From positions 62,001 through 126,000 of the forward strand of contig CP145410.1 in the NCBI GenBank assembly GCA_036867785.1: DNA of 64,000 nucleotides, read 5' to 3'. Below are positions 1-64,000 of the stretch, piece after piece. This stretch comes from Plasmodiophora brassicae (Eukaryota). The notes beneath the pieces are model-generated. The model was not told the DNA's origin. It worked only from the letters and a program-made list of their open reading frames with translations, and made no database searches. Position 1 is the first letter of the stretch. Each line of letters begins with the position of its first letter. A program made the position numbers and the translations under genes.

Positions 1-2318
1 TGGACGCCGCTGTTTCCCTCCGCACGGGCGATGACGGCTGTGACGTCACGTCATCGTTCTCGACTGCAGCTGACGCTTCTACCGGATTGTTAACAATGAG
101 AACCAGACCGCGATGATGTGCGATGGAACGAATTACCGGTCGCCGGAGCCTCCGCCTGGGCATCCGGACGAGGCTCCGACTCTGGAGACAGTTGCTCGAC
201 GGTCGGCGGGCCCGCGTCGGCTCGATTCGCACCTTCCCTTGATTCGTCCCCATCAATGCAGAGGTTCAGGAACGAAGACGATTTCCTAGTCATCGCATAG
301 ACGAGACGCGGGTTCCCCGAATACTGGTACTGGAGGACGTTGTTAAACGCCTCGATCAACAGCACTGAAGGCACGTTAGCGAGATGAAGCGCGTGTCGTC
401 GGTTGTCGACGTACGGAGGTACTGCGGCACTGACCGACTGGACCATAGGACGTCCGGCTTCGAGAAGTGCTCGAACAGGTCAACGAGGGCGCTGCTTGAT
501 GCCCACGACAAGTCGCGGACATACGGCGTGACATTCGTGATCGTCGTCAGCAGCATGTGATTGAGCGATTCGATTCGCATTGACCCAAACATGATCTCGC
601 AGCTGACGATGACAAGCAAGTCGGCGTAACTGCCGTTGAACATCGACAGGTTTCCGGGCGCTCCGAGCACAACTGGGCAGGAGCCACACGATGCGTTAAA
701 CGCCAGCGCAAACTCCCGATTGCTGCTCAACTTCAGCATCAGCATGGCACATGTGTGCACGATGCCGATCTGCGTCATATCGTGCTTGCTCCGGGACATG
801 ATGTAGAGCAGCGGCTGCAGCAAGGCGCTCGAATCGGCGCGCGTGACGACAAACTCGCGGAACGCCGGGCAGATGTCGATCAGCTTCCACAGCAGGATGA
901 ACACTTCTTGGTAGCAGTCGAACTCCTGGACGGATCGTGACAGGTAGGCCGTCGCGGCAGAGACAGCGTTGCCGAGCAGAGACGTCAGCGCCGAGTACAC
1001 GCGCGACAAATTCGACGGCAACCGCATTTGGGATAGCGACCCCAACAGGGGGTTCACTGGATCGTCGTCTGCCTCCAATCGCCGGTAGTCGAGAATGATT
1101 AGCAGAGCGTGCAGGGATGCGAGCACGAGCTCTTCCCGGGCGTCGAGTGCTGTCCCCCACGACATGAACGAGAACGTGCCAGACGCAGACGGCAGCGGTT
1201 CGGTGATCGTGTGCAATAGCGAACAGAGAAGCGTCTCGGCAAGCGTGTCGTCAACGGCAATCTTCAGAAGGGGGTTGAACTCGTGGGCGAACTGTTCTGA
1301 CGCGCGAAACAACCCCACAGCGCTGCATGCGATCAGGAGACGCAGCAGTTCGACCCTGTGCGCGTCGATCTGCGCCATGTCGCCGAATCCCCAGACGAGC
1401 TCCGCCGACACGTTCGGCAGCTCGAAATGGGTCGACGGGGCCGCGGGTTGGGCCTGGAGCGTGAAGCCGGGGACGAACAGGAGGTCGATCAGCACGCGCA
1501 TCAACCTCGGAGACGGCGCGTCAACGCGGTCGACTGACAACGTGACGCACGACGGCGAGGACGGCTCGCAGACGCCCTCGGCACTGCTGGTTGACGGATG
1601 CACAGGCGATGTTTGCTCACGCGACGACGCCTGTTCCTTGACGTCAACGGCATCGGCGTTCCCGGATGAGGGGATGACGGAATCCGCAACGTCGCCCTTG
1701 GGAGCGCCGTCATGATCGTCCAGCGCGTATGGGTGCTCGGAGAGCGAACCCGATACGGCCGGCTGCACCTTTCGAGGATGGTCGGCATCCTTGTTGTCTT
1801 GCACTACACGAAAAGCGACTACACGTCGTCAATGGAGACATTGCACACACGGGTTGGTTCACAGCGCTGCACCCACCGCGTGGCAGAACGCCTTGCGCCA
1901 TGAAGCCGCGATTGAATTCGTCATCAGCGTCCTCCAGCGTGACGGGAAGGATTCTAGTCAGCAGTCGTACAATGTGAAGAATATCGTCCGGCTCGGCTGC
2001 GATTCGATCATGGGCTTTCAGCGCATCCTCAAGTTTGACGAGCGACCTGCGTTCGGAACGTCATCGACGAGACCCCGATGACCGATGCGCTCGCGATTAC
2101 AGGTGAACCATGGCGGCCAGGTTGTACGGCTGCTTCTCCTTGATCGTTCTCAGGCAGATGACGTTGCACGCGGGCAGCAGATGCGCCCATGCTTTCGCCC
2201 AGGACGCCTCGTCGTCGATCGCGATAGGCGTCGACATCAGGCGGGACATCCATACGGACGCGTGCGATTCCGGGTCGACCTCGGTGGTCCCATCCGCCAC
2301 ACTCGACGCATTGCCCAT
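1..2318 (-). CDS. HID1: HID1/dymeclin-family Golgi protein, multi-exon, 3' end runs off the window start
   Basis: ATG at 2318 gives MGNASS, a myristoylation-type N-terminus. Exon ORF 356-1804 has HID1-like segments QEVFILLWKL, GIVHTCAMLMLKLSSNREF and FNGSYADLL; the next exon has EAFNNVLQYQYSGNPRLVY. Confidence 0.8.
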
Positions 2319-2993
2319 TGCGTCACGACTGAGGACAGCCGCCTGAGGTGAGTCTGACGCTGCTTGGAGCAAAAAAGCGAGCGGTGCACTCGGCGGGGCG
2401 ACCCAAAAATATCGGTGGGTCAGGCCATGACTGGGTTCGGGGCGGCGTTCGTCACCGCGGGTCGTTTGTTCCGACAGTGTTACCTATCGTCGAGCGACCA
2501 GACAAGCGAATCCATGAGGAAACCATTATACGCTCTGCCTGCTGGTGGCCTGTTAATAACATCGATGACCTTGTTCTGAGCTGCTGTTTCGACGATAGTG
2601 GCCCATGGTGTTGCAAAAAAGGGTGTGGTTTTCATCCCGGAAATTACGGTAGGTCTTGGTATCTCGGGAATTGGCACAACTTGCGATATCTGAGACACGG
2701 TCCCGCATTCGAGACCTTTCGCCAAGCATCGCGTCCCGTTGGATCGAGGAACGAATGCGACCGGCGTTGTCTTGACGATGTGCGCAACCGGGCACGCCGC
2801 TGCTACTCGGCCGACTGGGTGGCCTGTCGCATGGTCTCGTCGTCGCAGGCAGTCGGGGACAATTGACCGGCGATACCGGCCGTCAACGCGAACCTACATA
2901 CTAAAAGCGTTCGGGCACTGTCCGAGCTCCCGTATGATCGCATTGTCAGCGACCGCTGACTTCTATGCAACCGGTATTTATATAACAGTGCCC

Positions 2994-3023
2994 ATCAGCA
3001 GCAGCAGCAGCAGAAGCAGCAGC
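2994..3023. repeat. (CAG)n microsatellite, ~9 units with one interruption
   Basis: cagcagcagcagcagcagcagaagcagcagc immediately past the stop codon of the dioxygenase gene. Confidence 0.9.
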
Positions 3024-3024
3024 G

Positions 3025-4065
3025 TCATTCCAGGCCGAGGTCCCTGGCCGTGGGCACATCGTTCTCGGTGATGCGGCTGCCGGCTGTGTCCTGGACGGCC
3101 CACCCCCATGCGATGATCGAGATGCGGCCGCCGTCGGCCGGCGCCGCCAGCGGGATGACGCCGTGCTTCCACTCGCAGTTGACGTCCCGGGAGAACGTGT
3201 ACGCGCTGCCGTTCGGCGCCGCCATGAACACGGTCGTCCCCGTTCGGGCGTGCTCGAACCCGACTTCGCGGGTCGTGGGCCCCAGCGAACACGCGACGGT
3301 CAGGTTCTGCGGGCAGTCGGGCGTGAACGCCGCCCGATCGTGATGGAACGGCTTCCAGTCGTTGGTCCCCTCGCGGTACCAGTTCAGTCGTGTCGCCGCG
3401 ATCGTCATCCCGAAATACGTTTCGATGCGTTTCAGAACGCGCTGGAACATCCTGCTGTTCGTCTTCCAGGCGCCTCGCTGCGCGCGATCGTTGGCGATCA
3501 CGTGCGAATCGCCGTGCCACAGCTGGAAGATGTCCTCGCCGCCCGACGACGCTTCCAGCTCGGCCAGCATGTCGCGGTACAGCGCATAGTCGTGCTCGGC
3601 GCAGAACAGCTCCGGGACGAACAGGACGTCGTGGACAGTGAGGGGTGGGGCGCAATCGTCAGGCCCCGATCTCCCGAACACGATTCGGATGTCGGGTTTC
3701 GCCAGGCTCGGAGTGAAATTCGTCGTATTCTTCGGGCGTCGCCCCGAGGACCGCCGACGATCGCGATCATGACGACGGTCGACGACAGGGGACTTCATGT
3801 CCCGTGACGTCCGATCGTCGGCTTCCCGAGAAGGCCCCGAGGTTCGCTTATCGACCGGGCCATCATCCGTGGGCGATTCCCAGGATCGTGGCGGCGGCGG
3901 CGGCGGGGGTGCCGGTGCTGCATTGACCGGACTGGGACCGCGCCCCGGGCGGCTGACGACGAGCGGCGGATGATCTGATGTCGTATAGCGCGGGCGGGAC
4001 GAACGCTCGTCAGCACCCAGCGACAGCGATCGAAGGCCATCGGCCAGATCGTCCCCGCCCGCCAT
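3025..4065 (-). CDS. AlkB-like 2OG-Fe(II) dioxygenase, intronless
   Basis: RLNWY...KPFHHD (HxD), SLGPTTREVGF, WKHGV and RISI motifs; low-complexity N-terminus. Confidence 0.8.
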   Translation of the reverse strand: MAGGDDLADGLRSLSLGADERSSRPRYTTSDHPPLVVSRPGRGPSPVNAAPAPPPPPPPRSWESPTDDGPVDKRTSGPSREADDRTSRDMKSPVVDRRHDRDRRRSSGRRPKNTTNFTPSLAKPDIRIVFGRSGPDDCAPPLTVHDVLFVPELFCAEHDYALYRDMLAELEASSGGEDIFQLWHGDSHVIANDRAQRGAWKTNSRMFQRVLKRIETYFGMTIAATRLNWYREGTNDWKPFHHDRAAFTPDCPQNLTVACSLGPTTREVGFEHARTGTTVFMAAPNGSAYTFSRDVNCEWKHGVIPLAAPADGGRISIIAWGWAVQDTAGSRITENDVPTARDLGLE

Positions 4066-4301
4066 CGACAACCGCCGCCCCGGCGCGCAGTTTCCTTCCG
4101 GACACTGTGTATTAAGTTTATCATACAGTCGATGTCCTGCAAAACCGATGGCAACAGCTACCTATTACGTAATCGGCGCAAGTAACCCACTGTCGCTCGC
4201 TGACGACGACTCACGAGGCGCCCCACGGCGGGGCAGCACGGCCGGGGGCGCCATTTTTGGGGTTGGGGGCCGTGCCGTGTGTAGTAGTGGCCGTCGTATC
4301 C

Positions 4302-7300
4302 ATGGGTGAGCAAGACGCCGGGCAGACGACACGATGGCCAGGGGCGGCGTGGCTACGCCGAGAGATGCAGCGTCGCATCGTGGTGATCGACGGCGCCATG
4401 GGCACCATGATCCAGCGCGAGACACTGGACGAGGACGATTTCCGGGGCGAGGCGCTGAAAGGCCATCCGCAGTCGATGCCGCTCAAGGGCAACAACGACA
4501 TCCTGGCCATCACGCAGCCGCATATCATCGAGCGGATCCACTACGAATATCTTGCTGCCGGCGCCGACGTTGTCGAAACGAACACGTTCAGTGGAACGCG
4601 GGTCGCCCAGGCCGATTACGGCTGCCAGGTTCGTCTGAGTCGCGGGCTGGATGAGGCGCCGCTGAACGGGGGGATTTAGGGGATGATCCACGAGCTGAAC
4701 GTCTGTGCGGCCAAATGTGCCAGACGAGCCTGCGATCGGATCATGAAGGAGCACCCGGATCGTCGATGTCTAGGTACTCTCCCCGTCTCTCGAACTATCG
4801 TATGTGGGATGCCGACTGTTTCGCCCTTGCAGTCGCCGGTGCTCTTGGCCCCACCAACAAGACGCTGACGATATCGCCATCGGTGGAAGACGCATCCGCT
4901 CGGGGCATTACGTTCGACGAGCTTGCGGACGCCTATGCCGAACAGGCATCCGCGTTGATCGAGGGTGGTGTCGATTTCATCCTCATCGAAACCATATTCG
5001 ACACACTGAATGCGAAAGCGGCCATCTACGCCGTGTCCAAGCTGCCTGATCAAGTGCCGATCGCGATCTCCGGCACGATTGTCGACATGAGCGGAAGAAC
5101 GCTTAGTGGCCAGACCGTCGAGGCCATGTACGTTTCGCTGCGGCACAGCGCGCCGCTGTTTATCGGCCTCAATTGCGCACTGGGGGCGGAACAGATGATG
5201 CCTTTCCTGCAAAGGATTGCCAACATCGCGGAATGCCCAGTGATTGCATACCCCAATGTACGGAGCTATTCCAGCATGAGATACGCTGTCGCTAACGGAT
5301 CGCTGCACACAGGCCGGTCTTCCTAACGCGATGGGTGGCTACGACCAAACGCCGGACGAGATGTCGGCACTCATAGCGACGTTTGCTAAGCTCCGACTTG
5401 TCAACGTCGTGGGAGGGTGCTGTGGGTCAACCCCTCCTCATATTGCTGCAATTGCGAAAGTCGTCGCTGGACTGGCGCCTAGAGTCCCCGTTGAAGTGTA
5501 CCAGTATTCGTGAACACGTGCACTCTTGAAACATCTGATTGTCTACTTTCCTGATTAGGGTGAGCCATACGCGGCTGAGTGGTCTGGAGGCCCTCGAACT
5601 CACGCCCTCCCTTGGCTTCGTCAATATCGGGGAGCGATGCAATGTCAGCGGGTCTAGGGCGTTTAAACGGCTCGTTTGCGACAACAAATACGACCAAGCT
5701 CTCGCGGTCGCCCGAAAGCAGGTTCGACCTGCTTCTTCAGATGCCGTTATAGTGCTGTCGCTTACGCTTTGCCGGCTAACCAGGTTGAAGACGGTGCACA
5801 AGTTATCGATGTGAACCTTGATGAGGGCCTGATCGATGGCGTTGCGGCCATGACAAAGTTCTTGAGGTTAAGGCTGGCGGGCCATTTTCCGATGACGAAA
5901 CCTCACTCGTGTTTGTAGGCTGCTCGCCAATGAGCCCGACGTTGCGCGTGTACCCATCATGATCGATTCGTAACCGATACTGTCTCTTGGTAAGCTGCTG
6001 GCTGTTTATTCGAAAACGCAGGTCCAAATTCGAGGTGGTTCGAGCTGGGCTGTGTCAGATTCAGGGCAAGTGCATCGTCAATTCGATCAGCCTGAAGGTC
6101 TCAGTTGCGAACGTCGTGCCGGACGACATGGCTAAATCGTTGTTTCTCTGCAGGTTGGCGAGAAGGAATTCCTCGAGCAGGCCCTGGAAGTGAAACGTTT
6201 CGGTGCAGCCGTAGTGATCATGGCGTTCGACGAAGACGGCCAGGCTGCAACCCGAGATGAGAAGGCATGCTCCTATATGTCTCGCGTGGCCAGCCCAACT
6301 CAGTGGGGGCCTGTAGGTTCGCATCTGCAAGCGTGCCTACGATCTTCTGCGATCCGCCATTGATTTCCCCGCCTGTGACATCATCTTTGATCCTAACATC
6401 CTAACTATTGCGACAGGCATGTCCGAGGTACGTTGTCGTTGTCGGTACGTCTGCCTGCACCGAGGCACGCTAATCGTTCGTTGCCGTAGCACAACACGTA
6501 CGCACTGGAGTTTCTCGAAGCCATCCCTCTCATCAAGTCATCCTGCCCCGGATGCAAGATTAGTGGTGGCTTGTCGAACCTGTCGTTTTCGTTTCGCGGT
6601 CTCGAAGTGATCCGCGAGGCCATGCACAGCGCGTTCCTGTATCATGCCGTCGCCAATCGAGCGAATAACGGCTTGTTCCCGATGGACATGGCGATCGTAA
6701 ACGCCGGGGCACTGCCCGTTTACGATGACATACCACCCGACCTTCTCAAGCTCGTGGAAGACGCGATCTTTAATCGCGATGAAGGAGCAACTGAGAGGCT
6801 GCTCGAGAGAGCCGAACTTGAACGAAGCCGGGTCAGCAAGAAAACGGCCGGCGAGTCGTCTGCTGCCGACGCGTGGCGAAACCTGGGCGTCGCGGCCCGC
6901 CTTGAGTACGCTCTCGTCAAGGGCATCGTCGACCATATCGATGAAGATGTTGAGGAATACCGAGTTGCCGTTGGGCGTTCTCTGCAAGTTATTGAAGGAC
7001 CGCTCATGGCTGGCATGGGCAAAGTCGGCGAACTGTTTGGAGCCGGTACGCCGCAGCCGTCCACTCGCTCGTGGCGGCACGTTCACTGATGATTCGTCGT
7101 GTTGCCAACAGGGAAAATGTTTCTCCCTCAGGTATTTGCAAAGGATGGGGGTGGTCTCGTTGCTGTGGTGTTGAGTTTCGCCTCCTGTCCTGCAGGTCAT
7201 CAAGTCCGCTCGGGTGATGAAGAAGGCGGTCGCCTACCTGCTGCCCTTCTTCGAACTGGAAAAGAAGGAGCGCGACGCTTCTGGGACTGGCGAACCCGAC

Positions 7301-9317
7301 GAGGAAGATTCGGGCCCGGGCACCGTTGTCATGGCAACGGTTAAGGGCGATGTCCATGACATCGGCAAGAATATCGTCTCCGTTGTCCTCGGGTGTAACA
7401 ACTACAAAGTCATTGACCTTGGAGTAATGTGCCCATGTGAGAAAATCCTGTAAGCGCCACCGACTGCCCTGCTGGCTTATGTGATTTTCAAATGTGGCTC
7501 CCAGCGACACTGCCCTTGAGGCGAAAGCCGACGCGATAGGCCTGTCGGGCCTCATCACGCCATCCCTGGACGAGATGGTGTACGTGGCGAAAGAAATGAC
7601 GAGGCGAGGCATTAAGATTCCCCTCCTGATTGGGTATGTGTTCCCCGCCGAATGGCCAGCCGGGCCGGTGTCCTCATCATCACTGTTCGTCCTATCTACG
7701 TAGGGGGGCGACGACCTCGAAAATGCACACAGCTGTTAAAATCAGCCCCCGGTACGACGGCACGACTGTTCACGTTCTTGACGCCAGCAAAGCTGTTGTC
7801 GTCCTCTCGGCTCTACTCGACAAGGCGAAAGCCGATGATTTCGTTGAAGAGATCCGCGAAGAGTAACGCACGAGGAACGGTGTGCTGTCAGGCACTGAAC
7901 GGCCGGGTTGTGCATCCAGGTACGGCGAGATTCGCGAGGATTACCTCGCGTCGCAAACCGACCAGCGCCTGGTTTCCCTCGAGGTCGCCAGGAGTCGTCG
8001 CTTCAATCTCGACCTGACTGTGTCACCAACGAAGCCCTCCTTCATTGGCACCAGTCGGCTCGTTGGTCTGCTACGGTCTCGTACGTCGATGTCACTCACG
8101 GTGCCACAGGGGTTGTCGAGCCCGAGCTAAGCGAACTGGTCCCCTTCATCGACTGGACGCCGTTCTTCCAGGTCGGGGGGCGCCGTGTCCCGCTGCGAAA
8201 CCCTTTCTGAAGTGACGCTTCAACAGGTCTGGATGCTTCGTGGACGGTACCCGTATCGCGGGTACCCTCAGCTGTTCGACGATCCGACGATTGGCGAGCA
8301 AGCTCGCGAGTTGTTTGCGGATGCGCAGACCGTCCTGGAGGAGATCATCCGGGATCGCAGCCTCACCGCACGCGGGATCGTTGGTACCGATATGCCCACC
8401 TGCTGTGCATCGTCGACATTGCGCCCCTGACGACCGCATTGCTGCTGGGTAGGCCTGTTCCCCTGTCAGCGCGACGGCGACGACATCATTGTGTATCGCG
8501 ACGAGAAACGAGACCCCGCCGACGCTGAGCGTTTCTGCACGCTGCGGCAGCAGGTCCAGAAGGCCGATAACGGTAGGCCATATCGCCGCGCTCTCGTTCG
8601 CTTGTGCCTGAACCTGCCCCCTGCCGCCGTCAGACGAGCCGTACATGGCCCTGGCCGACTTCGTCGCCCCCGCTGACGACTACATCGGCATGTTCGCCGT
8701 CTCCGCTGGCTTCGGTGTCGACCAGCTCGTGTCGGCGGCGCTGGCGGACCACGACGATTTCCGATCCATCATGGTCAAGGTGACTCGTCGACCCTCGATC
8801 GATCGGCCATGATCGTGCATCCGCTGATCAGCGCGCGCGCGCACGCGTACAGGCCATCGCGGACCGCCTGGCCGAGGCCATGGCCGAATGGGTCCACCTG
8901 CGCGTCCGCCGCGAGTTCTGGGGCTACGCCGCCGGCGAGCGCCTCGACAACGACGACCTGCTGAAGGTCGAGTACGCGGGCATCCGCCCCGCTCCCGGGT
9001 ACCCGTCGCAGCCCGACCACTCCGAGAAACGCGTCATGTGGCGGCTGCTGGACGCCGACGCCCAGACGGGCATCCAGCTGACGCCGTCGCTCGCCATGGC
9101 GCCTGCCGCGTCCGTCTCCGCGCTGTGCTTCGCGCATCCCCAGTCGGCGTACTTCGCCGTCGGCAAGATCGACAGGGACCAGGTCGCCTCGTACGCCGAC
9201 CGCAAGCGCCTGGACGTGGCCGCCGTCGAGAAGAGGTACGTCTGCGCGCCAACACACACGTGCACCTGACTGACGCGTCCTGCCAGCCTGTCGTCCATCC
9301 TCGCCTACGATCCCTAA
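4302..9317 (+). CDS. metH: Cobalamin-dependent methionine synthase (MetH/MTR), ~21 introns
   Basis: [36 protein letters not shown], the B12-binding [15 protein letters not shown] and the activation-domain [14 protein letters not shown] motifs. Exons join through GT-AG introns plus one GC-AG intron and end LSSILAYDP*. Confidence 0.95.
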
Positions 9318-9351
9318 AATCATCGCCTGCGTGTTGCCCCGTTAACCGCGT

Positions 9352-10891
9352 TCACCAGTCGCGTTTCGCCTGCCTCGGCGACGCCTTGGACCATGGGATC
9401 ATCGCAGGGCCTGCCGGTCGTTCTTGTTGCTGGCGCCGGTCGCCGACCTGGGCGGCCAGGTCGGCGAACTGGGCCTGCAGGCGCACCAGCTCCCGGAAGA
9501 ACATGCGGGTCTCGGCCTGCAGGTCGGTGACCCGGGCCATGAACGGCTGCTGCAACGTGGCCAGGTCGGCGCGGTTCGCCCGGGCGGTGCGCTCGGCGAC
9601 GTCGACGCCGCGCAGGATGTCGTCCTGCCAGCGCGCCATCTGCCGGGCCTGCTCCGCCCCCGTCTGCGTCAGGCGCGCCAGGTTGTCCTCGGCGGCCGCC
9701 AGGTGCGCCTGGAGCGACGAGCGCAGCGTGCCGGCCTCGACGCCGAGCGCGTCCAGGTCGCGCCGGGCGCTGCCGAGCAGACGGGCGGCGTCGGCGTCCA
9801 GGGCGCGCCGCGCCTGCGCCTGCTCGTCCATGAAGGCGACGGCGGCGGCCATGCGCGCCGACATGTCCAGGACGCGCGGCAGCATCTCCTCGTAGACGTT
9901 GCGCTGCTGTTCGCTCCTGGACCGGTCGACCTGCGCCTCCACCCTGTGCAGGAGCGCCCGGCTGGCCTCGATCGACCGCGTCGCCTGGCGCAGGGCGTCG
10001 GGCATGCCGGCGCTGACCGACGCCAGCACGTTGAACTTGCGCTCCAGGTCGTCGCAGACCGCGCCGAACCGGGCGATCCGCTCGTGCAGGTCGGTGACCT
10101 TCCTCGACTCCTTCCTCGTCGTCTTGGACGCCGCCAGCGCCGCCGCCGCGCTGTCGGACCGCCTGTGCGACCCGGCGACGACGACGCTGCCGCCCAGCTG
10201 GCACTCGGCGAGCGCGTCCTCCACGATCGTCAGCCGCTCGCCGATCGTGTCGATCTGCGCCAGGTCGGTGCCGTCGACGATGCCGGCGCTGGCCGCCGCC
10301 GGGGACAGGGCGGCGGCCGCCTGGCACCGGTGAGGGTCAGCAGACGGTCGAGCGGGCGGGCGGGCGCGCGCGTGTGTGTACCAGGTCGATGGTCGTCGTC
10401 CCGGCGGACGCGTGCAGGCGCAGGAACGCGCTGATCCGGTCGACCTCGGCGCTCAGCTGCGCCATGTCGCTCGACGAGGCCTTCCTGTCGAGGGCGGCGC
10501 CGACCTCTGCCACACCGGGAAACGGTCACGACGGCGTGCGCCGCACGGCTGGGCCGTTACGGTACCCTGTCGGGTGGCCTTGCCGTTGACGACGGCCAGC
10601 AGGTCGGCGCGGACGCGCTCGATCTTGTCCTTGACCTGGGCGGGCGTCGTCATGGCCGCCAGGCGCGCCTCGGCCTGCTCCTTCGTCATGCGCTGCGCGA
10701 TGGCCCGCTTCATGTCCATCATGTCGCCCTCCTGTGTAGGTCTGTGTGCTCAGCGTATACCGCGCGTCGTTTGGGGCGGCGGGGCACGACCGCCCCACCT
10801 GTCTGGCAATGTCCTTCTGCAGGTTCAGGATGACGACCCGCAGCTCGGCCAGGCGCTGCTTCAGCACGGCCGGGTCGTCCGACGCGCTCAT
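9352..10891 (-). CDS. Uncharacterised coiled-coil protein, multi-exon
   Basis: Start MSASDDPAVLKQRLAELRVVILNLQKDIARQ; heptad-rich exons at ~10453-10722 and 9352-10224; strong GC3 bias. Confidence 0.65.
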
Positions 10892-10988
10892 CGTCGGGCG
10901 GATCGCCAGATTCAAGACGACCGTCCCGGGAGCGCGCCGCCCACCAGCGCTGATATCTTCCTGACCGGTGCCAAGGTGGGCTGTCTGC

Positions 10989-11012
10989 CCACACACACAC
11001 ACACACACACAC
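10989..11012. repeat. (CA)n microsatellite
   Basis: About 11 CA units in the intergenic spacer. Confidence 0.9.
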
Positions 11013-11122
11013 AAACCAGCAATGAGGCGAGTACGAGCGAGACAGACAATTTGGTTCGGATGAACGGCCATGTTAAATAATGCAGGACAGGGGGAAGGCA
11101 CGCGTGTGCACAGTGGTTGTGC

Positions 11123-13235
11123 CTACGACCTGCCCCTCCGGCGCTCCTCGCGAAGTCGGGCGCGCTCCTCCTTGCGTTTCCGTCGTTCCTCCCGCAGGCG
11201 TCGTCGATCCGACTTGGAGAGTGGCGCATCGCCGGCAGGGTCCACCTTATCGACCTTGGACGAGGTGTCGGTGGACGGCGCCAGCCGGATTGGATCCTCG
11301 GGGCTGAGCGAATGGCCACCGAGGGCCGCCTTTAATCTCGACCACGCTCTGCCCGCGTCCGACGCTTCACACGTCCTATCGCGCGCATTCGTGTCCCGAT
11401 CGTCGGCGTCATCGTTCGGATCCGCAGCGCGACGACCTTCCTGAACGTGATCGTCGTCATCGCTCTCGATGCCGTCTTCGTCAGGCGGTCCGTCTTCACG
11501 GTCGATGGCACCGACTTGATGCGCGGCGCTCACGCTTCGATCGATGTCGATATCGCTTTCACTGCTGCTTTGGGACGCGTCGCCCCGGCCGCCGACACGA
11601 TCGGCACCGTCGCCAGCACCCTTGGCAACGCCATCCACTTCAGGTTGCCCAGACATGGATAACTCATCCGTTTCCAAATCGACGTCGTCGCCATCGTCAT
11701 CGCGTGCAGAGTGAACATCATCTTGACAACGTCGATCAGCAGCGCCGGCACCAGGTGATTCCCCATCCGTGGCGTCCTCGTCGTGCACGTCACTAGCGTT
11801 GCCTTGGCATTCACCGCGGTCAACCTCGCCGTCGTCATCGTCACTAGCGTCGCCATTGGCATTGTCTTCGCGTTCGCCGAGGTCAACCACGCTGCCGTCA
11901 TCGTAACTAGCGCTGCTTTCGCAAACGTCCTCATCGCAACCAGCAGCCGACTTGCTATGCGCTACGTCGTCGTCGCCGTCATCCTGACCGACACTGGCGT
12001 CGCCTTTGTACAGCGCATCGCCACATCCAGTAACGGCAACGTGCCGGTCGCCAGCAGGTGCTTCTCGATCGAGTGACGACGCGTCGTCGTCACTGATCGT
12101 CTTCGCCGCCTGCGTCGTGCCGCTGACCAGTTCATCGCGGCCAACAGGTTTCGCGAACAGGGGCGGAACCGGTTCCGTGTCGGCTGTGACATCGTCATCC
12201 CCATTCGCAGGCGCCTCCGATTCGCTGCCATTCGCTTGGCGAGACCCCTGGGCAGGGCCTTCAACCTGATCGTCGGCCACCTGCTGAGCGAGCTTCCGAC
12301 GCTTGGGCTCGGGTTTGACGTCTCCCATGCCTGCGCTGTACGTCACCGGCAAACGCGTCCGTCGCTTCGCTTTTCGGCCTTCCCGCCGGCGCTCGTCTTC
12401 GTGGATCAAGTCTTCCACTTCCATCACGTCCGGGTCGCATTCGTACTCGCATCCCATCTTCAGCACCTTGACGTCCTTGGTGCCCTTTGGATTCGCGTGC
12501 CGCATCCCTCGGAAGACGTGAATCTGAGCACGCGTCTCGTCAGCGGACAGCGACGCCGACGCCGCTCAACCGTACCATGTTCGTGCCCAGCTCCTTCATG
12601 CGAATCAGTTCGTACCCGAGACGAGCCGGTTTACGTGCAGCGATGGCGGCCTTTCGCCCTTCGACGAGCATCGGCTTGCCCGTCTCGTCAACGATGCCCA
12701 GCACCAGGAATCGCCTGACCTCCCGCTCCGCCGTTTCCCTACACGGAAACGCGCGTCCACGATCAGCACATTACAAGACGCGCACGCGCCAAGGCCCTCA
12801 CATCTCCGTCATGCGTTTCCATTTCTCGCGCAGGTTGTGCTCCGATCGATGCTTCAATTCGCGGCACTGGCGCGAGATCACGTCGAACTCGGCGCCGTAT
12901 TTACGAACCGCCGCCCGCAACGCCTTCTCTTCGGCCTGCGTCCACGGACGCTTCCCAGGGCCATCTGCAGGCGCAGCCTCAGTCAGCGAAACAGACCATC
13001 GCTGTGCAGAGCACCGACGTTGCGGCAGGTGAACCGAGGCGTCCGCCGACCGCGCCGCCAACGTCCGGTACCGACGGCTCAGCTGGGCGGACGTACGCTC
13101 GTCGCGGAACGGGAACGCCCGCAGGATCACGGCCCACTGCCGGCCGTACTCCGCCAGCCCCTGACGCAGCCAGTCGTCCTCGTCGGCCGTGAACGGGATG
13201 CAATGCCGGACGCGGGCGGCGGCACGCGGCGCCAT
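11123..13235 (-). CDS. Protein with two N-terminal Myb/SANT repeats, a long acidic region and a basic tail
   Basis: FTADEDDWLRQGLAEYGRQWAVILRAFPF...RT and WTQAEEKALRAAVRKYG...LREKWKRM; two introns lead into the D/E-rich exon 11123-12505. Confidence 0.75.
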
Positions 13236-13303
13236 CACCGAGGGTCACACGCGCGCGCCAATATTTGCGGACTGCGTGGCTGCACTTTGCAGCGCGTTAC
13301 ATT

Positions 13304-13948
13304 TATGGAATTGTTAAAAACAGAGAATGGCTGGTGGAGTGTAAAATACATGTATTTTACACGTAAAAAACATGTTTAAAACAGCAGGGGGTTGCGCCCC
13401 CTCGCAGTACCCCTTCATACCATATTCACGGTCCTGACAACCTGACCAGGTTTGATGATCTCTTCGTCACCAACTGGGTACAAATGTGTGTCCGAAATCG
13501 CCTCGGCAAGTGTGCCTGGCTCGGCAATGCCAACGAACCCTGCGAACTGCAGTCGAGTTACGTCTTCGTCATCGGAATCATCGTCTGGCTCTTCGTCAAA
13601 GACGTCACGTACTTCCGAACCAAGCGACCCGGTTCAACGTGTGAAAGGGGTCATCTCGCGTATCTTTGTACGGCGATTCATCTGGGCACTTGAATGCGAT
13701 CCCAGTTCCTTGCTCAACGTTGCATCCCGATAGTCGAGCGCGTAGCCGGGAGTGCACGCGGTTGCAGGACTTGTGATTCCGCTCGCCCCCGACGACGACG
13801 ACGCGCACGCACAACGAAGGCTCTGGGATGGATCGGGAAACCCTTACGTTACCTGTATTTTACAGTGTAAAGTTGGTTCCTGAGTGGTGTATTTTACATG
13901 TAAAAAACAGGCTTGTAAAAAACACCCCTTTATTACAACAATTCCATA
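13304..13948. mobile_element. Non-autonomous TIR DNA transposon (MITE-like, 8-bp TSD; hAT- or P-type)
   Basis: Perfect 12-bp TIR TATGGAATTGTT (13304-13315) / AACAATTCCATA (13937-13948); direct repeat GTTACATT at 13296-13303 and 13949-13956; AT-rich subterminal TGTATTTTACA repeats at both ends. Confidence 0.85.
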
Positions 13949-14053
13949 GTTACATTGCGACTGGTGCAGTTTGCAGCGCGTTACATTGCGACTGGGGGGC
14001 GAGGCGTCCACCTGCTGCGCGTCCGGTGTCGAATCCGAGTCTGTACTAGGTAG

Positions 14054-16365
14054 CTAGGTTTCACTGGCTCTGGACGACGACGACCCCCGTAACCGGGTCG
14101 GGGTCGTCGCCGGCGCAGGTCCCGTTTCAGCGGGCGCGGCGGACGGATCCGCTGGGCCGGCGGTGACCATCTCGACGTCGGCCGCCAGCTGGTTGACGAG
14201 CCTCTGCAACCGGTCCAGGGCGTCGTCGTCGTGTTCCGCCCAGGCGGCGCTGTTTTCGCGGCCACTGCCCACGCCCGACGGTGCGCTCTCATCGGCCTGG
14301 ATCTCGTCGTTCAGGTTCGACCGACTGCTGCGGAACCGTGCCGATCGCAACGATGACGGCGCGTGCTTCTCCTTCGCGGCGGGCGGGGCCCCAGGCGCCA
14401 GTTCCGCGTTCTTCTTCGCCATGCTGATCTTGGCTAGGTCGGCCGTCGCCAGGTCGATCAGCAGGTTCGAGACCCCTTCGTGAGCGCCCGCGATCCGCAG
14501 CAGCGCAGCGATGGGCAGGCGTAGGACGACGGCGGCGCTTAGCGCCCGGATGCTGCTGAACCAGGTGGTCGTCAGGAACACGCCCGACTCGCCCAGGCTG
14601 CTGCCCATCGTGTACTTCCGGTAGATCAGCGACGAGTCGCCCGAGGAGACGGCCGCCACCGACCCCTTCCTGACAAAGTACCTGGTTGCAACCGTGAGCC
14701 CAATGTCCCATGTGTGCAGGTGGCGCGGGCCTGCCTACCAGTAGTCGCTGGGGAACCCGTACGTGGCGAGGAATTGCCCGGGCTGGAGGTAGACCTCCTC
14801 GCAGGCGGCGAACAGGTCGGCGCAGAAGTCGTCGTCGTTGACGTGGCGAACGAAGGCGGAGATCTTCAGGACGTCGGCCATCGTGTGCTGGACGATGTCC
14901 TTCTGCAGCCTGGGCGACATGTCGGCCATGAGCGTCGCCCAGTTGTGCGACATCTTCAGCGTGCGCCTGTACAGCGCGTCCATCTCGTGGATCACGCGGA
15001 CCTGGATCGCGGGCGGCAGGTTCTTCTCGGCCAGGAACAGGCTGACCTTGTGCATGCGCTCGCGGTACTCGGCGGACGCCCCGTCCGACGAATGGATCAC
15101 CGACGTCACCGTCGCCGTGATGTACGAGAACGTCGTCGCACCTAGGCAGCACGGGCGCTCTCTGTCGGCCACCTGATAGTTTCCATGGTGCAAACATTGC
15201 TGCGTCGTTACCCAGGGTCATGACGGCCATGGCCACCAGCATCTCGTACCAGGAGTGCCCTTGGACGTCGCCGTACCCGACGGTCGTCAGCGTCTGGAAC
15301 GCCCAATCTGCGCGCATGGCCCGTCAGTGTTGCATTCGGCATTGGCAGCGGCGGCGACGTACAGAGGGAGATGGCGTAGAGGTAGGCGTCGGACGCGTTG
15401 GCCCTGGTGTCGGCGTCCAGCGCGTTGTGCAGCCAGGACAGGTTCGGGTAGTCCTGGAGGCTCTGCGCGCCGACCCGGTACCAGAGGCAGGCGCTGAAGT
15501 GCCCGAACGTGACGACCATGAGCAGGAGCTTCAGCATGCGGACCGAGCCCTGGTGCACGTTCGGGCTGTACTCGAGCTCGTAGAACAGCTTCTGGAAGCG
15601 GTGCGCGCGGAACAGTTTCACGAAGCGCAGGGCGCGCACCATCAGCCGGGGCACCTTCAGGCTCTTGCCGATGGCGTTGATCCCGGCCAGGCTCTGGTAG
15701 TCGTTCTGCGGGATGACCGCCTCGAACGGGAACGACGACAGCAGGTCGACCACGAACCAGGTCCTGGCGTACTGCAGGACGATGCGGCGCGGGTCGGTGA
15801 CCAGGTCGCCGTTCACGTCGTCGTACGCGCTGACGAACGTCAGCAGCATGTCCATCGTGAACATGATGTCGATGACCAAGTCCAGGGTCGTGTACGCGTC
15901 GTCGGGCGTGAACGCCTCCCGTATCGGCAGGTAGATGAGCGTGTACAGCAGCAGGAACGAGAGGCAGACCTCCCAGAACTGGCGGAACGGGTTCGATGGC
16001 AGCAGGACGAACCAGGCCCGGTTGCTGCGTTCGTTCTCCTCCATGGCGGCCCGCAACGCCTCCGTGAACGTGTACATGGCCTGCTGGTCGGCGTCCGCTT
16101 CCCGCTTCTTCCGGACCTCCTCGGCGCCCACCTTGGACGCCGCTAACCGCAGGCGGTTCAGCGCCGCCGACTTGGTCGGGTCCAGTTTGATCTCGCTCTT
16201 CCTGGGCGACGACACGACCTTCTTGCCGGCGCCGGACGCAATGAAGTCCCAGCCGATCTTCGGCGCGGGTGCGGCCGGCGTGTCGGACGCGCCGGCCGCG
16301 GGTGGTGCGGGCATGGGTGTCGCCCATGCGACGCGCTTCGTGCTGGAGCCGCCGCCGTCCAGCAT
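14054..16365 (-). CDS. Voltage-gated K+ channel of the cyclic-nucleotide-binding-domain superfamily (EAG/HCN/plant Shaker-like)
   Basis: S1-S5 helices, WFVVDLLSSFPF, S4-like KVPRLMVRALRFVKLFR, pore WAFQTLTTVGYGD, C-linker and CNBD-like region; 3 introns. Confidence 0.9.
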
Positions 16366-17611
16366 GACGGGGACCGAATGGGATTGCCTCGGCCCAGCAA
16401 GGGTACGACTACGACTGGGTCATATCTTCCAGCACAGCCGACTGCACCGGTGGACTAATCCAGGCACGGTACCATCCGACGTCTTTATCGTGCGTGCAAC
16501 AGTACACAAGCGCACGCTGAGGGGACCAACGCCAAGGTACACGTCGATCGTTATTTACGCGCATTAATGCTCGTGGCTATACCTGGCAAGGCGCGGTATA
16601 GTCGTTGCCGCAGTCTAAAGTCTAAACAGATTAGGTTACCGTTAAAGTCACTGGGCACCGGTCTGCAGCGAGACACGACACACCAGCGGACCATGCATGC
16701 CTTCTGTGTCGAAGGTGCCCATCTATGTACATAGATCGCTGGTTTCCCCACGCGGGTCAACTAAACCACCCAGTGGTATCAGCAACGATGGCACCCTACT
16801 GTAGATAGGTAACTTCTTAATCGTCGAAACACGGTTGCCGGCGCCCAAGTCCCTGGTGCGCTCGTCAGAACTTGTTCGTGAACAGTCATCCAATGGCACT
16901 TTTAGCGCACACGTCGCACGCAGCGACGACATATATGTTGTTTCAAAGGCGCCCTGAACGATCGTGCAGGGGTGAATACCATACAGATTCCTGACGTCAC
17001 CTTTTCGGACACGCCGAACAGTGACCAGGCTCGATAATTAGCTGCTGCCCCGTATACTCCTGACCTTAGGTTGATCCAAAGGGTTGCCTGCGTCGCTGAT
17101 GGTTGCGTCAATTACGACTGTCGCACATGTGCTGATACTGGCCGCCGGCCGGAGTATTCCCCACAGAGATTTGCAGCGAACTTAGGATACGACATGCTAA
17201 CGTCTCTGTGCGGGAGCCTCGACATTGCCAACTTCCGTCCCGTGTGCTCATCCTGCCCTGTTTCGCTCTGCACCCGTCAAGGACTCGAGCGGTATACATA
17301 CGAGCGTTTTGTATGCGTGTGGCTGGATGGAGACCGCCCACATCCGGATCATACGCAGGCGTGGAATTGAGGCGCGTGACGCCGGCCTGACATTGACCTT
17401 CGACACAACGTTGGAATTGATTGCTGTTCGCGGACCGTGCTGGGCGTTGTTCTCAACCGGGAGCGTTGTTCTGAGCCGGGAAGATCGGCTGCAAGGCGCG
17501 CCCAGTGTCGCCTGTTATATGTCAGGCGCCCTAATACTGACGCTGCGGAGTCCGTGGACGGAGTCCGCGACCTGAGCGAGAAACCGATCGGTGTTCCTGT
17601 AGGCGTCGACG

Positions 17612-18095
17612 ATGGGCAAGTTGTAAGTCGAATGCGCCGGTTGTAACGCCCGGGGAACGCGCCATCTGACGTGCTGCTAACAGCATCAAGAGCAAGAAGG
17701 TCGTAATTGTCCTGTCGGGGCGATACGCCGGCCGTAAGGCGGTCGTCGTCAAGACGTTCGACGACGGCCATGCGAAGCGGAAATTCGGCCATGCGCTTGT
17801 CGTCGGTATCGACAAGTACCCGTTGAAGGTGACGAAGGCGATGTCGAAGAACAAGGTTCTGAAGCGATCGAAAGTTAAGCCGTTCATCAAGTACATCAAC
17901 TACCAGCACATCATGCCGACCCGTTACTCGGTCGACATGGACGTGAGCACGTTGGCGTCGACGGCGTCCATGGAGAACGCCGACACACGCAAGGAGGCAC
18001 GGAAGGCCGTCAAGGCCAAGCTTGAGGAGCGCTACCTGAAGGGGTCGAAGCCCCAGTCGGGCATGAACTGGTTCTTCAAGAAGCTCCGATTCTAA
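17612..18095 (+). CDS. RPL27: 60S ribosomal protein L27 (eL27)
   Basis: MGKF|IKSKKVVIVLSGRYAGRKAV ... WFFKKLRF*; intron 17623-17683 (GTAAGT...CTAACAG). Confidence 0.95.
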
Positions 18096-18183
18096 ACATG
18101 TGTCTACCGTCTACTGGACCCGTCGGACCACAAACAATACAGGCAGCGATCGTCCCACTCTACCCAACGCGGTCGTCCCGCGA

Positions 18184-19597
18184 ATGGATTTAGCCGCCGT
18201 CCTCTACGAGGACGCCGATGCCTTCGGCGTCGAACATTTCTTCGAGCTGGCCAGGACGGCCACTGACCTGTCGGTCGACAGGTTCGACCAGTTCCACGTT
18301 AGCCTGCGGTTTACCAGAGACGTGTGCGTATGTTCGGTGTGCTTATTCTGTCACCACAGAATGAGTTCCGCGGCCAGCCCAGCATCACGATGGACGTCTT
18401 TGTCCAGATGCTGACGACGTACCTGTCGGAGCAGAACATGATCGACCTGATGCACCTGGCCACCGATGCGCACAGTAACGTTTGGCGGTGCCAGGCGCTG
18501 CCGCTGACCGTCTCGATAACGTGTGTGCGCCTTGTTATCAGATCGCAGCTTACGCTTCGAAGGCCTCTCCACTGAATGGTCGACCTGGCAGTGATATGGG
18601 TGCACGCCCTTGGCGTAGGCTGACTGGGTCCGACAGGATCGACCTCGTGGAGTCGATCTTTGACGAGCTCGACGTCGGCATGCAGTACTACCTGTCCAGC
18701 AGCGGTAACGCGCTGCCCTGCCGCCCGACGTCCATTGCCATTTCCGCTCTGATGCACGCCTGTAGAGCTGGCGATTCTGTCGTGCGCCATCGCACGAGGC
18801 AGACTCGCCGACTGGCACGACGCGCTCGCGAACGCGTTCCATCTTCTGGACGCCTGTACGCATCGACCTCGTGGGTATCGCCGCGCCGAATCCCAAACCG
18901 ACCCACTGACGGATACGCGTTCGTTGTAGATGCGAAACGGTCTCGTCTGACAAGACGCGGGTTGAAGACGCTGCTGAAGCGGTACAAGGCGACGGTGCCC
19001 GGCCTGCGCGACGCCGACAACGCCCTGAAATCGCTCACTGAGCGATGGCACGCGGCTGGATTCGGTCAGCATCCCGAACACCATCCCGACGCCTCTGGGG
19101 GCTTACCGTAGAACGCCAGGCGATGTATCCATGGTTCAGTTGGCCATCAGTCGGGCGAATCCGGTGGCGAAGGACATCCCAACGAACCGTCGCGAAGGTC
19201 GGCTTGCTGTCCCGTGCCGTCCTGGTCGTAACTTGCCCCATACCCAGGGCTGTCTGCGTTGCTGCTAAGCGAACTGGGGAATCGCGACGCGTCGTCGTTG
19301 CTGAGCCCGACGGCGCCTGGCTACCCGCAGGCGCTGTTCAGGCTGGCGCTGACCGTCTTCCTGCAGTTCAGCCAGGACGCCGGATACTCGATCGCCTACC
19401 GCAACGCGTCCGACCTGCTCGCCGACCCGGTCCTGCGTTGCATCTCGCAGGCGCTGATCAACTACGAGTGCCTGGGCAACGAGGTCGTCACCTTCCTCGC
19501 CAAGCAGTTCGACGACGCGTCTGACACGACGCCGATCGACGACCTGGTCGGCAATGCGGTGTGGATCCCAGTTGAGACGTCCTCGTCTAGCAAATGA
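18184..19597 (+). CDS. Hypothetical multi-exon protein, possibly with degenerate EF-hand-like helices
   Basis: MDLAAVLYED start; coding-biased exons separated by short GT-AG introns; IFDELDVG...YLSSSEL segment; last exon 19259-19597. Confidence 0.55.
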
Positions 19598-19655
19598 GAC
19601 GTCTCCATATCTGTAGTTCTACACTGTTCGTCGTATCGTGCGCTGCTGGCGTGCC

Positions 19656-20039
19656 TCAGTCGGAATCCTCAGGGCCTGACTCGGCGTCGGCATCGTCCGA
19701 ATCCTCCATGACGACGCGCTTTGGTGGTGGGCGCCGGTTGCTGTGGTGCGGCGGCACCGGAGGTGCGGCGCCGTTCGCCGCCGGCGCCTTCCCGCCAAAC
19801 TTCCTGGGCGGATCGGCGTCGGCCGCGGGTTGCGGTGCGGGCGCCGGCGCGTTCACAGACACGGGCGGTCGCCCGCCGATAGGCGGCTTCGCAGGGGCGG
19901 CTTGTGCGGGGACGGCTACACCCAGACACGATCAGATCCAGACATCGGCAGCGGGTCACCGACGCCACTAACTGCGCATGCTCCTGTTCCAACGATCCAA
20001 CTTGACAATGCTGCCCTCATGCACCGCCACACGCCGCAT
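19656..20039 (-). CDS. Small Pro-rich protein with acidic tail, 2 exons, start uncertain
   Basis: MRRVAVHEGSIVKLDRWNRSMR, a GTTAGT...TGTAG intron, then VPAQAAPAKPP...MEDSDDADAESGPEDSD*. Confidence 0.4.
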
Positions 20040-20261
20040 TCGTCGAACGTGCCATGACGTCAACCCGTTGGGCGCGTGCCCATCTGGATAATATGCCCAG
20101 TGGACCGCCGCGGGTACGACGACGGCGACGGGGCGACGCCGTAGTATTAGGGCGCACCCGTATAGATGGGAAGGGCGTCACGGAGTCCGTGACGCAGGCG
20201 GCGCAGCTGAACACAGCCCAGATCCGAGTCGTTACCATCTGAGACGCGCTCGTTTGGCCCG

Positions 20262-20945
20262 ATGGCAAAGCCGGCCGTGAAGACGTCGTCGTCGCGCAAC
20301 CGCGAACTGGCCCGCGGTGTGCCGGCGCTCGGCCGCATCGCCAGCTTCAAGAAGGCCATGCGGTACAAGTACACGAAAGGGAAGCACCAGAAGGTCGAGA
20401 AGGCGCTGCCCGTCAAATCGGACAAGGAGCCGCGAATGTACCCGACGGAGCGGGTGATCAAGCCGCTCCCCAGCCGACGGTCGGTGCAGAAGCCGACGAA
20501 ACTGCGTGCCAGCATTACTCCCGGTACGGTGCTGATCCTGCTGGCTGGGCGCTTCAAAGGCAAACGCGTTGTCTTCCTGAAGCAGCTCGAGTCCGGCCTG
20601 CTCCTGATCACGGGTCCGTTCCAGATCAACGGGGTCCCTCTGCGTCGTGTGTCGCAGGCCTACGTTCTGGCCACGTCGACCAAGGTCGATGTCGAGGCGG
20701 CCATCAAGCTCGCCGAGCCCGTCACCGATGCGTTCTTCGTCAAGCCGGAGGCGCCCGCCAAGAAGGAGTCGGACGAGTTCTTCAAGGCCGACAAGGCTGA
20801 GAAGGCATTGCCGTCCGAGAGGAAGACGCTCCAGGCGTCCATCGACCAGCGGGTCGTGGAGAAGATGGCGCCCATCCTGCGCAAGTACGTTCGCGCCCGT
20901 TTCTCGCTGACGAAAGGGCAGTACCCGCACCAGATGAAGTTCTAA
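20262..20945 (+). CDS. RPL6: 60S ribosomal protein L6 (eL6), intronless
   Basis: LRASITPGTVLILLAGRFKGKRVVFLKQLESGLLLITGPFQINGVPLRRV ... YPHQMKF*. Confidence 0.97.
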   Translation: MAKPAVKTSSSRNRELARGVPALGRIASFKKAMRYKYTKGKHQKVEKALPVKSDKEPRMYPTERVIKPLPSRRSVQKPTKLRASITPGTVLILLAGRFKGKRVVFLKQLESGLLLITGPFQINGVPLRRVSQAYVLATSTKVDVEAAIKLAEPVTDAFFVKPEAPAKKESDEFFKADKAEKALPSERKTLQASIDQRVVEKMAPILRKYVRARFSLTKGQYPHQMKF

Positions 20946-21066
20946 GTTTGCGCCGCCGTTCGGCTGTCCGCAGGCTGCTCGGTCGTCGACGCTGCTCATT
21001 TATACAAAACAACATACATTCCCCACCCGTTTACCATTTCTAAAGCTATACGATATAGAAGTTTGT

Positions 21067-22550
21067 CTAACTTGTGAAGCTTTCCCCGTTGATGAACCGG
21101 GCGATCATGTCCAGGGCGTGTTCGGGTTGGTCGGTGGGTGTCATGTGCCCGGCGTTGAACACGATGACGTACGTCAGCGAGGCGGCGGATCGCACCAGCC
21201 CAGCTGTGACGTTGTTCACTGTCCAGGTCTTGCTCGGTGCCGACGCGAATTGCCGCTTGCCGGCCCATTGCAGATCGGCGCTGGTGAGCAGCGCCTGGAC
21301 GCCCAGATGATTGCACACCCAGTCGAACTAAGCGGCCATTCAGTCACTGGCAATGCACTGGAGCGCTCGCATCAACCTGTCCATTGAAGAGCAGGACCCG
21401 GACATTGTCCAGGGCGTGCGCTAAGCAGGGCAGCGACGTCATCATGTCATCCCCGCGTAACGCGTGGTAGGGAGCGTCGCCATCGCTGAACGCCCTGGAC
21501 CCAACGTACAGTCGCTTGCGAGCGTCCGGCTGCGAGACCCAACGCGCGTACGGCAGGTCGTGTTCGGCGACGTCGCTCGAGAAGTCGCGAACGTCGAACG
21601 GCGAGAAATTGCCGCCTGCCCGGTATATGCCTCGGGCAACGTCGTCCCAGAGGAAGCTGGAGTCGTTGTACCTGGCCAGCGAGATCAGCTCGACGACCTT
21701 CGCCATGCCATCGTCGGCGGCCGCTTTCTGGATTCCGTCGAGCAGGCCCAGGGCGAACGCGTACGACGTGTACGCCGGGATCTGGGTAAGCGGGTCGACC
21801 CATGGCCCACCGATCGCAATGCCCTTCAGGTTCACATGCAGAGCAGGCGTCAGCGGCCACGAACGCCCCCGGTTGCATTCGAGGATTCGGTAGGAGATCT
21901 CAGGGATGAACTTGCCGGCGTACGACTCCCCCGTGATGTACAGGTCCACCTTCAGGTACTGCGGGTGCTGTCGGAACCACCCGTCAAGGAATCGAACGAA
22001 ATCGCTGGCGACCTGAACACGGGCAAACGTCAGTGTGTACAACGCCCGGCGACGGGGACGTACTCGCGCTTGCCTGTTCCTCGCTGGTCGGATATCGCCC
22101 CTGGTCGGTGTAGGAGAACCCGGTACCGACGGGATTGTCCACGTACAGCAGGCTGGCATGCCGAAGCCAGGAGTGCTCCCGTTTGTGAAGGCGCAGATGC
22201 TCGTCGACCGTGTACGGGCCGTTCTCTGTGAACAGGCCGAACAGCGACGAGGACCCCGGGCCACCCTGCAGCCAGATCACCAAGGGCCGCGTCTTATCAG
22301 CGTGCTCAAACGCCCAGTAGAACATGGCCGACTGCTCATCGAGGTCGACGTACCCGGCGTACTGCACGGTGTCGGTCGGCCCCAGACCCGGCAGGTCGTG
22401 CACGCGGCCGGAACGCGCCGCGGGATCGTCGAGCGCGCCGTCCGCATTCAGGACCATGCCCGCCACGATCGCCAGGGCCGTCCCGACGGCAACCACGACC
22501 ATGTCGAGCACCTTTTCGCCCGATGACGACGACGGTACGACCAGGTGCAT
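21067..22550 (-). CDS. Serine carboxypeptidase (peptidase S10) with N-terminal hydrophobic signal/anchor
   Basis: PLVIWLQGGPGSSSLFGLFTENGP, YVDNPVGTGFSY, ITGESYAGK (catalytic Ser) and NAGHMTPTDQP (catalytic His). Confidence 0.92.
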
Positions 22551-22834
22551 TGTGAAACAGGAACGATCCGGGCGGGAGGCGCCCGTTACGTCGCCCATCG
22601 CCCATCATCAGCCATCGGCATCGCAACCTTTCCCGTTTTGGACAGGACCGACGCTGGCGGCGGGCGGGCGTCGTTTTTTGGGTGCGGGCGCGTGCGGGCC
22701 GGGCGCGCGCCCGCACCACTACCCCCACGGGCGTGCGCACCGGACGTGTCTAAATCGGGCGAGAGCGTCTGCCGCTGCCGCGGTGCGCGCGAAAGCACGA
22801 ACATGGCCCTCTTTTATCCAACTGGACGCGTCCG

Positions 22835-25800
22835 TCACTGCTGGGTCCATTGCTGGTGGATTGCGTTCAGGGCCCGACGAAGGTGTTTGTAGAGCGGCTC
22901 CAGGTCGGCGCACATCACGCGCTCCATGACGGTCAGCCCTCGGTGCAGGACGGCGACTTGCGCGGTGCACGCGTTCCGCAACGCGTCCACCTGGCTGGCG
23001 TCTTCCGGGTGATCCGCCTTGTACTTATCGCTCAGGAACGATGCCCTGTAAACCTCCAGGCCGCCGTTGACCGCCGCGTCAATCGTTCCTGCGCCGACCG
23101 GGGTGACTCCCAATATTTGACAGCGACGTCGCAGCAGGCGGTACTACCGTTAAGCTGCATGGAGAGGGCATTGATACGCCCGGGCGTGTCTTTCGTATCG
23201 CCTTCTACATAGTCACAGCAGCGTGCGATGCTGGCCGTCTTCTCCTGGACCTGCTCCAGGGCCGCTTGCAGCGCCGTCACCGTTTCGGTACGACGCGCGA
23301 CGACCGGCTGCCGGCGGAACAGGCACGGGAACCGGTCGCGAACGCTGATCACCGTCCGCGTGGTGGTGACATTACTGACGGCACCTGGGCCCGGGCAGTA
23401 CGTGTACGAGAACTGGGACGAATCCGTCATTGTCAGGCGTTCGCGGGCACGAACGGGCGCGCTCTCCGGCATGGCGAACTGAGCCACAACGTGGCATCGG
23501 CAGACGAGGATCGTCGCGTTGTCGCCTGCAGTGTCAACCGCACCCGCCATCGTCATCGTTGACGTCGTCGACCACGTCCACGTCGACGACGACGTGTTCA
23601 CAACCTGCGCCGAATGCATCAGGACCCGGCAATCTGCGAGCGGGCACCTGCTGACCTTGGCGTACGGGTACACGATGCGGATCCGGTTCGTGAATTCCAG
23701 CACGGTCTCCCCAACGTCCAGTCGGTACACGAATTCCCGGTCGGAGACTACCCATGGCGAACGTTCACTGCCCGCGGGGACGTTAACGGTGCGCGCCAGG
23801 CGATTACCGCTCGGGTCGTGCCATCGTGTGCTTCTGGAGAACAGGGCGCGGCAGTACAGCGGGTACAGGCGGTCCTCGCTGTGCATGCGGTCGACCAACT
23901 CGGCGCGTACCGCGCGGCACGAGCCCGGATCGGCGTCCGGGCCGGTGTACCCGAACATGAGGCGATCGCAGATGCTGGCCGCTCGCTCTGCAACGTGCCA
24001 GGCGTCAAGCAGCTAGCCGGCACCCTTTGCGCCCACGCCCACCGTATTCATTGCATTCGACGAAGGTCTGTCTGGCGCGTAGCATCTCCTGCGATCGTCG
24101 CGGATCGTTCCCCGGGTACTGTTCGGCGCGCAGGCGGAAGGCGGCACTGAGCTCGGGGTCGTTCCCCAGGGCGCCATGCAGGCGAATGAGAATGTCGGCG
24201 GCCGTCTGTCGCAATTGCCTCGCCTCGACGCCCTCCAGCTGCGACAAGGCCTGCTCGACTAGGCCTGCAACCTGATCCTCATGGCGCCGCGACGTCGACA
24301 GGTCACTGGCGGCCGCCAACAGGTCCACAGCGTTCGCGTGCAGTGTCAGCGTCTGGGAGCGTAACCACGTCGAGCAGGATCGTGACAGTTCCGCCAACGA
24401 CCGTCCCGATGATCGTAACGCGCCCAGGGCGGCGTCAACGATCATCTGGCGCTTGCCGGTGGGCACTCGCTCGATCAGGCGGTTGTACAGGTCGTGCAGG
24501 ACGAGGTCCTGGTGCTCCCCCAGCGTCATGACGTGACGGGTGACCTGCTCCAGGAGATCGTCATCATCGACCGTGATGGGCGTATCGCGTGACAGGGCTT
24601 GCACCAGGGTCGCCAGCACATGCAGAAGTCGAGGGCGCACGATACCGATCAGGTGCTTAACGATATAGGCTGCCCGTCGCCGTCGTACGCCATGCAGGTC
24701 CATATCGGCGACGGTCAGAGCGGCGAGCACGACGGGGACCAGATCACAATCCAGGGAGATGGCCTCGATCAGGTCGGCGACGGCGCCGATCTCCAGGACG
24801 CGCATGACGACCTGGTTCGGGTCGAACGCTGACCTGGCAAGCGTTGACCGCGCCCAGGAGAGCAGAGCCCCGCACTGCTGGACGCGTACCGACGATGGCG
24901 ATAGGCGACGGACGGCGGCTGCGATCAAGGCGGACAGCGAAGGCGACATGTCGTGCGCCTCCAGGATCGTTTGGCAGTGGTCGGCGAGCAGCGACGATTC
25001 CCGGGTCGATGCGCACCTGGGCGCCAGGTACGGCAGGACCAGCGAGACGAGCGTGCGCGATTCCACCGCTGTAGTGCAGGACAGCACCGTCTCCGTGGAC
25101 ATAACGCCCAGGCGCAGGCACGACTTGATGAACGGGACAGGGCACGTTACGCGGCGCAGAAGGCGCGCCGTCAACGCGCCCAGCGATGCCCATCGGCACA
25201 GCAGCGGCACCAGGTCCTGCACCAACGCAGGTGCCGCGTTCGGGTCGCCGACCACTAATCCAGAGGAACGCGTCAAAGACAGAATGGGCGCGCGCGCGTG
25301 CGCAGCACAGGCGGGTGCCGACCTTTTTCGAGCGCGTCGCCCAGTTGATCAGGTGCGTAGGTGCGTCGGGACGTCGACTGCGCCCCAGTCATGATATCGT
25401 TCGCGATCTGGTGGATGCGCACGGCGAACGCGTCGTCGATGCCGGCGTAGTGGTGCACGAGGCCCCGCAGAGCGATGTCGACGAGGTGCGGGTCGGTGCG
25501 GGCCGCGCAGTCCGGCGCCGTGTGCGCGTGCAGCTCGAACACGCACCGGTAGCAGGACCGGCACGCCGGGTTGCGTTCGGCATACGCGATGCACACCGGC
25601 AGCAGAGCATCTGCAAAGCGCCGCGCATCGTCCATTCGCACCGCATCGAAGTTGGCATCGGTCAGCGCGGCAGCGCGCCCGCCGATCAGGACCGCCAGGT
25701 CCGCGTTGTCGGGGACGGTCGACGACCACAGCGTCGTTGTCAGCGCTACGGACTGACGGGTTACCTGCCCGGTGGAAGGGTGCAGGACCGGGACGGATGC

Positions 25801-27009
25801 CGGCGTCCGAATCAGAACAAGGTGACCGTTCGAGAGGCGCCTGGCGAACGGTACGACCGCGTACCCGAGCGGTGTGTGCCGCTTCTTTTGGGTCGTCGTG
25901 CAGTGCTGCAATTCGAAGCGCATGGCGATGGTGCACTCGTGCCCGGCGAGCGCGTTCAGGTCGATGGTGAACTGTTCGTCGACCTGCGCCTGCGACGCGT
26001 GGTACAGCAGCGTGCCGTCGAACGTCGTTAGCAACGGGCCGTTGCAGTGGCGACGCAGGCACGACGGGTACGCGACGTCATTGCAGCAGGTCACCGACAC
26101 GCGCCAGCCGACGTTCATCTGCGACTTCTTGAGCAGGCCGACCGACGACGACGACATGTCGAGCTGGTGGACCCGGACGAGTAACAACGACGTGTCCGCG
26201 TCTGGCAGGCGGCTGTCGTAGACGGTCAGCCTCTGGTCGCCCGCCGGGTGCTGGTCGACCCGCGTCTCGATCTGCACACAGAACGCGCGCCCGCGCCTGC
26301 TGCCTAGGTCCTGGCTGGTCGGGTCATCGCCGTTCAACTGCAGGAGGCGGTCGTGGAGGCGCGCCCAGTACCGGTCGTGAGCGGGAGTGTGGATCAGCAG
26401 TTGATGCAGGTCTGCGTCGAACGGCCCGGGTATAATGCCGACGCCTAGGGGGCGACGCCACCGCTGCTGAATCGTGTACAGGCGGCAGACGATGGCCAGG
26501 TCCCCGTCCGGTACCTCGCCAAGGTCAACCGAGATCCATTCGCTCGCGATCGACGTCTGCCCGGGCGATGCCATCGTTAAATGATCGTCGGTCAGCTGGA
26601 CGCGCCTCCGACGATCGTACAGGTGCAGGCAGATCTGCACAGGGTCGGAAACGGGCAGGAACGCCGACGTTATCCGAAACGTAACGAACGAGGTCGGCGC
26701 CCTGACGGACGTCGTGGGTGTCTGTGAAGTCACCGCCGACGGCGGCGGTGCGGCAAGGACATCGCTGGAGTGCGCCTGCAGGGCGCCAATCGGGTCCAGC
26801 GCGTCGATCGGCACGTCATCGAGCCCATCGGGGATAACGCACCCGTCGCAGAGGACGCGGGACCGGGTGCGCTCAGTGGAAAGGTCATGCAGGGATTCGC
26901 TGGCGCCCAGCAGACGTGCCGCCTTGCTGCTGACGCCGATGCTGGACCTCGACCCGAGGCTGGCGGGGATGCGCGCCCCGCCCACGCTGTTGTTCGGGGA
27001 CACCGCCAT
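22835..27009 (-). CDS. DOCK-family Rho GEF with DHR-1/C2-like and DHR-2 domains, divergent
   Basis: C-terminal LSMQLNG|TIDAAVNGGLEVYRASFL matches the DHR-2 catalytic loop; C2-like region LLYHASQAQVDEQFTIDL...RFELQHC...PLGYAVVPF. Confidence 0.8.
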
Positions 27010-27403
27010 GACCAATCAGCAAACGGCAGCAGGCGGCAGCGGCGAGGGTGGAACCTTGAAATCTGCAGAGAGCGACGTGGGCCCAGCCAGGAGGCAGTCA
27101 CAGACAGTGCATATCCGGACGAGCGCCGCCGCCACGTATCTTCCTGTATCGGACAACGACCCATCGCACTCGACCAGTACACGGGAGACCCCGCCCGAGG
27201 CCACTTCGCGATACGCGACGTCGCTGCCGACCTGTCAGCCCTGCGATGTCCGCCCAGGCCCAGGTTCCACCCAAACAGACCGTCAGACTTGACGGTGACT
27301 GCTACGCGCGAAAAGCACCAATCGCTGGCTGGACACGCCGAACGGGGATGCCGATGGCAAACAGAGGGTCGCTAGCCACAGCGCAGCCCGCCAGGCGCTG
27401 AAG

Positions 27404-27466
27404 ATGACGCTGTGGAGCTGCACTCTGTGGAGCTGCACTCTGTGGAGCTGCACTCTGTGGAGCTGA
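27404..27466 (+). promoter_or_regulatory. Candidate Trp-rich u[23 protein letters not shown] upstream of AROM
   Basis: aagATG at 27404 reads through four repeat units to TGA at 27464-27466, in the same frame as the AROM ATG at 27596. Confidence 0.35.
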
Positions 27467-27560
27467 GAGTGGAGCTGCACTCTGTAGAGCTGCACTCTGT
27501 GCAACTGCACTCTGTAGAGCTGCACTCTGTGGAGCTGCACTCTGTGGAGCTGCACTCTGC
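27410..27560. repeat. 15-bp minisatellite (CTGTGGAGCTGCACT), ~10 copies
   Basis: Directly visible tandem array with one interrupted unit and three variant units. Confidence 0.95.
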
Positions 27561-27595
27561 ACCGCGTGGGACGTTGTTGTGGTCCGCGGACAGGG

Positions 27596-30500
27596 ATGAC
27601 GGCCGACGATGTCGTGATCGACGTCGCGGCGTACAGGGCGCACATCGGCGTCGGGCTGCTATCGCGGGCAGCGCCGATCGTGGCCGATGTGGTGCCACAG
27701 TCGTCGACGAGCACGGTCGTGGTCTTGGTGGACGCCGGCGTGCCGCCCGGGACGTGGGACGCCCTCGCCGCCGGCCTCCGCCCCCTGTACAACCGCGTCA
27801 TCGTCCACGTCCTGTCGACGTTACCGAACGGGGAACAATGCAAGACACGTGATGTGAAGGCAGGGCTGGAGGACTTCCTGCTCGCGAACGAATGCGGACG
27901 GGACACCGCGTTGGTGATCGTGGGAGGCGGCACCGTCGGCGACCTGTGTGCGTTCGTGGCCGCCACGTATATGAGAGGCATCCCATATATTCATGTACCG
28001 ACCACGCTGCTCGCCATGGTTGATTCATCGATCGGTGGCAAAACCGGCGTCAATACGCCTCGCGGCAAGAACCTCATCGGTGCGTTCCACCAGCCGAGAG
28101 CGGTCCTGTGCGACCCGGCAGTGCTGTCGTCGCTCCCCGACCGTCATGTGTCCAATGGCATGGCGGAAGTCATCAAATCCGGCGCCATCTTCTCGTCATC
28201 GCTGTTCGCCGCCTGCGAGGAGCGGTCGGCGCAGATCATGGCCAAGGACATGCGCTGGCTGACGACGGTGATCGTCGAATCGGTCGCGATCAAGGCCCGC
28301 GTCGTCATCAATGACGAACGCGAGTCGGGCATGCGTTCGTCGCTGAACTTTGGCCATTCGATCGGGCACGGCATCGAATCGGTGACGGGCATGCTGCACG
28401 GGCAGGCGGTCGCTATTGGAATGGTTGCCGAGGTATGGAGCGCGTCACCGTGTTGCCGGTCGCTTCTGTAAACGCTGCGCTACAGGCTCGTTTGACGTCG
28501 GCAACCATCGCACAACGTATCGCCGACTGTGTGTCCTTGTATGCGTTGCCAACGTCGATCCCAGAGGGCGTCGACATGCGCGCCGTCCTGCAACGTATGT
28601 CTGTCGACAAGAAGAACGCCGGTGGGCGGAAGCGCGTCGTTCTTCTCGACACGATTGGTCGGGTTCGTTCAGAGCCATCCTGGACGACGGCCGTCACTGA
28701 CGAGGAAATTCGTCTCGCTGTCGTTGGTCACGACGGGTTCATTGTTTCGCGCTCCAGTGCCCCGCTCTGTGGCGCTGTTCGCGTTCCCGGTTCCAAGTCC
28801 GTTTCAAACCGTGCACTGATCCTGGCCGCTCTGGGATCCGGACGGTGCAAACTCAACGGGATGTTGTTCTCGGAGGACACCCGCGTCCTGATCAATTGTC
28901 TTCGCGCGCTCGGCGTCGTCATTGCGATTTCCGAAGATGGTAGCGTGCTGGTGACCGGGTCCAGCGGGCGGCTCTCTGAGCCATCGGCCCCGCTTTTCGT
29001 CGCTAATGCTGGTACGGCCGCCCGGTTCCTGACCGCTGCTCTGTCTTTGCTTCCCGTTGGCACTTCCGCTGTCCTGACTGGCTCATCGCGAATGCACGAG
29101 CGTCCCTGTGCCGACCTGATCGACTCGCTGACGAAGCATTGCTCCGTTCGCATTGATTGCCTCGGACGCCCTGGCTGCTTGCCGATTCGCGTTCACGGTC
29201 GCGGTGGATTCCCAGGCGGACCTGTTCGTCTGGACGCATCTGTCAGCTCCCAGTTTGCATCCGCCGTGCTCCTCGCGGCTCCGTTCGCTGCTGCCCCTGT
29301 CAAGCTCGTGCTCGGCGCCGATACCGTCAGTCGGGATTACATCACGCTTACCGTTGCCATGATGCAAGCGTTCGGCGCGTCCTGCTCTACAGCGTCCAAT
29401 AACGAATACGATGTCGAAGCCACGGGAGCGTACGCGAACCCGCCGGAATATGATATCGAAGGCGACGCATCCTCTGCGACGTATCCGCTTGCGTTAGCGG
29501 CAGTAACTGGAGGCACCGTTACCGTCAGGAACGTCGGTTCGTCAAGTTCCCAAGGCGATGCCCGGTTCGCAGTTGATGTCCTCGAAGCCCTGGGATGCAA
29601 GGTCGAGCAGACACGCGACTCGACGACGGTAACGGGACCAACCGGGCCTCTTCAGGCCATTGATATCGACATGGGCCCTATGACGGACGCGTTCATCACA
29701 CTGGTGGCCTGTGCGGCCGTGGCTCAAGGTCGAACGTTCATCCGCGGGATTGCCAACCAGCGCGTCAAGGAGTGCAACAGGATCGCTGCCTGCGTCTCGC
29801 AATTGGCTCTACTGGGCGTACCCGCTGGCGAACTGCCCGACGGTCTCTGGGTCGACGGGCGCCCTGGCTTGCGGGTCTCTGGACCTCCCGCCCGCATCGC
29901 GTGCTTCAAGGACCATCGTATCGCCATGGCGTTCACTGTTCTCGGCGCCCGGACCGGGTCGGTCGTCATCACGGATCCACTGTGCGTCAACAAGACGTAC
30001 CCATCGTTCTGGGATGACGTCCGTCTGCAACTACATGGCACCGTGTCCGTTTCCGAACCAGAACGTCGCGTTGAATCCAACATCGTGTACCTGATTGGCA
30101 TGCGAGGCTCCGGGAAGACGCGTCTTGGCCGCAACGCTGCTGAACGTCTCGGCCACCAGTTTGTCGACCTGGACGCCGAAATTGAGAAGCGCTGCTCGTC
30201 AACCGTCGCAGAATACGTGGAGCGGAACGGGTGGCCAGCGTTTCGCTCAATGGAACTCGAAGTTCTTCGCGATGTGACGTTTGGAAAAACAATGGTCGAC
30301 CCATCTGCGAAAGCCATTGTCTCCTGCGGCGGTGGCATTGTCGAATCGCCTGAAGCTGTGGCATTGCTTGGAACACGATCGAACGTCGTCGAGATCCGTC
30401 GCGCGCTGCGTGACCTCAAAGCCGATCTGGAAGCCGATAAGACACGGGCCGTGCTTCCCGATAGCGCTGACGACACATGGGCGAGACGACGGCCCCTGTT

Positions 30501-32477
30501 CGAAGCCGCCAGCCGAACCGAATTCTACATTGGCGCCGGAGATCGCGACTGGGATCGCCTTGGCGGCGAACTCGCGCATCTGATTGCGCGTCTGGGACGC
30601 GGTGACGATCAAGTCGGTGATCAGCGCCGCTCGCCCTTCATGCTGTGCTTGACGTGTCGAGACATCCTGGGTCTCCCTCCCGGTCGTCTTGGCGCTATCT
30701 GCGAAACGGCGGACGTTGTCGAACTAAGGCTGGACTACCTGGACGCCAAGGATGATCCGGATTCGGTTCGAGAGCAGTGGGCGGCTCTACGGTTGGCCCT
30801 TGGACATCAACCTGTTATCTGGACCGCTCGAAGCGTGGGTGAAGGTGGCCGTGTCGCAAACGACGTTGCGTTCAAGCTGCTGAAACTTGGAGCGCGTCTT
30901 GGAGTCGAGTATTTGGACGTCGAGGCATCCTTCCCAGCTGCTGCCCGTGCAGATGTACTGGACAGTGTCACGAAGGCGACTCGAGTGATTGGTTCCCTAC
31001 ACAGCTCCAGAAGCGAGGTCAACGAGGAGATGTTTACGGCCGCTGAATTGGACGGGCGCGCTGATGTGGTCAAAGTTGTGACGACCGCCAGGACAGTGGA
31101 CGACGCCCTGGACATTGTCCAGCACGCCCGCCGGTACCGTTCGAGGCGTCCGAACACGACATGGTAATCATCACGCTCTTCCAGATGCCTGTTCTCTTTG
31201 GCTGACCATGTTCGAAGCATCGCACTGGCGATGGGCGATGCCGGGCGCCTCTCGCGCGCGCTGAACCCTGCGTTCACTCCCGTGACGCATCCCGATCTGA
31301 GCCCTTCCGCACCGGGTACACCTGTGATCATCTTCCGTCTGAAATTTGCGACTGATGCCTTGCTGGTCAGGGCAAGTATCCCTGGCTGCCCTGAATGCTC
31401 TTCGTTATGCTATCGGCGCGATAGCCGTGCGCCAATTCTACCTGTTTGGAGGTCCATCCATCGTGTCGTCGCCGTCTCCTGCGCTCCACAACCAGGCGTT
31501 TGCGTTGTGCGGTCTTCCGTACTCGTACGCGACCGCTGTTTCGGAGACCGGTCACGTCACTGATGACATTCGGCGCATCATCAAGGACGACAGCTTTGGC
31601 GGCGCGTCTGTCACGATTCCCCTCAAGGAGGCCATTATCGACGTGGTATCGCTTTGCGTCGCTGGACGGAGGATCCAATCCATTTGACCACGTGTTCGCT
31701 GTAGCTGGACGGCACAACTGCCACTGCTGGGCGGATCGGGGCGGTCAACACGATTATTCGGGATCCGGAAGACGCCGCTCGTCGCATTGGCGACAATACC
31801 GACTGGATCGGCGTTCGTGATTGCCTGCAACCACATCTGCGCCCGGGTCGTCGTGCAGCAGTTGTCATTGGAGCGGGCGGTATGATGGTCTGGCGCTCGC
31901 CGGAAGACGGCTCCCCGCTGACGTTCCAGTTAGGCACAGCGAAAGCCGCGCTGTTCGCGCTTGAACAGCTTGGGTTCGATCTGGGTCGCGTCCATCTGCA
32001 TAACAGGACCGTCGAGCGCGCGCATGCAATCGCGACCGTGTTCGGGTGCCGCGTGCTGTCTGACCTCGACCGGGATGCCGTTCCCGACGTTGACGTACGT
32101 ACTGACCCTGCTCCGTGTGCGCGGCTGATTAACCAATACTAGCGTAGGTCATTATTAACACGGTGCCGGGCCACGTTGCCATGACCGTGCCCGAGCGTTA
32201 CCTGCAGGACTGCCCGTTAGTCCTGGACGCGAACTACGCTAGAGACGGGACAGGCAACGACCGCGCTGCGTTGCGCCGCCGACCGTTGACTGACACTGGC
32301 TGTACTGTAGCGCTGATGAAGCAGGCCGAGTCGCATGGGTGCACGGTGGTGTCGGGCCAGGCAATGCTCCTGTATCAAGGCGCTGCCCAGTTCGCCGTCT
32401 GGACTGGGATGCGCCCGCCCGTAACCGTGATGCGTAACGCCGTTCAGCAGTTCCTTGCCGCCAAACCTGGCCACTAA
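27596..32477 (+). CDS. ARO1: Pentafunctional AROM polypeptide (DHQ synthase, EPSP synthase, shikimate kinase, type I DHQase, shikimate dehydrogenase)
   Basis: In order: [114 protein letters not shown]. Confidence 0.96.
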
Positions 32478-32673
32478 ACCAACGTGACGTTAGTCATCAC
32501 GGCGCCGCCTGGTTCGGGTCTGCTTACATAGTAGGGCGCACACGACCCGCTACACATTGGCACGAAGACGTCTCTGCCCGCACCCAATGGGTGGGCAGTC
32601 GCGCCTGTTGAATAGTACGCATCGATCTGCAGCGGGTGCGCGCCACCAGTCAGCCCCCCGGGTCTGCCTGCTA

Positions 32674-33582
32674 ATGGCACGCACGCTGCCGAGTGCGGGG
32701 TACCGACGAAAGTGCGTGGGAGCGGCCACGCATTTTCGCACAATTGCGTCGACGCACCCGTCGGTGGCCGCCGCCAACGACGCCGACCTGCCGCAGGGCG
32801 CCGGTCCGCACATGACCGGGTCCATGCGCGTCTGGCCAGACGACACGCCGATCCGCGAGTTCTTCAACAGCACCGTGGCACTGCAGACGGCGTTGCCGCA
32901 GGATCGCCTGGACGCTGTCGTGGCCTCCCTGCTCCGCGAGGGGTTCGGCACGTTCGGCGTCCTCCGATCCGTCGTCGAGATATACGACCAGGCACCCAGT
33001 CCCGCGCACGCACTTCAGATGTGCGTGCAGCCGCCGATGCCGCTCGGCGTGTGCTTCGTCGTCGCCAAGCACCTGGTCGCCACCGGGCCGCCACCGCCGC
33101 ACCCATCGGCGGCGACGCACACGCCGCGCAGTCCGAAGGCCGCGCCGCCCAGTCCCACGCACCCGATGACGCTGCTGGTGCGTGCCACGGCGACGTCCGG
33201 CAATAACAGTTCCGCGCCGCCCGCGCCCGGACTGACCACCGGCGACGCACCGATCGCGGCCGCACTCCCCGCGCCGGGTGCGGACGCGGAGAGCAGCAGC
33301 AGCGAGGAGGAGGACTACCGGGTCAAGGGGGCCGCCGGCACCGTGCGGCACTCGGGCACGCATCAGTGCCCGTACTGCCCGAAACGGTTCCAGTACTGCC
33401 ACCTGCAGGATCACATCCGGTCGCACACGGGCGAGAAGCCGTTCGTCTGCCCGCACTGCGATAAGAACTTCAGCAGGAACAGCACCATGCGCCGGCACGT
33501 GAAACGATTGCACAAGCTGCCGCCGCCGCCGTCGCAGTACGTCGCACCGCACCGGGTCCAGGCCCCGCCTGCGCAATCGTAA
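32674..33582 (+). CDS. C2H2 zinc-finger protein with 2 fingers (start at 32674 or 32812)
   Basis: CPYCPKRF...HIRSH-TGEKPF-VCPHCDKNF...HVKRLH. Confidence 0.85.
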   Translation: MARTLPSAGYRRKCVGAATHFRTIASTHPSVAAANDADLPQGAGPHMTGSMRVWPDDTPIREFFNSTVALQTALPQDRLDAVVASLLREGFGTFGVLRSVVEIYDQAPSPAHALQMCVQPPMPLGVCFVVAKHLVATGPPPPHPSAATHTPRSPKAAPPSPTHPMTLLVRATATSGNNSSAPPAPGLTTGDAPIAAALPAPGADAESSSSEEEDYRVKGAAGTVRHSGTHQCPYCPKRFQYCHLQDHIRSHTGEKPFVCPHCDKNFSRNSTMRRHVKRLHKLPPPPSQYVAPHRVQAPPAQS

Positions 33583-33648
33583 CCTGAACCGGACGCCCCC
33601 GTGAATTAGCCGCCCCGCCGTTTACCTACTCATAATAGAGATTGACGT

Positions 33649-34764
33649 TCATTGGACAGCAGCGTGGCCGGTGCGTGGCGCCGTCATCTGCACGTGCCTG
33701 AACACGCGCACCGCCTTTCGCGCATCCGTGCCGAGGTGCGCAGGAACAACGCCAACAACAGCGATTCGAGCGTTGTTGTCCGGCGCGAGGCAGTCTCCCA
33801 GGAACCGGGTCAGTGCGTGCGCTCGTCTGTGTGCACCGGCGTCGCGTACGCACACGGCCAGCGCGGTGGCCGCCACGGCGTCGACGCCCACGGCCGAGTG
33901 CACGAAGTTGAACTTGGTGGTGGTCGTCCGGCGCCGCCCGTCGTCCCATTGGTGCAGGCGCATTTGCAGGACCCAGTGCCCGATGGTCGCCGATGGCGCC
34001 GACAGGCCACGCACGATCGCCTCGCGCACCGCACCCGCATCGGGGAACGACCGCGACGTCAGGCCCGGCACGGCCCCGTTCCTGGCGTCGGCTTTCAGCT
34101 CGACGACCCGCGTCGACCCCGGCCACATGTCCACGATGCGGTTCCCGGTGATGTTCACCAGCGAGAACGTTAAACGCGGGCGTCGCGCCGCGCTGACGAT
34201 GCCATCCGCCTTCGGCAGCGACGTCGTGGGTTCCGGCGGCGCGCTGTAGTGGCACAGGCGGAAGAACGTGCTGACGGCCGCTGTCACGGCCTGGACGTCG
34301 TCGATGGTGCTGTCGCCGACGCGGACGACGGTGCATTGCGAACGGTCCTGCCAGCAGGTGCCGATCAACGGTGCGTACACGTGCCGGAACAGCTGCCGGC
34401 GGGTGCGAACGATCAGGTCGACGTCAACGGGGACCCGGCGGGCGTGCGCGCCGATCGACAGCGTCCCGCGTTGACGATCGACGGTAACGTCGTCGCGAAG
34501 CACGAGGACGGCTCGTGTCAGGTGCGGCAGCGGTGCGTGCGAGCAGATCGCCTGCAGGCGCATCTGCTCGAGGAGCTGGACGTAGACGAGTTTCGGGGTC
34601 CAACCGGGGCCGATGTCCCCATCGGTACCGAAGTCCCGGTCGCAGAGATCGGCCCAGGGGATGCCGGCGCGGTATGCCCGTGCGACGCGCTCCAGTTGGA
34701 GCACGTCACGAGCCGGCAGGTAGGCGCATACCGGCGCCAGCACCTTGAGCAACGTCGACGACAT
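33649..34764 (-). CDS. F-box protein fused to a degenerate kinesin motor-like domain, intronless
   Basis: F-box-like VLAPVCAYLPARDVLQLERVARAYR...WADLC; colinear kinesin-like segments FSLVNITGNRIVDM, VPGLT, HWVLQMRL, KFNFVH and LTRFLGDCL. Confidence 0.65.
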   Translation of the reverse strand: MSSTLLKVLAPVCAYLPARDVLQLERVARAYRAGIPWADLCDRDFGTDGDIGPGWTPKLVYVQLLEQMRLQAICSHAPLPHLTRAVLVLRDDVTVDRQRGTLSIGAHARRVPVDVDLIVRTRRQLFRHVYAPLIGTCWQDRSQCTVVRVGDSTIDDVQAVTAAVSTFFRLCHYSAPPEPTTSLPKADGIVSAARRPRLTFSLVNITGNRIVDMWPGSTRVVELKADARNGAVPGLTSRSFPDAGAVREAIVRGLSAPSATIGHWVLQMRLHQWDDGRRRTTTTKFNFVHSAVGVDAVAATALAVCVRDAGAHRRAHALTRFLGDCLAPDNNARIAVVGVVPAHLGTDARKAVRVFRHVQMTAPRTGHAAVQ

Positions 34765-35037
34765 CAATGCCGAGGAACGCACCTCAGATATTCATTGCGA
34801 ATATCTTGGTCACCGGCGGGTCCCCGAATTAGACAAACGCGCCGGTGCCGGGTCGGGCGACTCCCGGACCGCCGCGTCCCGATGGCCAGCTGGCTGATCC
34901 GAAAGGGAGGCGCGGCCGGAAGAAGAGAGGCGAACTAGAGAGGGTTTCTGGCGCTCTATTTAACCATACCGGCGTCGTTTAATGTGATCGATTCGCATGG
35001 GTTGCCATGGTAAGCAACTAGTCTTGTACGTCGCCGT

Positions 35038-35323
35038 ACTCGACTTGGAAGACGCGGCAAGCTGCTGATCAAGTCGACTTCGCCCGAGGCCAGGGCGCTC
35101 GAGTCGACCAAACTTCTGACCGAGTCATAAGTCGAGTTGACCGAAGTTGACCTGCAAGGCGACTCGACGCAAGTGGTATGCACCTCTAGACCTTCCACTG
35201 CTGTCGGGCCCGCGGTTCGTCAAGTCGACTTCGCGACTTCAAGTCGACTTGAGCAAGGCTTCAAGCGGCTTGCAAACTTTGACGTCGACTTCGAACGACT
35301 TAGCCAGGCATCGAAGTCGACTT
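35038..35323. repeat. Cluster of palindromic AAGTCGACTT motifs
   Basis: Perfect copies at 35071, 35222, 35241 and 35314, plus about 4 variants. Confidence 0.8.
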
Positions 35324-35413
35324 AAACAGCTGCTACGAAGTCACGAGACAAGACAGTTCGTCACGGTAAGCCTCCAAGGGCAGTGCCAATGAAAGCCGTC
35401 AGCTTCATAACTG

Positions 35414-37659
35414 TCACATTCTGAAGACTCCAAACTCGGTGGGTTCAATGGGCGCATTCAGTGCCGCAGTGAGAGACAATCCCAGTACCAGGCGGGTATC
35501 CTTGGGGTCAATTATGCTGCAGGAATGTCCGACGTCAGAGAGGAATCCTTCGATCGTAATTCAGGATCAGTAAACGCCTACCCGTCATCCCACAGCCTTG
35601 CGGAGGAGTAATACGCTGCACTTTCACGTTCAAACTGCTCCAGCAGCGGGGCTTTTACCTTCGCCTCCTCTTCTGCGCTTAGCTGCGTCCCCGATCTCTC
35701 GGCCTTGTCACGCTCCAGCTAACATACACGCCCGTTAGTGATGAGACAGAAGCGCACAGGGCCTCAAACCTGCGCAATGACGCCAGCTGCTTGTTCTGCG
35801 CCCATCACAGATATCCTCGAATTCGGCCACATGTAGAGTAACCTTGGCGAGAACGCTGGAAGAGCTTAGAATCCAACTCGGGCACTGGACGAATATTGTT
35901 GAGGTACCTCGACCACACATTCCTGAGACAGGTAACGAAGATTTGCATGTCAACGAGCTGGGAAGCGATTGAAATGAACAACGTACCATAGTTGCCGGCA
36001 CCGTACGAACCGCCGACAATGAGCGTTAGCTTGGGAACATTTGCACACGACACCGCCATGACCTGCATTAACAGGAGCGGATTGAGACCAGACAGACGAC
36101 AGCACCGTCGTCGGTCCCGACCATTTTCGCACCATGCTTCGCAATGCCTTCCGCCTCGTACTGTTTACCAACCATCTGCAACGCACCAAACATTCACGAG
36201 AAAGCAAGACACGTGATCCACACGACGAGGGTACAAATCCACTGATGTTCTGCAGGAACAGGATGGGCGTGTTCCTCTGCGCGCATATCTCAATGAACTG
36301 GGCGCCCTTCACGGCCGATTCCGAGAACAGGATCCCGTTGTTCGCCACAATACCGATACGTTGCCCGTAAAGATGAGCCCACCCGGTGACCAGAGTATCG
36401 CCGAATCTGTTGACGCATGAGCGACGCGCCTGTTCTCAAAATCAGGAGGACTGACAGTTTCTTGAATTCGAGGAACCGGCTTCCGTCGACAATTCGTGCG
36501 ATGATTTCTCGAACGTCGAACGGTTTCTTCGTTTCTGCAGGTACAATCCCTCGCAACTCGATCGACGGGTACAGGGGCTCCTCGACCTGGCTCAAGTCAA
36601 ATTCGAGCTTCTGTGGCGGTGCTGAGTGGAGTATGGAGCGGGCGATGCTGAGCGCGTGGTCGTCACTCTCCGCCCAGTGGTCAATAACGCCAGACTTTCG
36701 GCAGTGCACGTCGGCCCCTCCAAGGTCCTCAGCTGAAACAACTTCACCCGTTGCCGCGCGAACTAACGGCGGCCCTGCCAGGAACACTGTCCCAGTTCCC
36801 TTGACGATAATGTTCTCATCCGCCATCGCTGGAACGTAAGCACCGCCAGCTGTGCAGCTGCCCATTACGACAGCGATCTGAGGAATGCCCTCTGGACACG
36901 TACAGAGTCAGGCGGGAGCGATACGTGGACGGGCGATCGACGGCAGCATACTCGCCGACATCCGGGCTTGGTTGAAGAAGATGCGCCCAAAGTGGTCACG
37001 GTCAGGGAACGTCTCGCTTTGATTGGGCAGGTTGACACCGCCCGAATCGACGAGATAAACGCATGGCAGACGGTTCTGCTCAGCGATCTCCTGGGCACGC
37101 AGATGCTTCTTGATGGTAATCGGGTAGTACGTGCCGCCCTTGACTGTCGAATCTGAACCGACGACCAACAGGTGTGAGCCATCTCGAGCAACGGGCAGCT
37201 GACGGCACCCCTTCGCCCACCATTGCAAACGATAACGCACTGGCGACCTGCCACTCGTCCAATACCGGTTACGATACTGCCCGCGGGAGTATAGTCCTTG
37301 TACAGGTCGTATCCAGCCAGCTGGGAAAATTCAAGGAACGGTGTCCTGATGGGTATTCAGTGGCGCCCGAATCGGACGCGGGCTTCAGGTTACCCGGGAT
37401 CGACGAGGCGGTCAATTCGATCGCGTGGGAGACGTTTCCCCCTTGCCACATGCCGATCACGGCTCGCCTTCCCGCCACCGAACTTGACCTTCTCGACCAG
37501 TCGCGTCAGGTCGTCCGCGAGCCGGGCCCCGTACGCAGCGTTCGCTTCGTACTCGGCGCCGCCCGTCTCCAACCGGGACTGCAGGACGGGGAACGATGCC
37601 GCGCGGCGACGCGCCGCGCACCCGACCCGGGTACCCACCAGCCTCGGAACCGTCAGCAT
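35414..37659 (-). CDS. MCCC2: Methylcrotonyl-CoA carboxylase beta subunit with mitochondrial presequence-like N-terminus
   Basis: [71 protein letters not shown] and C-terminal FGVFRM*. Confidence 0.95.
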
Positions 37660-37849
37660 TCCCCCGTTCGATCACGTGCGGGCAAAAATTGTACCCACAC
37701 TTTGGCAACCACAACACCCGTCACGTCGTCGGCCACGACGTTCCGTTTCACGACGAACACGGCGTCCCGGTGTGGACATTTTGGCGGTACGTACCCTTGT
37801 GGCACGCCCGGAGGTCCGAGCCGGTACCGCCGAACCGGGGCACACGTCA

Positions 37850-38700
37850 GATGCGGTTGCGCCGTGTACCCATGGGGTTGCTATTGCCGGTGCTGATGGT
37901 GTGCGGGCAACAGGATGAGGCACCGAGGTATGAGGTCGTCCGTGGGTGCAGGTCGCAGCTGGTCGCCATAATCCCGACGTCGCTGATGGAGCGGTACCTG
38001 GATACGAGGTCCTGGTCCTGTTAACCCATCCGGGGAATAGTGCACTCATCGGGCTTGGTTGGACAGCGAGAAGAACGTGTGCGTTGATGTCGTCCCGGTT
38101 GCGTACGGTCCGACAGCAAGCACAGGGCGTCCCGCAGGGCAACCGGTGCCTCATGACTCGAATACGAGTTCGCACAATGTCAAGCAGGTCGCTACGAGAC
38201 CAGCCGAAGTCGACGTGCCTGATCAGTCCCGGGACGCAAGTAGCCATCAGGGGCGGGCCACCAGCAGGGACGTTGGCGATGGCGCAGGGCAACCTCGAAA
38301 CGCTCCCGCTCCATCCGAACCGCCAGTCGATGGCACTCTACCGGAGCGGACGTCTACGCCAGTAACCCAGCAGCGTTCGCCACCGGATTCACCGCAGTCT
38401 GATGATGCACCGTCAACGTCGGCGTTTTCAGCTAAACACCCCCTGCAGACGGCCGCGCCAGAGCCCCAACCACGAGCTGGTCAGACACGGCCCTCGTTCC
38501 GTCAGCAGCACCCAGCCGGGTTCTACGCAGGCGGCGCCCTGGCAATTCTATTCATCGTCATTGCCATCGTCACTTTGTTCATCATCCTGCGCAAACGATG
38601 GGTAAACAGCAACACACGTACGGAGTATGTGTCGGCCCGTGACCTGTCCCTGCAACTGCAGTGCACTGCGCGGTGCGCGCGAGGAATAGTGCGTGACTGG
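37850..38700 (+). CDS. Putative single-pass membrane protein with Pro/Ser/Thr-rich region; exon structure unresolved
   Basis: Hydrophobic leader MGLLLPVLMVC; PST-rich stretch; TM segment GGALAILFIVIAIVTLFIIL followed by RKR. Confidence 0.4.
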
Positions 38701-38729
38701 GCGCGCCGTTGCCATTGGCGCCAAGCAGC

Positions 38730-40047
38730 ATGTCGGCGTCCGAGCTAGCGACGAGTAGCGCACTGACGCGGGCCTGCAGTGGATATTCGTCGACGGCGTT
38801 GCGCCATGTGCGACAGATGCTGGAGGCGGACGATGCCGACTCGCTGGCGGGCGGCGTCCGCGATGTACTCGTTAAGCAGAGGGCGGGCGCGCGTCGCCGC
38901 GTACTGTCGCAGGCGATGCGCGCCCAAATCGAATTGTTGCGCGCCATGCCGAACACTCTGCAGCAGATCGCCATCGACGTTCTCAATAACCCGAACCTGC
39001 TCGACAATGCGGCCTATGTTCGCGAACGCCGCCAAAGAAGTGTGTTGCCGGCTGCGACGTCGAATTCGCGCGGTGACGACAGCGCTCTGCCTCAGTTGAT
39101 CGCCAAGTGGCTCAGGCAGTTGCCTCCTCTGCCACCAATGCCGGCCCATCGCATACGAACTTGGTTTATCCGACCTGGTGACATGCAGGATGAGCCAGCT
39201 GTAGGCAGAGCGTGTGATGCGAATCAGGTGACGGATACCACCGATGGATCCGTTGAGTTGCCAGCAGAGGTCGATCAAAGCGTCTGCGGATCTAGTGAAG
39301 ATGAAGAGTCTGGCGAATACGAATTACATCCCGAAGCGCCAGCGCCGTCTAACGAGGTCAACGAGGAGGTCAATATATCGAGCAGTGGCGATGATGACGA
39401 GGAGGAGGAAGTCGACCAGTACGAGATCGAGTTGTCGCCACGTAAAGAAAGCGTTGAAGCGACACCTGGTGGATCGAAGCATGTGCCGTCGCTCTCTGAG
39501 ATTGCGCTGACTCTGAAATCGGGTACCCCTGAGTTGCCATCAGCCACTGCAACGTCAACGAAGAAACGCAATGACGTGTCTGCGAAGGCGCCCACAAAGC
39601 GTCTGGTGAAACGCGTCAAGTTTGCGAGGCCTGCCCAGAAGTACTGCACGCCGTGTGAATTCTGGGCAACGATGCGCTGTGCCAAGGGCGATCAATGCCC
39701 ATTCAGTCATGACGGAGCACAGACACGATCCAGTGTCATCTGTCGCTACTTTATGATGGGCTCCTGCGTCAAGGGCGAAGACTGCTCGCATTCACATGAC
39801 GTCCCCTGTAAGCATTTCCACCTGGGTAAACGGTGTAAGGATGTCGGCTGCAGGTTCAAGCATGATCCAATGACGACGTCGGTGATAACGACAGGCGCCC
39901 TTTGCAAAGTATCTAACTGTTGTCGGTGATAGGGAGGAGCTGGAACTTTTCCGCCAGCGAGTAAGCCAGGGATACTACCTGAAACCTGCAGCAGCCGCAG
40001 GTGAACCATCTGCGCCAGTGTTGCCAGACAATCCATTCGAGGCATGA
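38730..40047 (+). CDS. CCCH zinc-finger protein with three C-terminal CCCH fingers
   Basis: CEFWATMRCAKGDQCPFSH, CRYFMMGSCVKGEDCSHSH and CKHFHLGKRCKDVGCRFKH; last exon ends DNPFEA*. Confidence 0.8.
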
Positions 40048-40128
40048 TGCAGCGGAATGCTGGACCGTTCGCGGATCTGGACGAATGCGATTTATTGTTG
40101 AGCGCAGCGCTTCATCGCATTGGCCCGC

Positions 40129-41308
<1,180 letters not shown>

Positions 41309-41661
41309 TCACTATCATACTCACAAACGGCCACGAGCGTGCCCCTGATGACATGGACCTTGGTGCTATACGAACAGGTGGCGGGACGGGACCCGCCCCT
41401 GGGGTATGGTCTCGACAGCTGCAGCACGACCGTCTGAAGTGGGCGCTCGAATGACATAACGAGCAGCGATGGGATAGGCGGATACTAGCGGGATATGTAG
41501 GTCAACGTTCAACAAGCTCCACGACATCGCACACGAAGGCTTTTATTTTTGTCTTGGGCTCAACAATCATTCCTTCCGTCGTCAGCTGCATCACACATTG
41601 CGCCACGGGGTCGACCGCACCGGCGCACACCGCCACGAGATCCGACTTCGTTCAGTCGTAG

Positions 41662-43242
41662 ATGCTGGTGAGTGGATGCCGTCACGTTGCGCGCCGATGC
41701 GGGCGACTGCTGGCGACACTATCGTCGTCGACGGCCCGGGAAGATCTGATCAGGAAGATGTCGGACGACCTGGGCGCCGACGCGGACGTCTCCATGGCGT
41801 ACATGTGCAAGCCGGAAGACGATGTATCCGAGGAGCCACCCGCGCCTGCACCTGGTGGAGTCCCCGACGCTGATATGTCCATCACGTTTCTGGGGACGTC
41901 CGCAGGTGGGCCTAGCTCCATTCGGAATTCGTCGTCACTGGTCGTGTCCACGGCGGCGACGTCGTGGATGTTTGATTGCGGAGGTCCTTCATCGCACTCT
42001 GTTGGTTCTCTCGCATCATGCTGATCGAATCGTTCAGAGGGTACTCAGCATCGGATGTTCCGCTGTTCGGCGCCCAGGATGCGGCCGAGTGCCATCGACC
42101 GCATCTTCATCACGCATATGCACGCCGACCATGTCCTCGGGCTGCCCGGCATCCTCCTATACATATCAACGTCTCAGACTGTCCGGACAACGCCCTTGCA
42201 TATCTACGGGCCGCTGGGCCTCAGGGCATACATTCGCAACACGTTGCAGTCGGTCTGCACGAACCTGCAGATTCCGTACTACGTTCACGAGATCAAGGTC
42301 GACCGCGCGAACCCGGATAAGCCTATCCGAGTGTACGTTCGCGTGCGTTTCCGTGGACCCTGTTGTCTGAGCTTGGCTTCCGTGTCGATAGTCTAAACGA
42401 TGGGCGATTCGAGGTACATGCCGCTCCTATTCGTCACTCGATTGATTGCTTTGGTTACGTTATCACTGAAGTGGACCGCGCTGGCGAGCTGGATGCCGAA
42501 CGGCTCCGGGCTGACGGTGTCGAACCGGGTAATGCCCTCTGTCAATCTGGTTACCGTATCATCGAAATAACCGTCAGTCGGTTAGGCCCGATCTACAGGT
42601 TGCTGAAAGGAGGCGACAGTGTCACGCTTCCGGATGGACGAACCATCAATGGCAGCGACTACGTGAACGGCGTGATTCCTGGCCGAAAGATTGTCATTCT
42701 TGGCGACACGTTTAATGCCGACAACCTGCTCGAGAAAGCGCAAGGCGCCGGTCTGTGTCAACGCTGAAATCAGTGCCCGGATAAGGAGTCTGAATGCGTC
42801 GTGGGTCCCCCCACAGATGTCGTTGTGCACGAGGCAACGGCGCCCGACCAGGACGCTGCACAAGCCGTGCGGAGAGGGCACTCGACCCCGTCAATGGCCG
42901 CACGATTCGCACGACAAGCCAAAGCCCGACTACTCATCCTGAATCATGTCAGCCCGAAGACCACAGACGAAGGCGTTGCCAGGCTGCACGGCGACATGCC
43001 CTATGTCAACCTTCGTGACCAGGCCGTTCGCACTATGAAATCCGGTGCGGACGTGTGCAACGACTCGCCTGTCCTGATCTGCTACTGACCGGCGAACGTG
43101 CTACACAGACAACGTCATCGTCGCCTTCGACTACCTGCGCGTCTGCGTCAATCGGCGTCCTACGGTCCCAAAGGTGCCCAGCGCTGACGTTTCAAGGTCC
43201 CCGCCTGCAGATAGGCCGGCGCAATCGGAACCGCAGCTCTAG
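41662..43242 (+). CDS. tRNase Z, short form (ELAC1/bacterial-like)
   Basis: FLGTSAGGPSSIRN, FDCG|EGTQ, ITHMHADHVLGLPG, GP-type flexible arm, HEAT, GHST and LNHVS motifs. Confidence 0.9.
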
Positions 43243-43568
43243 TTCCGCGCCGGCGTACGCCATCGTTTATAATTCCTAGTTTGCCTGTTCAGCGGGCAAA
43301 GCTCGTCGAACGCGTACCACACCGTACCTAGACGTCCGTCCGTCCCTGTGTACATACAATATCGGTGAACTGCTGCGCAGGCTGCATGCAATGCCCTTCG
43401 TCGTAGGTACATATTCGTACGGGTAGCCTGGTCGAGTGGGCGCTGGCCGTGGAATTCTATTTTTATGCCGATGGCGTGCGAACCCGACCCAAAACGGCTC
43501 GTCGTTGTTGTCATTCATTTCGTGGCCCGGGGCGAAGCGGTGGGTCGGCGCTGCTCCCAGAGACGCCA

Positions 43569-44560
43569 ATGGGGTCGTCGTCGTCCGAGAAGCTGCGGAT
43601 CGCCAGCCATTTCCTGCTGCAGAGCCCGCCCGGTCAGGTCGACCAGGTCCTGCGGGACGTCCGCATCCTGCTCGGGTCGGACGCGTCGGCGCTGACGCGG
43701 CCGCAGCTCGACGCCGCCCTGTCGCAGTACAACCAGGCGCAGTTCGTGTTCGCGCCCGCCCCGGACGCTCCCAATGAGAACGTCATGTGCTGTCCACAAG
43801 CACAGGCGGATACCGGCAGCAAGGATCGCGACGTCTACGCGAACCCGAACAACCATCAGGTTCGTCACGTCATCGCATATGACCCTGTTGAGACCAACGC
43901 TGTCGTGCAGTTGCTGAAATTTGATAACGTGAACCGGACGTGGTCGTCGGAGAAGGGGCGAGCGAAATCGGCGCCGCCTGCCATTGAGGAGTATCGCGTG
44001 GCGATCCAGGACGCCGTCCACAAGTACGCTGCCAGCGTCTACCTGGACGAGTCCAAGTACGCGATCGGCGTGTTCGCGACAGCCACCGGCGACGTTTCGG
44101 TTGTACTGAGCGCCAAGAACATCGCCCTGCATAATTTCTGGGCGGGCTCCTGGAGGACGGTGTTCACTCTGAACGTGAGCAAGCCGGGTGCCCGTTCGCC
44201 GATTGGCGCCCACATCCGCGTCAACGTGCACTACTTCGAGGACGGCAACGTGCAACTGAACACCGAGTTCAAGCGCTCTGAGTCGATCCAGATCGGGGAC
44301 CCAGCGGCGACCGCATCGGCGGTGCACGCCGCCATGGACACGATCGAAACGGAATTCCAGACCAGCCTAGAGGAGTTCTACGTCGACATGCACAAGCAGA
44401 CGTTCGCGGGCATGCGCCGGTTCCTCCCCGTTACGCGTACGCCCATGGACTGTAAGTCGCTCCTAGATGCCAGTCTGTTGCCAGCGTTGGTCGAATGCTG
44501 CTGATGCGTTCCGCAGGGAATCCGAACGCGCATAAGCTCGCCGCTCAGCTCAAGAACTGA
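43569..44560 (+). CDS. CAPZA: F-actin capping protein alpha subunit
   Basis: HFLLQSPPGQ, NFWAGSWR, VHYFEDGNVQL and RRFLPVTRT motifs. Confidence 0.95.
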
Positions 44561-44585
44561 ATGCTGCTACCGCCATGTAATACAT

Positions 44586-45954
44586 TTAAATCTGCCCATC
44601 GCTTTTAAGTTCCTGCACTCCGCTCGCCAGAGACGACAGGGCGGTTGCGTGTTGACAGGTACATGACCGGTTAAGCACAGTCCGAGTGGCAGTCATCACC
44701 ACTCGCTTCGATCTGACATTCACACGCAGCACGTATTTAGCCGTCTGCCCCGCTGCCCACATACAGCGGCGACGGGGCATACCTGAATGGTTGAATGCGA
44801 TATCCCGAACTGTTCTCTTAGGACTCGCTGGGCGCTCTGCAGGACGGCCTCATGATGACCGATTCGGTCCACTTCCAGGTGAACCGACAGCGACGTTCTG
44901 CCTTGCTTGATCGACCAGATACTGAGGGCACGACCCGTCAATGAACATCCTCATTTTCCCCAGACAAGCAATCACGCGCTTACTGTAAATCGTGGACCTG
45001 TCGAACGTACTCGATCTTCTTCAAACTCTCTCTTACAGAGCGATTACTGATGTGGACCGGGGCACCCTCCATCAGCACATGAATACATTCCCTTAGTAGA
45101 CCTAAACAGGCGCGGATTACGATCAGTGGGCGATGAAACCATTGTACACAGCTACACCGACCGGTCGTCGAGAACAGGACGATCAGTCCGAAGAAAAACG
45201 TACAGATCGGGTCGACAATGGTCCACGTTGGATGCCACCAGACGACGAAGGCGGCAATCAAGACCCCCAACGACTGCACCAGGTCGCCGATAGCATGAAT
45301 GAGGGCGGCACGGACATTGACATTCTGGTGGCTGTGCCCTCCCAGCAACGGCTCAGTGTGCGAGTGGCCATCATGACTGTGCTCGCCGGTCGACGATGGG
45401 CCGCTTGAATGCGAATGGGCATGCGAATGGGAGTGCCCCGAGGAATGCAGGACCAGAGCGATGACTGCGTTAACGACAAGGCCGCACCCGGCCAGTGAAG
45501 CCATCATCTTGCCGTTAACGGGCTCGGGGTTCTGAATGCGGAAGAACGCCTCGACGAACAGGAAGCCCGTCACGATCCAAATCAGGACGACGGACATCAG
45601 TGCGCCGATGATTTCCATTCGGTACCAACCGAACGATAAATGCTCGGTTGCGGGTCGGGACGACAGCCACAAGGCGAACACGGATATGAGGAACCCGGCC
45701 AGGTCGGCCAGCAGATGGGCGGCATCGGTCATGATGGCCAGCGAGTTGGCAAAGTACCCGCCAACGGCCTCCAGGACCATGAATATGACGCAGAACCCGG
45801 CGGCGATGGTCAGCTTGCGCTGGGCGACGGCTGCCTCGCCATTGGCGATGGCCTCGGCGGCGAGACCCGCCCCCGGGCCCGTCCGGATCGCCGACAGCAG
45901 CTCGATCTGCGAATCGTCGGCGGCGGGAATGTCATCGATCGGGATCTCCGCCAT
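44586..45954 (-). CDS. CDF/ZnT zinc transporter (SLC30A2-like); last exon uncertain
   Basis: SLAIMTDAAHLLAD, His-rich loop, NVNVRAALIHAIGD, VDPICTF, LMEGAP and HDL|HIWSI. Confidence 0.9.
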
Positions 45955-46239
45955 CGGGCGCGCTCCTAACGCCCAGTCCAAAACGGAATGAACGGCCCGT
46001 CAGACGCCACACCGCTGCCGACTCGGACGGCGTCCCTTGGGGGCTTGGCCCGCCGACCGTCTGTGATGCGGTGCAAAACGTTTACCGACGGGCGGCGTTT
46101 TCTTCTGCGCGACTGGCACAACCGCTGCCCTGCGGGAGTGCTGACCGGCGCCGGACACTTCGCCGTGAAATATCTCGCACGACCCACAAGGGTACGGCCT
46201 ACTATGTACAGGTAGTTGACCGCGAAGTGTTTAACCATC

Positions 46240-47763
46240 ATGGCCTCGGCACGGCTTCTGTTGATCTCCCGGGCCCTCTTCGTCGCGTTCGCAGTGTTCG
46301 ACCTTCTGCTGTTCCCAGCGGTCGTCATTGTGCCGTTCCTAAAGCGCCGTCACTCGGAGTACATCCGCTGCCGGCAGCCCTGGCTTGTTGTCCTGCACTA
46401 CGTCGGCCAGTGCCTGATCCACCTGATCATGCTGTACGAGGTCTTTGCAGGCGCGGCCTGCCCAGCGCATTCCAGCACACTCTTGTATGAAATCATCATC
46501 CCGTTCCTGGTTGACGGCGTCACGGTCCGAGCGTATTCCCTGTACTGGCGTACGCGCCTGACCCGCGCCAAGGTCCTCGCCGTGAACAAACCGCCAAACA
46601 AGAAAGCATCGGGCATTGGCCGTCCGAATGCGATCTCGGCGCCCCAGGGCCTTCTAACCCAGTCCGATCAGTGGTACCTGGCACGGCCCTGGATCGCCAG
46701 TGACAGGACTGCCATGCGCCTGTTCCTCACATGCGTCGTCGTTCACCTCGTAATCGCCACTACTGACCTGATCGCCAGCTCCGCCCTTGGCGTCTGCATT
46801 ACGGGCGTCGGCTTCCTACTGGCCACCTGCCTGAGCTTCGTCACCCTCGGCTTCCTGTTTGCCATCTCATGTCGCCTTCGCACCTGCAGCGACGCCCTTC
46901 ACATTAAGGTTCGACGACATCTGCTGCGGGTCAATGCGTTCCTCCATTCACGTGGGCCCATGCAGTCGTCGCTGGTCTGGCAAGCACGCCTAGCCGCCTG
47001 CAACGTCGTCATGTTCGTCGTTGTATCCGTACCACAAATCAGCGACCTATGTAAGTCGGCACGTACGTTCGCGCGCCTCGAACGTTGAAGCGCATCGTTG
47101 AACGTAGACGCGGACGCGTTCCCTTTGCTGCCAGCGTACATGTGGTTGAACGCGCGGGTATCCAGCGTCACCGAGCTCGTCGTCCCGTTATGGCTGTCGT
47201 ACAGAGGGTACTCAGCAGTCGACCAGGACATTGACAAGCTGTTGAAGCATGACGAATTTCGGCACGCGTTCACATCGTTCCTCGAAATGGAGTTCTGCCC
47301 GGAAATCATGCTCTTCTACGACGCCATGTGCGCGTACAAGGCGCTGTTTGCCGCGACGATGCGGAGCAGGTGGGCAGGCAAGGACAAGAGGACGTCGTCG
47401 ACGGTCCAGTCAATCGACAGCGATAGCGTGGTGTCGATGGAATTCGGAGACCTGACGTCGTTCTCCGGTGATCGATCCGCTGAGATGGGCGAGGCGATCT
47501 ACCGCGAGTTCATCGCCGTCGGCAGTGCCAACGAGCTCAACATATCGGGGCGGCTCCGAGCGCGATACGATGCGCTGTTCAGGAAGGACAACGACCATGT
47601 CCTGCTGCACGTTGCGCCGGGGGACGCTGCCCCAGATGCCCCCAGACCCGGCCCTGCCCTGTTCGACCCGGTCTGGAGCGCCATGGTCCTGCTGATCCAG
47701 AACGGGAAGATCCAGAGGTTCTCCAGCACCGACATTGGACGGGAGCTGCTCAGACTCGTCTAA
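46240..47763 (+). CDS. 7TM-RGS protein
   Basis: About seven hydrophobic helices followed by an RGS box: FTSFLEMEFCPEIMLFY, IYREFIAVGSANELNIS, LFD...QRF. Confidence 0.8.
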
Positions 47764-48010
47764 CTATACTTGGGTGGGGGTCAGCTTCGGCCCTAATCCG
47801 GGCCGTCAGGCGCCAGCAACGGGAAGCTGCACCCTGACAGATGCAGCCCGCAGTCGGGGGTCGATATTGCGCAGTCAGCTGCCTGTCTGGCGTCAGGACT
47901 TGGCACAAGCGTACCTACCTATAGCAATACAGCACACATGCGGCCGCGCATTCGATGAGGTCCCCGCCCCTGTGCGATCGATCTGGCGTTACGCGGGGGG
48001 CCGCGGGACG

Positions 48011-48803
48011 ATGACGACGAGCACGGGGATCGGATCGTCGACGTCAGGCAACGGTTCGATCAGCATCTACTACGAAGCGTTATGGGTGCTGGCGCTGTTC
48101 GCTGCGACCGCTGTACTTCGTGAGGCCGTCGGCGAGTTGTCCTGCCATCGGATCGCGTATCGCCTCCTGTCGTGCTCGTTCGTGCGCGCCCGCACGATCG
48201 ACATCTTCATGTCGTGCTCGAACGGGGGCCGGTCCCTCGGGTTCGGTGCGGCATGGCGAATGTGGCGACTCGACGATGTGATTCCCGGGTCGGCGTACCT
48301 GATGCCGATGATGTGCTGGGCGGTCGGCATGCCCATCAAGCTGATCGCCGTCACCGCCGTCAGAGAGAACGCCATCTTCGGCCAGGTACGTACGAACCGA
48401 CAAACCGCAACGCTGACCCGGCGGCTGTGAACCCGGCATCCAGGCAGGCGCATGGGCACTGGGTATCGCATGGATCGTGCTGGCGGTCAGCGTGAAGATT
48501 GTCGCCATGTTCTACGACCGTCACCACGGGATGGGGCTCGATGATCGCCACCGTCTGGTCAGCTACCGGCGGATCATCCAGTCGCGATTGTGCACGACGG
48601 CAGGGTTCGCCGTCGTATTCGGGGACGATAACGGCGTGCGGGATCCCAAGGACGTGGTCGTGAACGACGACGGCAGTCTGGGCGTGTCGGTACAATGGGC
48701 GAAGGAGGGCAAGGGGTCGAAATTGACCATGCGAGCAGCCAGGCGGGATGTCAGGGCCAGCGACCCGACGCCGAACGGGTTGGAGAAGATGTCAGCGGGA
48801 TAA
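48011..48803 (+). CDS. Hypothetical membrane protein, 2 exons
   Basis: Three hydrophobic segments; GTACGT...CAG intron at ~48386-48443. Confidence 0.5.
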
Positions 48804-48847
48804 CCGGCCAGCAATGTAGTAGACCCGTCCAGTCCGGTTGTGCATCG

Positions 48848-49987
48848 TCATATGTCGAGGGCCTCCTCGTCCAGGGCGTCGATATCAAATTCGTGTAGAG
48901 GGGCGATTTGCGACGACAGCATGATCTTCGATGCGCCACGATCCGCCGAATGCTGCTGTTGCTGACCCTGCGAACCGGCGACCTGCGAACTGAGTCTGAT
49001 GTTCAGCGGCGACTCCCGTTCGAACATGATGCACGCTTGATCGACAGTCGTGTGCATTCCGACGTGCGGCCCTTGCATATCGAGATCGTCTCTATCCGCG
49101 TGCCCTTGCACTGAAGGCGATGGACTGTCGAGCTCCTTCCCGTTGATTTCGGCCTGGTCCGGACCCGTGCCGTCGCGCTGACCGCTGCCATCGTCCGATT
49201 CCAATCGTGGTCGAACAAGGCGATGGAACGAGCGCACGTCAGCGCGTTCTGGACTGCCCAGGCGTGGGCGCACGTGGCTCTCCACGGTACTGCTGCCGAC
49301 GCTGTTCTCCATGTTGTACGGCACGACCAGCTCGACGTTCGCCAGACACACGTTCAGGTAATGGTTCGACCGTGTGGGTGAGAACACGGTTACATTGCTC
49401 AACTGCAATACGACGTCACCGGTGGGATCGGGAAAGACGATGTGTCTCTGCAGCGAACGTACCACGAGAACCGCGCCGACGTCGATACTGTCCCGGTGGG
49501 CGTCCAGCACTTGGCCGTGGATCGAGCCCTGCATTGTCCCACTCAAGTCCTGCCAGGTGGGGCGATCAGGCACGGCGACGACCTGTCTTCGAAACGGCCC
49601 GCTCGTACCCGGAACGTTGCAAACGCATTGTGACGCAGTCGGTCGAGGTTTACAACGGCAACCGCCAATCGGGGCACCTTCCAATTCGCGTCCGAGCACC
49701 CCGACCTGGACAACGATGACAGCATCTGCGCGTGCACGTTGGTATCCGCATTCCGACACTGTGCGATTGAACCCGTAGACCTGCGTCGGCGGCGGGTTGC
49801 TCCCGGTCGTCTCCAGCATTCGCCGCCAGGGCGCCGACCCGGCCAGCAGGTCGGCCGCGGATCGCCGCTCATCGCCGTCGTAGGCCTGGCGCGGCGCCGA
49901 CCGGATCCGGGCGTCGAACGCGGCGGCCGTCGCCGCCGTCAGGCTCGGCAACGGCTCCCCAGCCGGCCCCGGTGCCCGGCGCTGCAT
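48848..49987 (-). CDS. HROB: HROB/MCM8IP-like OB-fold protein (DUF4539)
   Basis: PGPAG motif, APWRRM, DLSGTMQGSIH...GAVLV and VFSPTRSNHYLNV. Confidence 0.75.
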   Translation of the reverse strand: MQRRAPGPAGEPLPSLTAATAAAFDARIRSAPRQAYDGDERRSAADLLAGSAPWRRMLETTGSNPPPTQVYGFNRTVSECGYQRARADAVIVVQVGVLGRELEGAPIGGCRCKPRPTASQCVCNVPGTSGPFRRQVVAVPDRPTWQDLSGTMQGSIHGQVLDAHRDSIDVGAVLVVRSLQRHIVFPDPTGDVVLQLSNVTVFSPTRSNHYLNVCLANVELVVPYNMENSVGSSTVESHVRPRLGSPERADVRSFHRLVRPRLESDDGSGQRDGTGPDQAEINGKELDSPSPSVQGHADRDDLDMQGPHVGMHTTVDQACIMFERESPLNIRLSSQVAGSQGQQQQHSADRGASKIMLSSQIAPLHEFDIDALDEEALDI

Positions 49988-50425
49988 TTACGCCGAATGA
50001 CGAGCGTGCCGCGACTCGGCCGCATGACTGCACCGTCGACCCCCCAGTCAGCAGCTTCGCAGACACAGCAGCGCGAAGGTCCCGTGCGTGGACGATGCAC
50101 AATGGATCGATCAATCAATGCAGTCCCTGCGTCGGCAGCGAACCTGACAGCGGAGCGTCCGCTTCCGCTGACGTGGTGATGACGACCTTGTCGCCTAATA
50201 CTGGAACCCCCATAAACAATAACATGCAAGTGTCGTGCTTCTAGGATTGTATTCAGTGACGTGATGGGACAGACTTGGAAAGCCAACGATGCCAATTCCC
50301 AGGCCAGACGACAACAGGGGAGCCCACAACATGAGCAACTTCGTCAGGGCGACTTCCTCTCAGGTTGCGTGTGGACACTCCTCCCAGGCAGCAAGCACAT
50401 TGCTGCAGGGATGTCCCCTGTACAT

Positions 50426-52326
50426 TTAGCCGGCCAATTTGACAAGGCGGTCGTGTTCAGGCGGCCAAACAAAATCAGGATTGGGGATAAACTGTGCGAA
50501 TACAGTCAGAGGCCCAATAATTCATCGCCCCATTACATCAGTACCTGATCCCCTGCAAACGCGAACGAGCACACATTTGAACGAATCCACGCGGCCAGCA
50601 CGCGTGATTCCAACGCGACCGCCTGCTTTTGAGAGGCATCACGAAAGCGATCGTTGCTAATGACGATGCCGGAATTGCGACGGGCGTGCTCGATTGTGTA
50701 CGAATCATCGTAGTCGCCCTGCGGGGTGGCGATTATGGTCCCAGTGGCATAGTGAACACGCAGAAGCCCGACGTCGTCAGGCATCGCCGATGCTTTTGTT
50801 GACCAGCCCTCAAGACGACCCAAGCGTTTAAGATTCGCGACCTTCTCGTAGTCGATACAATTTTCAGGTACAAATGCATGGACTCGAAGACCACGCGCTC
50901 TAAAATAGTGAACGGCGAGCGCGAGGCCCTTGCACGAGAACGATCGATCCTTGCCGTGCTTCATGCAGATATTGGGAACGTCGAGGACGACAAGCGGGGC
51001 ATCAACCGGCCCAGAGAAGCGGTTCGAGGCTGGGTCGTACTGCATCGTCAACTTCCCCAGAGTACGCACCGATTGTGCAAGGAAATCAGGTTGGCGCCAG
51101 ATGTCTTTCTCAAGCACCGTGTCCCAGCCAGGGATCGATTCGATCGGTTCGAACCCGCGAAACATGCTCAGGATGAGAGATTCCTCGGTTTCAGGGGGTT
51201 TCGCAGACGAAGTTGCCTCGATTCCATCCAGAGACAACGTATTCGCCAAACGGGACAGGTGTGTAAGCAGACCAGAACCGGACGTCAAAAGATCAGTCCG
51301 CCTGCAGGCGCAAATGCAGAAGACAGCGAGGACAAGGTCGCGCCTCGGCATTGCCGTCACGGCCAACGATGTCATTTGCCAGCCGAACACAATGGCCAGG
51401 GCCCCCCAAGCCAGCTCCGTTGACAGGCCAAGCAAGATGACAAGAGTCTCTGGCATGTTCGGAAGCGAAGTGCTATTCTGCGACAGCGCCAGTGATCGAG
51501 AGATGGCACTGAGCTCCGCAAGGAACGGTGCCGGATCTTCACCTTGATCGTCCTCGTCGCCAGATGTGAATGCGATTTCGACGATCCGAATAATCAGACA
51601 GTTCCAGCGTTGCGGAAGCGTCGTCTGCGCCGCATCCATCGCCGCCCGATTCAGAGAGAATGCATGCAGAAGATTATTACGAGCAGGCGGAAACGGCTTC
51701 GCTGCCCACAGCGCACGAAGGTGTCCGTACACAGACCTCAGCAGGGAATCAGACCCACGTTCCTGCGCATCGAGTACAGCAACTTGGTTGTAACATTTGC
51801 CCATCGATGGGCAGATCTGAACGCCTCCAGGTCAGTCTCGAAATGTACAGATCGCTGGCGAGGCCGCGTACCGTTATGGCTTGCTGGTAGAGTTGCCGGG
51901 CTTCATTGGTATGGTGGGCATACCGCTCGAGATCACCGATGGACGAGATCGCGAGGCACTTTACGCGTTCATCCTCGGCTCGGACGTCTGAAGGCCGAAA
52001 ATCAGACCACTGCGAACGATCACCGGTAAAGGATTCTCTACAAATTTGTTGATGGACGATCTTGGCAGCGTCGATCAGCGAATGATTCTGCTCCATGGCT
52101 CGTCGCCACAGCGACCTGCGGAGGCGCGCCATCGTCAGCGCAATTGTCTAACCGTCCTGAACGACAAGGATGATTACAGCAGCCGTGTGTCGACCTTCTT
52201 CTCCAGCGCCCATGCCGGGTGCTCGATCAGGAGGCGCTGGTACAGCGCCGAGCTGCCCTCGAGGTCGAACTGGCGATCGCGGTCGACGGCCTCCTTCAGG
52301 GTCCCCCGACGACTTCCATCGGCCAT
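50426..52326 (-). CDS. EST1/SMG5-7-type TPR domain fused to a Zc3h12a/Regnase-type NYN ribonuclease
   Basis: IGDLERY...YQQA..ICPSMGKCYNQVAVL...VYGHLRAL..PFPPARNNL; C-terminal VVLDVPNICMKHG...FSCKGL, YDDSY, SNDRFRD and FIPNPD. Confidence 0.85.
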
Positions 52327-52741
52327 TGACAGCCCAGACGAAAATTACCGAATGCGGCGGTGCGCGACTGACCTTCCTCCTCAGTCCTCCCCCGACTCGG
52401 AGCGCGCGCGTAGGTCGGCGATTTTACCATTTCTGCGTCCAGCGGCGCTCAAATTCACGAGGACAGACCGCAGGCATTCGTTTGGTCGTAAACGCCACCG
52501 AATCCGACAAAGTCGTCCGCAGGCATCGTATTCATGGGAAATCCGCAATCGGTACGTTCAACAGTTCGGCACCTGATTGACGGACACCGAGACGTTGAGA
52601 CAAACAGCAGGTCTACGTGTTATCACATCATATACCGTCTTAGCAGACCCCGCCGTGTGTACCGCCTATCGGATCCCGATCGATGACCCAAAGTCCTTAA
52701 CGTAAAATTGCTGCGGACATTGCCGGGTGGAGGTCGTCATC

Positions 52742-53605
52742 ATGAAGCAGCGCCCGACGATCCCGATCCAGACGCGGGAGGAGGCGGTCGCCGCTCTCGC
52801 TGCCCACGATGCGTTGCAGGAAGCTCGCCGCATGGAGAAGCAGGTGCGAGTGTCGCAGTGGTGCCCGGTACCGTTGTCCTGCTTCGGTGACGCCCTGGTT
52901 CAGGTGAATGCCGCCGCAGCGGCTATGGAGGAGGCGTCGCTGGAGGACCTCAGACGTAAACGCATTGCTGAACTCCAATCGAAACAGTCCAAGGCGTTGG
53001 AATGGAGAGCGAAAGGCCATGGATTCTATACGGAAGTGTCCGACCAGAAGGTCAGTGAGCCCTCGACGCCCATGTCTGCGATTTCTCATCGTCGTACGAC
53101 ACAGCATTGGTTCGAGGCCACGAAGGCCAGCGAGCGCACGGTAACGCATTTCTACCGACCGACGACGCCGTTGTGCGAGCTCGTCGATGCACATCTGACA
53201 AAGATCGCCGCCAACCACGTGGAGACGAAATTCCTCAAGATCAATGCCGAGAAGTCGCCGTTCCTGTGCGATCGAATGGATATCACAGTGCTGCCGACGG
53301 TCGTCATGCTCAAGGATGGGTACGTGTGTTTCACGCTGGCTGCGATTCCCGTGTCTGATCATGACGTTTGCAGGAACATTTGCGACAAGGTCATCGGGTT
53401 CGAGACTGTTCCGAATTTGAACAAGTGCTCGACCGAAGATTTCGAACGCCGCCTGGCGTTCAACGGCGCCATCGATTACGAGGGTGATCCCCGTCGGCCC
53501 AAGGGCGAAGGCGCCCGCAAGGAGTTCTCGGTGACGAACATCCGAAAGAGCAAGCTCCACAGGGGAACCGTTGACACCTATTCGGACGACGAGGACGACG
53601 ACTAG
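52742..53605 (+). CDS. TXNDC9: Phosducin-like protein 3 / TXNDC9
   Basis: LRRKRIAEL, GHGFYTEV, HFYR, ETKFLKINAEKSPFL, LPTVVMLKDG and VIGFE. Confidence 0.9.
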   Translation: MKQRPTIPIQTREEAVAALAAHDALQEARRMEKQVRVSQWCPVPLSCFGDALVQVNAAAAAMEEASLEDLRRKRIAELQSKQSKALEWRAKGHGFYTEVSDQKVSEPSTPMSAISHRRTTQHWFEATKASERTVTHFYRPTTPLCELVDAHLTKIAANHVETKFLKINAEKSPFLCDRMDITVLPTVVMLKDGYVCFTLAAIPVSDHDVCRNICDKVIGFETVPNLNKCSTEDFERRLAFNGAIDYEGDPRRPKGEGARKEFSVTNIRKSKLHRGTVDTYSDDEDDD

Positions 53606-53669
53606 TTCGTCCTGGCAAGCGTCGCTGTGCCCCAATCGGCAGTGTGTAAACATGGTACGGATACGATGA

Positions 53670-54068
53670 TCAGAAGTCGTCCGACTCCACGTGACCCGCT
53701 GTGGCATCCGTGACGACAGTCGACCCGCCCGGCTTCATCCATACTGTGGCGTGGACGAACCCATCATTTGCACCGCTGACACGAACCTTGAAGAAGTAGT
53801 TGAGGCCCTGGCTAGCAGATTAGCCATTCCTGCACATGGCACATATACCCGCCGATGCACGACGCACGGCGACGACCTGACGCCGATACGCCACGGGTTC
53901 GAACCGGTCGAAAACGACGCCCGCCTTGCTAGCGATGCCGTCCCTGACGGCGTGGGCAACCTGCCCGCCGCTCGGTCAGCAGAGCGATAACGAGCGATCC
54001 GGCGCGTCCACCTTGGCGGCGTTCTCGTCGCAGGCCATGGCGTCGCTCCTCCCTCCACAGACCACCAT
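53670..54068 (-). CDS. Stefin (type 1 cystatin), 95 aa; exons 54068-54012, 53960-53868 and 53807-53670
   Basis: Spliced product MVVCGGRSDAMACDENAAKVAHAVRDGIASKAGVVFDRFEPVAYRRQVVAGLNYFFKVRV...FVHATVW...DDF* has the QxVxG motif and an N-terminal CGG; both introns are GT-AG. Confidence 0.9.
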
Positions 54069-54188
54069 GATGTCGAACGTCGGTGGGCCCCAAAAATCTC
54101 CCCGAATAAGACGTCGTAAGTATCGATCGTTCCCGCTGCAGTTCCATGTGCGAGGCTTTGCAGTCACGTCCCTGCCGCTGTGCCACTT

Positions 54189-55081
54189 TTAGTATCGTTT
54201 CCTGAATCGGTAGTACAGGAGACGAAGCGGTGTGGACAGGGCGCCGCCGTGCCCCGGCGCGAACCGCCGGTCGAACACGTCAAAGTTGGCGCGTTCGATC
54301 CTGTCGAGCCAGGCGCTGCACGGGACGGCCGGCAGCAGGACGGGGCGGGCGTCCGCCGGCACCGAGTCCCGCATCGACCTGGCGTGGTCCAGGTGCTGTT
54401 TCGCCTGGCACGCCAGCTCATACGTCAGGTCGGCCAGCGCCGGGTTCGCCCTGTCGAACCGGATGCCCCGAGCCAGCAAATCTCGCGGTAGGTTCGCCGA
54501 ATACCCGCCGGGGATCGCCCGAAGCGCCGTCACGATCCCAACGGCCTTGCCGATATGGCTGGCAGCGTGATCGGCATGCAGATCGCGAATGCCCATCCCA
54601 TGCAGTGTCAGGTACAACAACGTCGAATGGCAGGCCTCGAACCGCTTCTCCATATCCGCCATCGACGTCGGCTCCGTGTCGCGATCTCTGGCATCGACGA
54701 TGCTGCTGACCCATCTCCTCGGGAACGCATACGCCCCGATTGCATGCTGAAGCGCCACCGCCACAGGATGCTCGACGCGCGTCTCGGGATTCGACACCTT
54801 CTCCAGCGTATCGCGCCACCACATTAACCGAATTCGCGACATGGCCGGATCCTGCGCCGAACGATCTATGTACCAGAGCACGTCCACGTCACCAGATGAC
54901 CGGTTAGGCAGCGTACCGCGTCGTTACCGATTCGCGATACTTCGACGTTGAAGGCGCGCAGGACGAACGAGGCCGACCGGACCGTATCTGGGAGAAGCAA
55001 CGTGCACAGGTAGTGCTCGCGGTCGTGGCGCCTGACCGTGTCGACACATTGCCGCACCGCCCTCGCCAGCCGGTCCGACAT
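54189..55081 (-). CDS. NDUFAF6: Complex I assembly factor NDUFAF6 (phytoene/squalene synthase-like)
   Basis: VRRHDREHYLCTLLLP, RAFNVE, IRLMWWRD, HPVA and DHAASHIGKAVGI. Confidence 0.88.
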
Positions 55082-55236
55082 CCGCTTCGCACCGCGCGCG
55101 CGGCCCCACAAATGGTACTCTGGTTGTGGCGGTGTATGTACCTCGGAATGGACTAATGAATCAAGGTCGAAGGGAGGCGGCGCGTGCCTGTGAAGGCCCC
55201 GCGAATGATATGTTGTGACGTTGCTTGTCCGAGACG

Positions 55237-58131
55237 ATGTCGAGCACACATGGCGGCGCGCCTGTCATCGTGCCGCGCCAGGTGCTATCCGAGGAGGACA
55301 CCCAAGTCCTGTTCCGCAAAGGGAAGATCCTGTCGGAGAAGACGCACGACGCCGTGCGACGCGACAAGGCCGTCCAGCTGTACGACAGGCTGATCCAGGC
55401 GTCCACGTTGCTGACCGATGCACAGCGCGAGGAGTTCAGGGCCGCCGGTAACGGCAAGGTCCTGTACTGCACGTGCACAATCGGACCGCACGCGCTCGAC
55501 GAGAACGGCCTCCTGTTCATGAAGATGGGCGCGGACGCACGCGGCCGCCCCTGCGATTGTCGTTGCACGCAATGCTCGGCGCGTCGTGGCGATCCCCACG
55601 CCCAGTTCCTGGTCGGCGTCATGTATTCGCAGGGGTTCGGCGCCCCGAAGAACATGAACCAGGCGTTCCACTGGTTCTCGCAGGCGGCCAACAAGGAGTG
55701 CCTGCCGGCCATGTTCGCCCTCGGCTACATGTACGACAACGGGTTGAGCGTCAGGCAGAACTACGACGAAGCAATGCTCTGGTACACGAAGGCGGCGAAC
55801 GCCGGGTACCCGGCCGCCAAGTTCCAGCTCGGGTGCATGCTGGAGATGGGCCTGGGCGTCGACAAGGATTTCGCGATGGCCTTGAACCTGTGGTCGGAAG
55901 CGGCCGAGGCCGGGTACCTGCCCGCCCTGCTCCGCCTGGCGTTCGTATTCCGTCATGGGGAAGGCGTCGAACCGAACATGACGGAAGCCGGCCGGTTGTA
56001 CAAATGCGCTGCCAAGCTGGGCGATACGGCGGCCATGACCACCGTCGGGTACATGTACGAGATGGGCCAAGGTTTCGAGCAGAACTTCCAGCAGGCGCTC
56101 GACTGGTACACGACGGCGGCGAAGGCGGGCGACCTGACGGCGCAGGCCAACCTCGCCAGCATGTACGAGCGCGGGCGCGGCGTCAAACGCGACCTGGAGA
56201 TGGCCCTGTACTGGTTCGAGGCGGCCGCCCAGCAGAACGACGCCACGTCGCAGATGATCCTGGGCTCCATGTACGAGCGCATCGAGGATTACTTCAAGGC
56301 GTTTTCCTGGTTCGAGAACGCCGCCGAACAGGGCCTTCCCGAGGCGCAGCGCCGTTGTGCCGACATGGTGCTCGCTGGCAAGGGCGTCGACGTCGACGTG
56401 CAACGCGCGATCTTCTGGTACGAGCACGCCGCGGACGAGGGCGACATCGAATCGATTCGCACGCTGGGCGCGATGTTCGCCGGCGATGGCGAGTACCGCA
56501 AGCTGGTGCGTTCCGATGCGGAGAAGGCGTTCCACTGGTTCCAGAAGGGGGCGGCCGCCGACGACCCGTACTGCAAGTTCAGGACGGCCGAGTGCCTGAT
56601 CCATGGCGACGGCTGCCCGGTTAGCGTCCGGGACGCCCTGGCGCTGTACAAGGACGCTGCCACGAGAGACGACCCGAACGCGATCGTCGCCCTGGGCAAG
56701 TTGTACATCGCCGGGCAGCATGTCGAGGAGGACGCCAACAAGGGGACGCAGCTGCTCAAACGCGCTGTGGAACTCGACTCGCCCGAAGGCAAATCCGCTC
56801 TGGCCGTCCAGATGCTGCTGGGGCAGGGCATCAAGCGCGACGTGTCGACGGCGCTGAAGCTTCTGGGCGAGGCATCCGAAGCCGGGTGCGCATCCGCTGA
56901 CTTCATGCTCGGGTTCCTGTACAAGGACGGCCGGGATGTGCCCCTCGATCTGGAGCGGGCGGTGCGGCACATGACGGCGGCGGCGAACGCGGGCGATTCC
57001 AGGGCGCAGTACAGCCTGGCCTGTCTGTACAAGTCGGGGATCGGCGTGATCCAGTCGTACGAGACAGCGAAACACTGGTTCAAGAAGGCGGCCAAGGCGG
57101 GCGACCACCGGGCGCAGTACAAGCTGGGGCGGCTGTTCGAGACCGGCCGAGGCGTTGCGATCGACTTCAAGATGGCCATCAAATGGTACACGAAGGCGTC
57201 CGAGCACGGCAACGACAGAGCGATGGTGGCGCTTGGCACGCTGTACGAGAAGGGCCTGGGCGCCAAGGTCGACCTGGACCTGGCGGCCAAGTTCTATGGT
57301 CAGGCGGCATCGGCCGGATCACCGGCCGGGCTCTGCGCCCTCGGCCTGCTGTACGACCTCGGCCGTGGCGTCAAGCAATCGTACAAGAAGGCGTTGCAGA
57401 TGTACGAGGCGGCCGCCAAGCAAGGGTACCCGAAGGCCATGTTCTACCTGGGCTACCTGTTGCAGTACGGGCAGGGCGTTGCGAAAGATGTGTCGAAGGC
57501 CGCCGAATGGTACAGGAAGGCAGCGGAAGCGGGTGACGGCGACGCGGCGTTCCACCTCGGGCGCCTGTACGACGAGGGCAGTGACGGGGCGGTTCAGAGG
57601 GACGCGGGCACGGCTCGGAAATGGTACACGTCTGCTGCTCAAGGTGGGCACACGGGCGCGGCCGATCGCCTGCGGGAGCTGGGCTACCCGGTGACACTCG
57701 ACGGCGGGAGGCTGACGAGAGCGGGATCGAAGACGACCAAGGTGGTCACCGGGCCGAACGGTCTCGTCAGGCGCGTGACCGGGCAGGCGATGAGCGCAGC
57801 GAACGCGGCGACTGGATCGGCGCTCACCCAGCAGGACAGCGACGACGAGAACGATGCGCAAGGAGGCAAGCAGCGTCGTCATCGTCAGCGGGCGCAGAAC
57901 AGCGGCCAGCCGGTACGGACGGTCGAGGACAGCGTTGCAATGGCTGCCGCTGCGGCCGCTGACCTCGCTGTGCCGCCCCCTGCCGGGCAGGCCACGACCG
58001 TGCCGCCTGCAACCGACGCGCCGCAGAGCGACGCCATCCTGGCCAGAATGAAATCGCTCTGGGATGACAACGCCACGCCGGCCACCACGGGCAACGGCGC
58101 GACGCCTGCTCCGATCGATGTCGGTCAATAG
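55237..58131 (+). CDS. Sel1-like repeat protein with ~18-20 repeats, apparently intronless
   Basis: Repeated AxxxLGxMYxxGxGVxxDxxxAxxWYxxAAxxG units across one 968-codon ORF. Confidence 0.92.
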   Translation: MSSTHGGAPVIVPRQVLSEEDTQVLFRKGKILSEKTHDAVRRDKAVQLYDRLIQASTLLTDAQREEFRAAGNGKVLYCTCTIGPHALDENGLLFMKMGADARGRPCDCRCTQCSARRGDPHAQFLVGVMYSQGFGAPKNMNQAFHWFSQAANKECLPAMFALGYMYDNGLSVRQNYDEAMLWYTKAANAGYPAAKFQLGCMLEMGLGVDKDFAMALNLWSEAAEAGYLPALLRLAFVFRHGEGVEPNMTEAGRLYKCAAKLGDTAAMTTVGYMYEMGQGFEQNFQQALDWYTTAAKAGDLTAQANLASMYERGRGVKRDLEMALYWFEAAAQQNDATSQMILGSMYERIEDYFKAFSWFENAAEQGLPEAQRRCADMVLAGKGVDVDVQRAIFWYEHAADEGDIESIRTLGAMFAGDGEYRKLVRSDAEKAFHWFQKGAAADDPYCKFRTAECLIHGDGCPVSVRDALALYKDAATRDDPNAIVALGKLYIAGQHVEEDANKGTQLLKRAVELDSPEGKSALAVQMLLGQGIKRDVSTALKLLGEASEAGCASADFMLGFLYKDGRDVPLDLERAVRHMTAAANAGDSRAQYSLACLYKSGIGVIQSYETAKHWFKKAAKAGDHRAQYKLGRLFETGRGVAIDFKMAIKWYTKASEHGNDRAMVALGTLYEKGLGAKVDLDLAAKFYGQAASAGSPAGLCALGLLYDLGRGVKQSYKKALQMYEAAAKQGYPKAMFYLGYLLQYGQGVAKDVSKAAEWYRKAAEAGDGDAAFHLGRLYDEGSDGAVQRDAGTARKWYTSAAQGGHTGAADRLRELGYPVTLDGGRLTRAGSKTTKVVTGPNGLVRRVTGQAMSAANAATGSALTQQDSDDENDAQGGKQRRHRQRAQNSGQPVRTVEDSVAMAAAAAADLAVPPPAGQATTVPPATDAPQSDAILARMKSLWDDNATPATTGNGATPAPIDVGQ

Positions 58132-58430
58132 TTCGTCGACGGAATACAATACGCGTTACCGATGTATAACAGGCGTTCACCAGACAAGTGCACGGCGGGA
58201 TCCACGAGAAACCACCTTCGTAACCCGTCCCCCGATGCGTCGTTGTAGGTAACAACCGCCTGTTGGTGAGGGCAGTCCCGCACCACTATGTTGGTGGGCT
58301 CCACCGTGTCTGCCTACAGTGGCCATGGTGGTGGTGGTGGCGGCGCACGCAATACACACGGACAGCGGCGTGGCGCACAGTATCGTTATCTGGCTATGTC
58401 TTGACGGGGGACGTGGACGCCCCGACGATC

Positions 58431-61105
58431 ATGGCGTCGTCCGCGACGGCGCAGACCGCCCGGTTCTTTGTCGTCGAGAAGCGGCCGTTCGGGCGGGACT
58501 CCACCAGGATCATCGAGGTTCACCCCGACCTGGAGCAGGTACGGGTGTTCCCTGTTCGGCAGGCAGGCGCTGCTGACGTCGGATGCGGATCGAATCAGGT
58601 TCGTGTGCTGCGCGGCAAGAACCTCAACGTCTTGCATGAGATCCCGTGGATCCACTTTGCCGATGTATGGACTCGCTCGGCCCCGGACCGCAATTCAGGG
58701 CGTTCTGATCCTAGCGTTAGTCGTCCGAGGAAGACGACATGGTGCTGGCCCAGTGGTCGTCGTCGAAATCGGTCCGCTTCCAGTTCAGCTCTCAGACTCT
58801 GAAGCGTACGGATTCGTGCCGTACGCCGACGTGCACATGCCATCAGTAATGCAGTGGACGCCGCGCAGAACAGTTCCTTCGCATGATGTCCCAAGCCAGG
58901 TTGCAATCGCCACACCCGTTCCCGCCACCGGAGACCGAACGTTTCGAGGTTGGCCGCATGCCGCTCCTCGTCCTAAACGGGTCTGACACTTGACGCAGAC
59001 CGTCGGATTGTTGCCTGGGGAAACCATTGTCCATTTGGCCGACCATCTAAGTGTTTGTCGCGCGCAATGCTACCTGGTTCACAGTGGCCGACTGATTGTC
59101 ACCACCTACCGCCTCCTGTTCTCCACGTCTCCCGACCTGGATGCTGCCGATCGTTTCGTTTGTGTCTCGTTTTCGGTGGGTTCGTTGCATATGCGTTTGT
59201 AGGCCTGATGACACTATAGATGTATCTACAGGTAATCCCTCATCTGTCGATCGCAGAGGTTGATCTCAGCCGGGACACGTCATGCCTCACTGTTCATGTC
59301 AAGGACGGTCGAGAAGTCACGTATGACGTCGACGTCCTCGACGACGAGTCAAAAGACCACCTTGTGGACGTTATCGAGCAGCGTGCGTTCGCTTCCTCCC
59401 ATGACCAGTGCTTTGCGCTCCTGTACTGCAGCGCCTTACGCGTTCTACCCGACTGCCCGACGAGCTTCGAGCCGGACACATCCAACGTGTCGTCATATAA
59501 CTTCTGCCCCAGGATGATCGATGACTTGAAACGTGTCGGTCTGCTTGTTGAACCCTGCGGGCCGTGGAGACTGTCTGAGGCAAACACGTATGACGCGTCT
59601 CTGTCCCGCTTCAACGTGCAGGCTAATTGCTGTTTCAGGACATATCGCGTCTGCTCGAGCTATCCGTCTGCCCTCGTGGTTCCTAGCAAGGTCTCCGATG
59701 ATGTCATGGTCGAGTCGGCACAGTTTCGAAGCCAGAGCCGCCTCCCGGTTGCCTGCTGGGCCAACCCCAACGGCTGCGTTATCATGCGAAGTTCTCAGCC
59801 GCGAGCTGGGATTACCGGTTTAAGATCGACTATGGACGAGGTGTGTCAAACCGTGCAGGTTTCAGCGGTTTCCTGACCTGGACCTGTTAGATGATCATCA
59901 ACGAGGCTCGCCTGGCAAATCCCAATAGCAGGGTGCGTACCAATGGTATCAGGTTTGCAACGAGCCGTTGACTCTCTGGCTCTGCAGACCTTCATGATAT
60001 TCGACTTGCGGTCGAAGATGAACGTCATCGGAAACCAGCTGAAAGGGAAAGGGAGCGAGACGCCGACATATTACGCTAACTGTGTGGTCCTCTTCATGGG
60101 CATGAAGAACATACACGCCATACGCGAATCATTCCAGCAAGTGGTAAACCGGGCAACATCGCGAAGCGCTTCGGTGCAGGAAGATGAGTTGCTCTGTGGC
60201 GCAGGTAGAAATGTGTAGGAACCTCGGTGACGACCGCTGGTACGCCAAGCTGGATTCCACTCGGTATCTGCACAACGTGCAGGCTCTGCTGAAGACTTCT
60301 ATCCGTGTTGCTCAGTCGATCCACGAGGATCGCACCTCCGTCTTGATTCACTGCAGCGATGGTACAAGTGCTATGGTCGCCGTCGACCGCGCTCTATAAC
60401 CGTGCTGTGCAATCAGGGTGGGATCGGACGTGTCAGGTGTCAGCCATGACGCAACTGCTGCTGGATCCGTTTTACCGAACGCTCTCCGGGTTCATGGTGC
60501 TCATCCAGAAAGAATGGATCGAGTTTGGCCACCGATTCGCAACTCGTCATGCAGGTCAGCTTCGTTGGATACGTCGGGGGGTCGCCGACCTGACCCATAC
60601 CTGCAGGTGTAGGACGAGGCCAGCGTTCCAAGGCGGAGATATCTCCGATCTTCATGTTATTCCTCGACGCTGTGCACCAAGTGAAGATTCAGTGCCCAGA
60701 GGTACGTCGAGTACCGTTTACATTGTGAAAGTTCGTGTCAAATGGTCGCAACATTGCAGGAGTTCGAGTTCACCCTGCCGTTCCTGTGCGTCCTCGTCGA
60801 TGAATCCTACGGGGGACGATTCGGCAATTTCCTGTGCGACAGCGCGAAAGGTAGCCGTCGAGCCTCATCCACCACCACGTTGTGCTTCGTATGCCACTCA
60901 CCGGTCCGATTCAGAAATCGCTGATTCGCATATACAAACGCGGACAATGTCGATCTGGCATGATCTGGAGCAGCGCCGTGCTGATTTGACCGATGCAACG
61001 TTCCGCCCGACAGACAAACCCATATACCAGCGCGTCAAAGTGTCTGTCCGTCGCCTAACGCTCTGGAACGAATATTTCTGCAGATGGGATCTGGACAGGT
61101 CTTAA
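58431..61105 (+). CDS. Myotubularin-family phosphoinositide phosphatase, multi-exon
   Basis: GRAM-like GRLIVTTYRLLF, CSSYPSALVVP, FRSQSRLP, RSSQP, active site VLIHCSDG|WDRT and LIQKEWIEFGHRF. Confidence 0.92.
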
Positions 61106-61186
61106 TCGAGTAAGCCCAGGGAGTCGCCACCGATGTTTCTAACGCCTGTGCAGGTAGTGTTGTGCGAACAACCCAACAAAGTGTCA

Positions 61187-62217
<1,031 letters not shown>

Positions 62218-62422
62218 TCAAGGCAACTCAGAACATCTCCGCTCTGACCTGCCGATTTGTGCCGGGGGAAACTGCATCGCATCGCCGGGCCGGCGCGCCT
62301 GTCCGCCCGGTGCGGGTGGGTTAGGGTCATACCTGTTTTTGGAGGGATTGTGAATGTATTGGATATGTTGTCGGTCGTGGCGATCGCCTCGGTCGACAGG
62401 GGGGAGGGGGGTCGCCGGCCCG

Positions 62423-63538
62423 TCACATCATGGGCGCGGAGCCGGGGTAGGTGCTGGCGCGTGTGTTCGGTACCATGGACATATTAACGGGCAGGGCGGT
62501 GTCGTCGACAGGGACGGCGCCTGGCCGGGCGAGGACGGGCGGCGGCGGTAGCTTGTTGGCGTCGTAGTACGCGTCCTTGTTGGCGAGGTCGTGGTGGAAT
62601 TCGTTGGCGATCGTGTGGTGCTTGCCGAGGTTCGACGCCAGGTTCTGCATCAGTAGTTGTACGACCTGCCTGTCCATGTTGTCCATGCCTCGAAGTTGGT
62701 CTACGTGGCCGGTTGCGGATGGGTCGAACAGGCTGCCCAGGAACGAGTAGATCTTCTGAAAGTTCGGCGCCTTATTTGCTGTCCGACCGAATCAGGTCGA
62801 CACGTCATGATTGCGCGCCGTTCAACCCGTCTTACCGTCGTTGCCGTCCCCCTTCTTGTCTTCGCTGGAATGGGCAGCGATCGCCTGTTGCAGGTAGAAC
62901 TGGGCCTGGCTCAGTTGTTCCTGTTGCAGTTCGGCCAGCTGTTGGCGTTCCCACAGGGCCCACTGCAGGGAGTTGCCGACGGAAGCCTGCTGGATCATGG
63001 GTGTCGTGGCCGGCGCGATTTGATGGACGATGCTGCTGGCGGGAGTTCCGAACGGGTACGCGGCCGCTATGTAATCCGGGCTGCTCATCGGGGAGCCGTT
63101 CGCCAACTGGAAATCGGCGGGCATCTTTGGCTTTGGCCGGTCCCGGACGACCTTCGGGTACGGCTTCTTTGATCGGCGCTTGGGTCTCGGCGGCGGAATG
63201 CAGTCCTGCTTGCCGCTCTTCTGCATCTTGAGGAAGTACTTCTGCGCGTGCGACCTGATCTGTATCACGGTCTTCGTCTTGATGTGCGATTCGATCTGTT
63301 TCCATTCCCGTTCGAACAGCTGCAGCGCTTCGAGGAACAGGTCGTGCTCCTCTTCCGTCCACGATTCTCGAGGCTTCGTTATCGTGTACGGCTTCCTGGC
63401 CTTCTTCTGCTCCTTCTGCGACACCCCGGCGTGAGCCTTCCCGGTTACATGGTGGAGGTGCTCCAGTCTGCTCACCTTCGACTGCTTGCCACTAGATTGG
63501 GTGTCGACCTCTTTGCGGTCGAGGCTATGGTCCGCCAT
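62423..63538 (-). CDS. SHAQKYF single-Myb transcription factor, REVEILLE8/LCL-like
   Basis: [36 protein letters not shown]...[13 protein letters not shown]...PPPRPKRR; exon 2 encodes [16 protein letters not shown]...[10 protein letters not shown]. Confidence 0.88.
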
Positions 63539-64000
63539 GATGGGCTCCAGTGTCGCTAGGGGCACTGGCGGCGGCCCGCGCGCTAGACGCTAGTGGCACG
63601 GGCGGGTTCGGGTGCGGACAATGCCACCGGCGACCACGACGCGAGGCCCTCGGCTTAGGGCAATTGATTAGGTAAGGCCGGGGATCGAACTGGAGTCCCT
63701 GTGCTCGCTCCCCAGGGGTACCCTTAATAGAGGGTTGATCCGGAAGGAGACGCCCTTGGAGCTCGGGGACGGCCCGGTGCGCTTTGCGGAGCCGGTTGGC
63801 CGGTATGCCGCGCGATCTCGGCCTGTGTCGACCGCGCGTGTGGCACCAACCCTTTGAATCTATTCGTATGCCGCCTTCTTTGACTCGCAGCAGTAGGTCA
63901 GCCCGGTGAGGCGCGGCCAACCCGGGACAAGAAGCGCCGTCCGCCTGCCGGGGATGCAACGCAGGACACCTGCTCGAACTGCACGTGTCACAGCGAGACG

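Follow-up and report, generated by a model that had tools for sequence, protein, structure and literature searches.

A candidate non-motor kinesin derivative with a short helical N-terminus encoded by an apparently single-exon gene in 64 kb of eukaryotic DNA

The window (the whole stretch of DNA that was analysed, 64 kb in length) contains a gene for a protein of 371 residues, P0001, which with moderate confidence is best explained as a stalk-less, strongly degenerated descendant of a kinesin motor domain, that is, as a non-motor ‘pseudo-kinesin’ with a static role in protein binding or as a scaffold. In the proposed arrangement the single-exon gene would encode a degenerate motor derivative (residues ∼84–365) behind a short helical N-terminus. 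Descent of the C-terminal ∼280 residues from a kinesin motor domain is supported by transitive evidence at the sequence level, which runs through a single relative, P0003. The positions of all features are given in Table 1.

Table 1. Features of the P0001 gene and protein, with positions in the window
Feature	Positions	Strand	Remarks
Whole P0001 ORF, 371 codons plus stop	33649..34764	(-)	Apparently single exon; coding-type GC1/2/3
Candidate F-box-like segment, residues 1–45, three predicted short helices	34630..34764	(-)	PF12937 below cut-off
Pfam PF12937 match, residues 8–33	34666–34743	(-)	Profile positions 8–33 of 47
Predicted long helix between N-terminal segment and motor-like domain, residues 57–76	34537..34596	(-)	Low-confidence models
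Putative degenerate kinesin motor-like domain, residues 84–365	33670..34515	(-)	P0003 alignment, Foldseek, VIA-align
Part aligned with P0003, residues 124–368	33661–34395	(-)	HMMER/BLASTP
Putative P-loop relic GDSTIDDV, residues 150–157	34294..34317	(-)	Aligned via P0003 GAHGSNRV
Presumed switch I place and next strand, TIGHWVLQMRL, residues 260–270	33955..33987	(-)	Block invariant between P0001 and P0003
Strand and presumed switch II relic, KFNFVHSAVGV, residues 284–294	33883..33915	(-)	DxxGxE replaced by HSAVGV
Putative helix α5 and strand β8, ALTRFLGDCL to RIAVVGVVP, residues 317–341	33742..33816	(-)	Conserved with P0003

The ORF listing and its translation gave an uninterrupted frame at exactly 33649–34764 on the minus strand, in agreement with the ORF of ∼370 residues that a sequence-only reading of this DNA had claimed. 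All 11 peptide strings quoted in that reading were located in P0001 in the order stated (with GDSTID at residues 150–155 and HSAVG at residues 289–293). The G+C contents of the frame at the three codon positions (GC1/GC2/GC3) are 0.70/0.52/0.84. These values agree with the reference for the whole window, which was formed by ten Pfam-confirmed coding stretches (GC1 > GC2, GC3 0.61–0.90); the values of the alternative frame that overlaps it (0.83/0.66/0.55) and of its antisense frame (0.61/0.63/0.89) are both unlike those of the confirmed genes. Stop-free frames of 150 codons or longer number 145 in the 64 kb, and 67 of these pass a crude coding filter; long chance ORFs are thus frequent in this G+C-rich window and the length of the P0001 ORF proves nothing by itself. 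A protein identical to P0001 was found on five contigs from NCBI and Logan sources, the longest of which extends over 1.94 Mb. The P0001 ORF is taken to be a real gene.

The window consists of eukaryotic DNA of ∼60% G+C. The genes neighbouring P0001 carry short spliceosomal introns (skips of 49–65 bases with GT..AG or CT..AC ends), and housekeeping genes in the window encode a multi-domain AROM shikimate enzyme, methionine synthase, ribosomal protein L6e and the alpha subunit of the F-actin capping protein. The P0001 gene is tightly bounded on both sides. A C2H2 zinc-finger gene, the contigs of which end at 33640–33662, is convergent with it, and a carboxyl-transferase gene, the contigs of which start at 34967–35030, lies upstream.

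Contigs over the P0001 region were examined in four sequencing runs from four studies. No run containing the P0001 stretch is recorded as RNA; the flanking genes are, however, spliced in these same runs (eight joints, each present in all four) and loose ends with poly(A) and adaptor sequence were found, so that the four runs are RNA-derived in substance. One or two short contigs inside the ORF are present in every run (128–250 bases, word depth 2.2–5.6), located at 33943–34070, 33946–34195, 34175–34422, 34094–34310 and 34418–34643 and jointly covering 33943–34643. The P0001 ORF is represented in RNA-derived contigs. Cover is almost zero in the bins 33661–33811 and 34718–34868, and the whole ORF is spanned by no contig. 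The contigs are without strand and their depth cannot rank genes; they are therefore read as presence only and not as proof of a mature mRNA. The description of the gene as intronless in the sequence-only reading fits these data, as the splice joints seen in the four runs, eight in number, all belong to the flanking genes and none to the ORF, although with such patchy cover this does not amount to proof. Four variants were present among the contigs within the ORF: synonymous changes at codons 172 and 187, and the amino-acid replacements G188S and V232M; four variants and a two-member family are too few for an estimate of constraint.

Relatives of P0001 were searched for with HMMER in a library of 1.84 billion representative proteins. 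Besides P0001 itself this search returned two matches, P0002 and P0003, of which only P0003 (E = 1.7e-7) is credible as a relative. The match to P0002 (E = 1.2e-8), a repeat protein of bacterial origin, was rejected: a 39-residue piece (83–121) was matched eight times and the value was attributed to repeat-inflated chance. P0003 is a protein of 387 residues whose gene lies on a single ENA contig (3,666 bases). By BLASTP, residues 124–368 of P0001 are collinear with residues 49–349 of P0003 (E = 5e-16, 24% identity over 305 columns). The local alignment score of the pair (161) was reached by none of 2000 composition-preserving shuffles, the scores of which averaged 35 and did not exceed 70 (z ∼25). 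A tblastn search of the 64 kb window with P0003 gave the P0001 ORF as the sole match below E = 1 (7.7e-14; the next match was at E = 4.6), and no paralogue of P0001 was found in the window by this search.

P0003 in turn matches the Pfam Kinesin family (PF00225) with E = 3.8e-12 and 46.3 bits (cut-off 29.3), its residues 32–334 being aligned with profile positions 39–319 of 327, and the four PDB chains that it matched at E ≤ 10 are all kinesins. Because the region aligned between P0001 and P0003 overlaps that aligned between P0003 and PF00225, P0001 is homologous to the kinesin motor by transitivity. P0001 itself matched no Pfam family at E ≤ 10, PF00225 included, either as the whole protein or as residues 121–371, and no kinesin was among its phmmer sequence matches in the PDB. 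BRICHOS, GST and amide-hydrolase chains did appear in the PDB search (E 0.11–2.1) and were treated as chance. A two-sequence profile built from P0001 and P0003 gave no matches in the PDB. A search of 5.8 billion proteins, restricted to proteins near in length, with P0001, the alignment and P0003 recovered only the queries, and scans of metagenome contigs yielded 86 and 38 pattern matches with no confirmed relatives among them. Of the collinearity with the kinesin motor that had been read directly from P0001, what stands is a similarity above chance through P0003 (no shuffle out of 2000 reaching the score, and P0003 passing PF00225); a direct match of P0001 is lacking.

An AlphaFold model of P0001, built from the two-sequence alignment, reached a mean pLDDT of 41.5, and every residue scored below 70. 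The predicted elements comprise five short strands (residues 85–120), helices 123–137 and 154–170, strands 197–222, helix 243–255, a strand pair (262–289), helices 294–307 and 314–325, strand 334–338 and helix 348–364; in this model (pLDDT 41.5) their order fits that of kinesin motors. In a Foldseek search with the model all 45 matches listed were kinesin motor domains, with E values from 3.5e-5 and with TM-scores of only 0.18–0.25 and an r.m.s.d. of 18–23 Å. With VIA-align all 50 matches listed were entries with kinesin motors, with a best Z of 8.2; VIA-align re-examined Foldseek's own list, and best Z values of 7–8 are common even for models with no true relationship. Model residues ∼190–365 were superposed on the latter half of the motor domain in kinesins (Z ≤ 8.2), and in the best match residues 192–292 of the model were placed on residues 124–236 of kinesin-1 (r.m.s.d. 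3.4 Å, 98 residues). The matches of the fold searches mix kinesin-1, -2, -3, -4, -5, -7, -8, -13 and -14, and Kif7 structures are among them (7rx0 and 6mlr in Foldseek, 4a14 in VIA-align). In the ESM Atlas the two best clusters for P0001 were kinesins (score 0.90, 153 and 145 shared features); a score of 0.90 with 153 features lies in a range also reached by chance or distant matches and was taken as a lead only.

It could be argued that the resemblance is due to chance and that P0001, unrelated to kinesins, is an orphan with a different fold. The protein has no direct sequence match to any kinesin, the structure models are of low confidence and the value obtained for P0002 (E = 1.2e-8, probably repeat-inflated) shows that such E values can mislead. 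This explanation is nevertheless considered highly improbable, since P0001 and P0003 are collinear over 245 residues at a score far outside the shuffle distribution, P0003 lies above the curated Pfam Kinesin threshold in the same region, and the fold search and the language-model features also point to kinesins.

Kinesin motor domains bind and hydrolyse nucleotide using a P-loop (GxxxxGK[ST]), switch I (NxxSSR) and switch II (DxxGxE). In the alignments GAHGSNRV of P0003 corresponds to GATGAGKT, the P-loop of a kinesin of known structure, and, by BLASTP, GDSTIDDV of P0001 corresponds to GAHGSNRV; taken together, the two alignments place Asp/Val in P0001 and Arg/Val in P0003 at the P-loop Lys/Thr. 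The block at residues 260–270 of P0001 is presumably the place of switch I; here SATIGHW, with only the His kept and no SSR, is found in P0001 and RRNIGHW in P0003. The presumed place of switch II reads HSAVGV in P0001 and QMACTD in P0003. The claim of the sequence-only reading that all three nucleotide motifs are destroyed is thus borne out at the aligned positions. As all three are replaced, P0001 is very unlikely, on these alignments, to use ATP, and it would be expected to have neither kinesin-like ATP binding and hydrolysis, with turnover of the nucleotide, nor motility.

The blocks that P0001 and P0003 have in common (IGHW.LQ.R, K.N.V, LTR.L.DCL and V.G.V.P) fall on core strands and helices. 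Given that the P-loop is spoiled in both proteins and that these core blocks are shared, the loss of catalysis probably predates the split between P0001 and P0003, the fold having been retained afterwards; this dating draws on two sequences. The two proteins would then form a tiny, fast-evolving family in which catalysis was probably lost long ago and the fold has since been kept.

This history bears on a second explanation, namely that P0001 is a decaying former kinesin gene which drifts without function, its frame still open because of recency or of the high G+C content, and its contigs reflecting background transcription. Such decay would fit the extreme divergence of the protein (24% identical to P0003 and without a Pfam match of its own), the loss of all catalytic motifs together with the shortened α4 region, the frequency of long chance ORFs (145 frames of 150 codons or longer, with 67 past the crude filter) and the restriction of the contigs on the ORF to short pieces of 128–250 bases. 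The three-base coding composition is, however, fully intact (GC3 0.84, GC1 > GC2), the frame is unbroken over 371 codons with an identical protein on five contigs, and the way in which the segments common to P0001 and P0003 coincide with core strands and helices, in a pair whose other member also has a spoiled P-loop, argues that the fold was kept long after catalysis was lost. We regard decay as rather unlikely, and a retained non-motor kinesin derivative as the preferred explanation.

The sequence-only reading had also held that the microtubule-binding face of the motor survives in P0001. The LTRxLxDxL helix and the strand that follows it are indeed conserved with P0003, and the stretch of P0003 matching residues 317–341 of P0001 aligns with LTRLLKDSLGGN...ISP of solved kinesins. 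The distance from the switch II relic to LTR is only 23 residues in P0001 (295–317, by direct count) and about 60 residues in P0003 (counted by eye), compared with about 45 residues between switch II and α5 in kinesin-1. Measured against kinesin-1, much of the L11–α4–L12 surface therefore seems to be missing from P0001. L11, α4 and L12 form the main tubulin contact of kinesins. The claim about the face is therefore only half right and, with much of L11–α4–L12 apparently missing, microtubule binding by P0001 is doubtful as judged from these spacings.

An F-box-like N-terminus had been claimed as well. When N-terminal pieces of 50, 60, 90 and 120 residues were scanned against Pfam, the only family found was F-box-like (PF12937), with E values of 0.052, 0.087, 0.076 and 0.15, respectively, and 12.3–13.8 bits, about half of the curated cut-off of 24.3 bits. 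No F-box match was obtained in Pfam with a 200-residue N-terminal piece or with the whole protein. As a control, 145 random stop-free segments of 50 residues, drawn from all frames of the same window, were scanned against Pfam. A match at E ≤ 0.15 was found for 21 of them, of which nine were explained by a real gene at the locus and 12 were unexplained and weak; one of these 12, antisense to a CCCH zinc-finger gene, matched F-box PF00646 with E = 0.081 and 13.3 bits. As a control segment reaches the same level, the F-box score of P0001 is what chance gives in this DNA.

A model of residues 1–90 (pLDDT 49.8) has helices at 4–14, 18–32 and 37–42 plus a longer helix. Foldseek with this model (pLDDT 49.8) returned nine matches, all with E > 4 and none of them an F-box protein, and a wide VIA-align search with it (pLDDT 49.8) found none of 48,161 chains at Z ≥ 5 and no F-box among the 50 matches listed; with a model of such low confidence these negatives carry little weight. 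For residues 1–85 an F-box cluster was ranked third in the ESM Atlas with a score of 0.79 (lead threshold 0.9). The gene model of P0003 starts directly with the motor domain, without an N-terminus like that of P0001, although on a contig of 3,666 bases it is possibly truncated. Overall, it is unlikely that residues 1–45 of P0001 are an F-box, and the claim of an F-box-like N-terminus is not supported by its score of 12.3–13.8 bits against 24.3, a level that one of 145 random segments matched.

The SCF-adaptor idea of the sequence-only reading depends on this segment. It would have the N-terminal 45 residues working as an F-box on Skp1, with the dead kinesin fold serving as a substrate-recognition module of an SCF complex or as a microtubule-targeting module. 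F-boxes usually lie at the extreme N-terminus, as the candidate segment does, and the canonical F-box motif starts with Leu-Pro. PF12937 was the sole Pfam family for the N-terminal pieces and its match is in register (residues 8–33 on profile positions 8–33), three short helices are predicted within residues 1–45 and an F-box cluster stands third in the Atlas for residues 1–85 (0.79). The bit scores are nevertheless only about half of the cut-off, neither the 200-residue piece nor full-length P0001 has a Pfam match, a random segment reaches 13.3 bits (E = 0.081) with PF00646, the Atlas score is below the lead threshold, the Leu-Pro start is absent from P0001, the P0003 gene model begins at the motor domain, and the shortened segment between switch II and α5 weakens the microtubule idea. 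Like the F-box, the SCF-adaptor idea is so far unsupported, and a working adaptor of this kind is judged to be distinctly unlikely.

Non-motor relatives offer closer parallels to the preferred reading of P0001 as a kinesin derivative. Kif7/Costal2 and Smy1 are kinesin-fold proteins whose motor chemistry is degenerate or unused and which act as scaffolds or passengers. As a kinesin derivative P0001 would resemble them, as well as the fungal ‘pseudoKinesin-21’ group, in carrying degenerate or unused motor chemistry on a kinesin fold, and no specific affinity of P0001 to the Kif7/Costal2, Smy1 or ‘pseudoKinesin-21’ subfamilies was found. KIF26A and KIF26B (kinesin-11, vertebrates) are likewise homologues of the kinesin motor domain that are not motors, with roles in signalling and scaffolding. 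KIF26 proteins are large, have long tails and still bind microtubules. P0001, unlike them, has 371 residues without a stalk or tail, has also lost the P-loop lysine and has a shortened α4 region; the sequence relationship between KIF26 and P0001 is shown only at the level of the shared superfamily. By analogy with other non-motor kinesin-like proteins, P0001 would most likely be a static protein-binding or scaffold module. KIF26A is presented as a non-motor kinesin in PMC10585591, and the ‘pseudoKinesin-21’ orphan group of fungi is taken from PMC5076506. The term ‘pseudokinesin’ itself was found in one paper in open-access full text. FBXO-type F-box proteins have a layout like that proposed in the SCF-adaptor idea, in which a small box of three helices at the N-terminus precedes a globular domain for substrate recognition; P0001 fails the F-box gathering score (13.8 versus 24.3 bits).

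No account of a protein that joins an F-box to a kinesin motor was found in open-access full text. If the N-terminal helices were a true, diverged F-box, which we consider improbable, P0001 would be the first described SCF receptor with a dead kinesin fold as its recognition module. The dead fold could then deliver tubulin, proteins bound to microtubules or other partners of kinesins for ubiquitination and, should the organism be parasitic, the ubiquitin system engaged might be that of the host. A parasitic habit is hinted at by the occurrence of this DNA in sequencing runs that carry three other organism codes. Such a fusion would be a new link between the cytoskeleton and ubiquitin systems, the present evidence for which is no better than chance.

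Read as a degenerate kinesin derivative, P0001 would be an extreme case within the non-motor kinesin-like proteins, a class that is known and thinly sampled: it appears to lack a stalk, none of the three nucleotide motifs is left and part of the microtubule-facing segment seems to be missing. As the protein is invisible to standard domain searches, the published kinesin counts for its lineage probably omit it. P0001 would illustrate the extent to which a retained kinesin fold can diverge, and together with P0003 it provides a concrete two-member family in which the use of a nucleotide-free kinesin core may be asked about.

The 3' boundary of the ORF encoding P0001, the 371-residue degenerate kinesin motor-like protein, was examined in assembled contigs from four RNA-derived sequencing runs, one from each of four studies. 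In all four runs, contigs of the C2H2 zinc-finger gene, which lies on the forward strand and converges on the ORF, ended between positions 33640 and 33662, reaching or passing the ORF stop codon (33649-33651). The two genes therefore abut or overlap at their 3' ends. On the upstream side, a short word of the AAGTCGACTT type recurs many times about 200-500 bases from the ORF ATG; according to the RNA contigs these repeats are located in the 3' end of the carboxyl-transferase transcript. Within the same carboxyl-transferase gene, a joint that skips 128 bases carried 12 other bases between its two sides in each of the four runs, and this 12-base insert looks like a micro-exon. The coordinates of these and other features are listed in the table.

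Features of the window surrounding the ORF
Feature	Position	Strand	Remarks
AROM-type shikimate-pathway gene, multi-domain, with exons	27518-31167	+	3-dehydroquinate synthase, EPSP synthase, shikimate kinase and type I dehydroquinase domains, in one reading direction
AAGTCGACTT-type repeats	34990-35300		
Joint in carboxyl-transferase gene	35857-35986	-	
Random control segment with F-box score of 13.3 bits	38720-38869	-	antisense to CCCH zinc-finger gene
964-residue ORF	55237-58131	+	14 Sel1 repeats, E = 8.4e-134

Two matches inside P0001 were considered and rejected. Residues 83-121 (window 34402-34518), which coincide with the small strands at the N-terminal end of the motor-like domain, match eight tandem repeats of P0002, a 1,959-residue bacterial repeat protein, with 38% identity and an E-value of 1.2e-8; the relationship was judged to be due to chance, the E-value being inflated by the repeats. 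Residues 117-189 weakly resemble the surfactant protein C BRICHOS domain (E = 0.11-0.3), which was likewise taken as chance.

A Pfam scan of the random control (145 stop-free 50-residue segments from all frames of the window) gave an F-box score of 13.3 bits for one segment. This score is a useful caution: translations of the window DNA that are rich in Leu, Arg and Ala attract hits from F-box profiles.

The ORF stretch and its spliced neighbours were also present in runs X8-X20 labelled with the coded organisms B, C and D besides organism A, and run X12 contained a variant differing by about 1%. The occurrence under three other organism labels, together with the X12 variant, suggests that the source organism exists as several strains and is a parasite, a symbiont or a member of a mixed culture.

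What the first reader, a model, noticed from the sequence alone, without database searches (positions are those of the whole stretch)
62423..63538. Plant-clock-like REVEILLE8 factor with both Myb and LCL domains in a protist-like genome
Seen: exon 1 Myb [18 protein letters not shown]...[13 protein letters not shown]...[14 protein letters not shown], and exon 2, only partly in the ORF track, [47 protein letters not shown]. Known: Arabidopsis RVE4/6/8 have a nearly identical Myb plus an LCL domain (PDFAEVYxFIGSVFDP...LLLMRNLxxNL) that recruits LNK coactivators, and they bind the evening element. Inference: an ancient eukaryotic Myb-LCL module, a horizontal acquisition, or a clock component of a plant-associated parasite. 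No signal peptide is visible, which argues against a classical secreted effector.
Basis: partly seen in the sequence, partly recalled or inferred. Interest (0 to 1): 0.7.

Follow-up and report, generated by a model that had tools for sequence, protein, structure and literature searches.

The report
Ancient Myb-LCL factor in clubroot parasite
The clubroot parasite Plasmodiophora brassicae has a real, spliced gene for a transcription factor built like the plant clock activators RVE4/6/8, but the same build occurs in free-living amoebae and other rhizarians, so it is an old eukaryotic gene, not one taken from the host.

Summary
On the minus strand, 63538..62423, lies a gene of three coding exons. 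The 332-aa product has a SHAQKYF Myb domain (PF00249) and an LCL domain (PF24904, 62-64 bits against a cut-off of 27). The spliced translation is letter for letter a Plasmodiophora brassicae protein already in NCBI ('Myb-like DNA-binding domain containing protein'). It differs by one residue from PBRA_001758. Contigs in two public runs join all three exons at GT..AG borders.

The architecture is not confined to plants. Named Myb+LCL proteins occur in six Rhizaria and seven Amoebozoa, and in the basal streptophyte alga Chlorokybus. In trees the parasite sits in a 24-row clade (100/99) holding all six named Rhizaria, apart from Streptophyta. An AU test rejects placing the phytomyxids with plants (p 0.0097). 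Non-plant members share a Q-rich helix before the LCL that 0 of 152 streptophyte-type proteins carry.

Best reading: a native nuclear transcription factor, inherited vertically, co-orthologous to the whole plant LCL subfamily rather than to RVE8. A clock role and its LCL partner are untested. This is a new member of a known kind, of moderate interest.

The parts
63476..63538 (-). coding exon 1 (ATG at 63538; 21 codons)
   Evidence: an in-frame stop lies upstream at 63590-63592
   Evidence: skipped in contigs of runs X18 and X20; absent from P0003/P0123
62836..63415 (-). coding exon 2 (residues 22 to the first base of 215): Myb domain, PPPRPKRR motif, variable linker, Q-rich helix
63233..63370 (-). 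SHAQKYF-class Myb DNA-binding domain, residues 37-82
   Evidence: PF00249, 44 bits against cut-off 24.4; three helices 42-55, 59-66, 71-88 at pLDDT about 95; closest solved chain 6NVZ, EhMybS3, E 2.3e-17
62864..62974 (-). long Q-rich helix, residues 169-205 (core [16 protein letters not shown]), shared by non-plant Myb-LCL proteins
   Evidence: alignment; AF2 helix 169-205, pLDDT 77-87; motif HMM hits 60 of 112 other and 0 of 152 streptophyte-type proteins
62779..62835 (-). intron 2, 57 nt, GT..AG, phase 1
62423..62778 (-). coding exon 3 (rest of residue 215 to 332, plus stop at 62423-62425): LCL domain and a poorly modelled tail
62624..62767 (-). LCL (REVEILLE 6-like, PF24904) domain, residues 219-266
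   Evidence: 62 bits against cut-off 27, profile positions 2-49 of 63; helices 221-230, 239-244, 248-280 at pLDDT 93-96
62341..62422 (-). likely 3' UTR: both spliced contigs end at 62341 and 62344
   Evidence: table 8; contigs cannot prove an RNA end, so this is a weak hint

Best explanation
This is a native, expressed nuclear gene of Plasmodiophora brassicae (PBRA_001758). It encodes a single-Myb transcription factor of the LCL (RVE3/4/5/6/8-type) subfamily. The architecture is Myb, then PPPRPKRK motif, then Q-rich helix, then LCL. It was inherited vertically within Rhizaria from a family that predates land plants and also exists in Amoebozoa. Shown: the gene structure, the splicing, both domains, the taxonomic spread and the tree position. 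Inferred: the SHAQKYF recognition helix, whose core [13 protein letters not shown] is the same as in plant RVEs, binds a short A/T-rich site of the evening-element kind. Also inferred: the confidently folded three-helix LCL, together with the preceding long Q-rich helix, docks a partner protein that turns the factor into an activator. In land plants that partner is LNK. In this organism the partner is unknown, because LNKs are reported only from land plants. The protein most likely acts inside the parasite's own nucleus. Whether its targets are timed (diel or clock) genes is open.
For: Gene and product. Two GT..AG introns of 60 and 57 nt give a 999-nt CDS. Its translation is identical to NCBI's P. 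brassicae protein P0123 and differs by one residue from P0003 / PBRA_001758. Contigs of 1394 and 1584 nt, in runs X18 and X20 of two different studies, join all three exons exactly at those borders.

Native context. CDS GC is 0.603 against 0.613 for the window. The neighbours are intron-bearing eukaryotic genes: a Ras-family GTPase, a myotubularin-like phosphatase and a Sel1-repeat protein.

Domains. PF00249 and PF24904 both exceed their curated cut-offs. AF2 gives pLDDT about 95 for the Myb and 93-96 for the LCL.

Spread. 9 of 10 protist or algal proteins that I rescanned carry both domains above cut-off (P0143 has the LCL only); the 7 of them that a source names to species are Plasmodiophora, Lapot, Bigelowiella, Sappinia, Physarum, Heterostelium and Chlorokybus. 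Precomputed Pfam labels say the same for Spongospora, Lotharella, Thecamoeba, Cavenderia, Tieghemostelium and Polysphondylium (names). Bigelowiella and the four dictyostelids come from genome assemblies, not only from transcriptomes.

Trees. In tree 2 (71 rows, 140 columns) a 100/99 branch separates a 24-row clade holding all 6 named Rhizaria from the rest. Streptophyta form a 97/97 clade with Chlorokybus at the base, then mosses and Selaginella, ferns and angiosperms. Tree 1 gave the same split at 99/97. The AU test rejects phytomyxids plus 15 streptophyte rows held together: delta lnL 39.2, p 0.0097.

No convergence on the host. LCL identity to Brassica RVE8 and RVE6 is 21 and 24 of 49. It is 27 to 31 of 49 to Physarum, Sappinia, Lapot and Bigelowiella, but only 23 of 49 to Heterostelium.

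Shared derived feature with other protists. The Q-rich helix motif hits 60 of 112 non-streptophyte-type rows and 0 of 152 streptophyte-type rows.

Mechanism in plants. Passages state that RVE8 binds the evening element and induces evening genes (PMC5638080). They also state that LNK1 and LNK3 bind the LCL domain of RVE8, and that LNK homologues occur throughout land plants (PMC6356500).
Against: No functional datum exists for this protein. DNA site, partner, activator role and nuclear location are all inferred from plant relatives.

The trees rest on only 140 columns and are unrooted, so 'ancient and vertical' cannot be told from very old transfers between supergroups. Lapot, Lotharella, Sappinia, Thecamoeba and Physarum are known here only from transcriptomes, which can hold prey or contaminant sequences. 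The AU hypothesis was stated before tree 2 but after I had seen tree 1.

The rhizarian LCL matches only positions 2-49 or 2-51 of the 63-position Pfam profile and lacks the 'SPDFE'-like end kept by plants and Amoebozoa, so its partner surface may differ.

The evening element AAATATCT occurs once in the 64 kb window, at 46168. That is 0.34 expected, and 30 of 100 shuffles do as well, so there is no sign of local target sites.

The library type of runs X18 and X20 is not on record, so 'transcript' is my reading of intron-less contigs.
Confidence: 0.8

Rival explanations
1. Recent horizontal transfer from a host plant: the parasite captured a Brassicaceae or other land-plant RVE gene.
For: The parasite lives inside plant cells. 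In the first search, plant RVE3/5/6/8 fill the hit list after ten protist rows. The recognition-helix core of the Myb is the same as in plants.
Against: The gene sits with five other named Rhizaria in a 100/99 clade, away from a 97/97 streptophyte clade. The AU test rejects the union (p 0.0097). It carries the Q-rich helix that 0 of 152 streptophyte-type proteins have. Its introns are 57-60 nt and its GC equals the window's. LCL identity to Brassica RVE6/RVE8 (24 and 21 of 49) is lower than to four of the five named protists compared, Physarum, Sappinia, Lapot and Bigelowiella (27 to 31 of 49); Heterostelium is at 23 of 49.
Confidence: 0.02
2. Old transfer from an alga: Rhizaria, and separately Amoebozoa, obtained the Myb-LCL gene from a green or other archaeplastid alga. 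One route would be the green endosymbiont of chlorarachniophytes, with later spread.
For: Chlorarachniophytes (Bigelowiella, Lotharella) carry it and have a green-algal endosymbiont (abstract of PMC5635652). The tree is unrooted, so direction is not fixed. Among named hits the family was not seen in opisthokonts, stramenopiles or alveolates.
Against: The plastid-less Lapot, Plasmodiophora and Spongospora lie in the same clade, and chlorarachniophytes are nested in it rather than basal. The clade does not branch within or next to Streptophyta. Per passages of PMC5638080, the Chlamydomonas and Ostreococcus homologues could not be assigned to the LCL clade, so a green-algal donor with an LCL is not known. 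Rhizaria and Amoebozoa share the Q-rich helix that streptophytes lack.
Confidence: 0.1
3. Host-directed mimic: the protein is delivered into the plant cell and competes with host RVE4/6/8 for evening-element sites or for LNK coactivators, shifting host clock-controlled genes.
For: It has the same domain pair as the host activators. It comes from an intracellular plant parasite.
Against: The N-terminus is hydrophilic, with no signal-peptide-like stretch (by eye). Free-living Lapot, dictyostelids and Physarum have the same protein, so no parasitic role is needed to explain it. The LCL is not closer to the host's than other protists' LCLs are, and it lacks the C-terminal part of the plant domain.
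Confidence: 0.03
4. Component of a parasite timing circuit: the factor is rhythmically expressed and drives diel or circadian gene expression in P. brassicae, perhaps entrained by host rhythms. This is compatible with the best explanation and adds a specific role to it.
For: Plant LCL-subfamily members are clock activators (passages of PMC5638080). In Bigelowiella two other CCA1/LHY-like Myb genes cycle over the day (passages of PMC5635652).
Against: The Bigelowiella orthologue found here (JGI 87346) is not one of the two cycling genes named in those passages (27638 and 91355). I did not see that paper's supplements. No TOC1 homologue was found in Bigelowiella (same passages). No time-series data were available to me. 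Heterotrophic soil amoebae keep the gene too.
Confidence: 0.12

Closest known systems
Plant LCL subfamily of the REVEILLE family (Arabidopsis RVE3/4/5/6/8, also called LCL; Pfam PF00249 + PF24904)
   Same: Single SHAQKYF (not SHAQKFF) Myb, followed by PPPRPKR(K/R) and PYP, then an LCL domain with Y-x-F-(L/I)-G-S-(L/V)-F-D-P and L-L-M-x-N-L-x-x-N-L. Both Pfam models are above cut-off. The Myb region matches Brassica RVE8 and RVE6 at 57 and 61 of 81 positions.
   Different: It lies outside the whole streptophyte clade, so it is not an RVE8 orthologue. It has an extra conserved Q-rich helix 6-38 residues before the LCL (median 15 over the 60 proteins hit), which 0 of 152 streptophyte-type proteins have. 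The LCL matches only profile positions 2-49 of 63. LCL identity to the Brassica proteins is only 21-24 of 49. The plant partner LNK is reported from land plants only (passage of PMC6356500).
Unstudied 'myb domain-containing proteins' of dictyostelids (Heterostelium album, Cavenderia fasciculata, Tieghemostelium lacteum, Polysphondylium violaceum), Physarum, and thecamoebid amoebae
   Same: The same four-part build, including the Q-rich helix (QQEQLQQAQxYLQQAM) and the LCL.
   Different: They fall on the other side of the 100/99 branch from the rhizarian clade. They keep the C-terminal 'NQQFRD' end of the LCL, matching profile positions 2-60 or 2-63. No function is on record in the names that the sources give them.
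CCA1/LHY clock repressors
   Same: The same Myb class and, per the literature, the same evening-element target (passages of PMC5638080).
   Different: CCA1/LHY carry SHAQKFF and lack the LCL region (same passages). The protein here has SHAQKYF and an LCL.
EhMybS3 of Entamoeba histolytica (PDB 6NVZ), a SHAQKYF Myb DNA-binding domain
   Same: The closest solved structure by sequence (E 2.3e-17, residues 34-88) and by fold (Foldseek rank 1, 62% identity over 52 columns, E 7.6e-03).
   Different: The solved chain is the 60-residue DNA-binding domain only, with no LCL. No solved structure matched the LCL part: 0 Foldseek matches at E <= 0.001.

Membership tests
REVEILLE family, LCL subfamily (RVE3/4/5/6/8 type) | One Myb/SANT repeat of the SHAQKYF class | tested here: met
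   PF00249, 44-44.8 bits against cut-off 24.4; the motif SHAQKYF is in the sequence
REVEILLE family, LCL subfamily (RVE3/4/5/6/8 type) | SHAQKYF version of the motif rather than the SHAQKFF of the CCA1 clade (criterion from a figure legend of PMC5638080) | tested here: met
   [13 protein letters not shown] in the sequence
REVEILLE family, LCL subfamily (RVE3/4/5/6/8 type) | Conserved LCL region outside the Myb domain (Pfam PF24904) | tested here: met
   62-64.5 bits against cut-off 27, E 1e-17. Only profile positions 2-49 of 63 are covered.
REVEILLE family, LCL subfamily (RVE3/4/5/6/8 type) | Placement inside the plant LCL clade, that is, orthology to a particular RVE such as RVE8 | tested here: not met
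   It lies outside the 97/97 streptophyte clade. The AU test rejects union with Streptophyta, p 0.0097. At most it is co-orthologous to the whole subfamily.
REVEILLE family, LCL subfamily (RVE3/4/5/6/8 type) | Binding to the evening element AAATATCT | not testable with these tools
   Inferred only from the identical recognition helix. The motif count in the window is at chance.
REVEILLE family, LCL subfamily (RVE3/4/5/6/8 type) | LCL-mediated recruitment of LNK coactivators | not tested
LNKs are reported from land plants (passage of PMC6356500).
REVEILLE family, LCL subfamily (RVE3/4/5/6/8 type) | Rhythmic (morning-phased) expression and a clock function | not testable with these tools
   Only contigs of public runs could be laid. 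They cannot give expression levels or timing.
Secreted effector of a plant parasite | N-terminal signal peptide or other export signal | tested here: inconclusive
   The N-terminus is hydrophilic by eye. No signal-peptide predictor was available.

The most novel reading that the evidence does not exclude
The Myb / Q-rich helix / LCL build is the ancestral, pre-plant form of the plant clock activators. Its LCL plus Q-helix docks a still unidentified coactivator that is conserved from Amoebozoa to Rhizaria. Streptophytes later lost the Q-helix and recruited LNK instead. In P. brassicae this old module could time parasite gene expression to the host's daily metabolic cycle. That would make the origin of the plant clock's activating arm, and a non-plant partner of the LCL, directly testable in dictyostelids or Physarum.
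Probability: 0.15. Interest if true: 0.7.

Novelty: new member of a known kind. Interest (0 to 1): 0.4.

Why it matters
For the parasite, it identifies PBRA_001758, so far named only 'hypothetical' or 'Myb-like', as an LCL-type factor. It also removes the tempting idea that clubroot stole a host clock gene.

For clock evolution, passages of Linde et al. 2017 (PMC5638080) trace the LCL clade back only to the charophyte Klebsormidium. They leave the chlorophyte homologues unassigned. Here the LCL domain, with its Myb, is found in genome assemblies of four dictyostelids and Bigelowiella. This Plasmodiophora window is genomic too. It is also found in transcriptomes of Physarum, two thecamoebids, Spongospora, Lapot and Lotharella. 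So the LCL type is older than plants and older than its only known partner, LNK. That points to an LNK-independent ancestral function, which can be studied in tractable amoebae.

My ten literature searches found no paper saying this. The library lacks most subscription journals, and the domain distribution is probably visible in Pfam/InterPro, so the claim of novelty is modest.

Tried and rejected
1. Whole-genome search for further LCL genes or LNK: no genome is held for this window.

2. LCL-only word-index search (P0003 residues 212-272): only 6 candidates and 5 hits, too restrictive to show the spread.

3. Run search: no RNA holder listed. Four holders were laid anyway.

4. Homodimer prediction of residues 160-285: no verdict, score 0.01 against the mark of 0.32. 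The alignment was not used and the controls were not run. This is no evidence either way.

5. Foldseek of the AF2 model against the PDB: only Myb/SANT matches, none at E <= 0.001, and nothing for the LCL. The Atlas structure rows for residues 205-280 were generic small helical domains beyond the PF24904 clusters.

6. Evening element in the window: 1 match against 0.34 expected.

7. Second copy in the window: my Myb, Q-helix and LCL HMMs hit only this locus among six-frame ORFs of 25 aa or more.

8. Earlier scan notes: nothing on this genome or sequence. Two notes on a broken Naegleria Myb gene do not bear on this.

9. Literature. 'Plasmodiophora' + 'REVEILLE' gave 2 papers, seen as search listing only, both about host plants. 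'PBRA_001758' gave 0. 'LCL domain' + REVEILLE + algae gave 0. REVEILLE + Dictyostelium gave 2, both merely citing an author named Reveiller. A five-term query gave 0.

10. My first Q-helix count used a regex that misfiled some plants as 'other'. It was redone with a Myb signature. The 52 'other' rows without a hit still include plant fragments and rows that show the motif by eye, so 60 of 112 is a lower bound.

11. The 90% identity to P0003 was an artefact of my query reading through intron 1.

12. Rows dropped from trees for short domains: P0196, P0209 and P0267. None were dropped in tree 2.
Full report
1. WHAT IS IN THE SEQUENCE

The feature lies on the minus strand. The minus-strand sequence shows a GTAAG donor right after ...GGCAACGACG and an AG acceptor before CAAATAAGGCGCCG. 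That gives a 57-nt phase-1 intron, 62835..62779.

The nearest database protein, P0003, lacks 20 residues that my first translation had near the N-terminus. They correspond to a second GT..AG intron of 60 nt, 63475..63416. With both introns removed the CDS is 999 nt and the protein 332 aa. The translation is identical to P0123, named by NCBI 'Myb-like DNA-binding domain containing protein [Plasmodiophora brassicae]'. It differs at one residue (L6P) from P0003, 'hypothetical protein PBRA_001758'. So the window is P. brassicae (Rhizaria, Endomyxa, Phytomyxea), from an isolate other than the one behind PBRA_001758. The gene is already annotated.

2. IS IT REAL AND SPLICED?

Four public runs that hold the stretch were laid on 62300..63700. 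In X18 and X20, which belong to two studies and carry two organism labels, single contigs of 1394 and 1584 nt skip exactly 62779..62835 and 63416..63475. Both skips read CT..AC on the plus strand, which is GT..AG on the minus strand. X8 and X16 hold the unspliced form. The library type of these runs is not on record, so reading the intron-less contigs as transcript assemblies is my inference. Both spliced contigs stop at 62341 and 62344, about 80 nt past the stop codon.

The locus looks native. CDS GC is 0.603 against 0.613 for the window (window profile 0.576-0.672). The neighbours are a Ras-family small GTPase with introns, a split myotubularin-like phosphatase and a 970-aa Sel1-repeat ORF.

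3. DOMAINS AND FOLD

Pfam gives PF00249 (Myb) at residues 37-82, 44 bits against a cut-off of 24.4. It gives PF24904 (REVEILLE 6-like, the LCL) at residues 219-266, 62 bits against a cut-off of 27 (exon-wise). The ESM Atlas features search on residues 205-280 also lands on PF24904 clusters, score 0.92.

AlphaFold2 with a 53-row alignment (A2) gives the following:
- the three Myb helices at pLDDT about 95;
- a long single helix, residues 169-205, at 77-87;
- a three-helix LCL (221-230, 239-244, 248-280) at 93-96;
- the rest is poorly modelled, and the mean pLDDT is 68.7.

The closest solved chain is the Entamoeba SHAQKYF Myb EhMybS3, 6NVZ. Nothing solved matches the LCL.

4. WHO ELSE HAS IT

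The first search returned 2018 proteins at E <= 0.001 from 2165 candidates. The top rows were P. brassicae, Spongospora subterranea (68% identity) and eight protist-like sequences. Land-plant RVE3/5/6/8 followed.

A phmmer search of the LCL exon against 1.84 billion representatives gave 207 hits at E <= 0.001 and 18 at E <= 1e-10.

A profile of 25 non-plant members (A1) returned 2116 proteins at E <= 1e-10 from 8000 scored candidates, of which 120 were listed.

Names came from those tables and from three cluster look-ups.
- Rhizaria: Plasmodiophora, Spongospora, Lapot gusevi (Aquavolonida), Lotharella oceanica and L. globosa, Bigelowiella natans (JGI model 87346).
- Amoebozoa: Sappinia pedata, Thecamoeba quadrilineata, Physarum polycephalum, Heterostelium album, Cavenderia fasciculata, Tieghemostelium lacteum, Polysphondylium violaceum.
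- Streptophyte alga: Chlorokybus atmophyticus.
- Unnamed: several MMETSP and EukProt transcripts came without readable organism names. One EukProt id of the form 'tig...' I recall as the style of Cyanophora gene ids; no call checked this.

I rescanned ten of these proteins myself. Nine carry both domains above cut-off. One unnamed 588-aa protein (P0143) has the LCL only.

No named hit was an opisthokont, stramenopile or alveolate.

5. TREES

Tree 1 had 70 rows after dropping P0196, P0209 and P0267 for short Myb parts. It used 140 Myb plus LCL columns under LG+C20+F+G4. A 99/97 branch split a 40-row group, with all land plants in moss, fern, angiosperm order, from a 30-row protist group. Inside the protist group a 100/100 clade of 20 rows held Plasmodiophora, Spongospora, Lapot and Lotharella.

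Tree 2 had 71 rows, none dropped, and more named taxa.
- A 100/99 branch separates a 24-row clade with all six named Rhizaria from everything else.
- Plasmodiophora and Spongospora are sisters (100/94).
- Streptophyta form a 97/97 clade with Chlorokybus at the base.
- The 'tig' plus MMETSP group is their sister at 91/77.
- The four dictyostelids are 100/98 and join Physarum at 92/92.
- The two thecamoebids are unresolved.

The AU test rejects the two phytomyxids held together with the 15 streptophyte rows against the 11 other named rows: delta lnL 39.2, p 0.0097. I had named this hypothesis before tree 2 but after seeing tree 1. The trees are unrooted and short.

6. A FEATURE THE PLANTS LACK

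The alignment shows a conserved motif, about QQEQLxQAQxYLQQA, lying 6-38 residues (median 15 over the 60 proteins hit) before the LCL. It occurs in Rhizaria, Amoebozoa and the 'tig'/MMETSP group, and has no counterpart in Streptophyta.

An HMM of this helix, built from 12 named rhizarian and amoebozoan rows, hits 0 of 152 streptophyte-type Myb+LCL proteins. The 52 misses include N-terminally truncated plant fragments and protists that show the motif by eye, so 60 is a lower bound.

Identity of the P. brassicae helix to the others is 34 of 37 (Spongospora), 18 of 35-37 (Lapot, Bigelowiella), 14 of 31 (Physarum) and 1-5 of 24-36 (plants).

In the other direction, rhizarian LCLs stop at Pfam profile position 49-51 of 63. 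Amoebozoan and plant ones run to 60-63.

7. HOW IT MOST LIKELY WORKS

Shown: the protein is a single-Myb factor with an LCL.

[quoted passage not shown] LNK1 and LNK3 bind the LCL of RVE8, and LNKs occur throughout land plants (PMC6356500).

Inferred: the recognition helix core ([13 protein letters not shown]) is the same as in plants, so a similar A/T-rich site is likely. The LCL is the best-folded part besides the Myb and is kept across supergroups. It is therefore a docking module whose ancestral partner cannot be LNK. The long Q-rich helix next to it may be part of that surface or a coiled coil.

The hydrophilic N-terminus and the basic [11 protein letters not shown] stretch fit a nuclear protein of the parasite itself.

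8. COMPARISON WITH WHAT IS KNOWN, AND NOVELTY

SHAQKYF Mybs are known from plants, algae, Dictyostelium and Entamoeba (passages of PMC6278869, and PMC10887745). A survey of SAR Mybs says that rhizarian Mybs are little studied (passages of PMC8854648). For Bigelowiella, two other CCA1/LHY-like Myb genes were reported to cycle, and no TOC1 was found (passages of PMC5635652). The orthologue found here is not among those two.

None of my ten searches found a paper on an LCL domain outside plants or on this P. brassicae gene. The library is incomplete.

The gene itself is annotated, and its domain pair can be read from Pfam. I therefore file it as a new member of a known kind. The wider point is that the LCL type predates plants and LNK and carries an extra helix outside Streptophyta. 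That is a modest but useful evolutionary finding.

9. VERDICT

Interest is 0.4.

Noticed in passing
window 61184-62103 (-): Directly downstream on the same strand lies an intron-bearing small GTPase gene. Its first coding piece starts [20 protein letters not shown]. Pfam Ras family: 67.5 and 73.8 bits on two pieces. By eye it resembles Rab2; that name is recalled, not tested. Only about 240 nt separate its ATG from the end of the Myb-LCL transcript contigs.
   Followed up: partly
window 55219-58131 (+): A 970-aa open frame made almost wholly of Sel1 repeats (PF08238, 14 stretches, 431.6 bits).
   Followed up: partly
window 59220-59876 and 60347-61105 (+): Two frames match different parts of the myotubularin-like phosphatase domain (PF06602, profile positions 48-117 and 240-287). 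This is presumably one gene split by introns.
   Followed up: partly
window 63430-63496: Run X16 has a 60-nt contig that skips 65 nt with GT..AG on the PLUS strand, overlapping intron 1 of the gene (depth 3.6, only 30 letters on each side). It could be an antisense or aberrant splice, or an assembly quirk. Unexplained.
   Followed up: no
P0143 (588 aa, unnamed Logan contig): A protein with an LCL domain (PF24904, 74.5 bits) but no Myb domain in my hmmscan. LCL-only proteins may exist outside plants, or this gene model may be incomplete.
   Followed up: partly
P0140 (132 aa) and P0139 (84 aa), representative library: P0140 is 87% identical to the LCL exon product over residues 1-71. That is closer than Spongospora (59%) but not identical, so it is possibly another phytomyxid. 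P0139 is a 100% identical fragment of the C-terminal tail.
   Followed up: no
window 63523 region (codon 6 of the gene): One amino-acid difference (L here, P in PBRA_001758), while another NCBI P. brassicae protein (P0123) is identical to the window. This is isolate-level variation.
   Followed up: yes
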